NCBI GenBank assembly: GCA_951406725.2
Contig: OX597830.1
Span: forward strand, 43,772,001-43,836,000
Length of the DNA: 64,000 nt
Source: Octopus vulgaris
Lineage: Eukaryota
Reading direction: 5' to 3'
Shown: positions 1 to 64,000 of the stretch, in pieces
Layout: each line of letters begins with the position of its first letter
Numbering within the stretch: position 1 is the stretch's first letter
Notes under the pieces: generated by a model
The model's database searches: none
What the model was told of the DNA's origin: nothing
Seen by the model: the letters and a program-made list of their open reading frames with translations, nothing else
Translations under genes and position numbers: made by a program

Positions 1-759
1 CTTCGCAGCTGACTCTCACTCTACAGGCAGCACTCCTATACATCACTTGAACAAGTCATTGTTACTGCATGTATTTATGGCTTGTAATAACTCATTAAGA
101 ATGGGACCGCGTGCGATTGTATTCCCTACACAATACGACCGCATGTGGTCCTGTTTTTACACTTCCTTAAGTTAAGTGATGACAGAGCAAGGAATTCTGT
201 CAAAGGCTTTCTCTAGACTTTTAGCTGTCTCATTAGCTGTCTAACACACATGGGCATGCCTACACAGTTGCTATGTTCTGAGTTCAAATTCCTCCAAGGT
301 CGACTTTGCCTTTCATCCTTTCAGGATCAATGAAATAAGTACCAGTTACGCACTGGGGCTGATGTAATCGACTAGCTCCCTTCCCAAGAAATTTCAGGCT
401 TTGTGCCTATAGCAGAAAGGATTATATACATGTCACTAGTTTTATTAGCCAGGGGTAAAGAGGTTGAAGAAGGACTGGAATTCAGAATGTGGAGGGTTGA
501 GACTAAATGATGCAAGGAATGTAGTCTGGTGCTTTGCTTCTTCTTGCCACTCATTTCACCATTTTCATGTTAAATGAAAGGATAGTTTCCAACATGAGCA
601 AAAGGGGAGAAAATTTAGTGGGAATGAATATGGTCAACAAAACTGACCCCCACTGCATCAGTAGCAGTTTTGTTATTCCCCCACCCCACCCCCACCATCC
701 CTTCTCAAAGGAGTAAAAATGCAAAACTGACCTCAGCTGGATTTGAATGTAAAAGTGAC

Positions 760-1180
760 GTATTAAAATGCTGCAAGATTGCTTCCCTGGGCATGAACAC
801 ATTGAAGCTCCAATGCCTGGCAACTGACTCGGTAAACACCCAGAAAATTATTAACCATCACACCAACAACCACCTTGAGCACCTTTTTGAGCTCCATGTG
901 TCTAATACATGTGGGCATGCCTACAAAGTCAGAAAACAGCACAGCTCCCATGACTTTCAGAAAAATTTTTTTCTCACTCAGATTTGCTGAAGCATGGAAC
1001 AAACTACCTGCATCAGTTGTTAGCTGCCAAGATATTGCATCCTTTAAAACCTCCATGCTTCCCGAAATTCAGCAACACTACACCTGATATCCCCACCCAA
1101 TACACATGCACACATGTATATCATGACTCATACATTGTTCTCTTTCCTGACTTTTCTACATAATTCTATGTACTGTACGT
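760..1180 (+). mobile_element. CR1-type LINE 3' fragment
   Basis: Similar to the 3' end of the 2254-5019 ORF (HLFELHVSNTCGHAYKVRKQ; AEAWNKLPASVV). Confidence 0.9.
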
Positions 1181-1185
1181 GGATT

Positions 1186-1320
1186 ATAATCACCTTCTCT
1201 GCAACTTTCGTTACCTGGTCCAACAGTTTGATACCTCTGTAATAGTTTCAAAGGCATTTCCTTTACCTCCGTAGCAGCTGACAACAATGCTGCTACACCT
1301 GTCATTGGGTGTCACACGGA
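1186..1320 (-). mobile_element. Short RTE fragment
   Basis: Resembles the NYRGIKLLDQV region of the other RTE copies. Confidence 0.65.
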
Positions 1321-1579
1321 CACACACATATATTTCCACACACACACACACACACACAGAATAAGCGAAGTTGTATGAGCAAAAATATTGTACATAATTT
1401 AAGAGTATTTCAGTTCTTTCAAGGAATCCCCCAAATGACACAAGAACAATAACTTTCTGCCAAAGTATACTTGTTCACATGTGTGTGAGTGAGTGAGTGA
1501 GAGAGAGAGGAAGAGAGAGGGAGAGAAGGAGAGAGAGAGGGGGAGAGAGTGAGGGAGAGAGTGAGGGAGAGAGAGAGAC

Positions 1580-1614
<35 letters not shown>

Positions 1615-2182
1615 CAGAGACAGAGAGAGAGGCTCTGGAACTTAACCCACATTTCCCAGTCTTGTGCATTGACTCCAGTATTTTCAAGGCACAACACTTT
1701 TCTGAAACCTCAACGATATATCTCGGTTATTTCCCTTCCATTGTCTACGGTCACACAGATGTTTTTCTTTTTTTTCTTTCTTTCTTTTTTTTCCAGTTTA
1801 TTGATAAACAACACTAGCTGGGAGTCTTTCGGCAGTCAAAGGATTTGCTAGAAAAATACCGTAAAATCTTCTTCAGATCATTTAAAAAAGGTGCAGGCAT
1901 GGCTGTGTAGTTATAAGTTTGCTTCCTAACTGCAAGTCTTCAGGCTCAATCCCACTGTGCAGCATCTAGAGCAAGTGTCTTCTGGCACCAAAGCCTAGTC
2001 AGTGGATTTGATAGACAAAAACTGAAAAAAGCCCACGGTACATACATACATACATACATACATACATACATACATACATACATACATACATACATAAATG
2101 GAGTTAAACGCAGGTGTTATTCAAATTCTTTTATTTCGACACATGTTTCGAAGATATCACTGGTATTATTCGAAAGGAATAA

Positions 2183-5114
2183 TAATAATAATAATAATAA
2201 TAATTGTGTACAGTGCTCAGGTGCACTACAACTCATCTAAAGTGTATATATAATCAGGTGTAGTTTCGGCGGATTTCGGAAAGCATGAGGGCCTTAAAAG
2301 ATGCAGTGTCATGGCAGTCAACAACTGACGCAGGCAGTTTATTCCATGCTTCAGCAACTCTGAGCGTGAAAAAATGTTTCCGAAAGTCATGGGAGCTGTA
2401 TTGTTTTCTGACTTTGTAGGCATGTCCACGTGTGTTAGACACATGGAGATCAAAAAGGTGTTCAGTGTTGTTGTTGGTGAGGTGGTTGATAACTTTGTGG
2501 GTGTTTACCAAGTCCGTCGCCAAACGCCGGAGCTTCAGTGAATCCATGCCCAGGGAAACAAGGCGCTCAGAATATGGTAGGTGTCTGATGGAGGGTATGC
2601 GTTTGGTTGCACGTCTCTGGACAGATTCCAGGAGGTCAATGTTCTGTGCAAGATAGGGGTTCCAAACTGATGATGCGAATTCCAAGTGTGGTCGTACCAT
2701 AGCTGTATACAGTTTTAAATAGATGGCTGGAGAGCGGCTAACAAAAGACCTGCTGAGTGATGCCAAGACACCCTCGGCCTTCCTGACAATCTTAGAGATA
2801 TGCTTTGACCAACGCAAATCACTGCTGACAGTGATACCTAGGTCACGCTCGCAAGAGGATTTCTTGATATCAGTGTTGTGGAGGGAGTATGTGAACGCAG
2901 GGTTTTTTCTCCCAAAATGCATGGTGGTACACTTGTCCACAGCCAGTTTCAGTTGCCAGTCTGTGATCCATTGCTGCATTGTGTCTAGGTCTGATTGCAG
3001 GAAAGAGTTGTAGACATCAGGATCTGTCCTCTTGATTTCAAGGTACAGCTTGATGTCGTCTGCATATTTCAATACTGTGGCATTCTTTAAATTGGCATCT
3101 ATGTCGTTAATGTATGCCACAAACAAGAGGGGACCAAGGACAGATCTCTGTGGTACACCCGATGACATCTCATATGGTGTAGAGTGCTGTCCTAGAACTG
3201 TGACTACCTCCTTTCGGCTGAGGATGAAGGATTTCAACCAGTTAAAAAGGTCATCCCCCACACCCATTGCAGAGAGTTTCACCATAAGCCTTTTGTGTGG
3301 CACAGAGTTGAAAGCCTTAGCAAAGTCAAGGTAGACAACATCCACCCATGAGCCACTGTCAGTAATCTGAGTAATGTCCTCGAGGAACTCGACAAGCTGG
3401 TCACTGCAGCTGGAGTTAGGGACAAATCCATATTGTGAGGGTCGGATGAGACTGTGAGAGCTCCAGAAGTTCCAGAGTGTTTCTCTGACACACGATTCCA
3501 TCAGTTTTGCAATACAGCTAGTGAGACTGACTGGGCGATAGTTGACAGGTGATGTGCGGTCGCCCTTTTTGAACAGAGGAATGACACTGGCAGTTTTCCA
3601 CTGCTCCGGAGTAGCACCATTGTTGAGACAGTACTGGAAGAAAATAGAAAGCTGGTGTAAAAGGAAGTGCCTGCCACGTTTGAGAAGCAGGTATGTAACT
3701 CCATCGAGACCAGGGAAGGCATAGTTGCGCTTATTTTGAAGGTGACGTCGCAGCATTGCAGGTGTAAATTCCATAGTTGTTATGGAGTTTGCTGTTAGTG
3801 ATGGTGAAGATGGTACATTTTGATTTTCAACAGTGAATATGTTTGCATAGCACTCGGCAATGAGTTCTGCGCATTCCTTGGGGTCGTCAGTGATCTGGTT
3901 TGTGTGAGGGTTGCGAAGAGGGCCCACTGGAGAGTGAGGTCTCTGCTTTGAGTGCACATATTTCCAGAAAACCTTGCTGTCAGGATTGGCTGCTATGCAC
4001 TGTTCAAATTCAAGCACTACTTTTTTTGTCACTTGCTTGAGATGGTTGGAGGATTTATTCCGCTTCTTCCTGTTGGTGTCTGATTTATGCAACCTGTATT
4101 CCCGTTCAGCAGTCCGACGTTCCCTCCTGGCAAGTCGGACCGCTGAAGTTTCCCAAATTGCCCTTTTGGGGCGGTTCTTCTTTTTTTGTTTACGTGGCAC
4201 TGATGCTGCACATGCTGCCCATATTGAGTCCAGGATACTCTGGAGTATAGTATTCACATCTCCAGAGTTGTAGAATTCACGCCAGTTTGGGTGCTGTAGT
4301 TCAGTGTGGTACAGGTTCCAATCTGCTCTCTTCCAATCGAAGGAAGCAGATTGGAGATGGTTCAGGTTTTTGTTGCCCGCAAGAGCCAGATTGGCGATGA
4401 TCATAGCATGATCAGAGTCACCTAGAGGTTCCTCCGTAGTGCAATTGATAACTGCTTCAGGAGTTGTGGTGAAGAGCAGGTCCAATGTGTTGTCGCCTCT
4501 TGTTGGAGAGGTGACTACTTGTGACCAGTTTGAGTCCAGCACAAGCTCAACAAAATCGTTTGCACTCTGTGGCCAATGGAAGGTCTCCCAATCGATCTCA
4601 GGATGATTGAAATCGCCTGCAATAAACACATAAGTGGCTGTTTTCCTGGCAGCAGCTCGGAGGACATTGCAAAGCTGTGTGTCCCGATGGTAACTTGGGG
4701 GACGATAAACAACGCCAAGCAGGAGTGTTGACATGGTCATACGCACGTCACAGAAAAAAACTTCTTCTTGTGATTCGTTCAAATCGGCACAAGGAATTAC
4801 CAAAAAATTTGAACGAACGTAGACCATCACACCACCACCACGGCGGTTAGTGCGGTCCTTACGGAAGAGGTTGTACCCCGTAATGTTGAAAACCCCATCA
4901 CAGAGTAAGGAATGCGCCCATGTTTCCGTGACAGTGATGAAGTCAGGGTCAACACTTCTGACGTAGGCGTTGAACAAATGTATTTTGTTGCATAAACTGC
5001 GAGCATTTAAGGACAACAATTTGTACCCTGCTCACAGTTTATGATGGTGTGTAGAGGATGGCAGGTTGTTCTGGCTTAGTTTCCCTGAGTTGCTGTAGTC
5101 TTTTTAGTTATTTT
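2183..5114 (-). mobile_element. 5'-truncated CR1-type LINE with (TTA)n tail, inserted into a palindromic element
   Basis: Microsatellite tail at about 2178-2204; only the last codons of ORF1 (ggaaactaa) remain; aataa on both flanks is a possible TSD. Confidence 0.9.
2254..5019 (-). CDS. CR1/L2-group LINE ORF2 (APE endonuclease + reverse transcriptase), 921 aa
   Basis: APE motifs (LNARS, VTETW, GDFN, LDLLF, SDH); RT motifs (NYRPVSLT, LDFAKAFNSV, GVPQRSVLGP, YADD); PHLEF...WNP C-terminus typical of CR1. Confidence 0.95.
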   Translation of the reverse strand: MLSLNARSLCNKIHLFNAYVRSVDPDFITVTETWAHSLLCDGVFNITGYNLFRKDRTNRRGGGVMVYVRSNFLVIPCADLNESQEEVFFCDVRMTMSTLLLGVVYRPPSYHRDTQLCNVLRAAARKTATYVFIAGDFNHPEIDWETFHWPQSANDFVELVLDSNWSQVVTSPTRGDNTLDLLFTTTPEAVINCTTEEPLGDSDHAMIIANLALAGNKNLNHLQSASFDWKRADWNLYHTELQHPNWREFYNSGDVNTILQSILDSIWAACAASVPRKQKKKNRPKRAIWETSAVRLARRERRTAEREYRLHKSDTNRKKRNKSSNHLKQVTKKVVLEFEQCIAANPDSKVFWKYVHSKQRPHSPVGPLRNPHTNQITDDPKECAELIAECYANIFTVENQNVPSSPSLTANSITTMEFTPAMLRRHLQNKRNYAFPGLDGVTYLLLKRGRHFLLHQLSIFFQYCLNNGATPEQWKTASVIPLFKKGDRTSPVNYRPVSLTSCIAKLMESCVRETLWNFWSSHSLIRPSQYGFVPNSSCSDQLVEFLEDITQITDSGSWVDVVYLDFAKAFNSVPHKRLMVKLSAMGVGDDLFNWLKSFILSRKEVVTVLGQHSTPYEMSSGVPQRSVLGPLLFVAYINDIDANLKNATVLKYADDIKLYLEIKRTDPDVYNSFLQSDLDTMQQWITDWQLKLAVDKCTTMHFGRKNPAFTYSLHNTDIKKSSCERDLGITVSSDLRWSKHISKIVRKAEGVLASLSRSFVSRSPAIYLKLYTAMVRPHLEFASSVWNPYLAQNIDLLESVQRRATKRIPSIRHLPYSERLVSLGMDSLKLRRLATDLVNTHKVINHLTNNNTEHLFDLHVSNTRGHAYKVRKQYSSHDFRKHFFTLRVAEAWNKLPASVVDCHDTASFKALMLSEIRRNYT

Positions 5115-5552
5115 AATAAAATGGTGTAAAACAATGTAATCTTCTCTTCAGGCTACCTTTGATGTTATATCCTATAACGTTTTTTTGAAACAAACTTAAT
5201 AGAGTTCACTTAATCACTATACATATCCATCATTTTCTGTTAAAATGTCTTATTGATGAGTTTCATTTCTTCATTTTGCTGAAGAGAAGATTACATTATT
5301 TTACACCATTTTATTCCTTTGGAATAATACCAGTGATATCTTTGAAACATGTGTCAGAAGTAAAAGAATTTGAATAATACCTGTGTTTAACTCCATTTAT
5401 TTATTTATATATATTATACAAAATATTTCCCTTAAACCAGAAGTCATTACATTTAAAAACAAGATGTTACAACCTTTTTACTTGTGTGATTTTTTGCTAT
5501 CCTGGTAATTATTTATATATTTTTCTGTGTTAATTGTTAACAAGGGAAAAAT

Positions 5553-5618
<66 letters not shown>

Positions 5619-6428
5619 TCTTTACACTTTTACTTGTTTCAGTCATTTGACTGCAGCCATGCTGGAACACCGCCTTTAGTCGAACAAATCAACCCCAGGA
5701 CTTATTCTTTGTAAGCCTAGTGCTTATTTTATCAGTTTCTTTTGCCAAACCGCTAAGTTACAGGGACGTAAACACACCACCATCAGTTGTCAAGCGATGT
5801 TGAGGGGACAAACACATACACACGCATACACACATATATATATATACATATATACGATAGGCTTCTTTCAGTTTCTGTCTACCAAATCCACTCGCAAGGC
5901 TTTTGTTGGCCTGAGGCTATAGTAGAAAACACTTGGCCTAGGTGCCACGCAGTGGGACTGAATCCTGAACTATGTGGTTTATAAGCAAGCTACTTAACAC
6001 ACAGCCACTCCTATGCCTATCATCATCATCGTTTAATGTCTGCTTTCCATGCTAGCATGGGTTGGACGATTTGACTGAGGACTGGCGAACTAGATGGCTG
6101 CACAAGGCTCCAATCTGATCTGGCAGAGTTTCTACAGCTGGATGCCCTTCCTAATGCCAACCATTCTGAGAGTGTAGTGGGTGCTTTTACATGCCACTTG
6201 CACGAGGGCCATTACAGCAGTATTGGCAACGGCCACACTCAAATGGTGTTTTTTACATGCCACCTGCACAGGAGCCAGTCCAGCAGCACTAGTGACAACC
6301 TCGCTTGAATGCTTTTTCATATACCACCATATATATATTTATATATATAAGCTAATTGTGTGTATGTATGTAAATATAAATATATATATTATAATGGAAT
6401 AATTACTATTAAGCTTAGTGTAGAAGAT

Positions 6429-6728
6429 ATTGTATAATGGATTGTATGTAAGGCCAAACAGTGTAAAGTAAAAGCAAGGCAAATCCCAAGAAAACAAATA
6501 TATGAATTAATGTAGACTTATCCTGAATTCAATATTTCAGGGTTATGACCCCATTTTCAAGAAATGAACAAATGTTGCTGATGAGTGTTAGTTTCTCGAA
6601 AATGCGGTCATAGCCCCAAAATATTGAATATAAGGTAAGTCTACATTAATTCATATATTTGTTTTCTTATGATTTGCCTTGCATTTACTTTGCACTGTTC
6701 TGGCCTTACCCACAATCCTTTATACAAT
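6429..6728. repeat. Fold-back element, ~140-bp arms, short spacer
   Basis: Arms are imperfect reverse complements; centre contains ctgatga...cgaaa...ggtc. Confidence 0.85.
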
Positions 6729-7203
6729 GTATATATATACCATCATCATCATCGTTTAATGTCCGTTTTTCATGCTGGCATGGGTTGGACGGTTCGACTG
6801 AGGTCTGGGAAGCCAGGAGGTTGCACCAGGCTCCAATCTGATCTGGTAGTGTTACTACAGCTGGATGCTCTTCCTAACACCAACCACTCTGAGAGTGTAG
6901 TGGGTGCTTTTTATGTCCCACTGGGTCAGGGGCCAGAGGAGCTGGCATCAACCACGAATGGATGGTGCTTCTAAAAAAGCTACCAGCACAGAAGCCAGGC
7001 AAGGCAGCGCTGGCATCGGCCACGTTCAGATGGTGCATTTTGTGTGCCACCGAAATAGGGGGGCACAACTACAATTTCCATTTGATTTTCGTTTTGATGT
7101 TGATGCACTTGACTCAATAGGTCTCCTCAAGCATGGCATGTCACCCTACGATCCAAGGTACTTTTGAGTGGGCTGGTTATGTGACACTGGTGTAGGTTAC
7201 AGC

Positions 7204-7257
<54 letters not shown>

Positions 7258-7272
7258 GACAATCAGTTAGTT

Positions 7273-7336
7273 GTCATAATAATACTCAGAGTTTCAGATG
7301 CCGGGGCTGAAAGACATCCTCATCAGTTATTAAGAC
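7273..7336 (-). ncRNA. Type I hammerhead ribozyme, canonical core
   Basis: GUCUUAAUAA-CUGAUGA-GGAUGUC...GGCAUCU-GAAACUCUGAGUA^UUAUUAUGAC. Confidence 0.85.
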
Positions 7337-8327
7337 CTTATGTTTTAATAACTGTGTTATCTTCGAGGATCAGTTTATGCATGCTATGGCTCAGTAAGTA
7401 TTCATGGGACCTGCAGAGCTTGTTCAGATGAACCAAAATTTGGACAATTGATATTTGGGACATTCAAGGTTTTACTGTATTTGATTTTGTGTGTGTGTGT
7501 GTGTGTTCATCACTGTCTCGTTGCCTTGACACAGCAGGGTAATTGTAAATGCATGTCACCATCATGCAAACCGTATCCTTTGTTTCTAATCTTCCATGAA
7601 AACATGTCTGGCCATGAGGAAATATTACTTGAATTGAATATAAGGAATGCATTTGGCAGCAGGAAGAGCAACTGGCTTGGAGAATTTGCTGCAACAAATC
7701 CCATCTGACCCAATGCAAGCATGGAAAAGAAGATGGTAAAATGAAGAAGATGATGATGACGACAACGATGATGATGATGATGATGATGGTGAATAATGTA
7801 GTCTTAGGTGCACTTAGTCTGTAAAAAGAAAGGGCAAGATGGTCATGGCTGGAAAGCTTCTAATTATATCTCTGCTTTGATCATGAGACTTCCTGTTAAA
7901 TGATAACAATTGATCTTAAAATACAAAAGTACAATGTTATCAGTGACACTTGTGAAATAGGAGAAGGAAAAAATTATTCTCTTTGCTCTCATCCAGAGTT
8001 TTAAAGCAATTATGTCAAATAAAAAAAAAGTCATTATCATATGTGTGTGTGTGTGTGTGCATGTGGGGTCAATCACATTGTCATCTGAGTATCTTGTAAA
8101 ATGAGATGCAGATAATTCTTCTGTGTCAGGGGACTTTTGTGCAAAAGTGACTGCAAGCATGGCAGTGTGGTTAAGGAAGCTTGCTTTTCAGCTATGGTTG
8201 TGGGTTCAATCCCTCTGTGCATCCCCTTGGGTAAGTGCCTTCTACTATAGCTCCAGTCTGACCAAAGACTTGTTAATGAATTTTGTAAAGAGAAATTGTG
8301 TGTAAGCCCGTCGTGTGTGTATGTGGG

Positions 8328-8372
<45 letters not shown>

Positions 8373-8626
8373 ATGTGTGTGTGTGTGTTTGTCCCCCATA
8401 CACACACACACCAACACCACTACTTGACAACTGGTGCCGGTGTGTTTGTGTCCCTGTAACTTAGCAGTTTGGCAAAAGACACCAACAGAATGAATACTCT
8501 GCTTAAAAATAAATAAATATTGGTGTTGATTCATTCGACTAAAAACACTTTAAGGTGAAGCTCCAGCATGGCCACAGTCTAATGACTGAAACAAATAAAA
8601 AAATAAAAGAAAAATAACAATCTCAC

Positions 8627-8794
8627 CATCTTTCATTGTTAATTCTTTCAAGTGTAAATGGATTTCATAATTGTATTCTTTGTTTGGAATCTTTCTGATG
8701 ACCCAAACACAGTCATACGATGCAGAGTCGATTGGGGATAATCCGTAGAAAGATATCGCACCTCCAACGCTGGCAGGGAAAGTAGCACTACAAT
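8627..8794 (-). CDS. Multi-CUB-domain protein exon (CUB3 N-half: DCSATF...GGAISF...YDCVWVIR...IHLHLKELTMKD)
   Basis: CUB C...G-x-I-S...C-x-W-x-I motif; ttccag acceptor, gtgaga donor; phase 1-1; domain is incomplete so the gene continues leftward. Confidence 0.85.
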
Positions 8795-9029
8795 CTGGAA
8801 AAAGAACCAAAACAAATAAAAGACATTAGATTTCTTTGGAAATATTTCTTTTAATGGGAAAAGCAACACATACAACAGATAGTGGAACACGAAGAGAAGA
8901 CATCATCATCATCACCATCATCATCATTTAATGTTCATTCTCCATGCTGGCATGGGTTGGACGGTTTGACAGGAGCTGACCAGCTGAAGGGCTGTTCAGG
9001 CTCCCTGTGTCCATAGTCTGCACTGGGTA

Positions 9030-9575
9030 CACCTTATGGAGTTTCTTCCAAAACCTTTTCTACATACTGAGCAGGGCCATCTCCTTGAAGGAATCTGCAA
9101 TTTGTCTGTTTTGCTGCTTATCAATATTTCAGTCTTTGCTAAATTAACTCTAAGACCCTTTGATTCCAGACCTTGCTTCTATACCTGAAATCTCTTCTCT
9201 AGTTCTGGTAGTGATTCAACAATAAGAACAAAATCATCAGCATAAAGGAGCCCCTAAGGGCAGCTAGTCTTATATTCCTCAGTTATAGTTTGGAGAACTA
9301 AGATAAACAAGAGGGGGCTAAGAACCGAACCCTGGTGGACTCCTACTTGTACATTAAACTCTTTGCTATACACATTGGCAACCCTCACTTTACTAACAGC
9401 ATCTAGGTACATGGCTTGTATGGCTCTCACTAACCACTCATTTATCCCTAGCTTCTGTATTGACCACCAGATAAGGGAGCAAAGGACCCTGTCAAAGGTT
9501 TTTTCCATGTCAGCAAAAACCAGAAACAGAGGTTTATTTTTGGCCATGTATTTCTCCTGTGGCTGCCTCACCAGT
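9030..9575 (-). mobile_element. RTE LINE internal RT fragment
   Basis: DMEKTFDRV...GVHQGSVLSP. Confidence 0.85.
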
Positions 9576-9707
9576 GTCATGTTTGACAATTTACATCACA
9601 ACTGGAATAACCATGAAATTTCATTTTATTGCAAAAGATTTAAAGACATTAAAATTCCAAGCAAGTTATAAAAGATTCAGCATTACTGTTGAAGGAAATA
9701 AAATCTA

Positions 9708-11018
9708 TTAGGTTGGCAACTAAGTTCCCACTGTTTTTTAAATTTAAATTTTTTAAATGGATTAATAAAAAAATAGCAACTAGTTAATCAATAATGTATT
9801 TACCCTTGTTGTTTACAACTTCTTCCCAACATTCAACAGGATTCTCAATACCTTGTTGGTATTGAAAATCACCCAATTTCAACCTGAAAAATCACCCAAT
9901 TTCGACCCAAAAAATTGATCCAACCAAGCTCTCAATTCTGCGTCAGTATTGAATGAAACTCCGTGCATAGCATTTGAAAGAGATTAAAAGAGGTGGAAAT
10001 CCATTAGTGCCAAATCAGGAGAGTACGGCGGGTGTGGCAGCACTTCTCAGCCATGCGTTTGAATGGCTTCCTCAGTCATATTGGTGATATGAGGGCAGGC
10101 GTTGTCGTGCAGCAGAACTCCATGCTGACGATTAGGTCTTTTCTCCTGAATAGCCATGTTGAGTCATTCCATCTGTTGAACATAGAGTTCCACGTTGACC
10201 ATTTGGTTCCGTTCAAGCAATTCGTAATGGATAATCCCTTCCCAGTCGCACCATACGCACAAAATCGTTTTACGCGGATGAAGATCTTGTTTCATGCGCG
10301 GTGTCACTTGTTTACCGGGGCTAAGCCATTCCTTACGCTGCTTCATATAGATGTACAGGCACCATCTTTCGTTGCCAGTAATAAGTCGGTAAAGAAATTG
10401 TTGCTTGTGTTCATGAGTTGAGCAGTAACGAACAAGCAAACCAGCGGAGATTGTGGCTCGTTGATTTTTGTTGTTGTCACTTAAAGCATGCAAAACCCAT
10501 GCTCCATACTTTTGAACCTTTCCCATCGAGTGAAGATGCTTCTCTATAGCAATGTGGGAGCATTCCATTTTTTCTGCCAGTTCCCTTGATGTTTGATGAG
10601 AATTTTCATACAAAAGTTGGTTTAATCACTCTTCATCGAACTCAACAGAACAGCCAGAATGAGGTGCATCTTTGAGGTCAAAATATCCATTTTTGAACTT
10701 GGCATACCAATCACGAGCGGTTCTCTCAGCTATGGCACCCTCTCCATACACAGCACAAATGTCACGAGCATCTTTTGTGGCCTTAGAACCTTGATTAAAA
10801 GCAAAAAGAAAGAGGTGTCGAAAATGCTTGTTTTTCTTAACTTGACATTCTATTTTAATGATCTGAAAATAAACAAAAATTAACTAAAATTAACTAGAAA
10901 AAAATAGATTCTAAAATAATTCAAAAATAGAATTCTCCAAAAAAATAGATTCCAAAATTTAAAAATGCAATAAATTCCAAAATTTAAAAAAACCACAGGA
11001 ACTTAGTTGCCAACTCAA
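9708..11018 (-). mobile_element. Full-length (~1.3 kb) mariner element, degenerate transposase
   Basis: TIRs ttaggttggcaactaagttcc / ggaacttagttgccaactcaa with TA TSDs; WVLHAL (WVPHEL), ITGNERW and YSPDLA motifs; frameshifted. Confidence 0.95.
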
Positions 11019-11081
11019 TAGTTATATGCTGTGAGAAGCAACATTTCTGTAAACAAATGAGATAAGAATATTTACACCTAC

Positions 11082-11108
11082 CAAGTTTAGTATTGTCTTG
11101 AATCTTTT
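11082..11108 (-). CDS. Candidate 27-nt microexon (EKIQDNTKL), linker between CUB2 and CUB3
   Basis: Polypyrimidine acceptor ttttgatatttttcag, donor gtaggt, symmetric phase 1-1, no stop. Confidence 0.45.
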
Positions 11109-12833
11109 CTGAAAAATATCAAAAGGTAAAAATATTAATTGAATGCTTTTGTGGAAGGAAGATTAAATCCAAATAAATATATGCATTACTTCCCTTAACC
11201 CTTTTGCTACCATATTTCTCTAGAAATAAACTGATTCTGTTTCAATTAATTTTGAAAATGCTGCATTTGGAATATAAATATACCATTGACCCCAGTGCTC
11301 AACTTGTGCTTATTTCATTGAACCAAACCAATGAAAGGCAAAATCGACCTTGGTGGAATTTGAACTCAGAACATAAAGACTGACGAAATACTGTGAAGCA
11401 TTTTGGCCAGTATGCTACCAACTTTGCCAGCTACAAATCGCCTTAATTTGGAACAATTTTGATGGAGGATTTTAATTTAGATCGCTTTAAAAACTGGAAA
11501 CTTGTATCATAGAACCAGAGGCAGTCTGAAGCAAGATGGCATCAAAAGGGTTCAGTACTGCTGCCCCCTCGATAACTGTATGGCTTAACTTAGATTTAGT
11601 TATTGGAAGGTTTGGACACCATTCTTTGTAGGCAGTCTTGAAGTTAATCCTAGATAGTTATTATTGTAAAGAATAGCAGAATATCAGATTGATAGACCTG
11701 TGAAGAATAGTAGAATAGCAGATTAATAGGTCTGTAAAGAATTGTAAAGAATAGTAGAACAGCAGATTGATAGAATGACTAACTTAATGTCTTGACGGTC
11801 TCTTTAGGCTGACTTTAATTTTCATTCTTTTATTGTTAGTAAAATAATTACTAATCAAATACTGGGTCACTTTAATTAACCGTTCTCTTCCTCTCATCAA
11901 ATATGTACCCTTGGGCCTCTGTTAGAGATCCTAATTGTTATTATCAATCTTTCCTTCTGGTTTTATCTTCAGAGGAAGATGTTGCCATTTATCCTTTCAG
12001 GATGAATAAAACACAATCCCCCCTTGAGCATTGGGGTCAATGTAACTGACTTAATCCTTTCCCCACAAAATTTCGGGCCTTGTGCCTATAGTAGAAAGGT
12101 TAATTAGAATTCTTACATTGCCAAAATACTGGATGTTTGTCCAAATGTTTGGTAATAACATCCCTTAATTCTCCAACAAGTTCCACCTCCAATTGCAATT
12201 GATCCAGATACAGTAAAGACAAAGTTGTTGTTTTTTAAATATCAAAGAGATATTGTGAGTAACTCATTAAGAACTATGTAAAAGGTATACATGTCTGTGG
12301 AGTATTCAGCCACTCGCATGTTAATTTCATGAGCAGGCTGTTCCATTGACCACATCAACTGGATCCCCCATCATCATAACTGATGGAGTGCCAGAGAAGA
12401 ATACATTACAAATAAAAGATTATTAACAACTTTTACCTTCTTCCTCTTTCATCATTATAGAATTCTACCCTTTTTCGGTCCCCTATACATGTTAGCATAT
12501 TATTGGCTAAGTCTTTCTGCAACCATCTGCTAAGGTCATCAAATTGCCTTTACTCTCCATCTTTCCTCACTTCTTCACCTCAGTTTCTCAATCGGCATCA
12601 AGAGTTCAATGCTTCATGTTCTCATGTGATGTCCAATGAACTTTGCATGTTGTCTCCTTGTGCCATTTTCAAGGAGTTTCTACTCTCCTAAGGACTTGAC
12701 TGTTTGTAACATTACCATTATAGGATATCATCAGAATTCATCTAAGAAACTACATTTCAGCAGCATTGATAAGCTTTTGTTTGTTGATCCTCCAAGACAC
12801 ATTGCCACATGTAAGGATGGGTTATACATATAC

Positions 12834-12916
<83 letters not shown>

Positions 12917-12964
12917 CACATATATATATATAGATATATATACATATATATATACATACATACA

Positions 12965-12997
<33 letters not shown>

Positions 12998-13010
12998 GTA
13001 TATATGTATG

Positions 13011-13100
<90 letters not shown>

Positions 13101-13190
13101 CCAATACAAGAAGAAATAAAAATATATAAAATTGTATAAAATTATCAAAAGAAAGCACAAGGTTTGGTTTATTTCCAAAATTCAACAGAC

Positions 13191-13353
13191 CTGATAGATA
13201 TTTGAAAGAAGCTTTGAATCCAATGTTTTCACTGTCTGAAGATGGTTTTGCTCCAGTGTAGAAAATCAACTGAAGACTGTTGCTGTTAGAGACAATGATT
13301 GGTCTCTGGAAATGTTTTATGGTCAGTGGAGTGTTCTGATTGTTCTCATAAAC
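13191..13353 (-). CDS. Multi-CUB-domain protein exon (CUB2 C-half: VYEN...[14 protein letters not shown]...[10 protein letters not shown])
   Basis: CUB S-x-x-N-x-L-x-L-x-F and GFKASF motifs; ttaaag acceptor, gtctgt donor; phase 0-1. Confidence 0.88.
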
Positions 13354-13411
13354 CTTTAAGAAAGACAGAAAGGAAGAATCAATGCATTTACATGGCAAAA
13401 TAGTTTATTGA

Positions 13412-13467
13412 TGCCGTCGAGAGGTAGGCCCCGAAACGGCGCGCATTCTCTCCTGATGACCCCATAC
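13412..13467 (+). ncRNA. Non-circularly permuted hammerhead-like motif, stem II unpaired
   Basis: UGCCGUC^GAGAGG / CCCC-GAAACGGCG / UCUCUC-CUGAUGA-CCCC. Confidence 0.5.
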
Positions 13468-14616
13468 ACTTGCTAGCTTCCGGTATACAGAGCTTTTAAC
13501 TGGTAGCACTTGCATGTGCAAGTTGTTTGCAAGACATCTCTATATTGTGCAGGTGTGGTTGTGTGGTTAAGAAGTTTGCTTTCCAACCACATTGTTTGGG
13601 GTTCAGTCCCACCATATGGCACCTTTGACAAGTGTTTTCTGTTATAGCCTTGGGCTGACCAACACCTTGTGAATGGATTTAGTTGAGGGAAACTAAAAGA
13701 AGCCTGATAAGTGTGTGTGTGTATTTGTGCCCGCGTTGGTGTGTTTACATCTCTGTAACTTAGCATTTTGCCAAAAAGAAACTGATAGAATAAGTAGCAA
13801 ACTTTAAAATCTAATTAATCTCATTCATTCATTATCATTGTTGCTTAATGTCGGTTTTTTTGTTTTTTTTTTATGCTGGCATGGGTTGGATGGTTTGACA
13901 GAAACTGGCAAGCTGGATGGTTGCACCAGGCTCCAGTCATCTGTTTTGCCTTGGTTTCTACAGCTGGATACCCTTTAATGCCAGCCACTTTGCAGAGTGC
14001 ACTGGGTGCTTTCTATGACACCTGCACAGGTGCTTTTTTTTACATGATGCCAGCAGAGGAAATTATCAATTTTAACCATAGATCATCATCAGGAATATAA
14101 TTATCCATTATGTGCACGATTTCAGACTCAAATAGAACTAGGAACCCTTTTTTAAAATTAAAGGTAGTAATGTTCTTTTTCTTTTTTATGGTTTAATTAG
14201 AGGAGAAAGAGCAGTCCCTTTCTTTAGTAACCTTGAGACAAGTGGGAGATAAAGGGGAAGCTATTTAGAGTAGGGACCTGATCCAAGTGTTTGCAACAGA
14301 TTAGATTCTAATAAAAGTACCCATAAATCAAATAGGGTGTGTTAAAACTAATCACAAAGCTTTGGTTGATCTGAGACTGTGGCAGAAAACACTTGCCCAA
14401 GGTGGGATAAAATCCAGAAACCATAAAAGTAGCCAAATAAACTCCTTGACCCTACAGACTTGACAGATTTTGAACAATTTAGTTATGTGAACACTGCAAA
14501 GCTGTGTAAGCTGTGCATGGGAAGCTGTGTATGTAAAGGCAGGTTTGATTTCTGATTGAATCATTTGAAGTATTTCACCATGATAAAGAAATGAAAAAGG
14601 AGGGGGAAATGCTTAC

Positions 14617-14810
14617 CTGCACTGTAGTGTCTTGTGCAATATCCCAATCATCAAAGACAAGTTTTATGAACCCATTTGGATCCAGATTTCGTATTGAATA
14701 GATGAAAATTTCTCCATTGATTGCATAGCCTCTCGGAAAGTTTGGAGAATGAAAAAATCCATCACTAAGAGTTCCTTTTTGAGGATATCCAGAAAATTCT
14801 TCCTTTTTCA
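14617..14810 (-). CDS. Multi-CUB-domain protein exon (CUB2 N-half: ...GFFHSPNFPRGY...IKLVFDDWDI...)
   Basis: Classic CUB SPNFP-x-x-Y and I-x-L-x-F-x-D motifs; ttctag acceptor, gtaagc donor; phase 1-0. Confidence 0.9.
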
Positions 14811-15319
14811 CTAGAAAAATAAATAAAAATCAAACTTTTATTTTGTACCAAATCTAAATCCCTTTACATAACTCAAATAACCTTCCATCTATCTCCTGTT
14901 GCCCATTGCTCTCTTTCTCCATCAAAAGAATTTATTTTATTCATTTTCTTTCTTATTTTATTTTGAATCATGTCTTTTGTGAACAACAGCACCTCTGATC
15001 ATAGGGTTGGTTACAACCAACCATTGTTTGGTTTACTGAATTACCAAAAGCAATTTAACAGAAAAGATACTGCAGGTTATTTTTGTTCAAAAGTACCTGC
15101 TTATCAGTTTATGATCCATGTATATAAATTTATATTCATAAATACAAGCGAGGGGCTTCTTTCAGTTTCCATCTACTAAATCCACTCACAAGGGTGGGGC
15201 TAAAGTAGAAGACATTTACCCAAGGTGCCACTCAGTGATTATATACATACACACACACACACACACATATATATATACATATATATATATACATATATAT
15301 ATATACATATATATATATA

Positions 15320-16250
<931 letters not shown>

Positions 16251-16315
16251 TATATACATATATATATACACATATATACACATATATACACATATATACA
16301 TATATATACACATAT

Positions 16316-16370
<55 letters not shown>

Positions 16371-16373
<3 letters not shown>

Positions 16374-16977
16374 AATAATAATAAGGGTAAAATTAATTAA
16401 TTAATTAGTAATTAATAATTTTACCAAGCAGTGTTCAGTATGCAAAAGGACCATTTACGGTAAATTTAAACATTATTTTATATAATTAGGGTTCAGCAAA
16501 AATTGCTTTACCACACACCGAGCTTTTAGAAATAGCAGACAAAGAATTTATCTATTTCTTCTACTTTAAGAAGAGTCTCCCAGATAATGTATACTCAAAA
16601 ACATTACACGTAGGTATAGAGGGAAAAATAACGAAAGTTCACTTGAAAGATTGATTACTTGTGAACATGTTTCTGGGTTAGTTAGATATAGAGACGCTAA
16701 AAATACAACCCTATTCCAACATTCCTTTCATCAGCACAAGATTTCATTAAATTTTAATTTGAGAGCACTAAAAATCGAACTTACCCATCTGATTTGAGTA
16801 ACCTCAGATGAACTAACTTCGACATCCAGTACTAACGAATTCAAAACGTACGAATGAGGCTTTGCATTCTCCCCTGTCCATCCATGTGAGTTATAGAGCA
16901 ACAAATTCTTACAGAAGGATCTGTAGTTTAATATCAGGGAGAGAATTATATTGTCAATAATAATAAGGGTAAAATTA
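16371..16977. mobile_element. Probable Penelope pseudo-LTR remnant
   Basis: Starts at (TA)n; gtcaataataataagggtaaaatta is repeated directly at 16371 and 16953; contains a hammerhead-like motif. Confidence 0.6.
16658..16740 (-). ncRNA. Hammerhead-like motif with atypical stem II
   Basis: CUUGUG-CUGAUGA...GAAACAUGUU^CACAAG. Confidence 0.6.
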
Positions 16978-17438
16978 GGGGAGGATGCAAAGCCTCATTT
17001 GTACGTTGTGGGAAGGACTGTTTCACTGAAGTCGTGTCTCGCCTTTACCTTCGAAACACAGAATAGATGAAGTGGAGGCAGCTGAAGAAGGGGAATTTTC
17101 CTTGTGTTGTATGTCGTGTACCCTGTTTTATTGTTGTTTAAAAAAATGTTCGTTTCCATGGTTCTGTTTTTATGCTTTCGTTTCTCATTGTGTTTGGCGT
17201 TTTTTTGGTGTCCTGTATCCATATATGCATGTATTTATACATATAGATGTAGGTATGTACATATATGTATGTATATATGCATATGTTTTATTTATTATTT
17301 TGTATATATATATAATATTCATTTTGAATTGATAAAAGGTGTTTTTTCTAATTTCTATACATACATATATATATATATATATAAATACAGGGGGTGCAAA
17401 AACTGGGTAGAAGACCAACACACATGCATACATATATA

Positions 17439-17688
17439 CAGGTGGGGTGCTAAAGTAAGTATACAGTTATGAGAAAAGAAAACATGTACAGTACTCATTT
17501 ATTTTTATCAAAAAAAAATTAGAAGTTATGATAAAAGTATTATCATAATTATGATAAGCATACTATTATAATTAATGACACTGAAAATATCCAAAATAAG
17601 GCTAACTTTTAATTTTTTTGATAAAAATAAATGAGTAGAGTACATGTTTTCTTTTTTCATAACTGTATACCTACTTTTGCATCCAACT
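17439..17688. mobile_element. Tc1-type MITE
   Basis: Long TIRs caggtggggtgctaaagtaagtatacagttatga / tcataactgtatacctacttttgcatccaactg, TA flanks. Confidence 0.85.
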
Positions 17689-18339
17689 GTATATAGGTGT
17701 GTGTGTGTGTGTGTTGGTCTTCTACCCAGTTTGTAGCTGCTTAATTCCAGTCAAAAGCCTATGCTGGAGCCTTTGCACTATCACATAACATGCTAGAGAC
17801 CTCAGCCAAATTTCCCTCAAATCACATTCTGCCAACTTACAAAGAATTAAGAATAAAAAGATGGTATGGGTGTGTGGTAAGAAGCTTGTCTCCTAACCAC
17901 AGAGTTCCGGGTTCAGTCCCACTGCATGGCTCCTTGAGAGTGGATTCAGTAGACTGAAAAAAGTCAGCTGTGTGTGTGTGTGTGTGTGTGCGCATACAAA
18001 TATACCTGTATTTGCCCCCACCCACCCCCACCGTTTGACAACTAGTACTGTTGTTTTTATGTCTCTACAGCTAAGCAGTTCAGCAAAAGAGATTGATAGA
18101 ATAAGTACCAGGCTTAAAAAAAAATAAAACAGTTACTGAGGTGGTGTCCCAGCATGGCCACAGTTTAATGATTGAAACAAGTAAAAGACAAAAAAGATGG
18201 AATACAATGGCCCCAATTGGAGCATCTTTGATTGCAGGTGTTCTGATCAAGGCTGACCCAGGCCTAAACAACAGCAATTGAAAATAGCAAGGCTTAACTT
18301 TCCTGAACATACCTTGTAATTAACATGTAATTAACTTAC

Positions 18340-18524
18340 CTACAACCTTGTAATTAATCTTAAACATTTTTCCTGCAGCCAGATTTGTTTGTGACATACA
18401 ATGGACAATTCGGATATGGGATGAGATTGAAACGTATGTCGATGTCTCGTTAACATCGAAATAATTCTGATGAGAATATAAACTGTAAGGATGGTCGACT
18501 TCTGAGATATAGAGATGGTCACAT
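18340..18524 (-). CDS. Multi-CUB-domain protein exon (CUB1 C-half: CDHLYISE...YVSISSHIRI...FKINYKVV)
   Basis: CUB C-x-D-x-L-x-I and F-x-I-x-Y motifs; ttccag acceptor, gtaagt donor; phase 2-1. Confidence 0.85.
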
Positions 18525-18662
18525 CTGGAAACAAAAGCAAAAACAAACAAAAAATCTTTACTGATTTTGTTTGATTTAAAAATTTTGTTGTTAATTGTAG
18601 CAAATAATAAAACATACCCTGCTTATCAAATATCTTCAAGTAACAGCCTCTCTCTGACACTA

Positions 18663-19582
18663 TTAACCCATTAACTACTAAAATTTTTATTCATATTTTC
18701 TGGGTTTTGCCAGGTGTCTTAAAAGTTAAAATAATATATAGTATTTAAATTTTCTGCATATGTAGATTATTTTGGAAATAACAATAAATTTTTTGAAAAG
18801 TCTCAAATAGGGATTGGTGAAAAAAGAAAGTATATTTATTCTATTCTATTCAGTTGCAATAATAACTATTTTAGTTTTTTTGAAGCTATAGTATCAAATG
18901 CGAATGTGTATGAAATATCAATGAATGACATAAATGGGAAACGCAAAAAAAAAAAAGTTTTAAAAACAGAGAGGCTGTGTGGTAAGTAGCTTGTTTACCA
19001 ACCACATGGTTCCAGGCTCAGTCCCACTGTGTGGCACCTTGGGCAAGTGTCTTCTACTATAGCCTCGGGCTGACCAAAGCCTTGTGAGTGGATTTGGTAG
19101 ACGGAAACTGAAAAGAAGCCCGTCGTATATATGCATATATATATATGTGTGTGTTTGTGTGTCTGTGTTTGTTCCCCTAGCATTGCTTGACAACTGATGC
19201 TGGTGTGTTTATGTCCCCCGTTACTTAGCAGTTCAGCAAAAGAGACCGATAGAATAAGTACTGGGCTTACAAAAGAATAAGTCCCGGGGTCGAGTTGCTC
19301 GATTAAAGGTGGTGCTCCAGCATGGCTGCAGTCAAATGACTGGAACAAGTAAAAAAGTAAAGAGAGATATTTCTGTAGTTCAAAAATTGCGATTTATGAC
19401 CTAAAATGTCCTCTAGAATTAGCCAGAGCTAATAACGACAAACTTTAGCTACTAAATATTGTTAAACACACCTCTGCAAATGCAATGTGCATAAGTAATT
19501 CACTTTAAATACAACGAACAACCGGCAGTGAGACTGTTTTTAGCAGATCCCTAAATGGGGCTCATGGCAGGCAATGGGTTAA
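18663..19582. mobile_element. piggyBac-like MITE (TTAA ends) with nested SINE; similar TTAA/CCCT-ended elements at 11195-11554, 27123-27669 and 48726-48954
   Basis: ttaacccatt ... aatgggttaa termini. Confidence 0.65.
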
Positions 19583-20261
19583 TGATATCAAAGACATCAT
19601 CATCATCATCATCATTTAACCCTCTCAGACCTGAACCTGGAACCATGTGGTTGAGAAGCAAACTTCTTACCACATAGTCATGTCTGTGTCTATTATATAT
19701 ATGTCACTAAGGCAGTGAGCTGGCAGAATCATTAGCACACCAGGTGAAATGCTTGGCAGTATTTCATCTGTCGTTATGTTCTGAGTTCAAATTCCTCCAA
19801 GGTCAACTTTGCCTTTCATCCTTTCGGGATCAATGAAATAAGTACCAGTTACGCACTGGGGTTGATGTAATCGACTAGCTCCCTTCCCAAGAAATTTCAG
19901 GCCTTGCGCCTATAGCAGAAAGGATTATATATGTGTCACTAGTTTTATCAACCAGGGGGAAAGTGGGTGAAGAAGGACTGGAATTCAGAATGTGGAGGGT
20001 TGAGACTAAACAATGCAAGGAATGTAGTCTGGTGCTTTGCTTCTTCTTGCCATTCATTTCACCATTTTCATGTTAAATGAAAGGATAGTTTCCAACATGA
20101 GCAAAAGGGGAGAAAATTTGGTGGGAATGAATATGGTCAACAAAACTGACCCCCACTGCATCAGTAGCAGTTATTTTATTCACCCCACCCTCCACCATCC
20201 CTTCTCAAAGGAGTAAAAATGCAAAACTGACCTCAGCTGGATTTGAATGTAAAGTGACATA

Positions 20262-20733
20262 TTAAAATGCTGCAAGATTGCTTCCCTGGGCATGAACACA
20301 TTGAAGCTCCAATGCCTGGCAACTGAGTCGGTAAACACCTGGAAAATTAACCATCGCACCAACAACCACCTTGAGCACCTTTTTGAACTCCATGTGTCTA
20401 ATACATGTGGGCATGCCTACAAAGTCAGAAAACAGCACATCTCCCCTGACTTTCAGAAACATTTTTTTCTCACTCAGAGTTGCTGAAGCATGGAACAAAC
20501 TACCTGCATCAGTTGTTAGCTGCCGAGATATTGCATCCTTCAAAACGGCCTTGCTTCCTGAAATTCGCCAACACTACACCTGATATCCCCACCCAATACA
20601 CATGCACACATTTATATCGTGACTCCTACACTGTTCACTTTCCTGACTTTTCTACATAATTCTATGTACTGTACATGCACCTTTAATGAGTTGCACCCGA
20701 GCACTATACACAATAATTTCATCATCATCATCA

Positions 20734-20775
<42 letters not shown>
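20262..20775 (+). mobile_element. CR1-type LINE 3' fragment with (ATT)n tail
   Basis: Near-identical to 760-1180, keeps the tail. Confidence 0.9.
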
Positions 20776-20777
<2 letters not shown>

Positions 20778-21016
20778 GGCAAGCTGGCAGAAATGTTAGC
20801 ATGCCGGGCGAAATGCTTAGTGGTATGTCATCTGTCTTTATGTTCTGAGTTCAAATTCTGCTGAGATCGACTTTGCACTAAGTACCAGTTGTGTACTGGG
20901 GATAACTCTAATTGACTGCCCCACCCCCGCCAAAAAATTTTGGTCCTTGTGCTTAGAAGTAGAAAAGATTATTAGCATTATTATTATCATTGTTGTTGTT
21001 GTTGTTGTTGTTGTTA

Positions 21017-21072
<56 letters not shown>

Positions 21073-21128
21073 ATTATTATAAAAGCAAATACTTTTTCTT
21101 AACTGAATTATTAGGCAATAATACACAC

Positions 21129-21384
21129 CCATTTATGCACTGATTTTCCACATTTGTCTGTGCTGTAAAATTCCCTAAAGATGTCCCATTGCATGATGGG
21201 AAATGCAATTTCTTGAGTTCTATTAGAAATCGGCAGCTATTACAGGTACGTAAGAGCACTTCACACATCGTATCAGGGTGGGAAGAATAGCTGTTTGGGT
21301 AACCAGTGCTGACCACTGCCCCACTGTCACCTACCATAGCCCGCCACAGGGGTCCTTTTAAATTTTGTCTGCATTCTATCAATC
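21129..21384 (-). CDS. Multi-CUB-domain protein exon (CUB1 N-half: GLIECRQN...SGAVVSTGYPNSY...CEVLLR...CING)
   Basis: CUB motif G-x-x-x-S-x-x-YP-x-x-Y plus Cys; ttacag acceptor, gtgtgt donor; phase 1-2 matches both neighbours. Confidence 0.85.
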
Positions 21385-21517
21385 CTGTAAGAATAAAAAA
21401 TACAAAATAAAGAAACACTATTAATAATAATTAATTTATAGTAAAATTAAGCATCCTAAATGTACTGTAAGTTCCAAAGGGATTTAATCAAATATATATG
21501 TGCGAAAATGTGTGTAC

Positions 21518-21554
<37 letters not shown>

Positions 21555-21559
21555 GCGTG

Positions 21560-21610
<51 letters not shown>

Positions 21611-22214
21611 ATCATCATCATCCTTTAACGACCATTTTCCATGCTGGCATGGGTTGTATATGACAACAAATGTTAAAACCACAAAAGCCAAACCTGACAA
21701 TCAGAAATGCTGACTTAAGCTGATTTAATCCCATGACATCAATCAAATGACAAAAATATACACAGCCCTATCTGCTGCAGTTTTATACCTGTTTGTGTAC
21801 GGTTGATATAAATATCCACTATCAATAACAAATATCCTAATCAATAACAAAGGCCACCATGCAAATTTCAAGGAATCTGATAGGTTTTTTTAGACTCTTC
21901 ATGTAAATATTTCCAACTCAGTTCAAGACTTCATTACCATAATAGTATAAAAGCAGCAGTTTTGGCTGTTACACCACCATTTCCACTATGATTTCCTACC
22001 AAATTTGTATACATTCAGCAAATTCTTCTGGTCCTTCATGGAAATTACAGTCACATCCAGCCATGCCAGTTACATTGAATTTATGGTCCTCGCAGAGATG
22101 ACAGTTTACATAAATAAACAGTGCAGGCTTTAAAGCAGTTGACAAAAATATACGCCAAACCATTATTGTGTGCTAATTGTTGATCTCTTTTTCAATCGAA
22201 TTTGGTACATAGAA

Positions 22215-22430
22215 TGATGGTGGTTGTGGTGGTAATAGTAGTAGTAGTAGTAGTAATAGTAGTAATAGTAGTAGTAGTGATGGTGGTGGTGGTGGTGGTG
22301 GCTGTAGTTATAGTGTTGTTGTTGTTGTTGTTGGTAGTGGTGGTGGTGGTGGCATTGGCATTGGTGGTGATGGTGGTGTTAGCGATGATGTTAGTGGCGG
22401 TGGTGGGGTGGTGAGGTGGGAGAAGAAAAA

Positions 22431-22466
<36 letters not shown>

Positions 22467-22500
22467 GGTGGTTGTGGTTGTGGTGGTTGTGGTGGTTGTG

Positions 22501-22544
<44 letters not shown>

Positions 22545-22641
22545 TGTTGTTGTTGTTGTTGTGGTGGTGGTGGTGGTGGCAGTTATGGTAATAGTAATGG
22601 TGTTGGTGGTGTTGGTGGTGATGGTGGTTGTGGTGGTTGTG

Positions 22642-22682
<41 letters not shown>

Positions 22683-22800
22683 TGTTGTTGTTGTTGTGGT
22701 GGTGGTGGTGGTGGTGGCAGTTATGGTAATAGTAATGGTGTTGGTGGTGTTGGTGGTGATGGTGGTGGTGGTGGTGGGGTGGTGAGGTGGGAGGAGTAGT
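22215..22800. repeat. Compound (GTA/GTG/GTT)n microsatellite with internal ~138-bp duplication
   Basis: Direct reading; ggcagttatggtaatagtaatggtgttgg occurs twice. Confidence 0.9.
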
Positions 22801-23024
22801 TGTAGTATTGATAACAGTAACATTGCAAAGAAGAGGAGGAGGAAATTAGTTCAATTTTTCATTTCCTCTCCTCCAAGAAATAAACACACACACACACAAA
22901 ACCACCAATCTTATATTTTATTCCTTGCTTTTCTCCTTTCTCTCTCTTACTCAATCCTTACACTCACACTCATACTTGCACTCACACAATCTCAGTCACT
23001 GAATAATTTGATTTTTATTCTTTT

Positions 23025-23413
23025 ACTAGCAGTATCGCCCGGCGTTGCTCAGGTTTGTAAGGGAAATAACTATAAAGCATTTTTAGAGAGTTATAGCCAA
23101 AAAAATAGCAAAAAAATGGAAAAAAAATGATGGTAAATTTTTTTTTTGAGAGTTAAAACAGGTGGAGTTGCGTCCCCTAGACGGTCTGTGGTTTGGGTTT
23201 CTCATTCTCGACCCCATGTCGAATTTATCGATTTTTTTCAGAACTGGGGGAACTTTTCAAAATTTTCGCTGCGTTAGTTTTGAATTATGACATTGGGCTA
23301 TGTGTGTGTCAAGTTTCATCAGAATCGGTTGAAAGCCGTGGTCAGAGTGAGGGTACGAGAAAACAGACACACAGAAAACGCACAGACAAACTGCCGTTTA
23401 TATAGAGAGAGAT
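23025..23413 (+). mobile_element. Non-autonomous Helentron/DINE-type element
   Basis: Starts actagc..cgcccggcgttgctc, ends tttatatagagagagat, T-rich target. Confidence 0.65.
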
Positions 23414-23669
23414 TCTTTTAGTTGTTTCAGTCATTTGACTGTGGCCATGCTGGAGCACCACCTTTAGTTGAGCAAATTGACCCCAGGACATATTCTTTGT
23501 AAGCCTAGTACTTATTCGATCGGTCTCTTTTGCTGAACCGCTATCTTACAGGGACGTAAACACAGCAGCATCGACTGTCAAGCAATGTTGGTGGGGACAA
23601 ACAGACACACAAACACATACACACACATGCATATACATATATAAATACATATACGATGGGCTTCTTTGT

Positions 23670-24854
23670 TGAAAGATTTTAATCTAGGACATTCCAAAAT
23701 GGATTTTGGATTCTTGAACTATGGGCAGTTTCAGGCAGATTGATATCAAAACAATACAATGAACAGGTAGAAAAAAGGTTACATCACTTTGTGATGACAG
23801 ATCCATCATCCGTCAGTCACTCAGAAACAGGGGAAAAACATTGTCGGAGCTCTGTGCAGACTTCAACGAGGCAAGTACTTCACAAATATCAACAAGATCT
23901 GTTAGAAGAAAGCTTGTAGAGTACAGTCTGAAAGGCTGTAAAGCCAGGAAGAAGCCATGGGTTCCTGAAGCAAATATGGAAAAATGTCTTCAGTGGGCCA
24001 AAAACCACTCAAATTGGACTAGTGAGCAAGGACTGAAAGTCAAATGGTCCGATGAAAGTAACTATGAGGTAAGATAGTACATGTATTCAATCAACATATA
24101 AACTTAATGTAACTGCTTTGTTGCCCAAGATATATAAAAAAGTATCCAACATAAAGATAATATTATTTTTCATGTTTTTACTCAGGTTTTCGGTACATCT
24201 GGTGCAATTTTCGTGCATCGCAGAGTTGGGGAAGCATTTAAGGCTGAATGTCTGGTACCAACCATAAAACATGGGAGTGGTTCTATCATGGTGTGGGTCT
24301 GCATGTCTGCCACAGGACCCGGAGAAATGTTTTTATGTCAGGGAAGGATGAATTCAGCTACCTATGTTTCTATGTTATCAGATGTTTTAGAGCCATTAAT
24401 TGCTAAATTGCATGCAGGAGTGTTGAAAAACAGTATTATCTTTCAACAGGACAATGCTCCATGTCATACAGCAAAGAATACTCATCAATGGTTTGAAACA
24501 CAGGGTACTGTTTCCATGGATTGGCCAGCTCAAAGTCCTGATCTAAATCCAACCAAATACCTATGGGGAACTCTTGACGAAGCTATCAGGAACACAAGAA
24601 TTAAAAATAAAGAGTATTTGTACCAGAAGTTGAGAGAAGGATGGAGCAAAATTGTGTCTAGCACCTCCAAGCAACTAGTTGATTCAATGCCTAATCGTAT
24701 AAAAGCAGTAATTGATGCTAAAGGAGAGTCAACCAGATATTAAAACTAATGTATATTGTGAAATATACCATAATCTACCACACACATGAGTTTCATTAAC
24801 ATTGAGATAGCAGAACCCCAAAACATTGGGTGGCCTAATATTTTTGGCCAAGGT

Positions 24855-24856
<2 letters not shown>
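23670..24856 (+). mobile_element. Tc1 element, 5'-truncated, transposase interrupted by an intron at 24069-24185
   Basis: ARKKP...WSDESNYE|VFGT...FQQDNAPCH...WPAQSPDLNP; right TIR ends caaggttg followed by TA. Confidence 0.9.
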
Positions 24857-24902
<46 letters not shown>

Positions 24903-25400
24903 CACAGGCATAGCTCTGTGGTAAGTAGCTTGCGTAGCAACCTTGTGAGTGGATTTGGTAGACAGAAACTGGAAGAAGCCTGTTGTATATGTGTATGTGT
25001 GTGTGTGAGTGTGTGTGTGTGTGTGTGTGTGTATGTAGGCTTGTTCCCCCACCATCATTGGAAAATCGATGTTGGGTTGTTTACATCCCCATAACTTAGC
25101 AGTTCAGCAAATGAGACTGATAGAGTATGTACTAAGCTTACAAAGAATAAGTCCTGGGGTCGACCCATTCAACTAATGGCGGTGCTCCAGCATGGCCACA
25201 GTCAAATGACTGAAACGAGTAAAAGAATAAAAAAAATACACATAAGGATAAGCATATTAAAATGGCTCCATGGGAAAACTCATTTAAATAAAAGGGTCCT
25301 TGGTAGTGAAAAAGTTGGGAATGACTGGACTAAACCCCTCAAGGTAGTGCCCTAGCATGGTCGCAAGAGAGTAAAAGATAAAAGATGGAATATATTATAC

Positions 25401-25490
25401 CTAATTGTCCATTATGTCGGTAACTTGCAATGCTTTTCACAAGAACAAGAAGAAATGGGAAAAAGAATTCCAGTTTTCTTGTTGAGGACA
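25401..25490 (-). CDS. Multi-CUB-domain protein, exon encoding signal peptide (xSSTRKLEFFFPFLLVLVKSIASYRHNGQL)
   Basis: Acceptor ctatttgcag, donor gtataa; 90 nt, phase 1-1, open frame with a basic then hydrophobic stretch; joins in frame (G|GA) to the exon at 21384. Confidence 0.65.
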
Positions 25491-26704
25491 CTGCAAATAG
25501 AAAATAAAAGAGAAATGTAAATAATATTACAATTTATGTTTGAAATTTTGGTATGACACCAACTGTTCTAGAAGAAGAGGTTGGTGACTTGTTCAGTACT
25601 TTATCTTTTTTTGAACCTGAAAGGATGACAGGCAAAGTTGACCTTGCCAGGGTTAAAGACAACCAGAAGCAATGGCAGTAAGCATTTTGTACAACATGAT
25701 AACAATTCTTCCAGTTCCTAATACCAGTATTCTTTTCTACTCTAGGAGGAGGCCAGTCAATTAGATTGGACCCAGTACATAACTGGTACTTAATTTATTG
25801 ACCCTGAAAGGATGAAAGGCAAAGTCGACCTTGGTGGAATTTGAACTCAGAACATAAAGACAGACAAAAAACTGCTAAACATTTCGCCTGGTGTGCTAAC
25901 GATTCTGCCAGCTTACTGCCTTCTAATACCAATATTATTATTATTTAACAAGGCAACAGTGAACTGACAGATTTGTTAGTGTACTGGGCAAAATGCTTAG
26001 TGGCATTGTGTTCATTTTTACATCATGAGTTCAAATTCCACTGAGGTCGACTTTGAGGGTCAATAAATAAGTACCAGTTGAAGACTGAAGTCGATGTAAG
26101 CAATGTACTCCACTCCTAAACTCATTGGCCCTGTGCCAAAATCTCCAACTTATTATTATATATTTAAATTATTAATTTTGGAAATATTTTCTCTTTTTTT
26201 TAAATAAATTTTACCAATATATATTTTAACAATATATTTTAACATCTCTTCTCCATTTTTAATTAAATTGTTGAGTTTCATGGGATTTCTTTCCATAAAT
26301 TCACAACATATCATATACAAGTATTATTTTCATATTCGCAAATTTACGCCTGTAAACTACCAGTAAAATATGAAGAATCAATATTAGACATCTTTTTTGG
26401 AAACCTCCAAATTAAAGGATGAATCTTAATTCAACCTTTTTACACCTGAATTTTACCAATATATCAAACAGAACTTATAAAAAAAACTTGAAATTTATCA
26501 AAATAAATTGAGAATTATCAAAATGAATCAACATGAACTTGTAAGTTATCAAAATGATCTAATTTATCAAAATCAAATTTCTAATTAAACAAAAATCATT
26601 AAATAAATAGTATGTAAATATTAGATTGAAAAACCTTTTTTGAACAGAAAAAGTCAAAGGCTGCTTATGAACTTAAAAACTCTATTGAAGATATTCAAAA
26701 TTTT

Positions 26705-27110
26705 ATTCATCCATCCATCCATCCACTTTTTCTGCCCACCGTTCCTGAAGGGGTCATTGGGGGTAAGGTTGCAAGGTAATTCCTCCATAGGGTCTTATAC
26801 ATAAGCAACCATCATTACATTTTCCAGCTGGATTCCCAGGTATGGCATCACCCAACCATCTGGCTCTTGGTCCTGACAGTTGGCTCAGCTTGAAGAATCC
26901 ATCGTGTGATTCTTCCCTGTAATGTTCTAATCAAAGACATGTCTGCAGTACTGGAACTATGAAATCTCGATACAGAGAAATAGTGGCTCAACTTTGAGTG
27001 ACTCCTTGATCCCTGAGCTATACACCACCCTGTCAAGCAATGTTACTCCAGAGAGTCTTCAAAGGATCCCCATTTCAACAGCTTGTATTTGCAATTGAAT
27101 CCTTTTACCC
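26705..27110 (-). mobile_element. Degenerate LINE 3' end with (GGAT)n tail
   Basis: LIRTLQGRI...GRT-like remnant followed by a tetranucleotide tail. Confidence 0.55.
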
Positions 27111-27880
27111 CAATGGCTTAATTTAACCCTTTAGTGTTTAAATCGGCCATATCATCATCATCATCATCATCATCATTGTTTAACGTCCGTTTTCCATGCA
27201 GGCATGGGATGGACGGTTCAACTGGGGGTCTGGAAAGCCAGGAGGCTGCACCAGGCACCAATCTGATCTGGTAGTGTTTCTACTACTGGATGCCCTTCCT
27301 AAAGCCAACCACTTTGAGAGTGTAGAGGGTGCCTTTTATGTGCCACCGGCACATGGGCCAAAGGGGGCTGACAGCAACCACATTTGGATGATGCTTTTAT
27401 GTGCCGTCAGCACAGAGAGCCAGACAGGCAGCGCTAGCATCAGCCACAACTACAATTTCCATTTGATTGTGGTTTGATTTGATTTTGATATATTTTATAT
27501 TCAAACAAGTGATATCTAGCCTCTCACACTTAACCTATATTGACATTCTAAAAATAAACAATCACATCATTGAAATCTCAAAGCTATAAGATAATGCACA
27601 ATTAATTAAAAACAATTTGAGTGAAAAAGTATTATATTTAACAGAGTAATCTAAACATTAAAGGGTTAAAGAATAGATAACAAGCGGACACTTCTAAGCT
27701 TAATCTCTTTCATTTCATATTTTCTTCTATTTAGCTCAAAGGTTAGCCTTCATCAAGCAGGCCCATAATAAAAGACATTCCAGTTGTGGCCATTTAACTA
27801 TTCTGTCTTTTTGGGTTTTTTTTCAGTTTTCAGACAGTTGGGCATAATTTTCAAGAAATATTGTATAAATACATATATAT

Positions 27881-28099
27881 ATGAGGAGGTGCTGAAAAAT
27901 TCCTGGTTTTAAGAGTTTTGCGAAAGGCCTGATTGGATGCCTGATCTTCCGAGTACTTTTACAGGGCTTAGAAAAACTGAAGGACCACTGCAATATGTGT
28001 GTGAATCTGAGAGGGGAATATGTTAAATAAAATCATAATTAACTGATCGTCCTGTATTTCTTTTTACCCAAAGCCAAGAACTTTTCAGCACACCCTCGT
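27881..28099. mobile_element. Mariner-type MITE
   Basis: TIRs gaggaggtgctgaaaaattcctgg / ccaagaacttttcagcacaccctcg. Confidence 0.75.
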
Positions 28100-28130
28100 G
28101 TGTGTGTGTATGTATTTTATATATGTGTAT

Positions 28131-28165
<35 letters not shown>

Positions 28166-28722
28166 CAGTTGAAATTTACAGAAAAACAAAACAAAGACAG
28201 GTATACAAACAACAATCAGGTGTGTTAGTTTGATGCTTGGGAAGGTGAGAAAATCATTTATGTTTCGAGCCTATGCTCTTCAACAGAAAGGAACATGAGG
28301 AAATAAACAGAGAGAGAATAAAAAAATTTTGAAGTCAGTGGTCAATCATGGCTGGATAATGGTAGTTAGACAGGAGAGCTAGGAAGAAGGGGTGATAATA
28401 AAGTACTAGTGATCCCAAAATGAAGGTGCATGTGTGTATGTGAGAGTGTGTAAGTATGTGTCTGTGTGGATAGGGGCTAGTGACTTTGATGTGTGGATGT
28501 GTGTGTGTGTGTAAGTGTGTAGGTGTGTGGATGATGGTGTGGGTGCTGGGACGTGGTCAGTGCTAGTGTGTGCAGAGTGATGTGGGGGTGGTGTGATGTG
28601 ATGTGGTGTGCTGGTGTGTGGTGTGGTGTAGCAGTGAGGATGTGGGGGTAGATATATATATACATATATATATATACATACGTATATGTACATACTTACA
28701 TCTATATGTATATATATATATT

Positions 28723-28768
<46 letters not shown>

Positions 28769-29077
28769 TGTATATATGCATATGTGGGCACAGGATGTCA
28801 CAAAATGTGTACAACAAAAGTGTATGAAGCATGAGTACATGGAACATGAACTATTCTTTCAAACAACGAAAGACACAAATCAAAAACAAAACAAACAACA
28901 TAAAGAATGACCCTTCATCAGTTGTTGGCTGTTTTTCTACTCTCATATTTTGATCATTTAACAACAATATATGCTTTCAATAAAACAGTTGCTCCTGCAA
29001 AGCAAATTAAATAAAATTTGGGATTTTGAGGAGGGTCAAAATTGGTAATACAAACAGGAAGGGCTGCTGTATATATA

Positions 29078-29392
29078 AATTAAGAAATGGGCTTAAACAC
29101 AGGTGTTATTCAAATCTTTATACTTCTCACATATGTTTTGAAGAAAACATTGATATTCTTTCTGAGGGAATAAAATGATGTTAAAACAATGTAATAATCT
29201 CGTCAAGGAAAAAAGAGAACCAAAACATATCAATAAGTCATTTTAACTGAATGTGATTACCTTCATTTTAAATGGCTTGCATTGTTTTACATCATTTTAA
29301 TCCCTCAAGAATAATACCAACATTTTCTTCGAAAAATATGTCAGAAGTATAAAGATTTGAATAACACCTGCATTTAACTCCTTTTCTTAATT
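29078..29392. repeat. Fold-back element, same family as 2094-5400
   Basis: ttaaacacaggtgttattcaaatc ... gatttgaataacacctgcatttaa. Confidence 0.85.
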
Positions 29393-29518
29393 CATCTATA
29401 TATACAAAAACATTTCACTAAACCTTAGAACTTCTACCTTTATAACTAGGCTGTAACATCCTTGGCACTTACGTGAATTTTTGCTACCCTGGTAACTTTT
29501 TTTTTCTGTCTTATACAT

Positions 29519-29555
<37 letters not shown>

Positions 29556-30507
29556 CATACATGCACACATAAAAAAGGCAGAAAAATGAAAGCAGACATA
29601 ATGAGTTTATTTACATGGAAGATTACGAACACAAATAAAATGAATAATCTGATAGATAACATCATTACATCATTCCTTTCATTTATTTATATTCACAACA
29701 TTCCATGTAAATGCATTCACTCTGCTTACTTCTCTTTATCTGTCTCTTCACCTTCTACACCCACTCAACAAAGAAATGGTTTGTATAACCAACTTCTTAT
29801 GCTGGGAACACCTGCCCTGGATGAAAATGTAGGAATTTTAAGTTTTCGTTTATTTGAGGACTATATCTATGCCACATTTGCTTTAGGGGTCTCCAACACA
29901 TACACACACACACACACATGCACTCTCTCTCTCTCTCATTAGGAAGAGCATCCAACAAAAGATACCATGCTGAGAAAGGCATGGAGCATGGGTAACTCTT
30001 CAGGTGGCCAGCTCCTGTCAAACCATCCACCCTATGCAAGCATGGAAAAATGGACATTAAAATGATTAAAGAATATACATAAACATATAGATACACACAC
30101 ACGCACACACACACATGATTGATCGCCGGATCCACGAGATTTTTTATTCTCTTTCTGTTTATTTTCTCTTATTCCTTTCTGTTGAAGAGCATAGGCTCAA
30201 AATGTAAAAGACTTTCTCACTTTTTTGAGCGTCAAACAAATACACCTGCTTGTTATTCATACACCAGTCTTTGTCTTTTGTTTTTCTGAAAATTTCAACT
30301 ATATATATATATAGGTGCAAGAATGGCTGTGTGGTGGGTGGCTTGCTTACAAACTGCATTGTTCCAGGTTCAGTCCCACTATGTGGCACCTTGGGCGGGT
30401 GCCTTCTACTTTGGCTTCAGGCCGACCGGGACCTTGTGAGTAGATTTGGTGGATGGTGGCTGAAGAAGATTTGGTGGATGGTGGCTGAAGAAGGCTCGTC
30501 GTATATA

Positions 30508-30541
<34 letters not shown>

Positions 30542-30828
30542 CGTATATGTTTGTGTGTCTGTGTTTGTCCCCCCACCATTGCTTGACAGCCAATGCTGGT
30601 GTATTTACGTCCCCATAACTTAGCAGTTTGGCAAAGAGACCAATAGAATAAGTACTAGGCTTACAAAGAATAAGTCCTAGGGCTGGTTTGCTCAACTAAA
30701 GGTGGTGCTCCAGCATGGCCACAGTCAAATGACTGAAACAAATAAAAGAATAAGAATATATATACACACACATAAGTTGTCTAAAAGTCCATAAGTCAGG
30801 AAAAAGATGAACACAAATATCTGTCAAT

Positions 30829-31331
30829 AGAGTGGATATATTATCCGAAATGTATTATATCCATCATGGTTGATTTTACCAATCAGTTTCATGCTAGGGG
30901 TACAACGAAGTGTTAGATAACAATCTGATTATATAACCCAAGCTCATCAGAGGTACTCAATATGGAATGAAATATAGCAACTCTCGATGGTGTTGGGATA
31001 TTCTTTGTTGAATATTCTTGGTCGTACAATTCCAAATCCATAGTGAGTCTTTGGTTATTATGTAGTGCACACAGCTGGGAAATGCAGCTACGTGGCACAA
31101 GACATGGATGATTTATTGCAATATACTTTATGGTGTATAGTGGTGTGTGCATATGTGCATAAGTCATCTAAAAGTCACCATATTACATTCTATATTGGCT
31201 ACCTCTGATGAGCATAGGGTTATATAATAAGACTGTTACCTAACACTCTGTTGTATCCATAGTGCGAAACCAATTGGTAAGATCAGCCATGATGGATATA
31301 TACTATACACTTGAAATAATATCCCCACTCT
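30829..31331. repeat. Fold-back element with a hammerhead motif in each arm
   Basis: ~145-bp inverted arms flanking a ~200-bp spacer. Confidence 0.85.
31197..31288 (+). ncRNA. Type I hammerhead motif with long stem II; degenerate mirror copy at 30868-30956 (-)
   Basis: GGCUACCU-CUGAUGA-GCAU...GUGC-GAAACCAAUUGGUA^AGAUCAGCC. Confidence 0.75.
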
Positions 31332-31399
31332 TTTGACATATATAAATAAATCATGCTTTATCTCCTGTCTTTCTCATATTCATATCTTGGCTTACGAAC

Positions 31400-33397
31400 G
31401 CCTCTGTAATGGTGATGCTTTAGATAGAAACAACTACAGGGGTATCAAATTGCTGGATCAAGTGATGAAGGTCTTGGAGAGGGTCCTAGCCCAACAAATT
31501 AGGGAGAGAGTTAGTCTAGATGAGACACAGTCTGGTTTTGTGCCAGGCAGAAGTACCACTGATGCTATATTTCTGGCAAGGCAACTGCAGGAGAAATACA
31601 AAGCCAAAGATAAACCTCTGTACTTGGTTTTTGTTGATTTGAAGAAAGCCTTTGACAGGGTCCCCCAATCCCTTATCTGGTGGGTAATGCAGAAACTAGA
31701 GATAGATGAGTGGTTAGTAAGAGCTGTAGAGGCCCTGTACAAGGATGTTGTCAGTAAGGTGAGGATTGGCAATGAGTATAGTGAATAATTCTGGGTAAAA
31801 ATAGGGGTTCACCAAGGATCAGTCCCCAGCACCCTCTTATTCATAGACCTCCAGACAATAACAGAGGAATTCAAAACAGGCTGCCCCTGAGAGCTCCTCT
31901 ATGCTGATGATCTTGCTCTCATTGCTGCATCACTCCCAGAACTAGAGAAGAAATTTCAGGTGTGGAAGCAAGGTCTAGAATCGAAGGGCTTTAGGGTCAA
32001 TGTAGCAAAAACCAAAGTCCTAGTAAGTAGGAAGGTGGACAAATCACAAACCCCTTCAGGTAGATGGTTCTGCTAGATCTGTAGAAAAGGTGTAGGTAGA
32101 AACTCCTTCAGATGTACCCAGAGTAAGCTATGGACACATAAGAGGTGCAGCAATATCAAAGGAAGGTTAACCGGGATGACAGTTTTTGTGTGTAGCAGAT
32201 GCTCAGGAGCAATAAACACCGAAGATGTTCAGAAAAAAAGATTCCATTATATGCCAGGGTAGATAATAGAAGTAGTAGATAGCGTCTGCTACCTAGGTGA
32301 CCAAGTCTGTAGTGGGGGTGGATGCTCTGAGAGTGTATCTACTAGAATAAGAATAATCTGGGCAAAGTTCAGAAAGCTCCTACCTCTGCCGGCAACAAAG
32401 GGCCTCTCATTCAGAGTAAAATGCAGACTGTATGACGCATATGTGCAAACAGCCATGCTATATGGCAGTGAAACATGGGCTATGACTGTTAAGGACAAGC
32501 GTGGGCTTGAAAGAAATGAAGCTAGTATGATTGGCTGGATGTATAATATCAGCACGCACACACGACAGAATGTAAGCACCCTGAGATAAATGTTGGACAT
32601 AAAAAGCATTAGATGTAGTTTACAATGGAGACGACTGCACTGGTATGGTCATGTGCTGTGTATGGATGAGGAGAGCTGCTGTGTGAAGGAGTGTCATACC
32701 CTAACAATGGAAGGAACCTGTGGAAAAGGGAAACCCATGTAGACAGGGGATGAGGTGGTGAAGCATGACCTTCGAACATTGGGTCTCACAGAGGCAACTA
32801 CAAGAGAGCGAGACCTTTGGAGATATGCTGTGATTGAGAAGACCTGGCAAGTAAAGTAAGATCCCAGTTGTAGCCTATACCAGTGTTGCATAACCAGCCC
32901 ATTTAAAAGTACCCTCGAATCATCAGGCAATACATCACAGTTGAGAAGATCTATTAAATCAAGTAAAATCAAAATCAAAAAATCAAAATGAAAATCAAAT
33001 TCTAAAGCAAATCAAGATTGAAATCAAAATGGAAATTGTAGTTGTGGCTGATGGCAGTGCTGCCTGACTGGTACCCGTGTTGGTGGCACGTAACAAGCAC
33101 CATTCAAGCATGGGTTGATGCCAGTGCTACCTGACTGGCTCCTTGAGCCGATGGCATGTAAAAAGTACCATCCAAACATGGGCAATGCCAGTTCTGCCAG
33201 ACTGGCTCCCATGGCAGTAGCACATGAAAAGCAGCCACTACACTCTCGGAGTGGTTGGCATTAGGAAGGGCATCCAGCTGTAGAAACACTGCCAGATCAG
33301 ATTGGAGCTTGGAGCAGCCCACTGGCTTGCCAGTCCCCAGTCAAACCATCCAACCCATACCAGCACAGAAAACGAATGTTAAATGATGATGATGATG

Positions 33398-33402
<5 letters not shown>
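31400..33402 (+). mobile_element. RTE LINE, degenerate 5'-truncated copy
   Basis: NYRGIKLL...DLKKAFDRV with stops and frameshifts, RTE 3' UTR and (ATG)n tail. Confidence 0.9.
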
Positions 33403-33436
<34 letters not shown>

Positions 33437-34065
33437 CACAATTTATTTATGATCAGAAGTGTTCATAAACCAAGGTACTACTGTACAGGATATAAATGGT
33501 AGGATTTAAATGGCTTGCGTACAGAACTGAAATTAGAAAACGAAATCACTTGGTTCTGATTCAATTTTAGTTCTGGACTTTAGCTTTTCACTTTGTCACA
33601 CACCACAAATGACTCTGATGTTGGGAAGAAGGTGAATGGCACAAGAGCCATTCCCATTTTACCCTCTAACCAATATAACAAATCAGTTTATTAATGCATT
33701 GTGTTGATCATAAAACTGGTCCAATTTATGGTTAACAGATAAATATTTACCGTTGTTGTTTATAAACATGTTTATCATGTCAAGCATATGTTATTTAATT
33801 TTAGAAAATTGGTCATCAAGTTTATATGATTGTTATAACACCTCCCCTTCCAATACCCATTAATATGGGATGTGAAAATCAGGAATGTAAAACAAAGATC
33901 AGTAAGGTGTTGACATGGTTGTGTGGTAAGAAGTTACCTACCTAATCGCATGGTTTCGAGTTCAGTCCCACTGCATTGCACCTTGGGCAAATGTCTTCTA
34001 CTATAACCTAGGGCTGACCAAAGCCCTGTGAGTGGATTTGGTAAACAAAAACTAAAAGAAACCTG

Positions 34066-34126
<61 letters not shown>

Positions 34127-34148
34127 TATGTATATGTATATACATATA

Positions 34149-34203
<55 letters not shown>

Positions 34204-35189
34204 ATATAATATATATATGTATATATAATATATATATATTTTTAAAAAAAATTTTATTTAGTTTCAGCTCACAAGCCGTGGCCATGCTGGGGCACCGTCA
34301 TTTATATAATAATATAAATAATATATAAATATATGCATATATACATACATATATGTACATACCTACATATATATGTATATATACATGCATATATGATACA
34401 GGACCTAAAAAGAAAAACGCTGAACAAAATAAGAAACAAAAACATAAAAACAAAAACATAAAAACGACCTTTTTTTCAAACAATGTAAAAAACAAACAGA
34501 GAAATAAGACATACAACATAAATAATATTTCCCTTTTTCAGTTGTCCCTGTTTCATCTACTCCACGTTACGAAGGCAAGGACAACATATGTATATATATA
34601 TATGTATGTATGTGTGTGTATGTATGTATGTATGTATGTCTTTGTGTCTGTGGTTGTCCTCCACCACTGCTTGATAATCAGTGTTGATGTGTTTATGTCC
34701 TCATAACTTAGCAGTTCAGCAAAATGCGACTGATAGAATTAGTACTGGGGTTGATTCATTCGACCAAACTTATTCAACGCGGTGCCCCAAGAAAATAAAG
34801 TAAAACAATTTGTTTTAATTTTTGACTTTGCTTCCTAAATAACATTCATTGGAATGTGTGGCCATGCTGGAGCATCACCATCTGGTATTTAGTTGATTAC
34901 AATAAACCAGGTACTTATTTCAACGACACTGGAAGGACAACAAGCAAAGTAGATCCTACTGTGGATTGAACTCAGAATGCTAAGGGATGTAGCCAAATAC
35001 CAAAAGGTGTTTAGTCTGAAACTCAGCTGATTCTACCATCCACTCACCATGTTTGTATGATAATTCAGTTTCACTGATTCAGCCGAACAAAGTCAAATGA
35101 AGTCGATCTTCAATTATTAAATATGGCTGCATTCAAAGCTCTTATATCAGAACAAATCAAACTAAATAAGCCACTAAAAAAATAAATGC

Positions 35190-35762
35190 GTTCTTTTAAA
35201 GCCTAGCCAGGCTCATGGGTCTGGTTTCCTGATTTCTATGGCGTATATGTTCCCCAGCTGGATGGGACACCAGTCCTTCGCAGCATTACTCATTTTTGCC
35301 AGCTGAGTGGACTGGAACAATGTGAAATGAAGTGTTTTGCTCAAGAACACAACGCGTCGCCCGGTCCAGGAATTGAAACCGCAACCTTACGATCATGATG
35401 CTGACACCCTAACCACTAAGCCACTACAACATATCAAGCAATGCAGTGCACACAACTGAGGTGGTGTTTAATCAAAATAGCCATTTATGTATCATACTCA
35501 ATGCATACACACTGTCAATAGGTCAGTTATTGAGGTGCATAGCTTAGTGGTTAGGGTGGTGGACTCGTGATCTTAAGATCACGGTTTTGATTCCCAAAAC
35601 AGATGATGCATTAGTTCTAGAGCAAAACACTTCATCCAATGTTCCTCCAGTCCACTCAGCTGGTAAAAATTAGTAATTCTGTAACAGACTGGCATCTAAT
35701 CTGTGGGATGGGGTTAGTATATACATCACCTGGAAACTGGCCCCATGAATCTATATTACTCA
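35190..35762. mobile_element. Two copies of a third tRNA-derived SINE, head-to-head
   Basis: cttagtggttagggt head at about 35400-35425 (-) and 35535-35560 (+); shared ctccagtccactcagctgg core. Confidence 0.75.
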
Positions 35763-35942
35763 GGAAGGAGACATCCAATCCAGTCATTGAAGGATTCTCC
35801 TGAGATTTTTCTTCTTATGGACTTGTTGAGCTAAAAATATAATAAATATCAGAGTAGAGATGAAAATTCCCACCAGTAGAGGCCAACAAGAGTGCCTGAT
35901 GTATTTCTGCCCTTTTAGGCTTTTTCAAAGGCATGTACTTAC

Positions 35943-35977
35943 AGCCAACCATATACTCAGAGGAGAATTCATCATCT
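35943..35977 (-). CDS. Candidate start-codon exon of the CUB gene (ATG GTT GGC T|TG = MVGL)
   Basis: cctacatcag acceptor, consensus gtaagt donor; ATG at 35952-35950 ends in phase 1 and completes the signal-peptide exon in frame; speculative. Confidence 0.35.
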
Positions 35978-36606
35978 CTGATGTAGGAAAAAGGGAATAA
36001 AACATTCACTGATGTTGTGAGTAGCCTCTCAATATTGCGTATACATTGAGTATGATATATAGATAGCTATTTTAATCAAATACTGCCTTAACTGCATATA
36101 TCAGATTTTTAATCAGCTAGATGGCTATTTACAACATCAGTTTTTTATATCTTTTATCTCTTTCATATTGGTTTCAGTCATTAGAGTATGACCATGTTGG
36201 AGCAATGCCTTGAAAAATTTTAGTTGAACAATTTGACCACAGTACTTATTTCTTTAAGTCTGATATTTACGCTTTTGGTCTCTTCTGCCAAACTGCTAAC
36301 TTATGGGGGACATAAGTTCACCAACACCAGTTGTCAAGCAGTGACGGGGAACAAATGCAGAGACAAAGACACAGACATACATGGTCATGTACCAGTGATG
36401 TGTGAAGGGCTCCCATGCCAGTGACACATAAAAGTCACCTAGTATACTCTGCTGAGTGAGTGGCGTTAGGAAGGGCATCTAGCCATAGAAACCATCCTAA
36501 AATAGATGACTGGAGCCTGATGCAGCTCTCCAGTCTTGCCATCTCCAGTCAAACTGTCTAATCCATGGCAGCATGGAAAATGGACATTCCATGGTGATGA
36601 TATACA

Positions 36607-36673
<67 letters not shown>

Positions 36674-39529
36674 CAGTTTTTTTCCAGTTTCTGTCTACCA
36701 AATCCATTAACAAAGTCAGCTCAGGACCAGAGTAGAAGATACTTGCTCAAGGAACCATGCAGTAGGACTGAACTCAGGACCATGTGGCCTGAAAGCAGAC
36801 TTCTTACCATGCAATCATGCTTGAGAAGAGAAATAAAAAGACAAGAAGCCAGCACCATTTTGTACGAGATCTCACTGGTAGCCGTTACCATGTCCGAGAC
36901 AGGAGTGAGATTTCGCCATCAACCATTTGCCATGCGCGAGATGACAGCGAGACTCTCGTCTGTCGCAACAACTTTTTAAGCAGGAGAATCAAGACATTCT
37001 TTTTCTTTCTTTCTTCTCGCTTATGCTGAGAAACACTATGAAGCTGGCAGCTCACAGCAGACTCTTATCCTGCTCTAACTTCACGTGTTATCTCCAGAGG
37101 TAATGAACCTCACGTGAATGGAGCTATAACGAACCATGCGCTGCCATAAAGATGGTCACTGGGAGCAAACCACATGAATGAGAACTAAAAAATAAACAAC
37201 TTTTGAATTGCACTTCGCTTGTAAGCTTCTTCTTTGAGTTCCAGATCCTTAAGACTACAGAAATAATTGTAATGGGAGAAGGAGATACTCCACAGGTATT
37301 ACAGGCCTTCAATTCCATTATAAAATGGTGACCCCAACAGAGAAAGGATTTCGGCAGCCACAAGCTTTCTCATTGTAGATGCCATTTTCACTGAAATATA
37401 TCTCATGAACTGGGCGGCCTGTGGTCTTCCTGCTTGTTATGACATTTTGTCTTTGCTCAAGAAGTTTGCCAAGAGCAAATCACATTTTTTCATATTTATC
37501 ATTGTATTAGTCATTCTCGAGGGAAATTAATTATGTGTGTTTCTAAGGGTGGAGACAAATATTCAGTAATGACTCTAAACCGGATGTTGGTGACGGAATG
37601 ACATGTGATACCTTCCCTTATTACAAAAGAGAGAGAAAATGCAGCTTTTTTAGAATAGATATAAAACAACACACACACATACACACACACATAAATAATT
37701 ACATCCTATCTTCTGATAGCGTCAAAAACATATTAAATGATTATGGTGGTGATGATGATGAGGATGATGATGATGATGACAAATGTCATTTGTTGAAGAC
37801 AAGTTGGAGCAAGTCAACCTGGCTTCTGCGTGTGCATATCTATGAGTATGTGAATATGTATGGGATATGTGTGTATGTGTAAAAGTGTATGTATATGCAC
37901 ATGTGTGTGTGTATATGTATTATGCATGTGTGTGCATCTATATGTATACATATGTGTGTGTGTGTATATGCATATATGTGTGCATATGTGCCCGCGGGTG
38001 GGAATGTGTATGTCTATAGGTGTCAGTGCAATTATATGCGTGTGTGTGTGTGAGTGTGTGCGTGTGTATGTGTGTGCATGTTAATATAAAGAATTATCTT
38101 TTTTATCTTGCTTGTTTGGTTGCTGGAATACGTTGCTTCATGTATACAGACACCTCAAAAGTAAATAGACACAACTAAAAAATTATATTTCTACAGACAA
38201 AATAATTTTTTTCTACTATAAACAGAAGGCCTGAAATTTGTGGGGAGGGTGTTAGTCGATTACATCGACCTTCTCCCCCTCGCAGTACTCTACTTGTACT
38301 TAATTTATCGACCCCAAAAGGATGAAAGACAAAGTCGACCTTGGCGGAATTTGAACGTAGAACGTAGCAATGGGCTAACTACTGCTAAGTATTTCGTCCA
38401 GCGTGCTAATGATTCTGCCAGCTCACTGCCTTTCTACGGACAAAACAATGTCATTTGACACATTTAAATACTTAATCTAGTATTTAGTAGACATGTTTGA
38501 AACACTTGGAAGTGCCGGCACAAATAAAAGAATATAACCAGAGGTGTCTATTTACTTTTGAGATGTCTGTGTATGTATTACACAAATTGTAACCAGTATT
38601 TACATATTATTGGCTTCATATTTTGGCACAAGGCCAGAAATTTGGGGATCAGGAGTAAGTTGATTACATTGACCCCAGTGTCCAGCCAGTACGTATTTTA
38701 TCAACCCTGAAAGGATAAAAGGCGGAGTCAACTTCAGCAGAATTTGAACTCAGGACATTAAGACAAATGAAAGGATGCTATGCATTTTGCTTGGCATGCT
38801 AACCATTCTGCCAGCTTGCTGCCTTGTATCTACATATTAAAAGGAACATTCAGAATGCGAGCTGACAGAATTGTCAGCATACCAGACAGGATACTTTGTG
38901 GTATTTTGTTTGTCATGATGTTCTGAGTTCAAATTCTGCTAAGCTCGACTTGCTTTTCATTCTTTTGGGGGTCGATGGAATAATTACCAGCCAAATACAG
39001 GGCCTAACATAATCAACAAATCCCTTTCCCCAAAATTTCAGGCCCTGTGCCTTTAGTAGAAAGGATGATTAAAAGGAGTCATTGAGGATCATCATTGTCA
39101 TCATCATAATCATCATCAACATCACCATCGTAGTCGTTTAACATCTGCTTTCCATGCTAGCATGGGTTGGACGGTTTGACTGATGGCTGGCAAGCCAGAA
39201 GGCTGCAGCAGGCTCCAATCTGATCTGGCAAGATTTCTACTGCTGGATGCCTTTCCTAATGCCAATCACTCCAAAAGTATAGTGGGTGCTTTTTTACATT
39301 CCACTGGCATAAGAGCCAGTCAGGTAGCCCTGGCATCGACCACGTTCAGATGGTGCTTTTTACATGCCACCAACACAGAAACCAGTCAGGCAGCCCTGGT
39401 ATCAACTACGTTTGGATGGTGCTTTTTACATGCCACTGGCACGGGAGCCAGTCATGCAGTACTGGTACCAACCACACTTGAATGGTGCTTTTTATGTACC
39501 ATCAGCACAGGAACCAACCAGGCAGTACT

Positions 39530-42500
39530 AGCATCAACCAGGCAGCCCTGGCCTCAACCATGTGACACTGGCATAGACCAAGCTGACACTGGCATTGACC
39601 AGGTGACACTGGCATTGACCAAGAGGGCACTGGCATCGACCAGGCAGCACTGGCATTGACCAGGTGACACTGGCATTGACTAAAGGGGGCACTGGCATCA
39701 ACCAGGCAGCACTGGCATCACCACATGACACTGGCATCGACCAAGGGAGCACTGGCATCGACCAGGCAGCACTGGCATTGACTAGGTGACACTGGCATTG
39801 ACTAAAGAGGGCACTGGCATCAACCACATGACACTGGCATCGACCAAGGGAGCACTGTCATCGACCAGGCAGCACTGGCATTGACCAGGTGACACTGGCA
39901 TTGACTAAAGGGGGCACTGGCATCAACCAGGCAGCACTGGCATTGACCAGGTGACACTGGCATTGACCAAGGGAGCACTGGCATCGACCAGGCAGCACTG
40001 GTATTGACCAGGTGACACTGGCATTGGCGAAGGGAGCACTGGCATCGACCAGGCAGCACTGGCATTGACCAGGTGACACTGGCATTGACCAAGGGAGCAC
40101 TGGCATCGACCAGGCAGCACTGGCATTGACCAGGTGACACTGACAATGACCAAAGGAGCACTGGCATCAACCAGGCAGCACTGGCATTGACCAGGTGACA
40201 CTGGCATTGACCAAGGGAGCACTGGCATCGACCAGGCAGCACTGGCATTGACCAGGTGACACTGGCATTGACTAAAGGGAGCACTGGCATCGACCAGGCA
40301 GCACTGGCATTGACCAGGTGACACTGGCATTGACCAAGGGAGCACTGGCATCGACCAGGCAGCACTGGCATTGACCAGGTGACAATGGCATTGACCAAGG
40401 GAGCACTGGCATCGACCAGGCAGCACTGGCATTGACCAGGTGACACTGGCATTGGCGAAGGGAGCACTGGCATTGACCAGGCAGCACTGGCATTGACCAG
40501 GTGACACTGACAATGACCAAAGGAGCACTGGCATCGACCAGGCAGCACTGGCATTGACCAGGTGACACTGGCATTGACCAAGGGAGCACTGGCATCGACC
40601 AGGCAGCACTGACATTGACCAGGTGACACTGGCATTGACCAAAGGAGCACTGGCATCGACCAGGCAGCACTGGCATTGACCAGGTGACACTGGCATTGAC
40701 CAAGGGAGCACTTGCATCGACCAGGCAGCACTGGCATTGACCAGGTGACACTGGCATTGATCAAAGGAGCACTGGCATTGACCAGGCAGCACTGGTATTG
40801 ACCAGGTGACACTGACAATGACCAAAGGAGCACTGGCATCGACCAGGCAGCACTGGCATTGACCAGGTGACACTGGCATTGACCAAGGGAGCACTGGCAT
40901 CGACCAGGCAGCACTGACATTGACCAGGTGACACTGGCATTGACCAAAGGAGCACTGGCATCGACCAGGCAGCACTGGCATTGACCAGGTGACACTGGCA
41001 TTGACCAAGGGAGCACTGGCATCGACCAGGCAGCACTGGCATTGACCAGGTGACACTGGCATTGACCAAGGGAGCACTGGCATCGACCAGGCAGCACTGG
41101 CATTGACCAGGTGACACTGGCATTGACCAAGGGAGCACTGGCATCGACCAGGCAGCACTGGCATTGACCAGGTGACACTGGCATTGACCAAGGGAGCACT
41201 GGCATCGGGCATCGACCAGGCAGCACTGACATTGACCAGGTGACACTGGCATTGATCAAAGGGGCACTGGCATTGACCAGGCAGCACTGGTATTGACCAG
41301 GTGACACTGACAATGACCAAAGGAGCACTGGCATCGACCAGGCAGCACTGGCATTGACCAGGTGACACTGGCATTGACCAAAGGAGCACTTGCATCGACC
41401 AGGCAGCACTGGCATTGACCAGGTGACACTGGCATTGATCAAAGGGGCACTGGCATTGACCAGGCAGCACTGGTATTGACCAGGTGACACTGACAATGAC
41501 CAAAGGAGCACTGGCATCGACCAGGCAGCACTGGCATTGACCAGGTGACACTGGCATTGACCAAGGGAGCACTGGCATCGACCAGGCAGCACTGACATTG
41601 ACCAGGTGACACTGGCATTGACCAAGGGAGCACTTGCATCGACCAGGCAGCACTGGCATTGACCAGGTGACACTGGCATTGACCAAAGGGGCACTGGCAT
41701 TGACCAGGCAGCACTGGCATTGACCAGGTGACACTGGCATTGACCAAAGGAGCACTGGCATCGACCAGGCAGCACTGGCATTGACCAGGTGACACTGGCA
41801 TTGACCAAGGGAGCACTGGCATTGACCAGGCAGCACTGGCATTGACCAGGTGACACTGGCATTGACCAAAGGAGCACTGGCATTGACCAGGCAGCACTGG
41901 CATTGACCAGGTGACACTGGCATTGACCAAGGGAGCACTGGCATTGACCAGGCAGCACTGACATTGATCAGGTGACACTGGCATTGACCAAAGGAGCACT
42001 GGCATCGACCAGGCAGCACTGGCATTGACCAGGTGACGCTGGCATTGACCAAGGGAGCACTGGCATCGACCAGGCAGCACTGGCATTGACCAGGTGACAC
42101 TGGCATTGACCAAAGGGGCACTGGCATTGACCAGGCAGCACTGGCATTGACCAGGTGACACTGGCATTGACCAAAGGAGCACTGGCATCAACCAGGCAGC
42201 ACTGGCATTGACCAGGTGACAATGGCATTGACCAAGGGAGCACTGGCATCGACCAGGCAGCACTGGCATTGACCAGGTGACACTGGCATTGACCAAGGGA
42301 GCACTGGCATCGACCAGGCAGCACTGGCATTGACCAGGTGACACTGGCATTGATCAAAGGGGCACTGGCATCAACCAGGCAGCACTGGTATTGACCAGGT
42401 GACACTGACAATGACCAAAGGGGCATTGGCATTGACCAGGCAGCACTGGCATTGACCAGGTGACACTGGCATCGACCAAGGGAGCACTGGCATCGACCAG

Positions 42501-42800
42501 GCAGCACTGGCATTGACCAGGTGACACTGGCATTGACCAAAGGGGCACTGGCATTGACCAGGCAGCACTGGCATTGACCAGGCAGCACTGGCATTGACCA
42601 AGGGAGCACTGGCATCGACTAGGCAGCAGTGGCATTAACCAGGTGACACTGGCATTGACCAAAGGGGCACTGGCATTGACCAGGTGACACTGGCATTGAC
42701 CAAGGGAGCACTGGCATCGACCACGCAGCACTGGCATTGACCTGGTGACACTGGCATTGACCAAAGGGGCACTGGCATCAACCAGGCAGCACTAGTATCC
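39530..42800. repeat. Minisatellite, 61-bp unit of 20/20/21-bp subunits, about 53 copies
   Basis: ctggcatcgaccaggcagca + ctggcattgaccaggtgaca + ctggcattgaccaagggagca. Confidence 0.97.
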
Positions 42801-43344
42801 ACCAGTCAGCACTAAATACATTTAATTACAGTGGGAGAGGGTAAATAATTTGAGGCTTTTGACCTTCAGCAAAGAACTGCAAAAACAAAAGCATTCTTTG
42901 ATTGTTTGGTGACATGAAAAGTCATTAAGGAGAACAATTCTCTTATCTACTTTTATTTTCTGTGGAAGGGTCACAGCCTGAAACAGCAGACTTTCTATTC
43001 CTCATTATAATGGAACTTGTCTGATATTCCATGAAATCTTCTTTTAATTTATTGGTGCCAATCAAAGATCTTACTCACTTTTCTCAACCCCATCTTCACC
43101 GTTTTATATTTTATTCCAGTCACACGATGAGCGAAATACTTGGCAGTTTTTCATCTATCTGTACATGTTCTGAGTTTATCTTCTGCCAAGGTCAATTTTG
43201 TTTTCCATCTCTTTGGGGTGGGGGAATGGGTTCAATAATATAAAGTACCAGTTGAATATTGGGGTCAATGAAGTTCATTATCCTCTTCTCCCAATATTTT
43301 AGGTTTTGTGCCTAAAAAAGAAAGGATTATTATGTTTACATTTT

Positions 43345-44478
43345 AGGAAAACTGAAAAGATAGCTTTCGTGTGTGGCAATAGACACCACAGGGGCAATAG
43401 ACACCACAGATGCTCAGAAAACAGATTCCATTACACTCCAGGGGGAGAAACTAGAAGTAGTAGATAGCTTCTGCTACCTAGGTGACCAAGTTAGAAGTGG
43501 GGGTGGATGCTCAGAGAGTATTACCACCAGAATAAGAATTGCCTGGGCAAAGTTTAGAAAGCTTCTACCCCTACTGGCGACAAAGGGTCTCTTGCTCAGA
43601 GTGAAAGGTAGATTGTACGAGGCATATGCTGTTACTGCGGAGGACATGCGTAGGCTCGAAAGAAACAAAGCTAGCATGATCCGCTGGATGTGTAATGTCA
43701 GTGTGCACACATGACAGAGTGTAAGCACCCTGTGAGAAATGTTGGACATAAGAAGCATCAGATGTGGCATGCAAGAGAGACGTTTGCATTGGTATGGTCA
43801 TGTAGTACGGATGGATGAGGAGAGATCTGTGAAGAAGTGCCACTCCCAAACAGTTGAATGGTAGAAGTAGACCCATGAAGATATGGGATGAGGTGGTCAT
43901 GCATGACCTTCGAATGTTGGGCCTCACAGAGGCAATAACGAAAGACCAAGACATCTGGAGATATTCTGTGACTGCGAAGACCCGACAAATGCAGTGAGTT
44001 CACAGCTGTATCCTACACCAGCTTCACATAACCAGCTCCAGCCCAGTCAAAGTACCTTGGATCATAGGACGACCTGCTGTGCTTACCTTGGATCGTTGGG
44101 CGAGTCAAGTACATCAACATCAAAATAAAAATCAAATGGAAATTGTAGTTGTGATACCCATACTGGTGGCACGTAAAAAGCACTATCTGAATGTGGCCGA
44201 TGCCAGCACCACTTTGACTGGCTTCCATGCCGGTGGCATGTAAAAAGCAACAACCGATTGTGGTCATTGCCAGCCTCCTCTGGCCTGCGCTGGTGGCACA
44301 TAAAAAGCACCCACTACATTCACGGAGTGGTTGGCAATAGGAAGGGCATCCAGCTGTAGAAACATTGCCAGATCAGACTGGAGCCTGGTGCAGCCTCCTG
44401 ACTTCCCAGACCCCGGTCAAACCGTCTAACCCATGCCAGCATGGGAAACGGACGTTAAATGATGATGATGATGATGAT
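43345..44478 (+). mobile_element. RTE LINE 3' fragment
   Basis: LEVVDSFCYLGDQ...RIAWAKF; 3' UTR and tail. Confidence 0.9.
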
Positions 44479-44747
44479 TTTAGGAAATTCCTGCTAGCCT
44501 TTTGGAACCCACAAGATGGTCGCACAGCCAGAAGTTGATAGCCAATGGCAAAGGGAGATAATCACATATTATTTACCCTTGTAGCAAGGCTCCCCCCTGC
44601 TTATATTTTGAAGAGGTATTAGGCCAACAGGTTTTGGGGTTTGATGATACACCATAAAGCTAAACTTTTTATGGACGGGAAACCCAGGGTAATCTATAAA
44701 AGGGCCTTCCCCACTTTTAATGTGTGTGTGTGTGTGTGTGCGCGTGT

Positions 44748-44804
<57 letters not shown>

Positions 44805-44805
44805 C

Positions 44806-44856
<51 letters not shown>

Positions 44857-44960
44857 GAGATAGATAGATAGATAGACAGACAGATAGATCAGACAGTGAG
44901 ACAGAGAGACAGATATACACTTACATATATACATGTATATGTGCATGTATAAATAAATAA

Positions 44961-45004
<44 letters not shown>

Positions 45005-45372
45005 ATACACACACACATACACACATAGTACACACTCACAGAGGAGGAGAGAAAGAAAGAGGATTAGTCTTTTTTGCTCATATAATGCTGTCTTTTCTCA
45101 TTTATGTTGTTTAACTGTAATATTCTTTTAAGCTTACATTTAACATAGTTTTTACACAATGTGAATAATCAGTCAGTTTAATTGAGCGTGCAGCAGTGCG
45201 CAACAAACAGCAGCAGCAGCAGTAGTGCACCAGCTCCCTGCAACATGCAGCTGCTATTTAAACCAAGTGACCTTTTACTAATATTTGTGAGTGAAAGCAA
45301 TATGAATGATGAGAGAGAAAGATAGAGAAAGAGAGATAGAGGGTGATAGACAGACAGAGAGAGAAAGACAGA

Positions 45373-45414
<42 letters not shown>

Positions 45415-45420
<6 letters not shown>

Positions 45421-47053
45421 ATGCACCAAGTGTAAGCTATGGACACATAAGAGGTGCAGCAATGTCATAGGAAGGCTAAGTAGGAAGATGGTTTTTGTAT
45501 GTGGCAGATGCTCGGGAGCATTAACCTCTGAAAATCTGCAGAAAACAACTTCCGTCACTTTCCAGGGGAAAAACTAGAAGTAGTTGATAGCTTCCGTTAT
45601 CTTGGTGACCAAGTCAGTAGTGGGGGTGGGTGTGCTGAAAGTGTAACGGCTAGAGTAAGAATAGCCTGGGCAAAGTTTAGGGAGCTCTTACCTCTGTTGG
45701 TGACTAAAGGCCTCTCGCTCAGAGTAAAAGGCAGACTGTATGATGCATGTGTATGAACAGCCATGCTACATGGCAGTGAAACATGGGCCGTGACTGCTGA
45801 GGACATGCGTAAGCTCGCGAGAAATGAAGCTAGTATGCTCCGTTGGATGTGTAATGTCAGTGTTCATAGTCGACAGAGTGTAAGTACCTTGAGAGAAAAG
45901 TTGGACCTAAGAGGAATCAGATGTTGTGTGCAAGAGAGACGATTGCGCTGGTATGGTCATGTGGTGAGAATGGATGAAGATAGGTGTGTGAAAAAGTGCC
46001 ACACCCTGGCAGTTGAGGGGACCTGTGGAAGAGGTAGACCCAGGAAAACCTGGGTCGAGGTGGTGAAGCACGACCTTCGAACTCTAGGTCTCACCAAGGA
46101 AATGACCAGAGACCGAGACCTATGGAAGTATGCTGTGCGTGAGAAGACCCGGCAAGACCAGTGAGAACAATCAAAATCAAATCATATATCAGAAAGCAGG
46201 GGTTAAGTGACCCATCCATTCGTGTCCGCTGTCAGCCTCGTCTGGCACCCGTGCCGGTGATACGTAAAAGCACCATTCGCTCATGGCCGTTTGCCAGCTC
46301 TGCCTGGCCCCGTGTCGGTGGCACGTAAAAGCACCATCCATTCATGTTTGTTGCCAGCCTCGCCTGGCCCCGTGCCGGTGACACGTAAAAGCACCGTCCG
46401 TTCGTGGCCGTTTGCCAGCTCTGTCTGGCCCCGTGTCAGTGGCACGTAAAAGCACCATCCGTTCGTGGCCATTTGCCAGCTCTGTCTGGCCCCGTGTCGG
46501 TGGCACGTAAAAGCACCATCCGTTCGTGTCTGTTGCCAGCCTCGGCTGGCCCCCGTGCCGGTGACACGTAAAAGCACCGTCCGCTCGTGGCCGTTTGCCA
46601 GCTCTGTCTGGCAACCGTGTCGGTGGCACGTAAAAGCACCATCCGTTCGCGTCCGTTGCCAGCCTCGGCTGGCCCCCGTGCCGGTGACACGTAAAAGCAC
46701 CGTCTGTTCGTGGCCAGTTGCCAGCTCTGTCTGGCCCCGTGTCGGTGGCACGTAAAAGCACCATCCGTTCGTGTCCGTTGCCAGCATCGCCTGGCCCCGT
46801 GCCGGTGACACGTAAAAGCACCATCCGTTTGTGGCCGTTCGCCAGCTCTGTCTGGCACCTGTGCAGGTGGCACGTAAAAAACACCCACTACACTCGCGGA
46901 GTGGTTGGCGTTAGGAAGGGCATCCAGCCGTAGAAACACTGCCAGATCTGACTGGGCCTGACGAAGCCTTCCATCTTCACAGACCCCAGTTGACCCGTCC
47001 AACCCATGCTAGCATGGAAAGCGGACGCTAAACGATGATGATGATGATGATGA
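45415..47053 (+). mobile_element. RTE LINE 3' part with expanded 3'-UTR tandem repeat
   Basis: LHGSETW...RLRWYGHV...RGRPRKTW; starts at a (TA)n tract, ends in (ATG)n. Confidence 0.92.
46210..46880. repeat. ~60-bp tandem repeat (about 11 copies, two alternating variants) in RTE 3' UTR
   Basis: cacgtaaaagcacc recurs about every 60 bp. Confidence 0.92.
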
Positions 47054-47074
47054 TATATATATATATATATATAT

Positions 47075-47300
47075 AAGCGAGCTGGCAGAAACGCTAGCAC
47101 GCTGGGCGAAATGCTTTGTGGTATTTCGTCCACTGCTGCATTCTGAGTTCAAATTCCACCGAGGTCGACTTTGCCTTTCATCCTTTTGGGGTTGATAAAT
47201 TAAGTACTAGTTATGCACTGGGGTCAATGTGATCGACTTAATCCATTTGTCTGTCCTCGTTTGTCCCCTCTGTGTTTAGCCCCTTGTGGGTAGTAAAGAA
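47075..47300 (+). mobile_element. tRNA-derived SINE family 2 (many copies, e.g. 19710-19925, 54988-55205, 55217-55360)
   Basis: gagctggcagaa...gagttcaaattcc B-box...gtcgactttgcctttcatcc. Confidence 0.88.
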
Positions 47301-47801
47301 ATATATATGTATATGTATGTATGTACGTATGTATGTATCTTTTCCACTTCTTTTTCTTTTTTCCTTTTTCTTCTTGTTTTCTTCTTTCTTCTTTTTTCAC
47401 ACATGATGTATCTACTTTTTGTCTTCTTTTGTTGTTTTATATCAATTTTTATATTTTTTATTTTCATCTTTTATTTTCTATTTCTGTTTTTATTTTTTAT
47501 CTGTATACTTGTAAGAAAATATCTTTTGCAATATAAGCAGCCTTCTAAACCAAAGAATTTCAGTTTGAAAACAGTTATCGAAAAGTTCAGAATTCATTAG
47601 AGTAACAGGAAACATTATCATTAAAGTAAAAATCACCACCCCAAAAGCCATCTCTACTCATTTTTACAAATATATTACACTGTACCAAGAGCTCTTTTTT
47701 CATTCTACTATATATGTATGTATGTATGTATGTATGCATGTACTATATATATATAGAGAGAGACAGACAGATAGAAAGAGACAGACAGAGGGATAGATAG
47801 C

Positions 47802-47883
<82 letters not shown>

Positions 47884-50106
47884 GGGATAGATAGCGATAT
47901 ATATATATAGACAGATACAGACAGACAGACAGACAGACAGAGGGATAGATAGCGATATATATATATAGACAGATACAGACAGACAGACAGACAAACAGAC
48001 AGAGAAAATGATGGGCGTTGATTTATTTGATATTTGATGCTAACAACAATCCTTAAAATTTTTTCCATTAAGGAAGTTAGGTGCGGGCATGGCTGTGTGG
48101 TAAGAAGCTTGCTTCCCAACCACATGGCTCTGGATTCCATCCCACTGCATGGCACTTTTGGCAAATGTCTTCTACTATAGCCTCGGGTCAACCAAAAGCC
48201 TTGTGAGTGGATTTGGTAGACAGAAACTGAGAGAAGCCTGCTGTGTGTGCGTGTGTGTGTGTGTGTGTTTGTCCCCCATCACTGCTTCACAACCAGTGTT
48301 GGTGTGTTTACATCTCTGTAACTTAGTGGTTTGGTAAAAGAGATCAACAGAATAAGTACCATGCTCAAAAATAATGAATAAGTACTGGGTGCGATTCATT
48401 CGATTAAAATTCTTCAAGGTGGTGCCCCAGCATGGCCACAGTCTAATGACTGAAAACAAGTAAAAAATAAAAGATGATAAAAAATAATAGGTTACAGAGT
48501 GAGTTTATAGAATTATAGCAATTAAAAAATGGAGTTAATAGTAGTAGGGTGCACATAACGAGGAAATGATTTGTTATAACCAAATGATTCAATGTATGTC
48601 ATCCTAGACAAGACCTTATCACAAACTACAGACACCTGTATTTTAGCTCAAAAGGTGGAACAGTAAAAAAAAAAGACATTGGTAGATTTTATGAAAGAAA
48701 TATATGAAACGCAATTGTACAACCTTTAACTCTTTTGTTACCAACCCAGCTGAAACCACTTCTGGCTCTGTAGTACAAATGTCTTGTTTTCATAAGTTTT
48801 GAATTAAAATCTTCCACCAAACCTTAGTCACAATTTATGTTCCTAACACTAGTTTAATGATAACTGAGTTATTTTACTAAATTCTTTGTTATATTTAAAA
48901 TTAATTGAAAGAAACACAGAGCATCTCAAAATAAATACAGTAATGAAAGGGTTATTGAATTGTTGGGTGAACATTGAAAGATGTCATAAAGAACACTGAA
49001 GTGAAGTCATTCTGGCAGAAATTATCATCCTCCAAGCTATTAACTATAGTTTTACTTGTGTGTTCAATTTCTGGCAATAATTAATATCTGCTAATTACTT
49101 TTCATGCTCTACTTCTACTTTACATAGGCTATTCATGTGAAACCAATTTTTTTTTCTTTTGGCACATGTGTGTGTATGTGTGTGCATGAATGTGTGCGTG
49201 TGTTTGTTTGTGTGTGAATGTGTGTGTGTGTGTGTGTTTAAATGGTTATATACAGGAAAGATATTACCAATGAATGGTATAAACCATCTCAGTTGGTTGA
49301 GATATATAGAACAATATGTCTAAATAGCTTAACCTTCTGTCAATCGAACAGAGACTGCACTCTTGGTTTACAGTGTGTGTTGCTGTGTTGCTTGTTGGTG
49401 TTGTACTGTAGCAATGCTGGATGTGTTGTTAGCTGCATGAATAATAACTAAAAAAAAAAAACACACACACACACACAAACGTTTAACTTGATTACTTATT
49501 GCTGAACAGGATATTTTGTGTTGGCAATTTACAATGAAAAATTATAATAATACAATTGTCGACTGGGAGGAGAGAAAACCTGCACCATGTCCATAGACAG
49601 CTACTTATGGGGCATCATGTGAATGTGCAGAACACAGTTTTGTCTGAGCACCTGAAACCACTTGCACAAAACTCCAAAGCCATCTGCTTAAACACCCGAG
49701 GAGTTAGCCACCGAACGGTTTTTATGGGATAAAAAGAGGATAAATTCTAGAACATTGTGCCTAAAGTAGAAATGATTACGGAGCTTTTATGGGTGCAATT
49801 GTTTACTCTGCTAGAAAAACAGCCAAATCTCTCTTAAGTCACACCACTGTCTTTAAAAAAAATGATATACTGGGTAATATAATATGATCCTAGATGCACT
49901 TTAAGAAGAAAAAAAAAGGAAAGTGAAGGGATGTGAGGATTGACCTGGAGTCTAATGTCAACCTCTGCAAATAAACCCAAATTATGAACTTTAAAGCCTC
50001 TTCAGTCAAGTCAGTTGCGTATTTCAAGGTTTGAGTCTACTTCAACACGTGTATAGCTTGTAACTATGTCAAGAGATAAAACATGTGAACTATTAAAGTT
50101 CACCCC

Positions 50107-50140
<34 letters not shown>

Positions 50141-50363
50141 ATTCTTTTACTTGTTGCAGTCATTTGACTGTGGCCATGCTGGAGCACTGCCTTTAGTTGA
50201 ACAAACTAACCCCAGAACTTATTTGTAAGCCTGGTACTTATTCTATCAGTCTCTTTTGCCAAACCACTAGGTTATGGTGATATAGACACACCCTGCCTGT
50301 CTGTGTGTCTATCTATACATCTGTCTATCTCTTTCTCTCTCTCTTTCTCTATCTCTCTATCTA

Positions 50364-50394
<31 letters not shown>

Positions 50395-50416
50395 GCCTGC
50401 CTGCCTGCCTGCCTGC

Positions 50417-50464
<48 letters not shown>

Positions 50465-50512
50465 TTGTCTGCTGTCTATCTATCTCTATTTATCTATCTA
50501 ACTCCCTCTCTT

Positions 50513-50577
<65 letters not shown>

Positions 50578-51647
50578 ATGCTTCGCAATTGTGAGAACAG
50601 AAGAAACACAATTTGGACTTTACTAATTCCCTGCATCACATGATAAGAAACACATGGCAACAATCAAGTAACTAGAAAATGTGAGGCATTGTCACTTCAC
50701 AAAACTGACAGATATTAATTTGATCCCACCAGCACTGGCAACCACCACCACCACCACCATGCACAACGACCCCCACCCTCATCCTTTAGCATACAGCACT
50801 CACACAAAACTGATTACTCCACACGAAAGTGTTCAATGAGGTTCAATACATTGGACTGTATATCTTTTATCTTATATGTGTTTCAGTCATGAGACCGTGG
50901 CCATGCTGGGACATTGAAGAATTTTTAGGCGAACAAAGGAACCCCTGTACTTACTCTTTTACTCTTTTACTTGTTTCAGTCATTTTTGACTGCGGCCATG
51001 CTGGAGCACCGCCTTTAATCGAGCAACTCGACCCTGGGACTTATTCTTTTGTAAGCCCAGTACTTATTCTATCGGTCTCTTTTGCCGAACCGCTAAGCAA
51101 CGGGGACATAAACACACCAGCATCGGTTGTCAAGCAATGCTAAGGGGACAAACACACACACGCATACATATATATACATATATACGACGGGCTTCTTTCA
51201 GTTTCCGTCTACCAAATCCACTCACAAGGCTTTGGTCGGCCCGAGGCTATAGTAGAAGACACTTGCCCAAGGTGCCACGCAGTGGGACTGAACCCGGAAC
51301 CATGTGGTTGGTAGACAAGCTACTTACCACACAGCCACTCCTGCGCCTTGTTTTGCTTTTCTTTTTTTTTATACCTGGTAGGCATTCTTATCAGTCCCTT
51401 CTGCCAAACTGCTAAGTTACAAGGAAGTATGCAAGCCAACACCAGTTGTCAAGCAGCAGTGGGGTATAAACACAAACACACACACACGGTAAGAAGCTTG
51501 TTTACCAACCACATGGTTCTGGGTTCAGTCCCAATGTGTGGCACCTTGGGTAAGTGTCTTCTACTATAGCCTCAGCCTGACCAAAGCCTTGTGAGTGGAT
51601 TTAGTAGACGGAAACTGAAAGAAGCCCATCGTGTATACATACATACA

Positions 51648-53097
51648 TATCCCCCTCCTATTTATCATAGTCCTCCAGGCAATAACGGAGGAATTCAAGA
51701 CAGGATGCCCTTGGGAGCTCCTCTATGCTGATGACCTTGCTCTAATTGCTGAGTCGCTATCAGAACTGGAGGAGAAGTTTCAGGTGTGGAAACAAGGATT
51801 AGAATCGAAGGGCCTCAGAGTCAATCTAGCTAAAACCAAAGTCGTAATCAGTAGGAAGGTAGACAAATCACAAACACCTTCAGGTAGATGGCCCTGCTCG
51901 ATCTGTAGAAAAGGTGTAGGTAGAAACTCTATAAGATGCACCAAGTGTAAGCTATGGACACATAAGAGATGCAGCAATGTCAAAGGAAGGCTAACTAGGA
52001 AGATGGTTTTTGTATGTGGCAGATGCTCAGGAACAATAAACACTGAAAATGCTCTGAGACCAACTTCCGTCACTTTCCAGGGAGAAAAACTAGAAATAGT
52101 TGATAGTTTCCGTTACCTAGGTGACCAAGTCAGCAGCGGGGGCGGGTGTGCTGAAAGTGTAACTGCTAGAGTAAGAATAGCTTGGGCAAAGTTCAGAGAG
52201 CTCTTACCTCTGCTGGTGACAAAAGGCCTCTCGCACAGAGTGAAAGGCAGACTGTATGATGCGTGTGTACGAACAGCCATGCTACATGGCAGTGAAACAT
52301 GGGCCGTGACTGCTGAGGATATGCGTAAGCTCGCTAGAAATGAAGCCAGTATGCTCCGATGGATGTGTAATGCCGGTACTCACACTCGGCAGAGTGTAAG
52401 TACCGTGAGCACTGAGGAAATGACTAGAGACCGAGACCTCTGGAAGTGTGCTGTGCGCGAGAAGACCCGGCAGGACAAGTGAGTCCATAACCCGTGGCCT
52501 TCTACATGGGATGGAGCCGGCCTACGTATGCATACCTTCCCTTCTTGGGACACAAAACTCTACTTGTGAAGACGTGTTGAGGCAAGTGAGGATCAGAATC
52601 GAAATCGATCAATGGAAATTGCGGATGTGCTACCAGTGCCAGTGGCATGTCAAAACTCTGCTTGTGAAGACCCGTTGAGGCAAGTGAGGATCAGAATCGA
52701 AATCGATCAATGGAAATCGATCAATGGAAATTGCAGATGTGTTACCAGTGCCGGTGGCATGTAAGAGAACTTTCCGTTTCGCGACCGTTGCCAGCACCGC
52801 CCCGTTTCGTGTCCGTTGCCAGCCTCGCCTGGCCCTCGTGCCGGTGGCACATAAAAAGCACCATCCGTTCGTGGCTGTTTGCCAGCTCTGTCTGGCACCA
52901 GTGCGGGTGGCACGTAAAAAGCACCCACTACACTCACGGAGTGGTTGGCGTTAGGAAGGGCATCCAGCCGTAGAAACACTGCCAGATTTGACTGGGCCTG
53001 ATGAAGCCTTCTGGCTTCACAGACCCCAGTAGAACCGTCCAACCCATGCTAGCATGGAAAACGGACGCTAAACGATGATGATGATGATGATGATGAT
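51648..53097 (+). mobile_element. RTE LINE 3' part with internal deletion near 52405
   Basis: PLLFIIVL...YADD...; QSVST is fused directly to TEEMTRDR, so the RLRWYGHV segment is missing. Confidence 0.92.
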
Positions 53098-53099
53098 AT

Positions 53100-53860
53100 C
53101 TATATAATATGTTACATTACTCGGTAGTCAAGATAAAACTCTGAGTTTCAGATGCCGAAGTGGAAATCCACAACACCATCTCTTCGGTTATCTGGCTATT
53201 TGAAAACGTTATGAAAAAATACCGTTAAATAAAGGGAAATTACCCTGTTATAACTCTGCTTGCCTGCGTACTTATACATCACTCGCATTTTTCGTCATAA
53301 AAATTATATAAAAATACATTAAAAATATATAAAAAATATATAAAAATATATAAAAATATATAAATTCTTCTTGGGACATAACATAGAAAGCATGTTCTAT
53401 CTGTTTTCTTTAGGGGACCAAAAACGTAACAGAAATTTAGTCACATGTGGGCATGATCCGAAAAGCTCTGTCCTTGTATTTAGACATGTAGTAGGGTCTA
53501 AGCTGCTTTTCCAGATAAGCCATCTCTCCATGTCGCATAGACCGCACCTTCCGCTGCCGTTAGTATAGGGCTTACATCTGGCCAAAATCTTCCATTGTAT
53601 GTTATAATCGACACCTTTATCTCTTAAAGACCAAATATGATTAGACAATTGTGTCGCTTTTCTTTTGTTCCAGTGCCTAAAGCTCAAAGTGTGGTTATTG
53701 AACCTGGCCTTGAAATTACCCTCTGTAAGGCCCACGCATTTCTTCGTCGAAACGGTGTCTTTAGTGGTTATAGAGTTTACGGTAGCTTCATATATGATGG
53801 TCTTGGACATGCAAGCTCCATTTAGCGGGCACAATTCTTTATTCCTGCATGAACAGCTGT
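53100..53860 (-). mobile_element. Penelope-like element 3' end: GIY-YIG endonuclease plus 3' region with hammerhead motif
   Basis: IIYEA...CVGLTE..FKARFNNH...LSNHIW...CGLCDMER...LNTRTE...CPH is a PLE GIY-YIG C-terminus. Confidence 0.9.
53125..53198 (-). ncRNA. Hammerhead-like motif (core CCGAAGA) of the Penelope element
   Basis: AGAUAA-CCGAAGA-GAUG...CAUC-U-GAAACUCAGAGUU^UUAUCU. Confidence 0.65.
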
Positions 53861-54033
53861 TTTCTTATATAATGTATATATTTGTGTGCGTGTCTGTTTG
53901 TCCCCACCTCCATCGCTTGACAACTGATGTTGGTGTGTTCACATCCCCCATAACTTAGCAGTTCAACAAAAGAGCGCTCTAACATGGCCAAAGTCAAATG
54001 ACTGAAACAAGTAAAAAAATAAAAGAATTAAAT

Positions 54034-54430
54034 TATAGGAGTGGCTGTGTGGTAGGTAGCTTGTTTACCAGCCACATGGTTCCGGGTTCAGTCCCACTGC
54101 GTGGCACCTTGGGCAAGTGTCTTCTACTATAGCCTCGGGCCGACCAAAGCCTTGTGAGTGGATTTGGTAGACGGAAACTGAAAGAAGCCTGTCGTATATA
54201 TGTATATATATATATATGTATGTGTGTGCGTGTTTGTGTGTCTGTGTTTGTCCCCCTAGCATTGCTTGACAACCGATGCTGGTGTGTGTTTATGTCCCCG
54301 TCACTTAGCGGTTCGGCAAAAGAGACCGATAGAATAAGTACTGGGCTTACAAAAGAATAAGTCCCGGGGTCGAGTTGCTCGATTAAAGGCGGTGCTCCAG
54401 CATGGCCGCAGTCAAATGGCTGAAACAAGT
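54034..54430 (+). mobile_element. tRNA-derived SINE family 1 (well-preserved copy; many others, e.g. 5619-6015 -, 18962-19360 +, 50955-51346 -)
   Basis: A-box tggctgtgtggta, B-box gggttcagtccc, internal microsatellite, tail ...ggtgctccagcatggcc...tgaaacaagta; resembles octopus SINEs. Confidence 0.9.
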
Positions 54431-54451
54431 ATAAGAATAAGAATAAGAAGA

Positions 54452-54525
<74 letters not shown>

Positions 54526-56592
54526 GGTTTCGTTCAGTTTCCGTCTACCAAATCCACTCAGAAGACGCTTGTCCAAGGTACCATGCAGTGGGACTGAACA
54601 AGGAACCATGAGGTGAGGAAGCAAATCTTCTTACTGTACAACCACTCCTGCACCCAAGATTTCAGTGAACTTTAAACTGCCATTAACTAAGCTTTTCTGG
54701 TTTAGGTTTCACAGAGGTATACTTCTTAAAGTTTCTTACTTTCTAAGAAGTTTTCTTCAGCTGCTTCTTACCAAAATATTTGCCTTGTTAACTCAAAGCC
54801 ACTGACTTTCTCATTTTTCTTTTTCTAGTTAGATTTTATTTTTATTTTTTCCTTTCTTTTTTAGTCTGTGGTTCTTGTCAGTGTAAATAAAATAGCTGAA
54901 GAAATTCACTGCAAATATAGGAACAAAACGATTGGTCTTTTCAAAAGAAAGTCATGTTCATATATAGGCCAGCCTATCAACTGAACTAAGGCAGCGAGCT
55001 GGCAGAAGTGTTAGCATGCCAGGCGAAATGCTTAGCAGTATTTCGTCAGTCTTTACATTCTGAATTCAAATTCCACCATGGTCGACTTTGCTTTTCATCC
55101 TTTCAGGGTCGATAAATAAAGTACCCATTATGTAGTGAGGTCAATGTAATCGACTGGCCTCTTCTCCCAAAATTTCAGACCTTGTGCCTAGAGTAGAAAA
55201 GGGTAATAATATAAAGAAGGCAGCGAGCTGGCAGAAATGTTAGCATGCCAGGCGAAATGCTTAGTGGTATTTCGTCTGTCTTGACACTCTGAGTTCAAAT
55301 TCTACCGAGGTCGACTTTGCCTTGTTGCGTACCGGGGCCTTGTGCCTAGAGTAGAAATGAATATATCAACTGATATATTGCAGGTCTGTGTTATTTCTTT
55401 TATTTTCTCCAGCCCATTGGTACGAATTATTCCACAACCGATTTCAATCGTTTAGCATTCAGATTCCTCTTTCAAAAGTAATGTTTTTTAATTCACATTG
55501 TTTTGAATTAATCAGACATTATCTTGCAGCTTTGAGATTTCAGTGATGTGATTACCTATTTTTAGAATGACATTGCAGGGTAGGTGTGAGATGCTGGATC
55601 TGAACACAAAACAAGTAGAATTAAAAGAAAGAATATAACATATAGCAGGTGTAGCTGTGTGGTAAGAAGCTTGCTTCCCAACCAGATGGTTCTGGGTTCA
55701 GTTCTACTGCATGACACTTGGATGAGTGTCTTCTACTATAGCTTCATGCTGACCAAAGCCTTATGAGTGGACTTGGTAGACAGAAACTGAAAGAAGCCCG
55801 TCAAATAAATATGTGTATATGCATATGTATTATTTGGAAATTATTTGGATGTGCATTTCAGCACACACTCACATTTATACATGCATGTACACACACACAC
55901 ACACACACACTATCTAAATACACTGAAAGGAATAGGAGAATTGGTGACAGTATTCTTTTATTCTTTTCTTCTTTTACTTGTCTCAGTTACATATATATGA
56001 CGGGCTTCTTTCAGTTTCCATCTACCAAATCCACTCACAAAGCTTTTAGTCGGCCCGAAGCTATAGTAGAAGACACTTGCCCAAGGTGCCACACAGTGAG
56101 ACTGAACCCGGAACCATGTGATTGGTAAACAAGCTGCTTACCACACAGCTATGCCTGTGCCTATGAGGTGTAGTACAAGGAAGGGCGAAACAAAACAGAT
56201 AAGAGAAAGATTAACAGATGCAAGAAAACATTACATTTACTTCTATAAAAGAAAATGTCAAAATGTGTAAGAGTATGTGGAAATAAATTCTATACAAAGA
56301 CACTATTATATACAAAGACACACACAGAAACACACACACACACACACACTGTGGTATAGCAAGAGTGTGTGCTGCCAGGAACAGTCTTTGAATTTGCCTG
56401 CATCTCCCCACTCCCAGCTCTCAAGCCTACACAGCCTTATACAGCACACCCTAAAAGTACAAACATCATAAGAGTGTCACCCAGGGCAGACTATTCCCTT
56501 GCTCCCATCCTAACAATACTATTGACATAGTAGGCATAATTGGTGGAAGGGTAATTGAAGTTGTTAAACACAACATGATACAGTGTAAACTA

Positions 56593-56797
56593 CTGGGTTG
56601 GTGCATTGCCGCTTTTTTTCAATAAATTTTATTCAACAAAAACAATAACAATATTTCCCAAGCAAATGGGAAGCAGTAATTGAAGTAGATGGGGAATATG
56701 CTCCGGAACAATCATTTAAAGATGTTTTTGTTACATGTTGTTATTGTTTTTGTTGAATAAAATTTGTTGAAAAAAAGCTGCAATAATTATGCACCAA
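56593..56797. mobile_element. Mariner-type MITE
   Basis: ttggtgca...tttattcaacaaaaacaataaca versus tgttattgtttttgttgaataaa...tgcaccaa. Confidence 0.7.
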
Positions 56798-57030
56798 GGA
56801 AGTTTACAGCAACATTTAAATACAAGTTAGAAATTCGCTGAGGAGAGTGTGCCCATCCCACTTGCTTTTTTCAATACTTATGTAAATAAATCCCTAAGTC
56901 CACCCACAGAATATCACAGTACATAATCTGTCTTTCTTCAATCAGGATGTCCCTGTAACACTCCTGCAGACAAAGTTACCATATTTATCTTTGCCTTCAC
57001 CTCTATATTGCTTGCATAGACTCTCTTATA

Positions 57031-57077
<47 letters not shown>

Positions 57078-57753
57078 GCACGCACACACACACACATTCT
57101 CACACACAAACGCACACACACACGCACACACACACACACACACACAGCCCTTTTAGAATTGTCTTCTTCCACCACTATTTGTCTCACAAGTTTATCAAGT
57201 TTGAAAAAAACAGGAAATGAAATTGGAAAAACCCAAGCCCCAAGCGACCAACCACCGACTGACTCACAATTGCTTAAAGAAATGGGACTGAGTGTGTTCA
57301 ACCCAGACCAGTCACAATGACACAGAGCCACCGCCGCCCCCGCCCCCGCCCCCTATGGTCACTCACCTTACTAGAAATAGGAGGTGTCGCTGTGTGATAA
57401 GAAGCTTGCTTGCCAACTTCAATGTTCTGGGTTCTGTCCCACTGCATGCCACCTTGGGCAAATGCCTTCTCTTTTAGCCTTGGGCTGACCAAAGACCTGT
57501 CAGTGGATTTGGTACACAAAAACTGAAAGAAACTCGCTGTATATTATTATCAACATCATCATTATTCACTGTTCACTTTCTATACTGGCATGAGTTGGAC
57601 AGCATATATATATATATACATACATCAGCTGTAGAAACACTGCCAAATCAGACTAGAGCCTGGTGCAGCCTCCATGGCTTACCAGACCCCGGTCAAACCA
57701 TCCAACCCATGCTAGCATGGAAAGCGGACGTTAAATGATGATGATGATGATGA

Positions 57754-59655
<1,902 letters not shown>

Positions 59656-60529
59656 TATATCATCATCATTGTCGTCGACATCGTCGTTGTCCTCGTTGTT
59701 TAACGTCTGCTTTCCATGCTGGCATGGGTTGGATGGTTTGACTAGGGCTGGCAAGCCAGAAGGCTGCACCAGGCTCCAGTCTGATCTGGCAAGGTTTCTA
59801 CAGCTGGATGCCTTTCCTAATGCCAACCACTCCAAGAGTTTAGTCAGTGCTTTTTAAATGCCACAAGCATGAGGGCATGTGTGTCTTTGTGTTTGTTCCC
59901 CCCACTATCACTTGACAACTAAGTTACATTCCTGTAACTTAGCAGTTTGCATAAAGGGCCAATAGAATACGTACCAGGTTTTAAAAATAAGGAACGGGGT
60001 CAATTTATTCAACTGAAACCCTTCAAAGTGGTACCCCAGCATGGCCATAGTCCAACAACTGAAACAAGTAAAGGATAAAGCATAAACCTCCACAACCAGA
60101 ATAAGGTTAACCGTTGCCCTAAGAACAATCCAACAACAGTGCTTCTTCAGCCTTTTCATTGTCCAACAGACTAGGCATTAAAATCTAACAAAGAAAATCA
60201 GTTTTCTCCTGGGCAATCTTCCGGGTGCACGCTCAATGAGTATATATTAACTGTAACTTGTCTTTTATTTTAAAATCAAGGTGCCTCATAAGAAACACTG
60301 GTGATGGTGCCATGGAAAAAGCACCCAGTATATTCTGTAAAGTAGCTGGCATTAGAAGGGGCATCCAGCTGTAGGAACCAAGTCAAACACAGACTATGAA
60401 ACCTGGTGCAGCCCCTGGCCTTGTCAGCTCTTGTAAGCTGGCACAGCCCATATCAGCATGGAAAACAGATGTTAAATGACGATGATGATGATGATGATGA
60501 TATTGATGGTGATGAATATAAGTAAATTA

Positions 60530-60905
60530 TGATAATGAGCTTATTGTACAGAAGTACATTCACAATAGTAAAAGAATCCTAAGGAGGAAACAATTGAATA
60601 GGTTCATCAGTGTAGGGGAATTTCAGGAAGCATTGAATTTTCAAAGAATGTCATGTCTTGACAGCAAACAACTGACATGGGTAGAATGTTACATGCTTCA
60701 ATAATTCTGAGCATGAAAAGATTGTTTCTGAAAATCATGGATGCTGCACTGTTTTTTGATAATATAATCATGTCCACAAGTGGTAGAAGTACTGAATTCA
60801 AAATGCTGGCCAAAGTTGTGGGAAATGTGGCAGATAATCTTGTGGGCTTCTACTAAGTCAGCTGCTAGAAGCCAAAATTTTGGTGTGTCAATGCCCTGAG
60901 AACTA
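60530..60905 (-). mobile_element. Degenerate CR1-type LINE 3' fragment
   Basis: EACNILPMSVVCCQD...MLPEI resembles the CR1 C-terminus above. Confidence 0.7.
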
Positions 60906-61792
60906 ACAATCAGGGCAACGGGGGTAAAATGTAAATTTTCAATATTTTTTGTTAATGTAAAAAAATGCTATAAGAGAAAATTACAAATAAAATACATGTC
61001 TAAATGCTTAGATCAGTTTAAGGCTTTATAAACAACACACCCAAGTTAGGTTGGTGTGCTAGTTAATATTCATTCCAAAGACTGCTTCTTTTACTACCAA
61101 CTAATTTATATATGGCCTGCCAGCTTTCTGCGACATCATTGCTGTTAGGCCAGTATTATTCTACATCAGCTTGACTGATTTTCTATCTGGTACTTAGCTT
61201 GGCTAGCTGCCATTGATGATCTGTGATATGTTGAAATCATGTGATATGTCGGTGCCATCTGCCAATGTACTGATAGACTTCCATCAACCAATAATAGAAT
61301 TTCAATGCCTTGTATTATTTATCGTTTCCTCAAAATGATTTTTAACAATGTTTATAAACAACATAAACAAATTAGGTTGGATCAGTTAATTAATTACAAA
61401 TAAAATTATATTCTGAAAACAATTCATTCAACATAAATTGATGTTGGTGGTCAATATTTTGAAAAACATTTGCCCAGATCCTGCTGAGATCCCTGAAGCA
61501 GCATTGATAATGCAATGCAGAATATCCATGAGATGTGTCTTGGAACAACCTAACCTAGAAAATACATGGCATTTCAATAGGCCTGGATCAAAAGATGCAA
61601 TAAATAATTATTGCTTGCTATTTTACCAGTGGCATGTAAAAAGCACCCACTAAACTCTCGGAGTGGTTGACATTAGGAAGGTCATCCTGCTGTAGAAATC
61701 TTGCCAGATCAGATTAGAGCCTGGCGCAGCCTACTGGCTTGCCAGTCCCATCAAACTGCTCAATCCATGCCAGCATGGAAAATGGACGTTAA

Positions 61793-61823
<31 letters not shown>

Positions 61824-62330
61824 CCCTTCCACCAAACAACAAACAGAAGCACTGGGCCACCAGTGATACAACTTTCATAAGCTTAAATTCCCAAGCTTAA
61901 ATTATATCATTAAATGCTTTGATACTATAATAATATATTTTATAATTGTTAGTATTCTAGTCGTGTGTGTGTGTGTGTGTGTGTATGTGTGCATTTCTAG
62001 CCACTATATCTGTGGAGTTGTCTATTTGCCAGGTGCAACAGTAGATGCGAAACCACTGGTAACCTGACCAGTTATTTGCCAAAACAAGGAAATACTACTT
62101 GACAATATAAAAGTATAACTACTCAAATTTTCTTTTAAATTATGCTTTTGTTTTTGACTTATGGATAACTGACCTATAATATATATCCTTGTAATTACTT
62201 AATGGCCATTTTCCATGCTGGCATGGGTTGGATGATTTGACAGGAAGAGCTGCACCAGACTCAGTCATCTGTTTTGGCATGACTTCTTCAGCTGGATGAC
62301 ATTTCTAACACCACAGTATATATATATGAA

Positions 62331-63171
62331 CAGGATGCAGTGAATATATCATCATCTAAATTACACACAAATGAAAATAACACTGACATCTCATTTAATA
62401 GATATATTTACCAAAATTACATTAAAATATCTTGAAATACTGAAGAGTAAATTTATTCAATAAAATCGTCATTGGCTGCAACCACGGCCTCCAGATTATT
62501 TTGGAATCTCTTGCAGCTTTTCTGGACAGTCTCCTTGTTTAAGTTGGTGAATGCTATCATAATTCTTGCCCTTAATTCATCTTTAATGTTACAAGGAGTT
62601 TTGTTGGTCTTTTGCTTAACAGCGCTCCACACATAATAATCAAGGGGATTGCAGTATGGCAAGTTAGATGGCCAAATGTTAGGGGTGATGTGGTTGCAGA
62701 AATTGTCTGACAGTCATGACTGGGTTCTCCTGCTTGTGTGGAATGGTGCAGAGTCCTGTTGCCAGACATAGGATCTTCCAGTAGTCACCCTCTTGACTCA
62801 GGGCAGCACTACCTCCTCCAGGAACTTGTTATAGGCCTCCATGTTGAGTCTGAAGCTGTGTGCAAAGATGTATGGAGGCATAACATTGGCATCACTCCAA
62901 ACGCCATGATGTTGACTGGATGTTTGATTTTTATCACTCTCAATACATGTTTTGGGAACCACCTGTTCATATTGGAACTTCTGGCATGAATGCCAAGCAG
63001 TACAGCATGTTGTTTCCAAATTTCTGGCAGAGTGGATTGCGTCATGGTGCTGTTTTTCTCACAGTCTTCAACTGCTACTACTATACTGTGTAGTCGACAA
63101 AATCAAAAACAAAAATTGTGCATGCGTGAAATTAAAAATATAAAATGGTGACAATTTATCCATCACACCTG
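62331..63171 (-). mobile_element. Tc1/mariner superfamily remnant, DD37D (maT)-like
   Basis: WQQDS..H and CNPLDYYVW motifs; degenerate TIRs caggatgcagtgaatatatc / gacaatttatccatcacacctg. Confidence 0.75.
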
Positions 63172-63401
63172 GTATATACATATGTACATACATATATATA
63201 GACGCCATGATAAATCGTTAGCCACTATACATATTTTTTCTCTCCTTGTTTTTTCTGTGTACCTTTCTGTATATGAGCGTAGGCTCGAAACGTAAAAGAC
63301 TTTCTATTCCTGAGCGTTATACTAATACATCTGTTTGTTTTGTACACCACCTGTCTTAGTCTTTTGTTTTTTTCGTAAACTTTCCCTATATATATATATA
63401 T

Positions 63402-64000
63402 AGACGGGAAGGATGACTTCCCTTTGCAAATACTGACAGGACACAGAAAGTGTGTCTATGGCCAGCTGGAGGAGTGTGTCCTCCTGGGGCTAAAAACTAC
63501 AGTAGCATCCACCCTTAGGGGTAGCCATATTGAGATGGCAAATATATGTCACGATGTGTTACCGCTACTGTATATAACTCACTTTGATATTTATCATTGT
63601 TTGATTTCACTTTTTCAATATCAGCGACAGTGGACGCTGGAAAAAGTATAAGTATTTGTGAAGGAAATCTAATTCTCGCCGACAACTATGATTGTCACAC
63701 GCTGACGAGAGGTCAATACCTCGAAACTCGAGTCCGTGTGTATCATAAGTTGAAGACGGGAAGGATGACTTCCCTTTGCAAATACTGACAGGACACAGAA
63801 AGTGTGTCTATGGCCAGCTGGAGGAGTGTGTCCTCCTGGGGCTAAAAACTACAGTAGCATCCACCCTTAGGGGTAGCCATATTGAGATGGCAAATATACG
63901 TCATGATGTGTTACCGCTACTGTATATAACTCACTTTGATATTTATCATTGTTTGATTTCACTTTTTCAATATCAGCGACAGTGGACGCTGGAAAAAGTA
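63402..64000 (+). repeat. 352-bp tandem repeat (1.7 units visible) carrying a hammerhead ribozyme
   Basis: 63402-63648 is repeated at 63754-64000 with only about 2 substitutions. Confidence 0.95.
63686..63748 (+). ncRNA. Type I hammerhead ribozyme, canonical core
   Basis: CACACG-CUGACGA-GAGGU(CAAU)ACCUC-GAAAC-UCGA-GUC^CGUGUG; distal stem I UAUGAU/AUCAUA. Confidence 0.92.

Follow-up and report, generated by a model that had tools for sequence, protein, structure and literature searches.

Within the window (the whole 64,000-nt stretch of DNA analysed here), an S-G-C hammerhead core is found on the + strand at 13412-13467, with the cut predicted between 13418 and 13419 (Table 1). Its letters and both core motifs are as a preliminary description of this DNA had given them, and the window sequence also bears out the full pairing of stems I and III, the non-circularly permuted strand order and the inability of the two C-runs to pair with each other. 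What had been missed is the truncation of this copy, which starts 12 nt 5′ of the cut. The copy spans -12 to about +121 relative to the predicted cut and half of the motif is gone, including both upstream partners of the closing helix P2a and all except 2 nt of the upstream partner of P4. In nested folding the fragment alone folds no better than shuffles (z 0.34). The motif had been suspected to be disabled, and the window copy is indeed, judging from its sequence, an inert 5′-clipped fragment.

The motif lies antisense within an intron of a - strand host gene, 59-114 nt from the AG acceptor at 13354-13355. This intron setting had been recognised correctly, but the CUB exon named with it is weakly supported, the upstream exon matching CUB at E 0.08, which does not reach the cut-off, and its neighbour, the exon adjacent to the motif, giving no match. 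Because the insert is antisense and the host pre-mRNA has its reverse complement, the place of the motif beside the host acceptor is incidental. A SINE-like common repeat, which we take to be tRNA-derived, abuts the 3′ end of the fragment at 13541-13744. Other mobile-element fragments in the same introns stand at 9254-9595 (-), presumably an RT-like frame, at 10164-10883 (-), presumably a mariner-like transposase, and at 15239-16060 (+), presumably another LINE RT tail.

Table 1. Features of the motif-bearing fragment, in positions of the window
Feature	Position	Strand	Basis or remark
5′-truncated 3′ tail (3′ UTR) of a HERO-like RLE non-LTR retrotransposon	13407..13539	+	99.2% identity over 133 nt to near-full element L021:9183-9315
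Block S: stem III 5′ strand and GUC triplet (GCCGUC^, 13413-13418), predicted cut after 13418	13412..13418	+	sequence
Stem I 5′ strand (+1 to +6)	13419..13424	+	pairs with 13447-13452
Stem II 3′ strand (C11.1 side); putative partner an upstream G-strand supplying G10.1, absent from the window copy	13427..13432	+	
GAAA core (13433-13436) and stem III 3′ strand	13433..13440	+	invariant in 25 aligned homologues; recovered unimposed
P4 (stem I-stem II interaction helix) 3′ strand, equivalent to the type SGC ‘I’ helix	13441..13446	+	HRIMA-1 alignment compared
Stem I 3′ strand (13447-13452) and CUGAUGA core (13453-13459)	13447..13459	+	
Closing helix P2a 3′ strand: CCCC (13460-13463), 5-nt internal loop, 8-nt arm	13460..13476	+	also in nested fold of full copy
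Usual copy-end region (+115 to +125)	13530..13539	+	98/100 sampled copies end there

The source element and its copies

A search of the element's own genome with the 133-nt segment returned 2031 candidates, the 40 scored showing 98-100% identity, and an exact 35-mer gave 839 genome matches against 0 for the reversed control. The HERO-like element is present in at least 839 copies in the genome. Recurrence of the segment, which the preliminary description had set up as a check, was also found in contigs of independent sequencing runs: the element is present in runs of three organisms, and contigs in X1, X2 and X3 span the join between tail and 5′ UTR, evidence of presence only. Since the same 133 nt recurs genome-wide and in independent sequencing runs, the window motif is not a chance occurrence, and since the element occurs in runs of three organisms it is neither synthetic nor misassembled. 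The motif had been regarded as acting on the host intron, either as a lone ribozyme, disabled or activated in trans, or as sequence of foreign or synthetic origin. The window copy alone cannot form stem II and folds like shuffles, as such a reading would have it; as to origin, the reading is refuted by the number of copies, and the partners held in cis by full copies (see below), the presence in independent sequencing runs and the antisense orientation to the host gene leave it hardly credible.

The copies share a common 3′ end and vary in 5′ extent, and at +115 to +125, where sampled copies usually end, long copies go on, through the 5′ UTR of the unit that follows, into its ORF. Longer copies carry a single ORF of 1100-1175 aa with an RT (RVT_1, E 9e-18). 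Read from the sequence, this ORF comprises an N-terminal C2H2-like finger, the RT, a CCHC-like knuckle and an RLE-like C-terminus with PD..E-like residues, which we take to be the RLE motif; the RLE domain gave no Pfam match. The nearest solved structures to the element protein are R2 proteins, and its named homologues are from fish, lancelet, mussel and coral. A single ORF with RT, C-terminal CCHC and restriction-like endonuclease is the layout of the HERO clade, and in a by-eye comparison with sequences taken from the supplement of PMC7650587 the RT resembles HERO-1_BF, HEROTn and HERO-1_SP motif by motif, unlike the R4 sequence there. By its ORF layout and this RT comparison the element is placed as HERO-like. 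Its insertions are dispersed, often in AT microsatellites, and the ribozyme motif sits on the sense strand of the element, 3′ of the stop codon. Two scans for relatives in viral contigs found none.

A second family in G000 shows ~41% amino-acid identity to the first. In its loci (L071-L092) the motif follows the stop codon at a distance of ~350 nt, and this interval contains internal repeats as well as a TATA-like stretch, a possible promoter upstream of the cut.

The fold of complete copies and its conservation

Full copies carry the partners of both C-runs 20-60 nt upstream. A G-rich partner had been proposed for the C-runs, and they do need one, but it is found in cis upstream in full-length copies and not in trans. 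The order 5′ of block S is P2a strand, hairpin, G-strand and P4 strand. The P2a strand pairs with the sequence that follows CUGAUGA, the G-strand forms stem II proper with the stretch preceding GAAA, and the P4 strand pairs with the bases just 5′ of the stem I 3′ strand, while the hairpin between the upstream P2a strand and the G-strand closes a perfect four-way junction. Every helix is kept with different letters (compensatory changes) in the second family in G000. By these pairings the fold is a type-SGC hammerhead opened at the A9-G10.1 step, and we infer that the core stacks across the four-way junction on the stem II made with the upstream G-strand. Nested folding of full motifs recovers P2a, P4 and stem III (z -1.1, -4.1 and -2.8), and prefers an alternative in which the G-strand is paired with the stem I 3′ strand. 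The Rfam covariance models gave no hammerhead match in 11000-16000 of the window at E<=10 or in 8 homologous loci at E<=1; Rfam misses the motif owing to a backbone opening that falls within a block considered to be indivisible.

Homologues were taken from metagenome loci fetched by protein similarity alone (best 80 of 278), in which the S-G-C core was found on the sense strand in 33/80 and on the antisense strand in 0. The zero-gap junction of P2a, hairpin and stem II is present in 25/33 core loci, compared with 0-3.5% when the upstream sequence was shuffled, under a descriptor that required the first 3-4 pairs per helix and took its spacings from the same set. Pairs were counted with this descriptor on 25 distinct motifs and no covariance model was used, because the MAFFT alignment misaligns the upstream helices. 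Three to six pair types occur at most helix positions, with 4-6 per position in P2a and 2-5 in stem I; the preliminary description had named a lack of covariation among homologues as a refuting outcome, and pair variation is seen. P2a pairs 5-8, which were not imposed, form in 21, 19, 21 and 23 of the 25 motifs. The first stem II pair, C11.1 with the upstream G, is G-C in 23/25 and G-U in 2/25, and the canonical first pair of a hammerhead stem II, with 10.1 directly after A9, forms in 5/25. A CCCC>GGGG change, suggested earlier as a rescue, would create a canonical stem II with this latter first pair. A viroid hammerhead reportedly has a natural extra nucleotide between A9 and G10.1; no paper placing it there was found in the literature searched.

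The core itself reads C3-U4-G5-A6-N7-G8-A9, G12-A13-A14-A15 and U16-H17, as a hammerhead core does, and stems I and III adjoin it and vary in pairs. The triplets before the cut in the 25 homologues are GUC (12), GUA (8), GUU (4) and AUA (1). When helices alone were searched for, leaving out the core letters, 23 true motifs came out top-ranked among 50 hits, and all 23 have UH, GAAA and CUGAnGA (spacings from the same set); N7 varies and H17 is never G, even where the core letters were not imposed. At stem I position 3 (window 13421) the pair is G-C in 22/25 and A-U in 3/25, with neighbouring pairs varying freely, a constraint that suggests a tertiary contact.

The 47/80 loci lacking an exact core comprise 18 with less than 300 nt of room and 29 with more. 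Of these 29, 28 could be placed in a tree made by a quick method with poorly resolved deep branches (4/82 rows of <200 aa were dropped), 20 on a separate branch group and 8 among motif-bearing branches; three of the 29 (L102, L119 and L154) look by eye like mismatch variants. A sub-lineage of L101, L128 and L142 keeps the core and P4, failed the strict junction test and may be a further variant.

Taken on its pairing and its spread, the fold is almost certainly conserved and functional. It might serve the protein of the element as a signal for binding or priming, no cutting being involved. The fold lies ~120 nt from the copy ends, where a protein-binding signal is expected; against such a role, every catalytic nucleotide is kept, N7 being free and H17 never G in the unimposed search as well.

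Copy ends, tandem layout and the proposed cycle

Of the 100 copies that come first in position order, 89 extend through the cut; among the rest, 2 have their first base precisely at +1 and 9 begin further downstream. A genome-wide pattern with an A/T flank before +1 gave 13 hits, made up of 10 true starts and 3 mutated through-copies, compared with 0, 1 and 0 true starts at the control sites -3, +7 and +15 (p 8e-6); these control sites were few and author-chosen, and one required four A/T instead of three. A T stands just before +1 in 9/10 copies starting at +1, which may represent untemplated addition at a true RNA end. No enrichment was seen in the second family (4/11 hits at or within 2 nt of +1 vs 2/3 at a control site), and among copies with a 3′ end at the cut no clear case was found, the 2 hits being one mutated through-copy and one doubtful. 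The sequencing-run contigs, which as assemblies do not show RNA ends, have no start or end pile-ups.

If the fold only bound protein, the +1 starts would be RT stalls. The 89% of copies that pass the cut site and the lack of +1 enrichment in the second family would suit that account, but the starts are at +1 and not at -3, +7 or +15, and we would expect no RT barrier at +1 since the 3′ strands of the helices have already been copied by then. We therefore find a purely binding or priming role improbable. Self-cleavage at the predicted site in vivo, to which these genomic starts point, is very probable.

The layout of long copies bears on the form of the template. Nineteen loci were picked by ORF start. 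Truncation within the 5′ UTR accounts for 9 of them; in the 10 others the sequence goes on unbroken into the tail of a partial copy lying upstream. Of 89 passing copies, 88 show a clean junction at the cut and 1 an indel. Six loci have a cut-to-cut unit of 3736-3738 nt, and a seventh, which bears a deletion, has one of 3634 nt. A partial unit, a full unit and about 120 nt make up 7/20 long loci, these tandems reaching 122-1854 nt past the upstream cut, and two full units occur in 0/20; L352, with two short copies 3.5 kb apart and no unit between, was excluded from the tandem count. The tandem halves share private variants (absent from 20-24 other copies) in 3/7 loci, at 4 sites in L333, 1 in L334 and 3 in L344, with none in the four other tandems; the L333 halves differ at 9/1964 sites, no fewer than from other copies. 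Metagenome contigs with the motif run on into an ORF start in 5/33 cases, or 5/13 among those with >500 nt of room. Two full-length copies, L061 and L056, end with bases of the following 5′ UTR, so that their template must continue past +120. This head-to-tail layout through the cut fits a circular template, which we consider rather probable.

A ribozyme that cleaves while the template stays linear would explain the +1 starts equally well. Tandems would then come from uncleaved read-through of tandem donors, or from an RT that, on reaching the +1 end of a monomer, jumps to a second monomer at its cut 3′ end. End-to-end RT jumps usually add or lose bases, as known from R2 work, and the junction at the cut is clean in nearly every passing copy, which speaks against them. 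Read-through finds a parallel in the uncleaved oligomeric templates proposed for Penelope elements, in the part of PMC6765202 drawn on here, and accords with the absence of a two-full-unit locus from the 20 long loci; private shared variants, too, could stem from RNAs of one donor. The donors seen, however, are partial-plus-full, which means that copying in a linear mode could make them only shorter, and the ends of L061 and L056 need a template beyond +120. On balance a linear template is unlikely.

We favour the reading in which the split-core fold likely self-cleaves and likely lets the HERO-like element be copied from a unit-length RNA circle, and give it a probability of about 0.6. In the proposed cycle a partial-plus-full transcript would be cut at both motifs, yielding a 3.74-kb monomer that starts at +1, and its 2′,3′-cyclic phosphate and 5′-OH ends would be joined by the ribozyme or a host ligase. 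The RT-RLE protein would nick AT-rich DNA and start priming inside the RNA, at +115 to +125. If the monomer is unligated, the RT would run off after about 120 nt, leaving copies that start at +1; on a circle it would cross the cut seamlessly and might exceed one round, giving partial-plus-full tandems that restore the two-motif template. A cleaved, ligated and internally primed monomer would jointly account for the +1 starts, the clean passage and the over-unit copies. The fuller statement, that HERO LINEs replicate via a ribozyme-made closed 3.7-kb RNA, prime internally and have G10.1 supplied by a fourth strand via the four-way junction, we hold to be an even bet. LINEs prime at the 3′ end of linear RNA, a rule that a circular cycle with internal priming would, if true, contradict.

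Some further features of the copies were noted. L335 (G000:C11:84627500-84637400) consists of two copies whose 5′ ends face each other and are joined, both with a separate +122 end, beside a third partial copy; the pair may be a twin-primed insertion at one break. Short GGAAAGAC-like repeats ~20 nt apart follow the priming region (+155 to +242 in the L333 unit) and also occur downstream of the motif in the distant relatives L107, L109 and L135, and of 9 copies whose truncation falls within the 5′ UTR, 7 break off at these repeats or close by. Possibly the repeats are sites of protein binding or start sites. The idea that a 7-mer close to the beginning of the ORF acts as a trans substrate was dropped, the site not being the 5′ end of the element.

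Comparison with known systems

SGC hammerheads were shown to cleave by Eckert et al. 2023 (PMC10085705). In the parts of that paper drawn on here, block C is assumed never to be interrupted by more than 1-2 nt, SGC motifs are found only in metatranscriptomes and not in genomes of known organisms, and a search of the supplement for HERO or Octopus found neither. The cleaving HRIMA-1 has a 1-nt bulge at the A9/G10.1 step, and its alignment shows a single U between CUGAUGA and the stem II strand and then, after 1 nt, the interaction helix (PMC10085705). Measured against type SGC as presented there, the HERO motif has the same S-G-C order, all core nucleotides, the stem I-II interaction helix, a linker of 2-4 nt from stem I to stem II, and a gap of 0-1 nt between the stem II strand and the interaction helix that comes next. 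In type SGC, however, the stem II 5′ strand follows CUGAnGA after the 1-nt bulge; in the HERO motif it lies 5′ of block S, a closing helix and hairpin replace the A9-G10.1 step and block C is not contiguous; the HERO motif, moreover, resides in animal retrotransposon DNA. No description of split-core hammerhead wiring was found in the literature searched, in which type SGC is covered only by Eckert 2023.

The motif family is a widespread, strongly conserved split-core hammerhead variant and is probably active. If it cleaves, its architecture lies outside the six block orders proposed in 2023 and would be the first non-circular permutation abundant in animal genomes, and the A9/G10.1 junction would suit the attachment of regulatory domains to engineered hammerheads. 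Possibly the split-core hammerhead also underlies a circular mode of replication in a clade of RLE LINEs, which would, if this is true, gain a Penelope- or viroid-like cycle.

With the HERO clade, as described in the portions of PMC4640811, PMC9004415 and PMC7650587 used here, the element shares the single-ORF layout and dispersed insertion (PMC4640811, PMC9004415), the RT motifs compared by eye (PMC7650587), and relatives in fish, lancelet, mussel and coral. A ribozyme, head-to-tail layout or circular template for HERO was not found described in the literature searched, most subscription journals being outside its scope. Penelope-like elements and non-LTR retrozymes resemble the HERO-like element in having a hammerhead in the repeat unit and partial tandems, and cleavage, circularisation and tandem insertion have been proposed for them, according to the sections drawn on (PMC6765202; bioRxiv 10.64898/2026.07.22.740005). 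Their hammerheads are minimal and of type I, and they have either a GIY-YIG endonuclease or no ORF, whereas the HERO-like element belongs to the RLE LINEs and its hammerhead is large and pseudoknotted. R2 and L1Tc are alike in that a LINE ribozyme would generate the 5′ end of the RNA by cutting it out of a longer precursor; in the same part of PMC6765202 that ribozyme is of the HDV class and sits at the 5′ end of a linear element, whereas the HERO-like motif is of the hammerhead class and lies ~120 nt before the usual 3′ end of copies.
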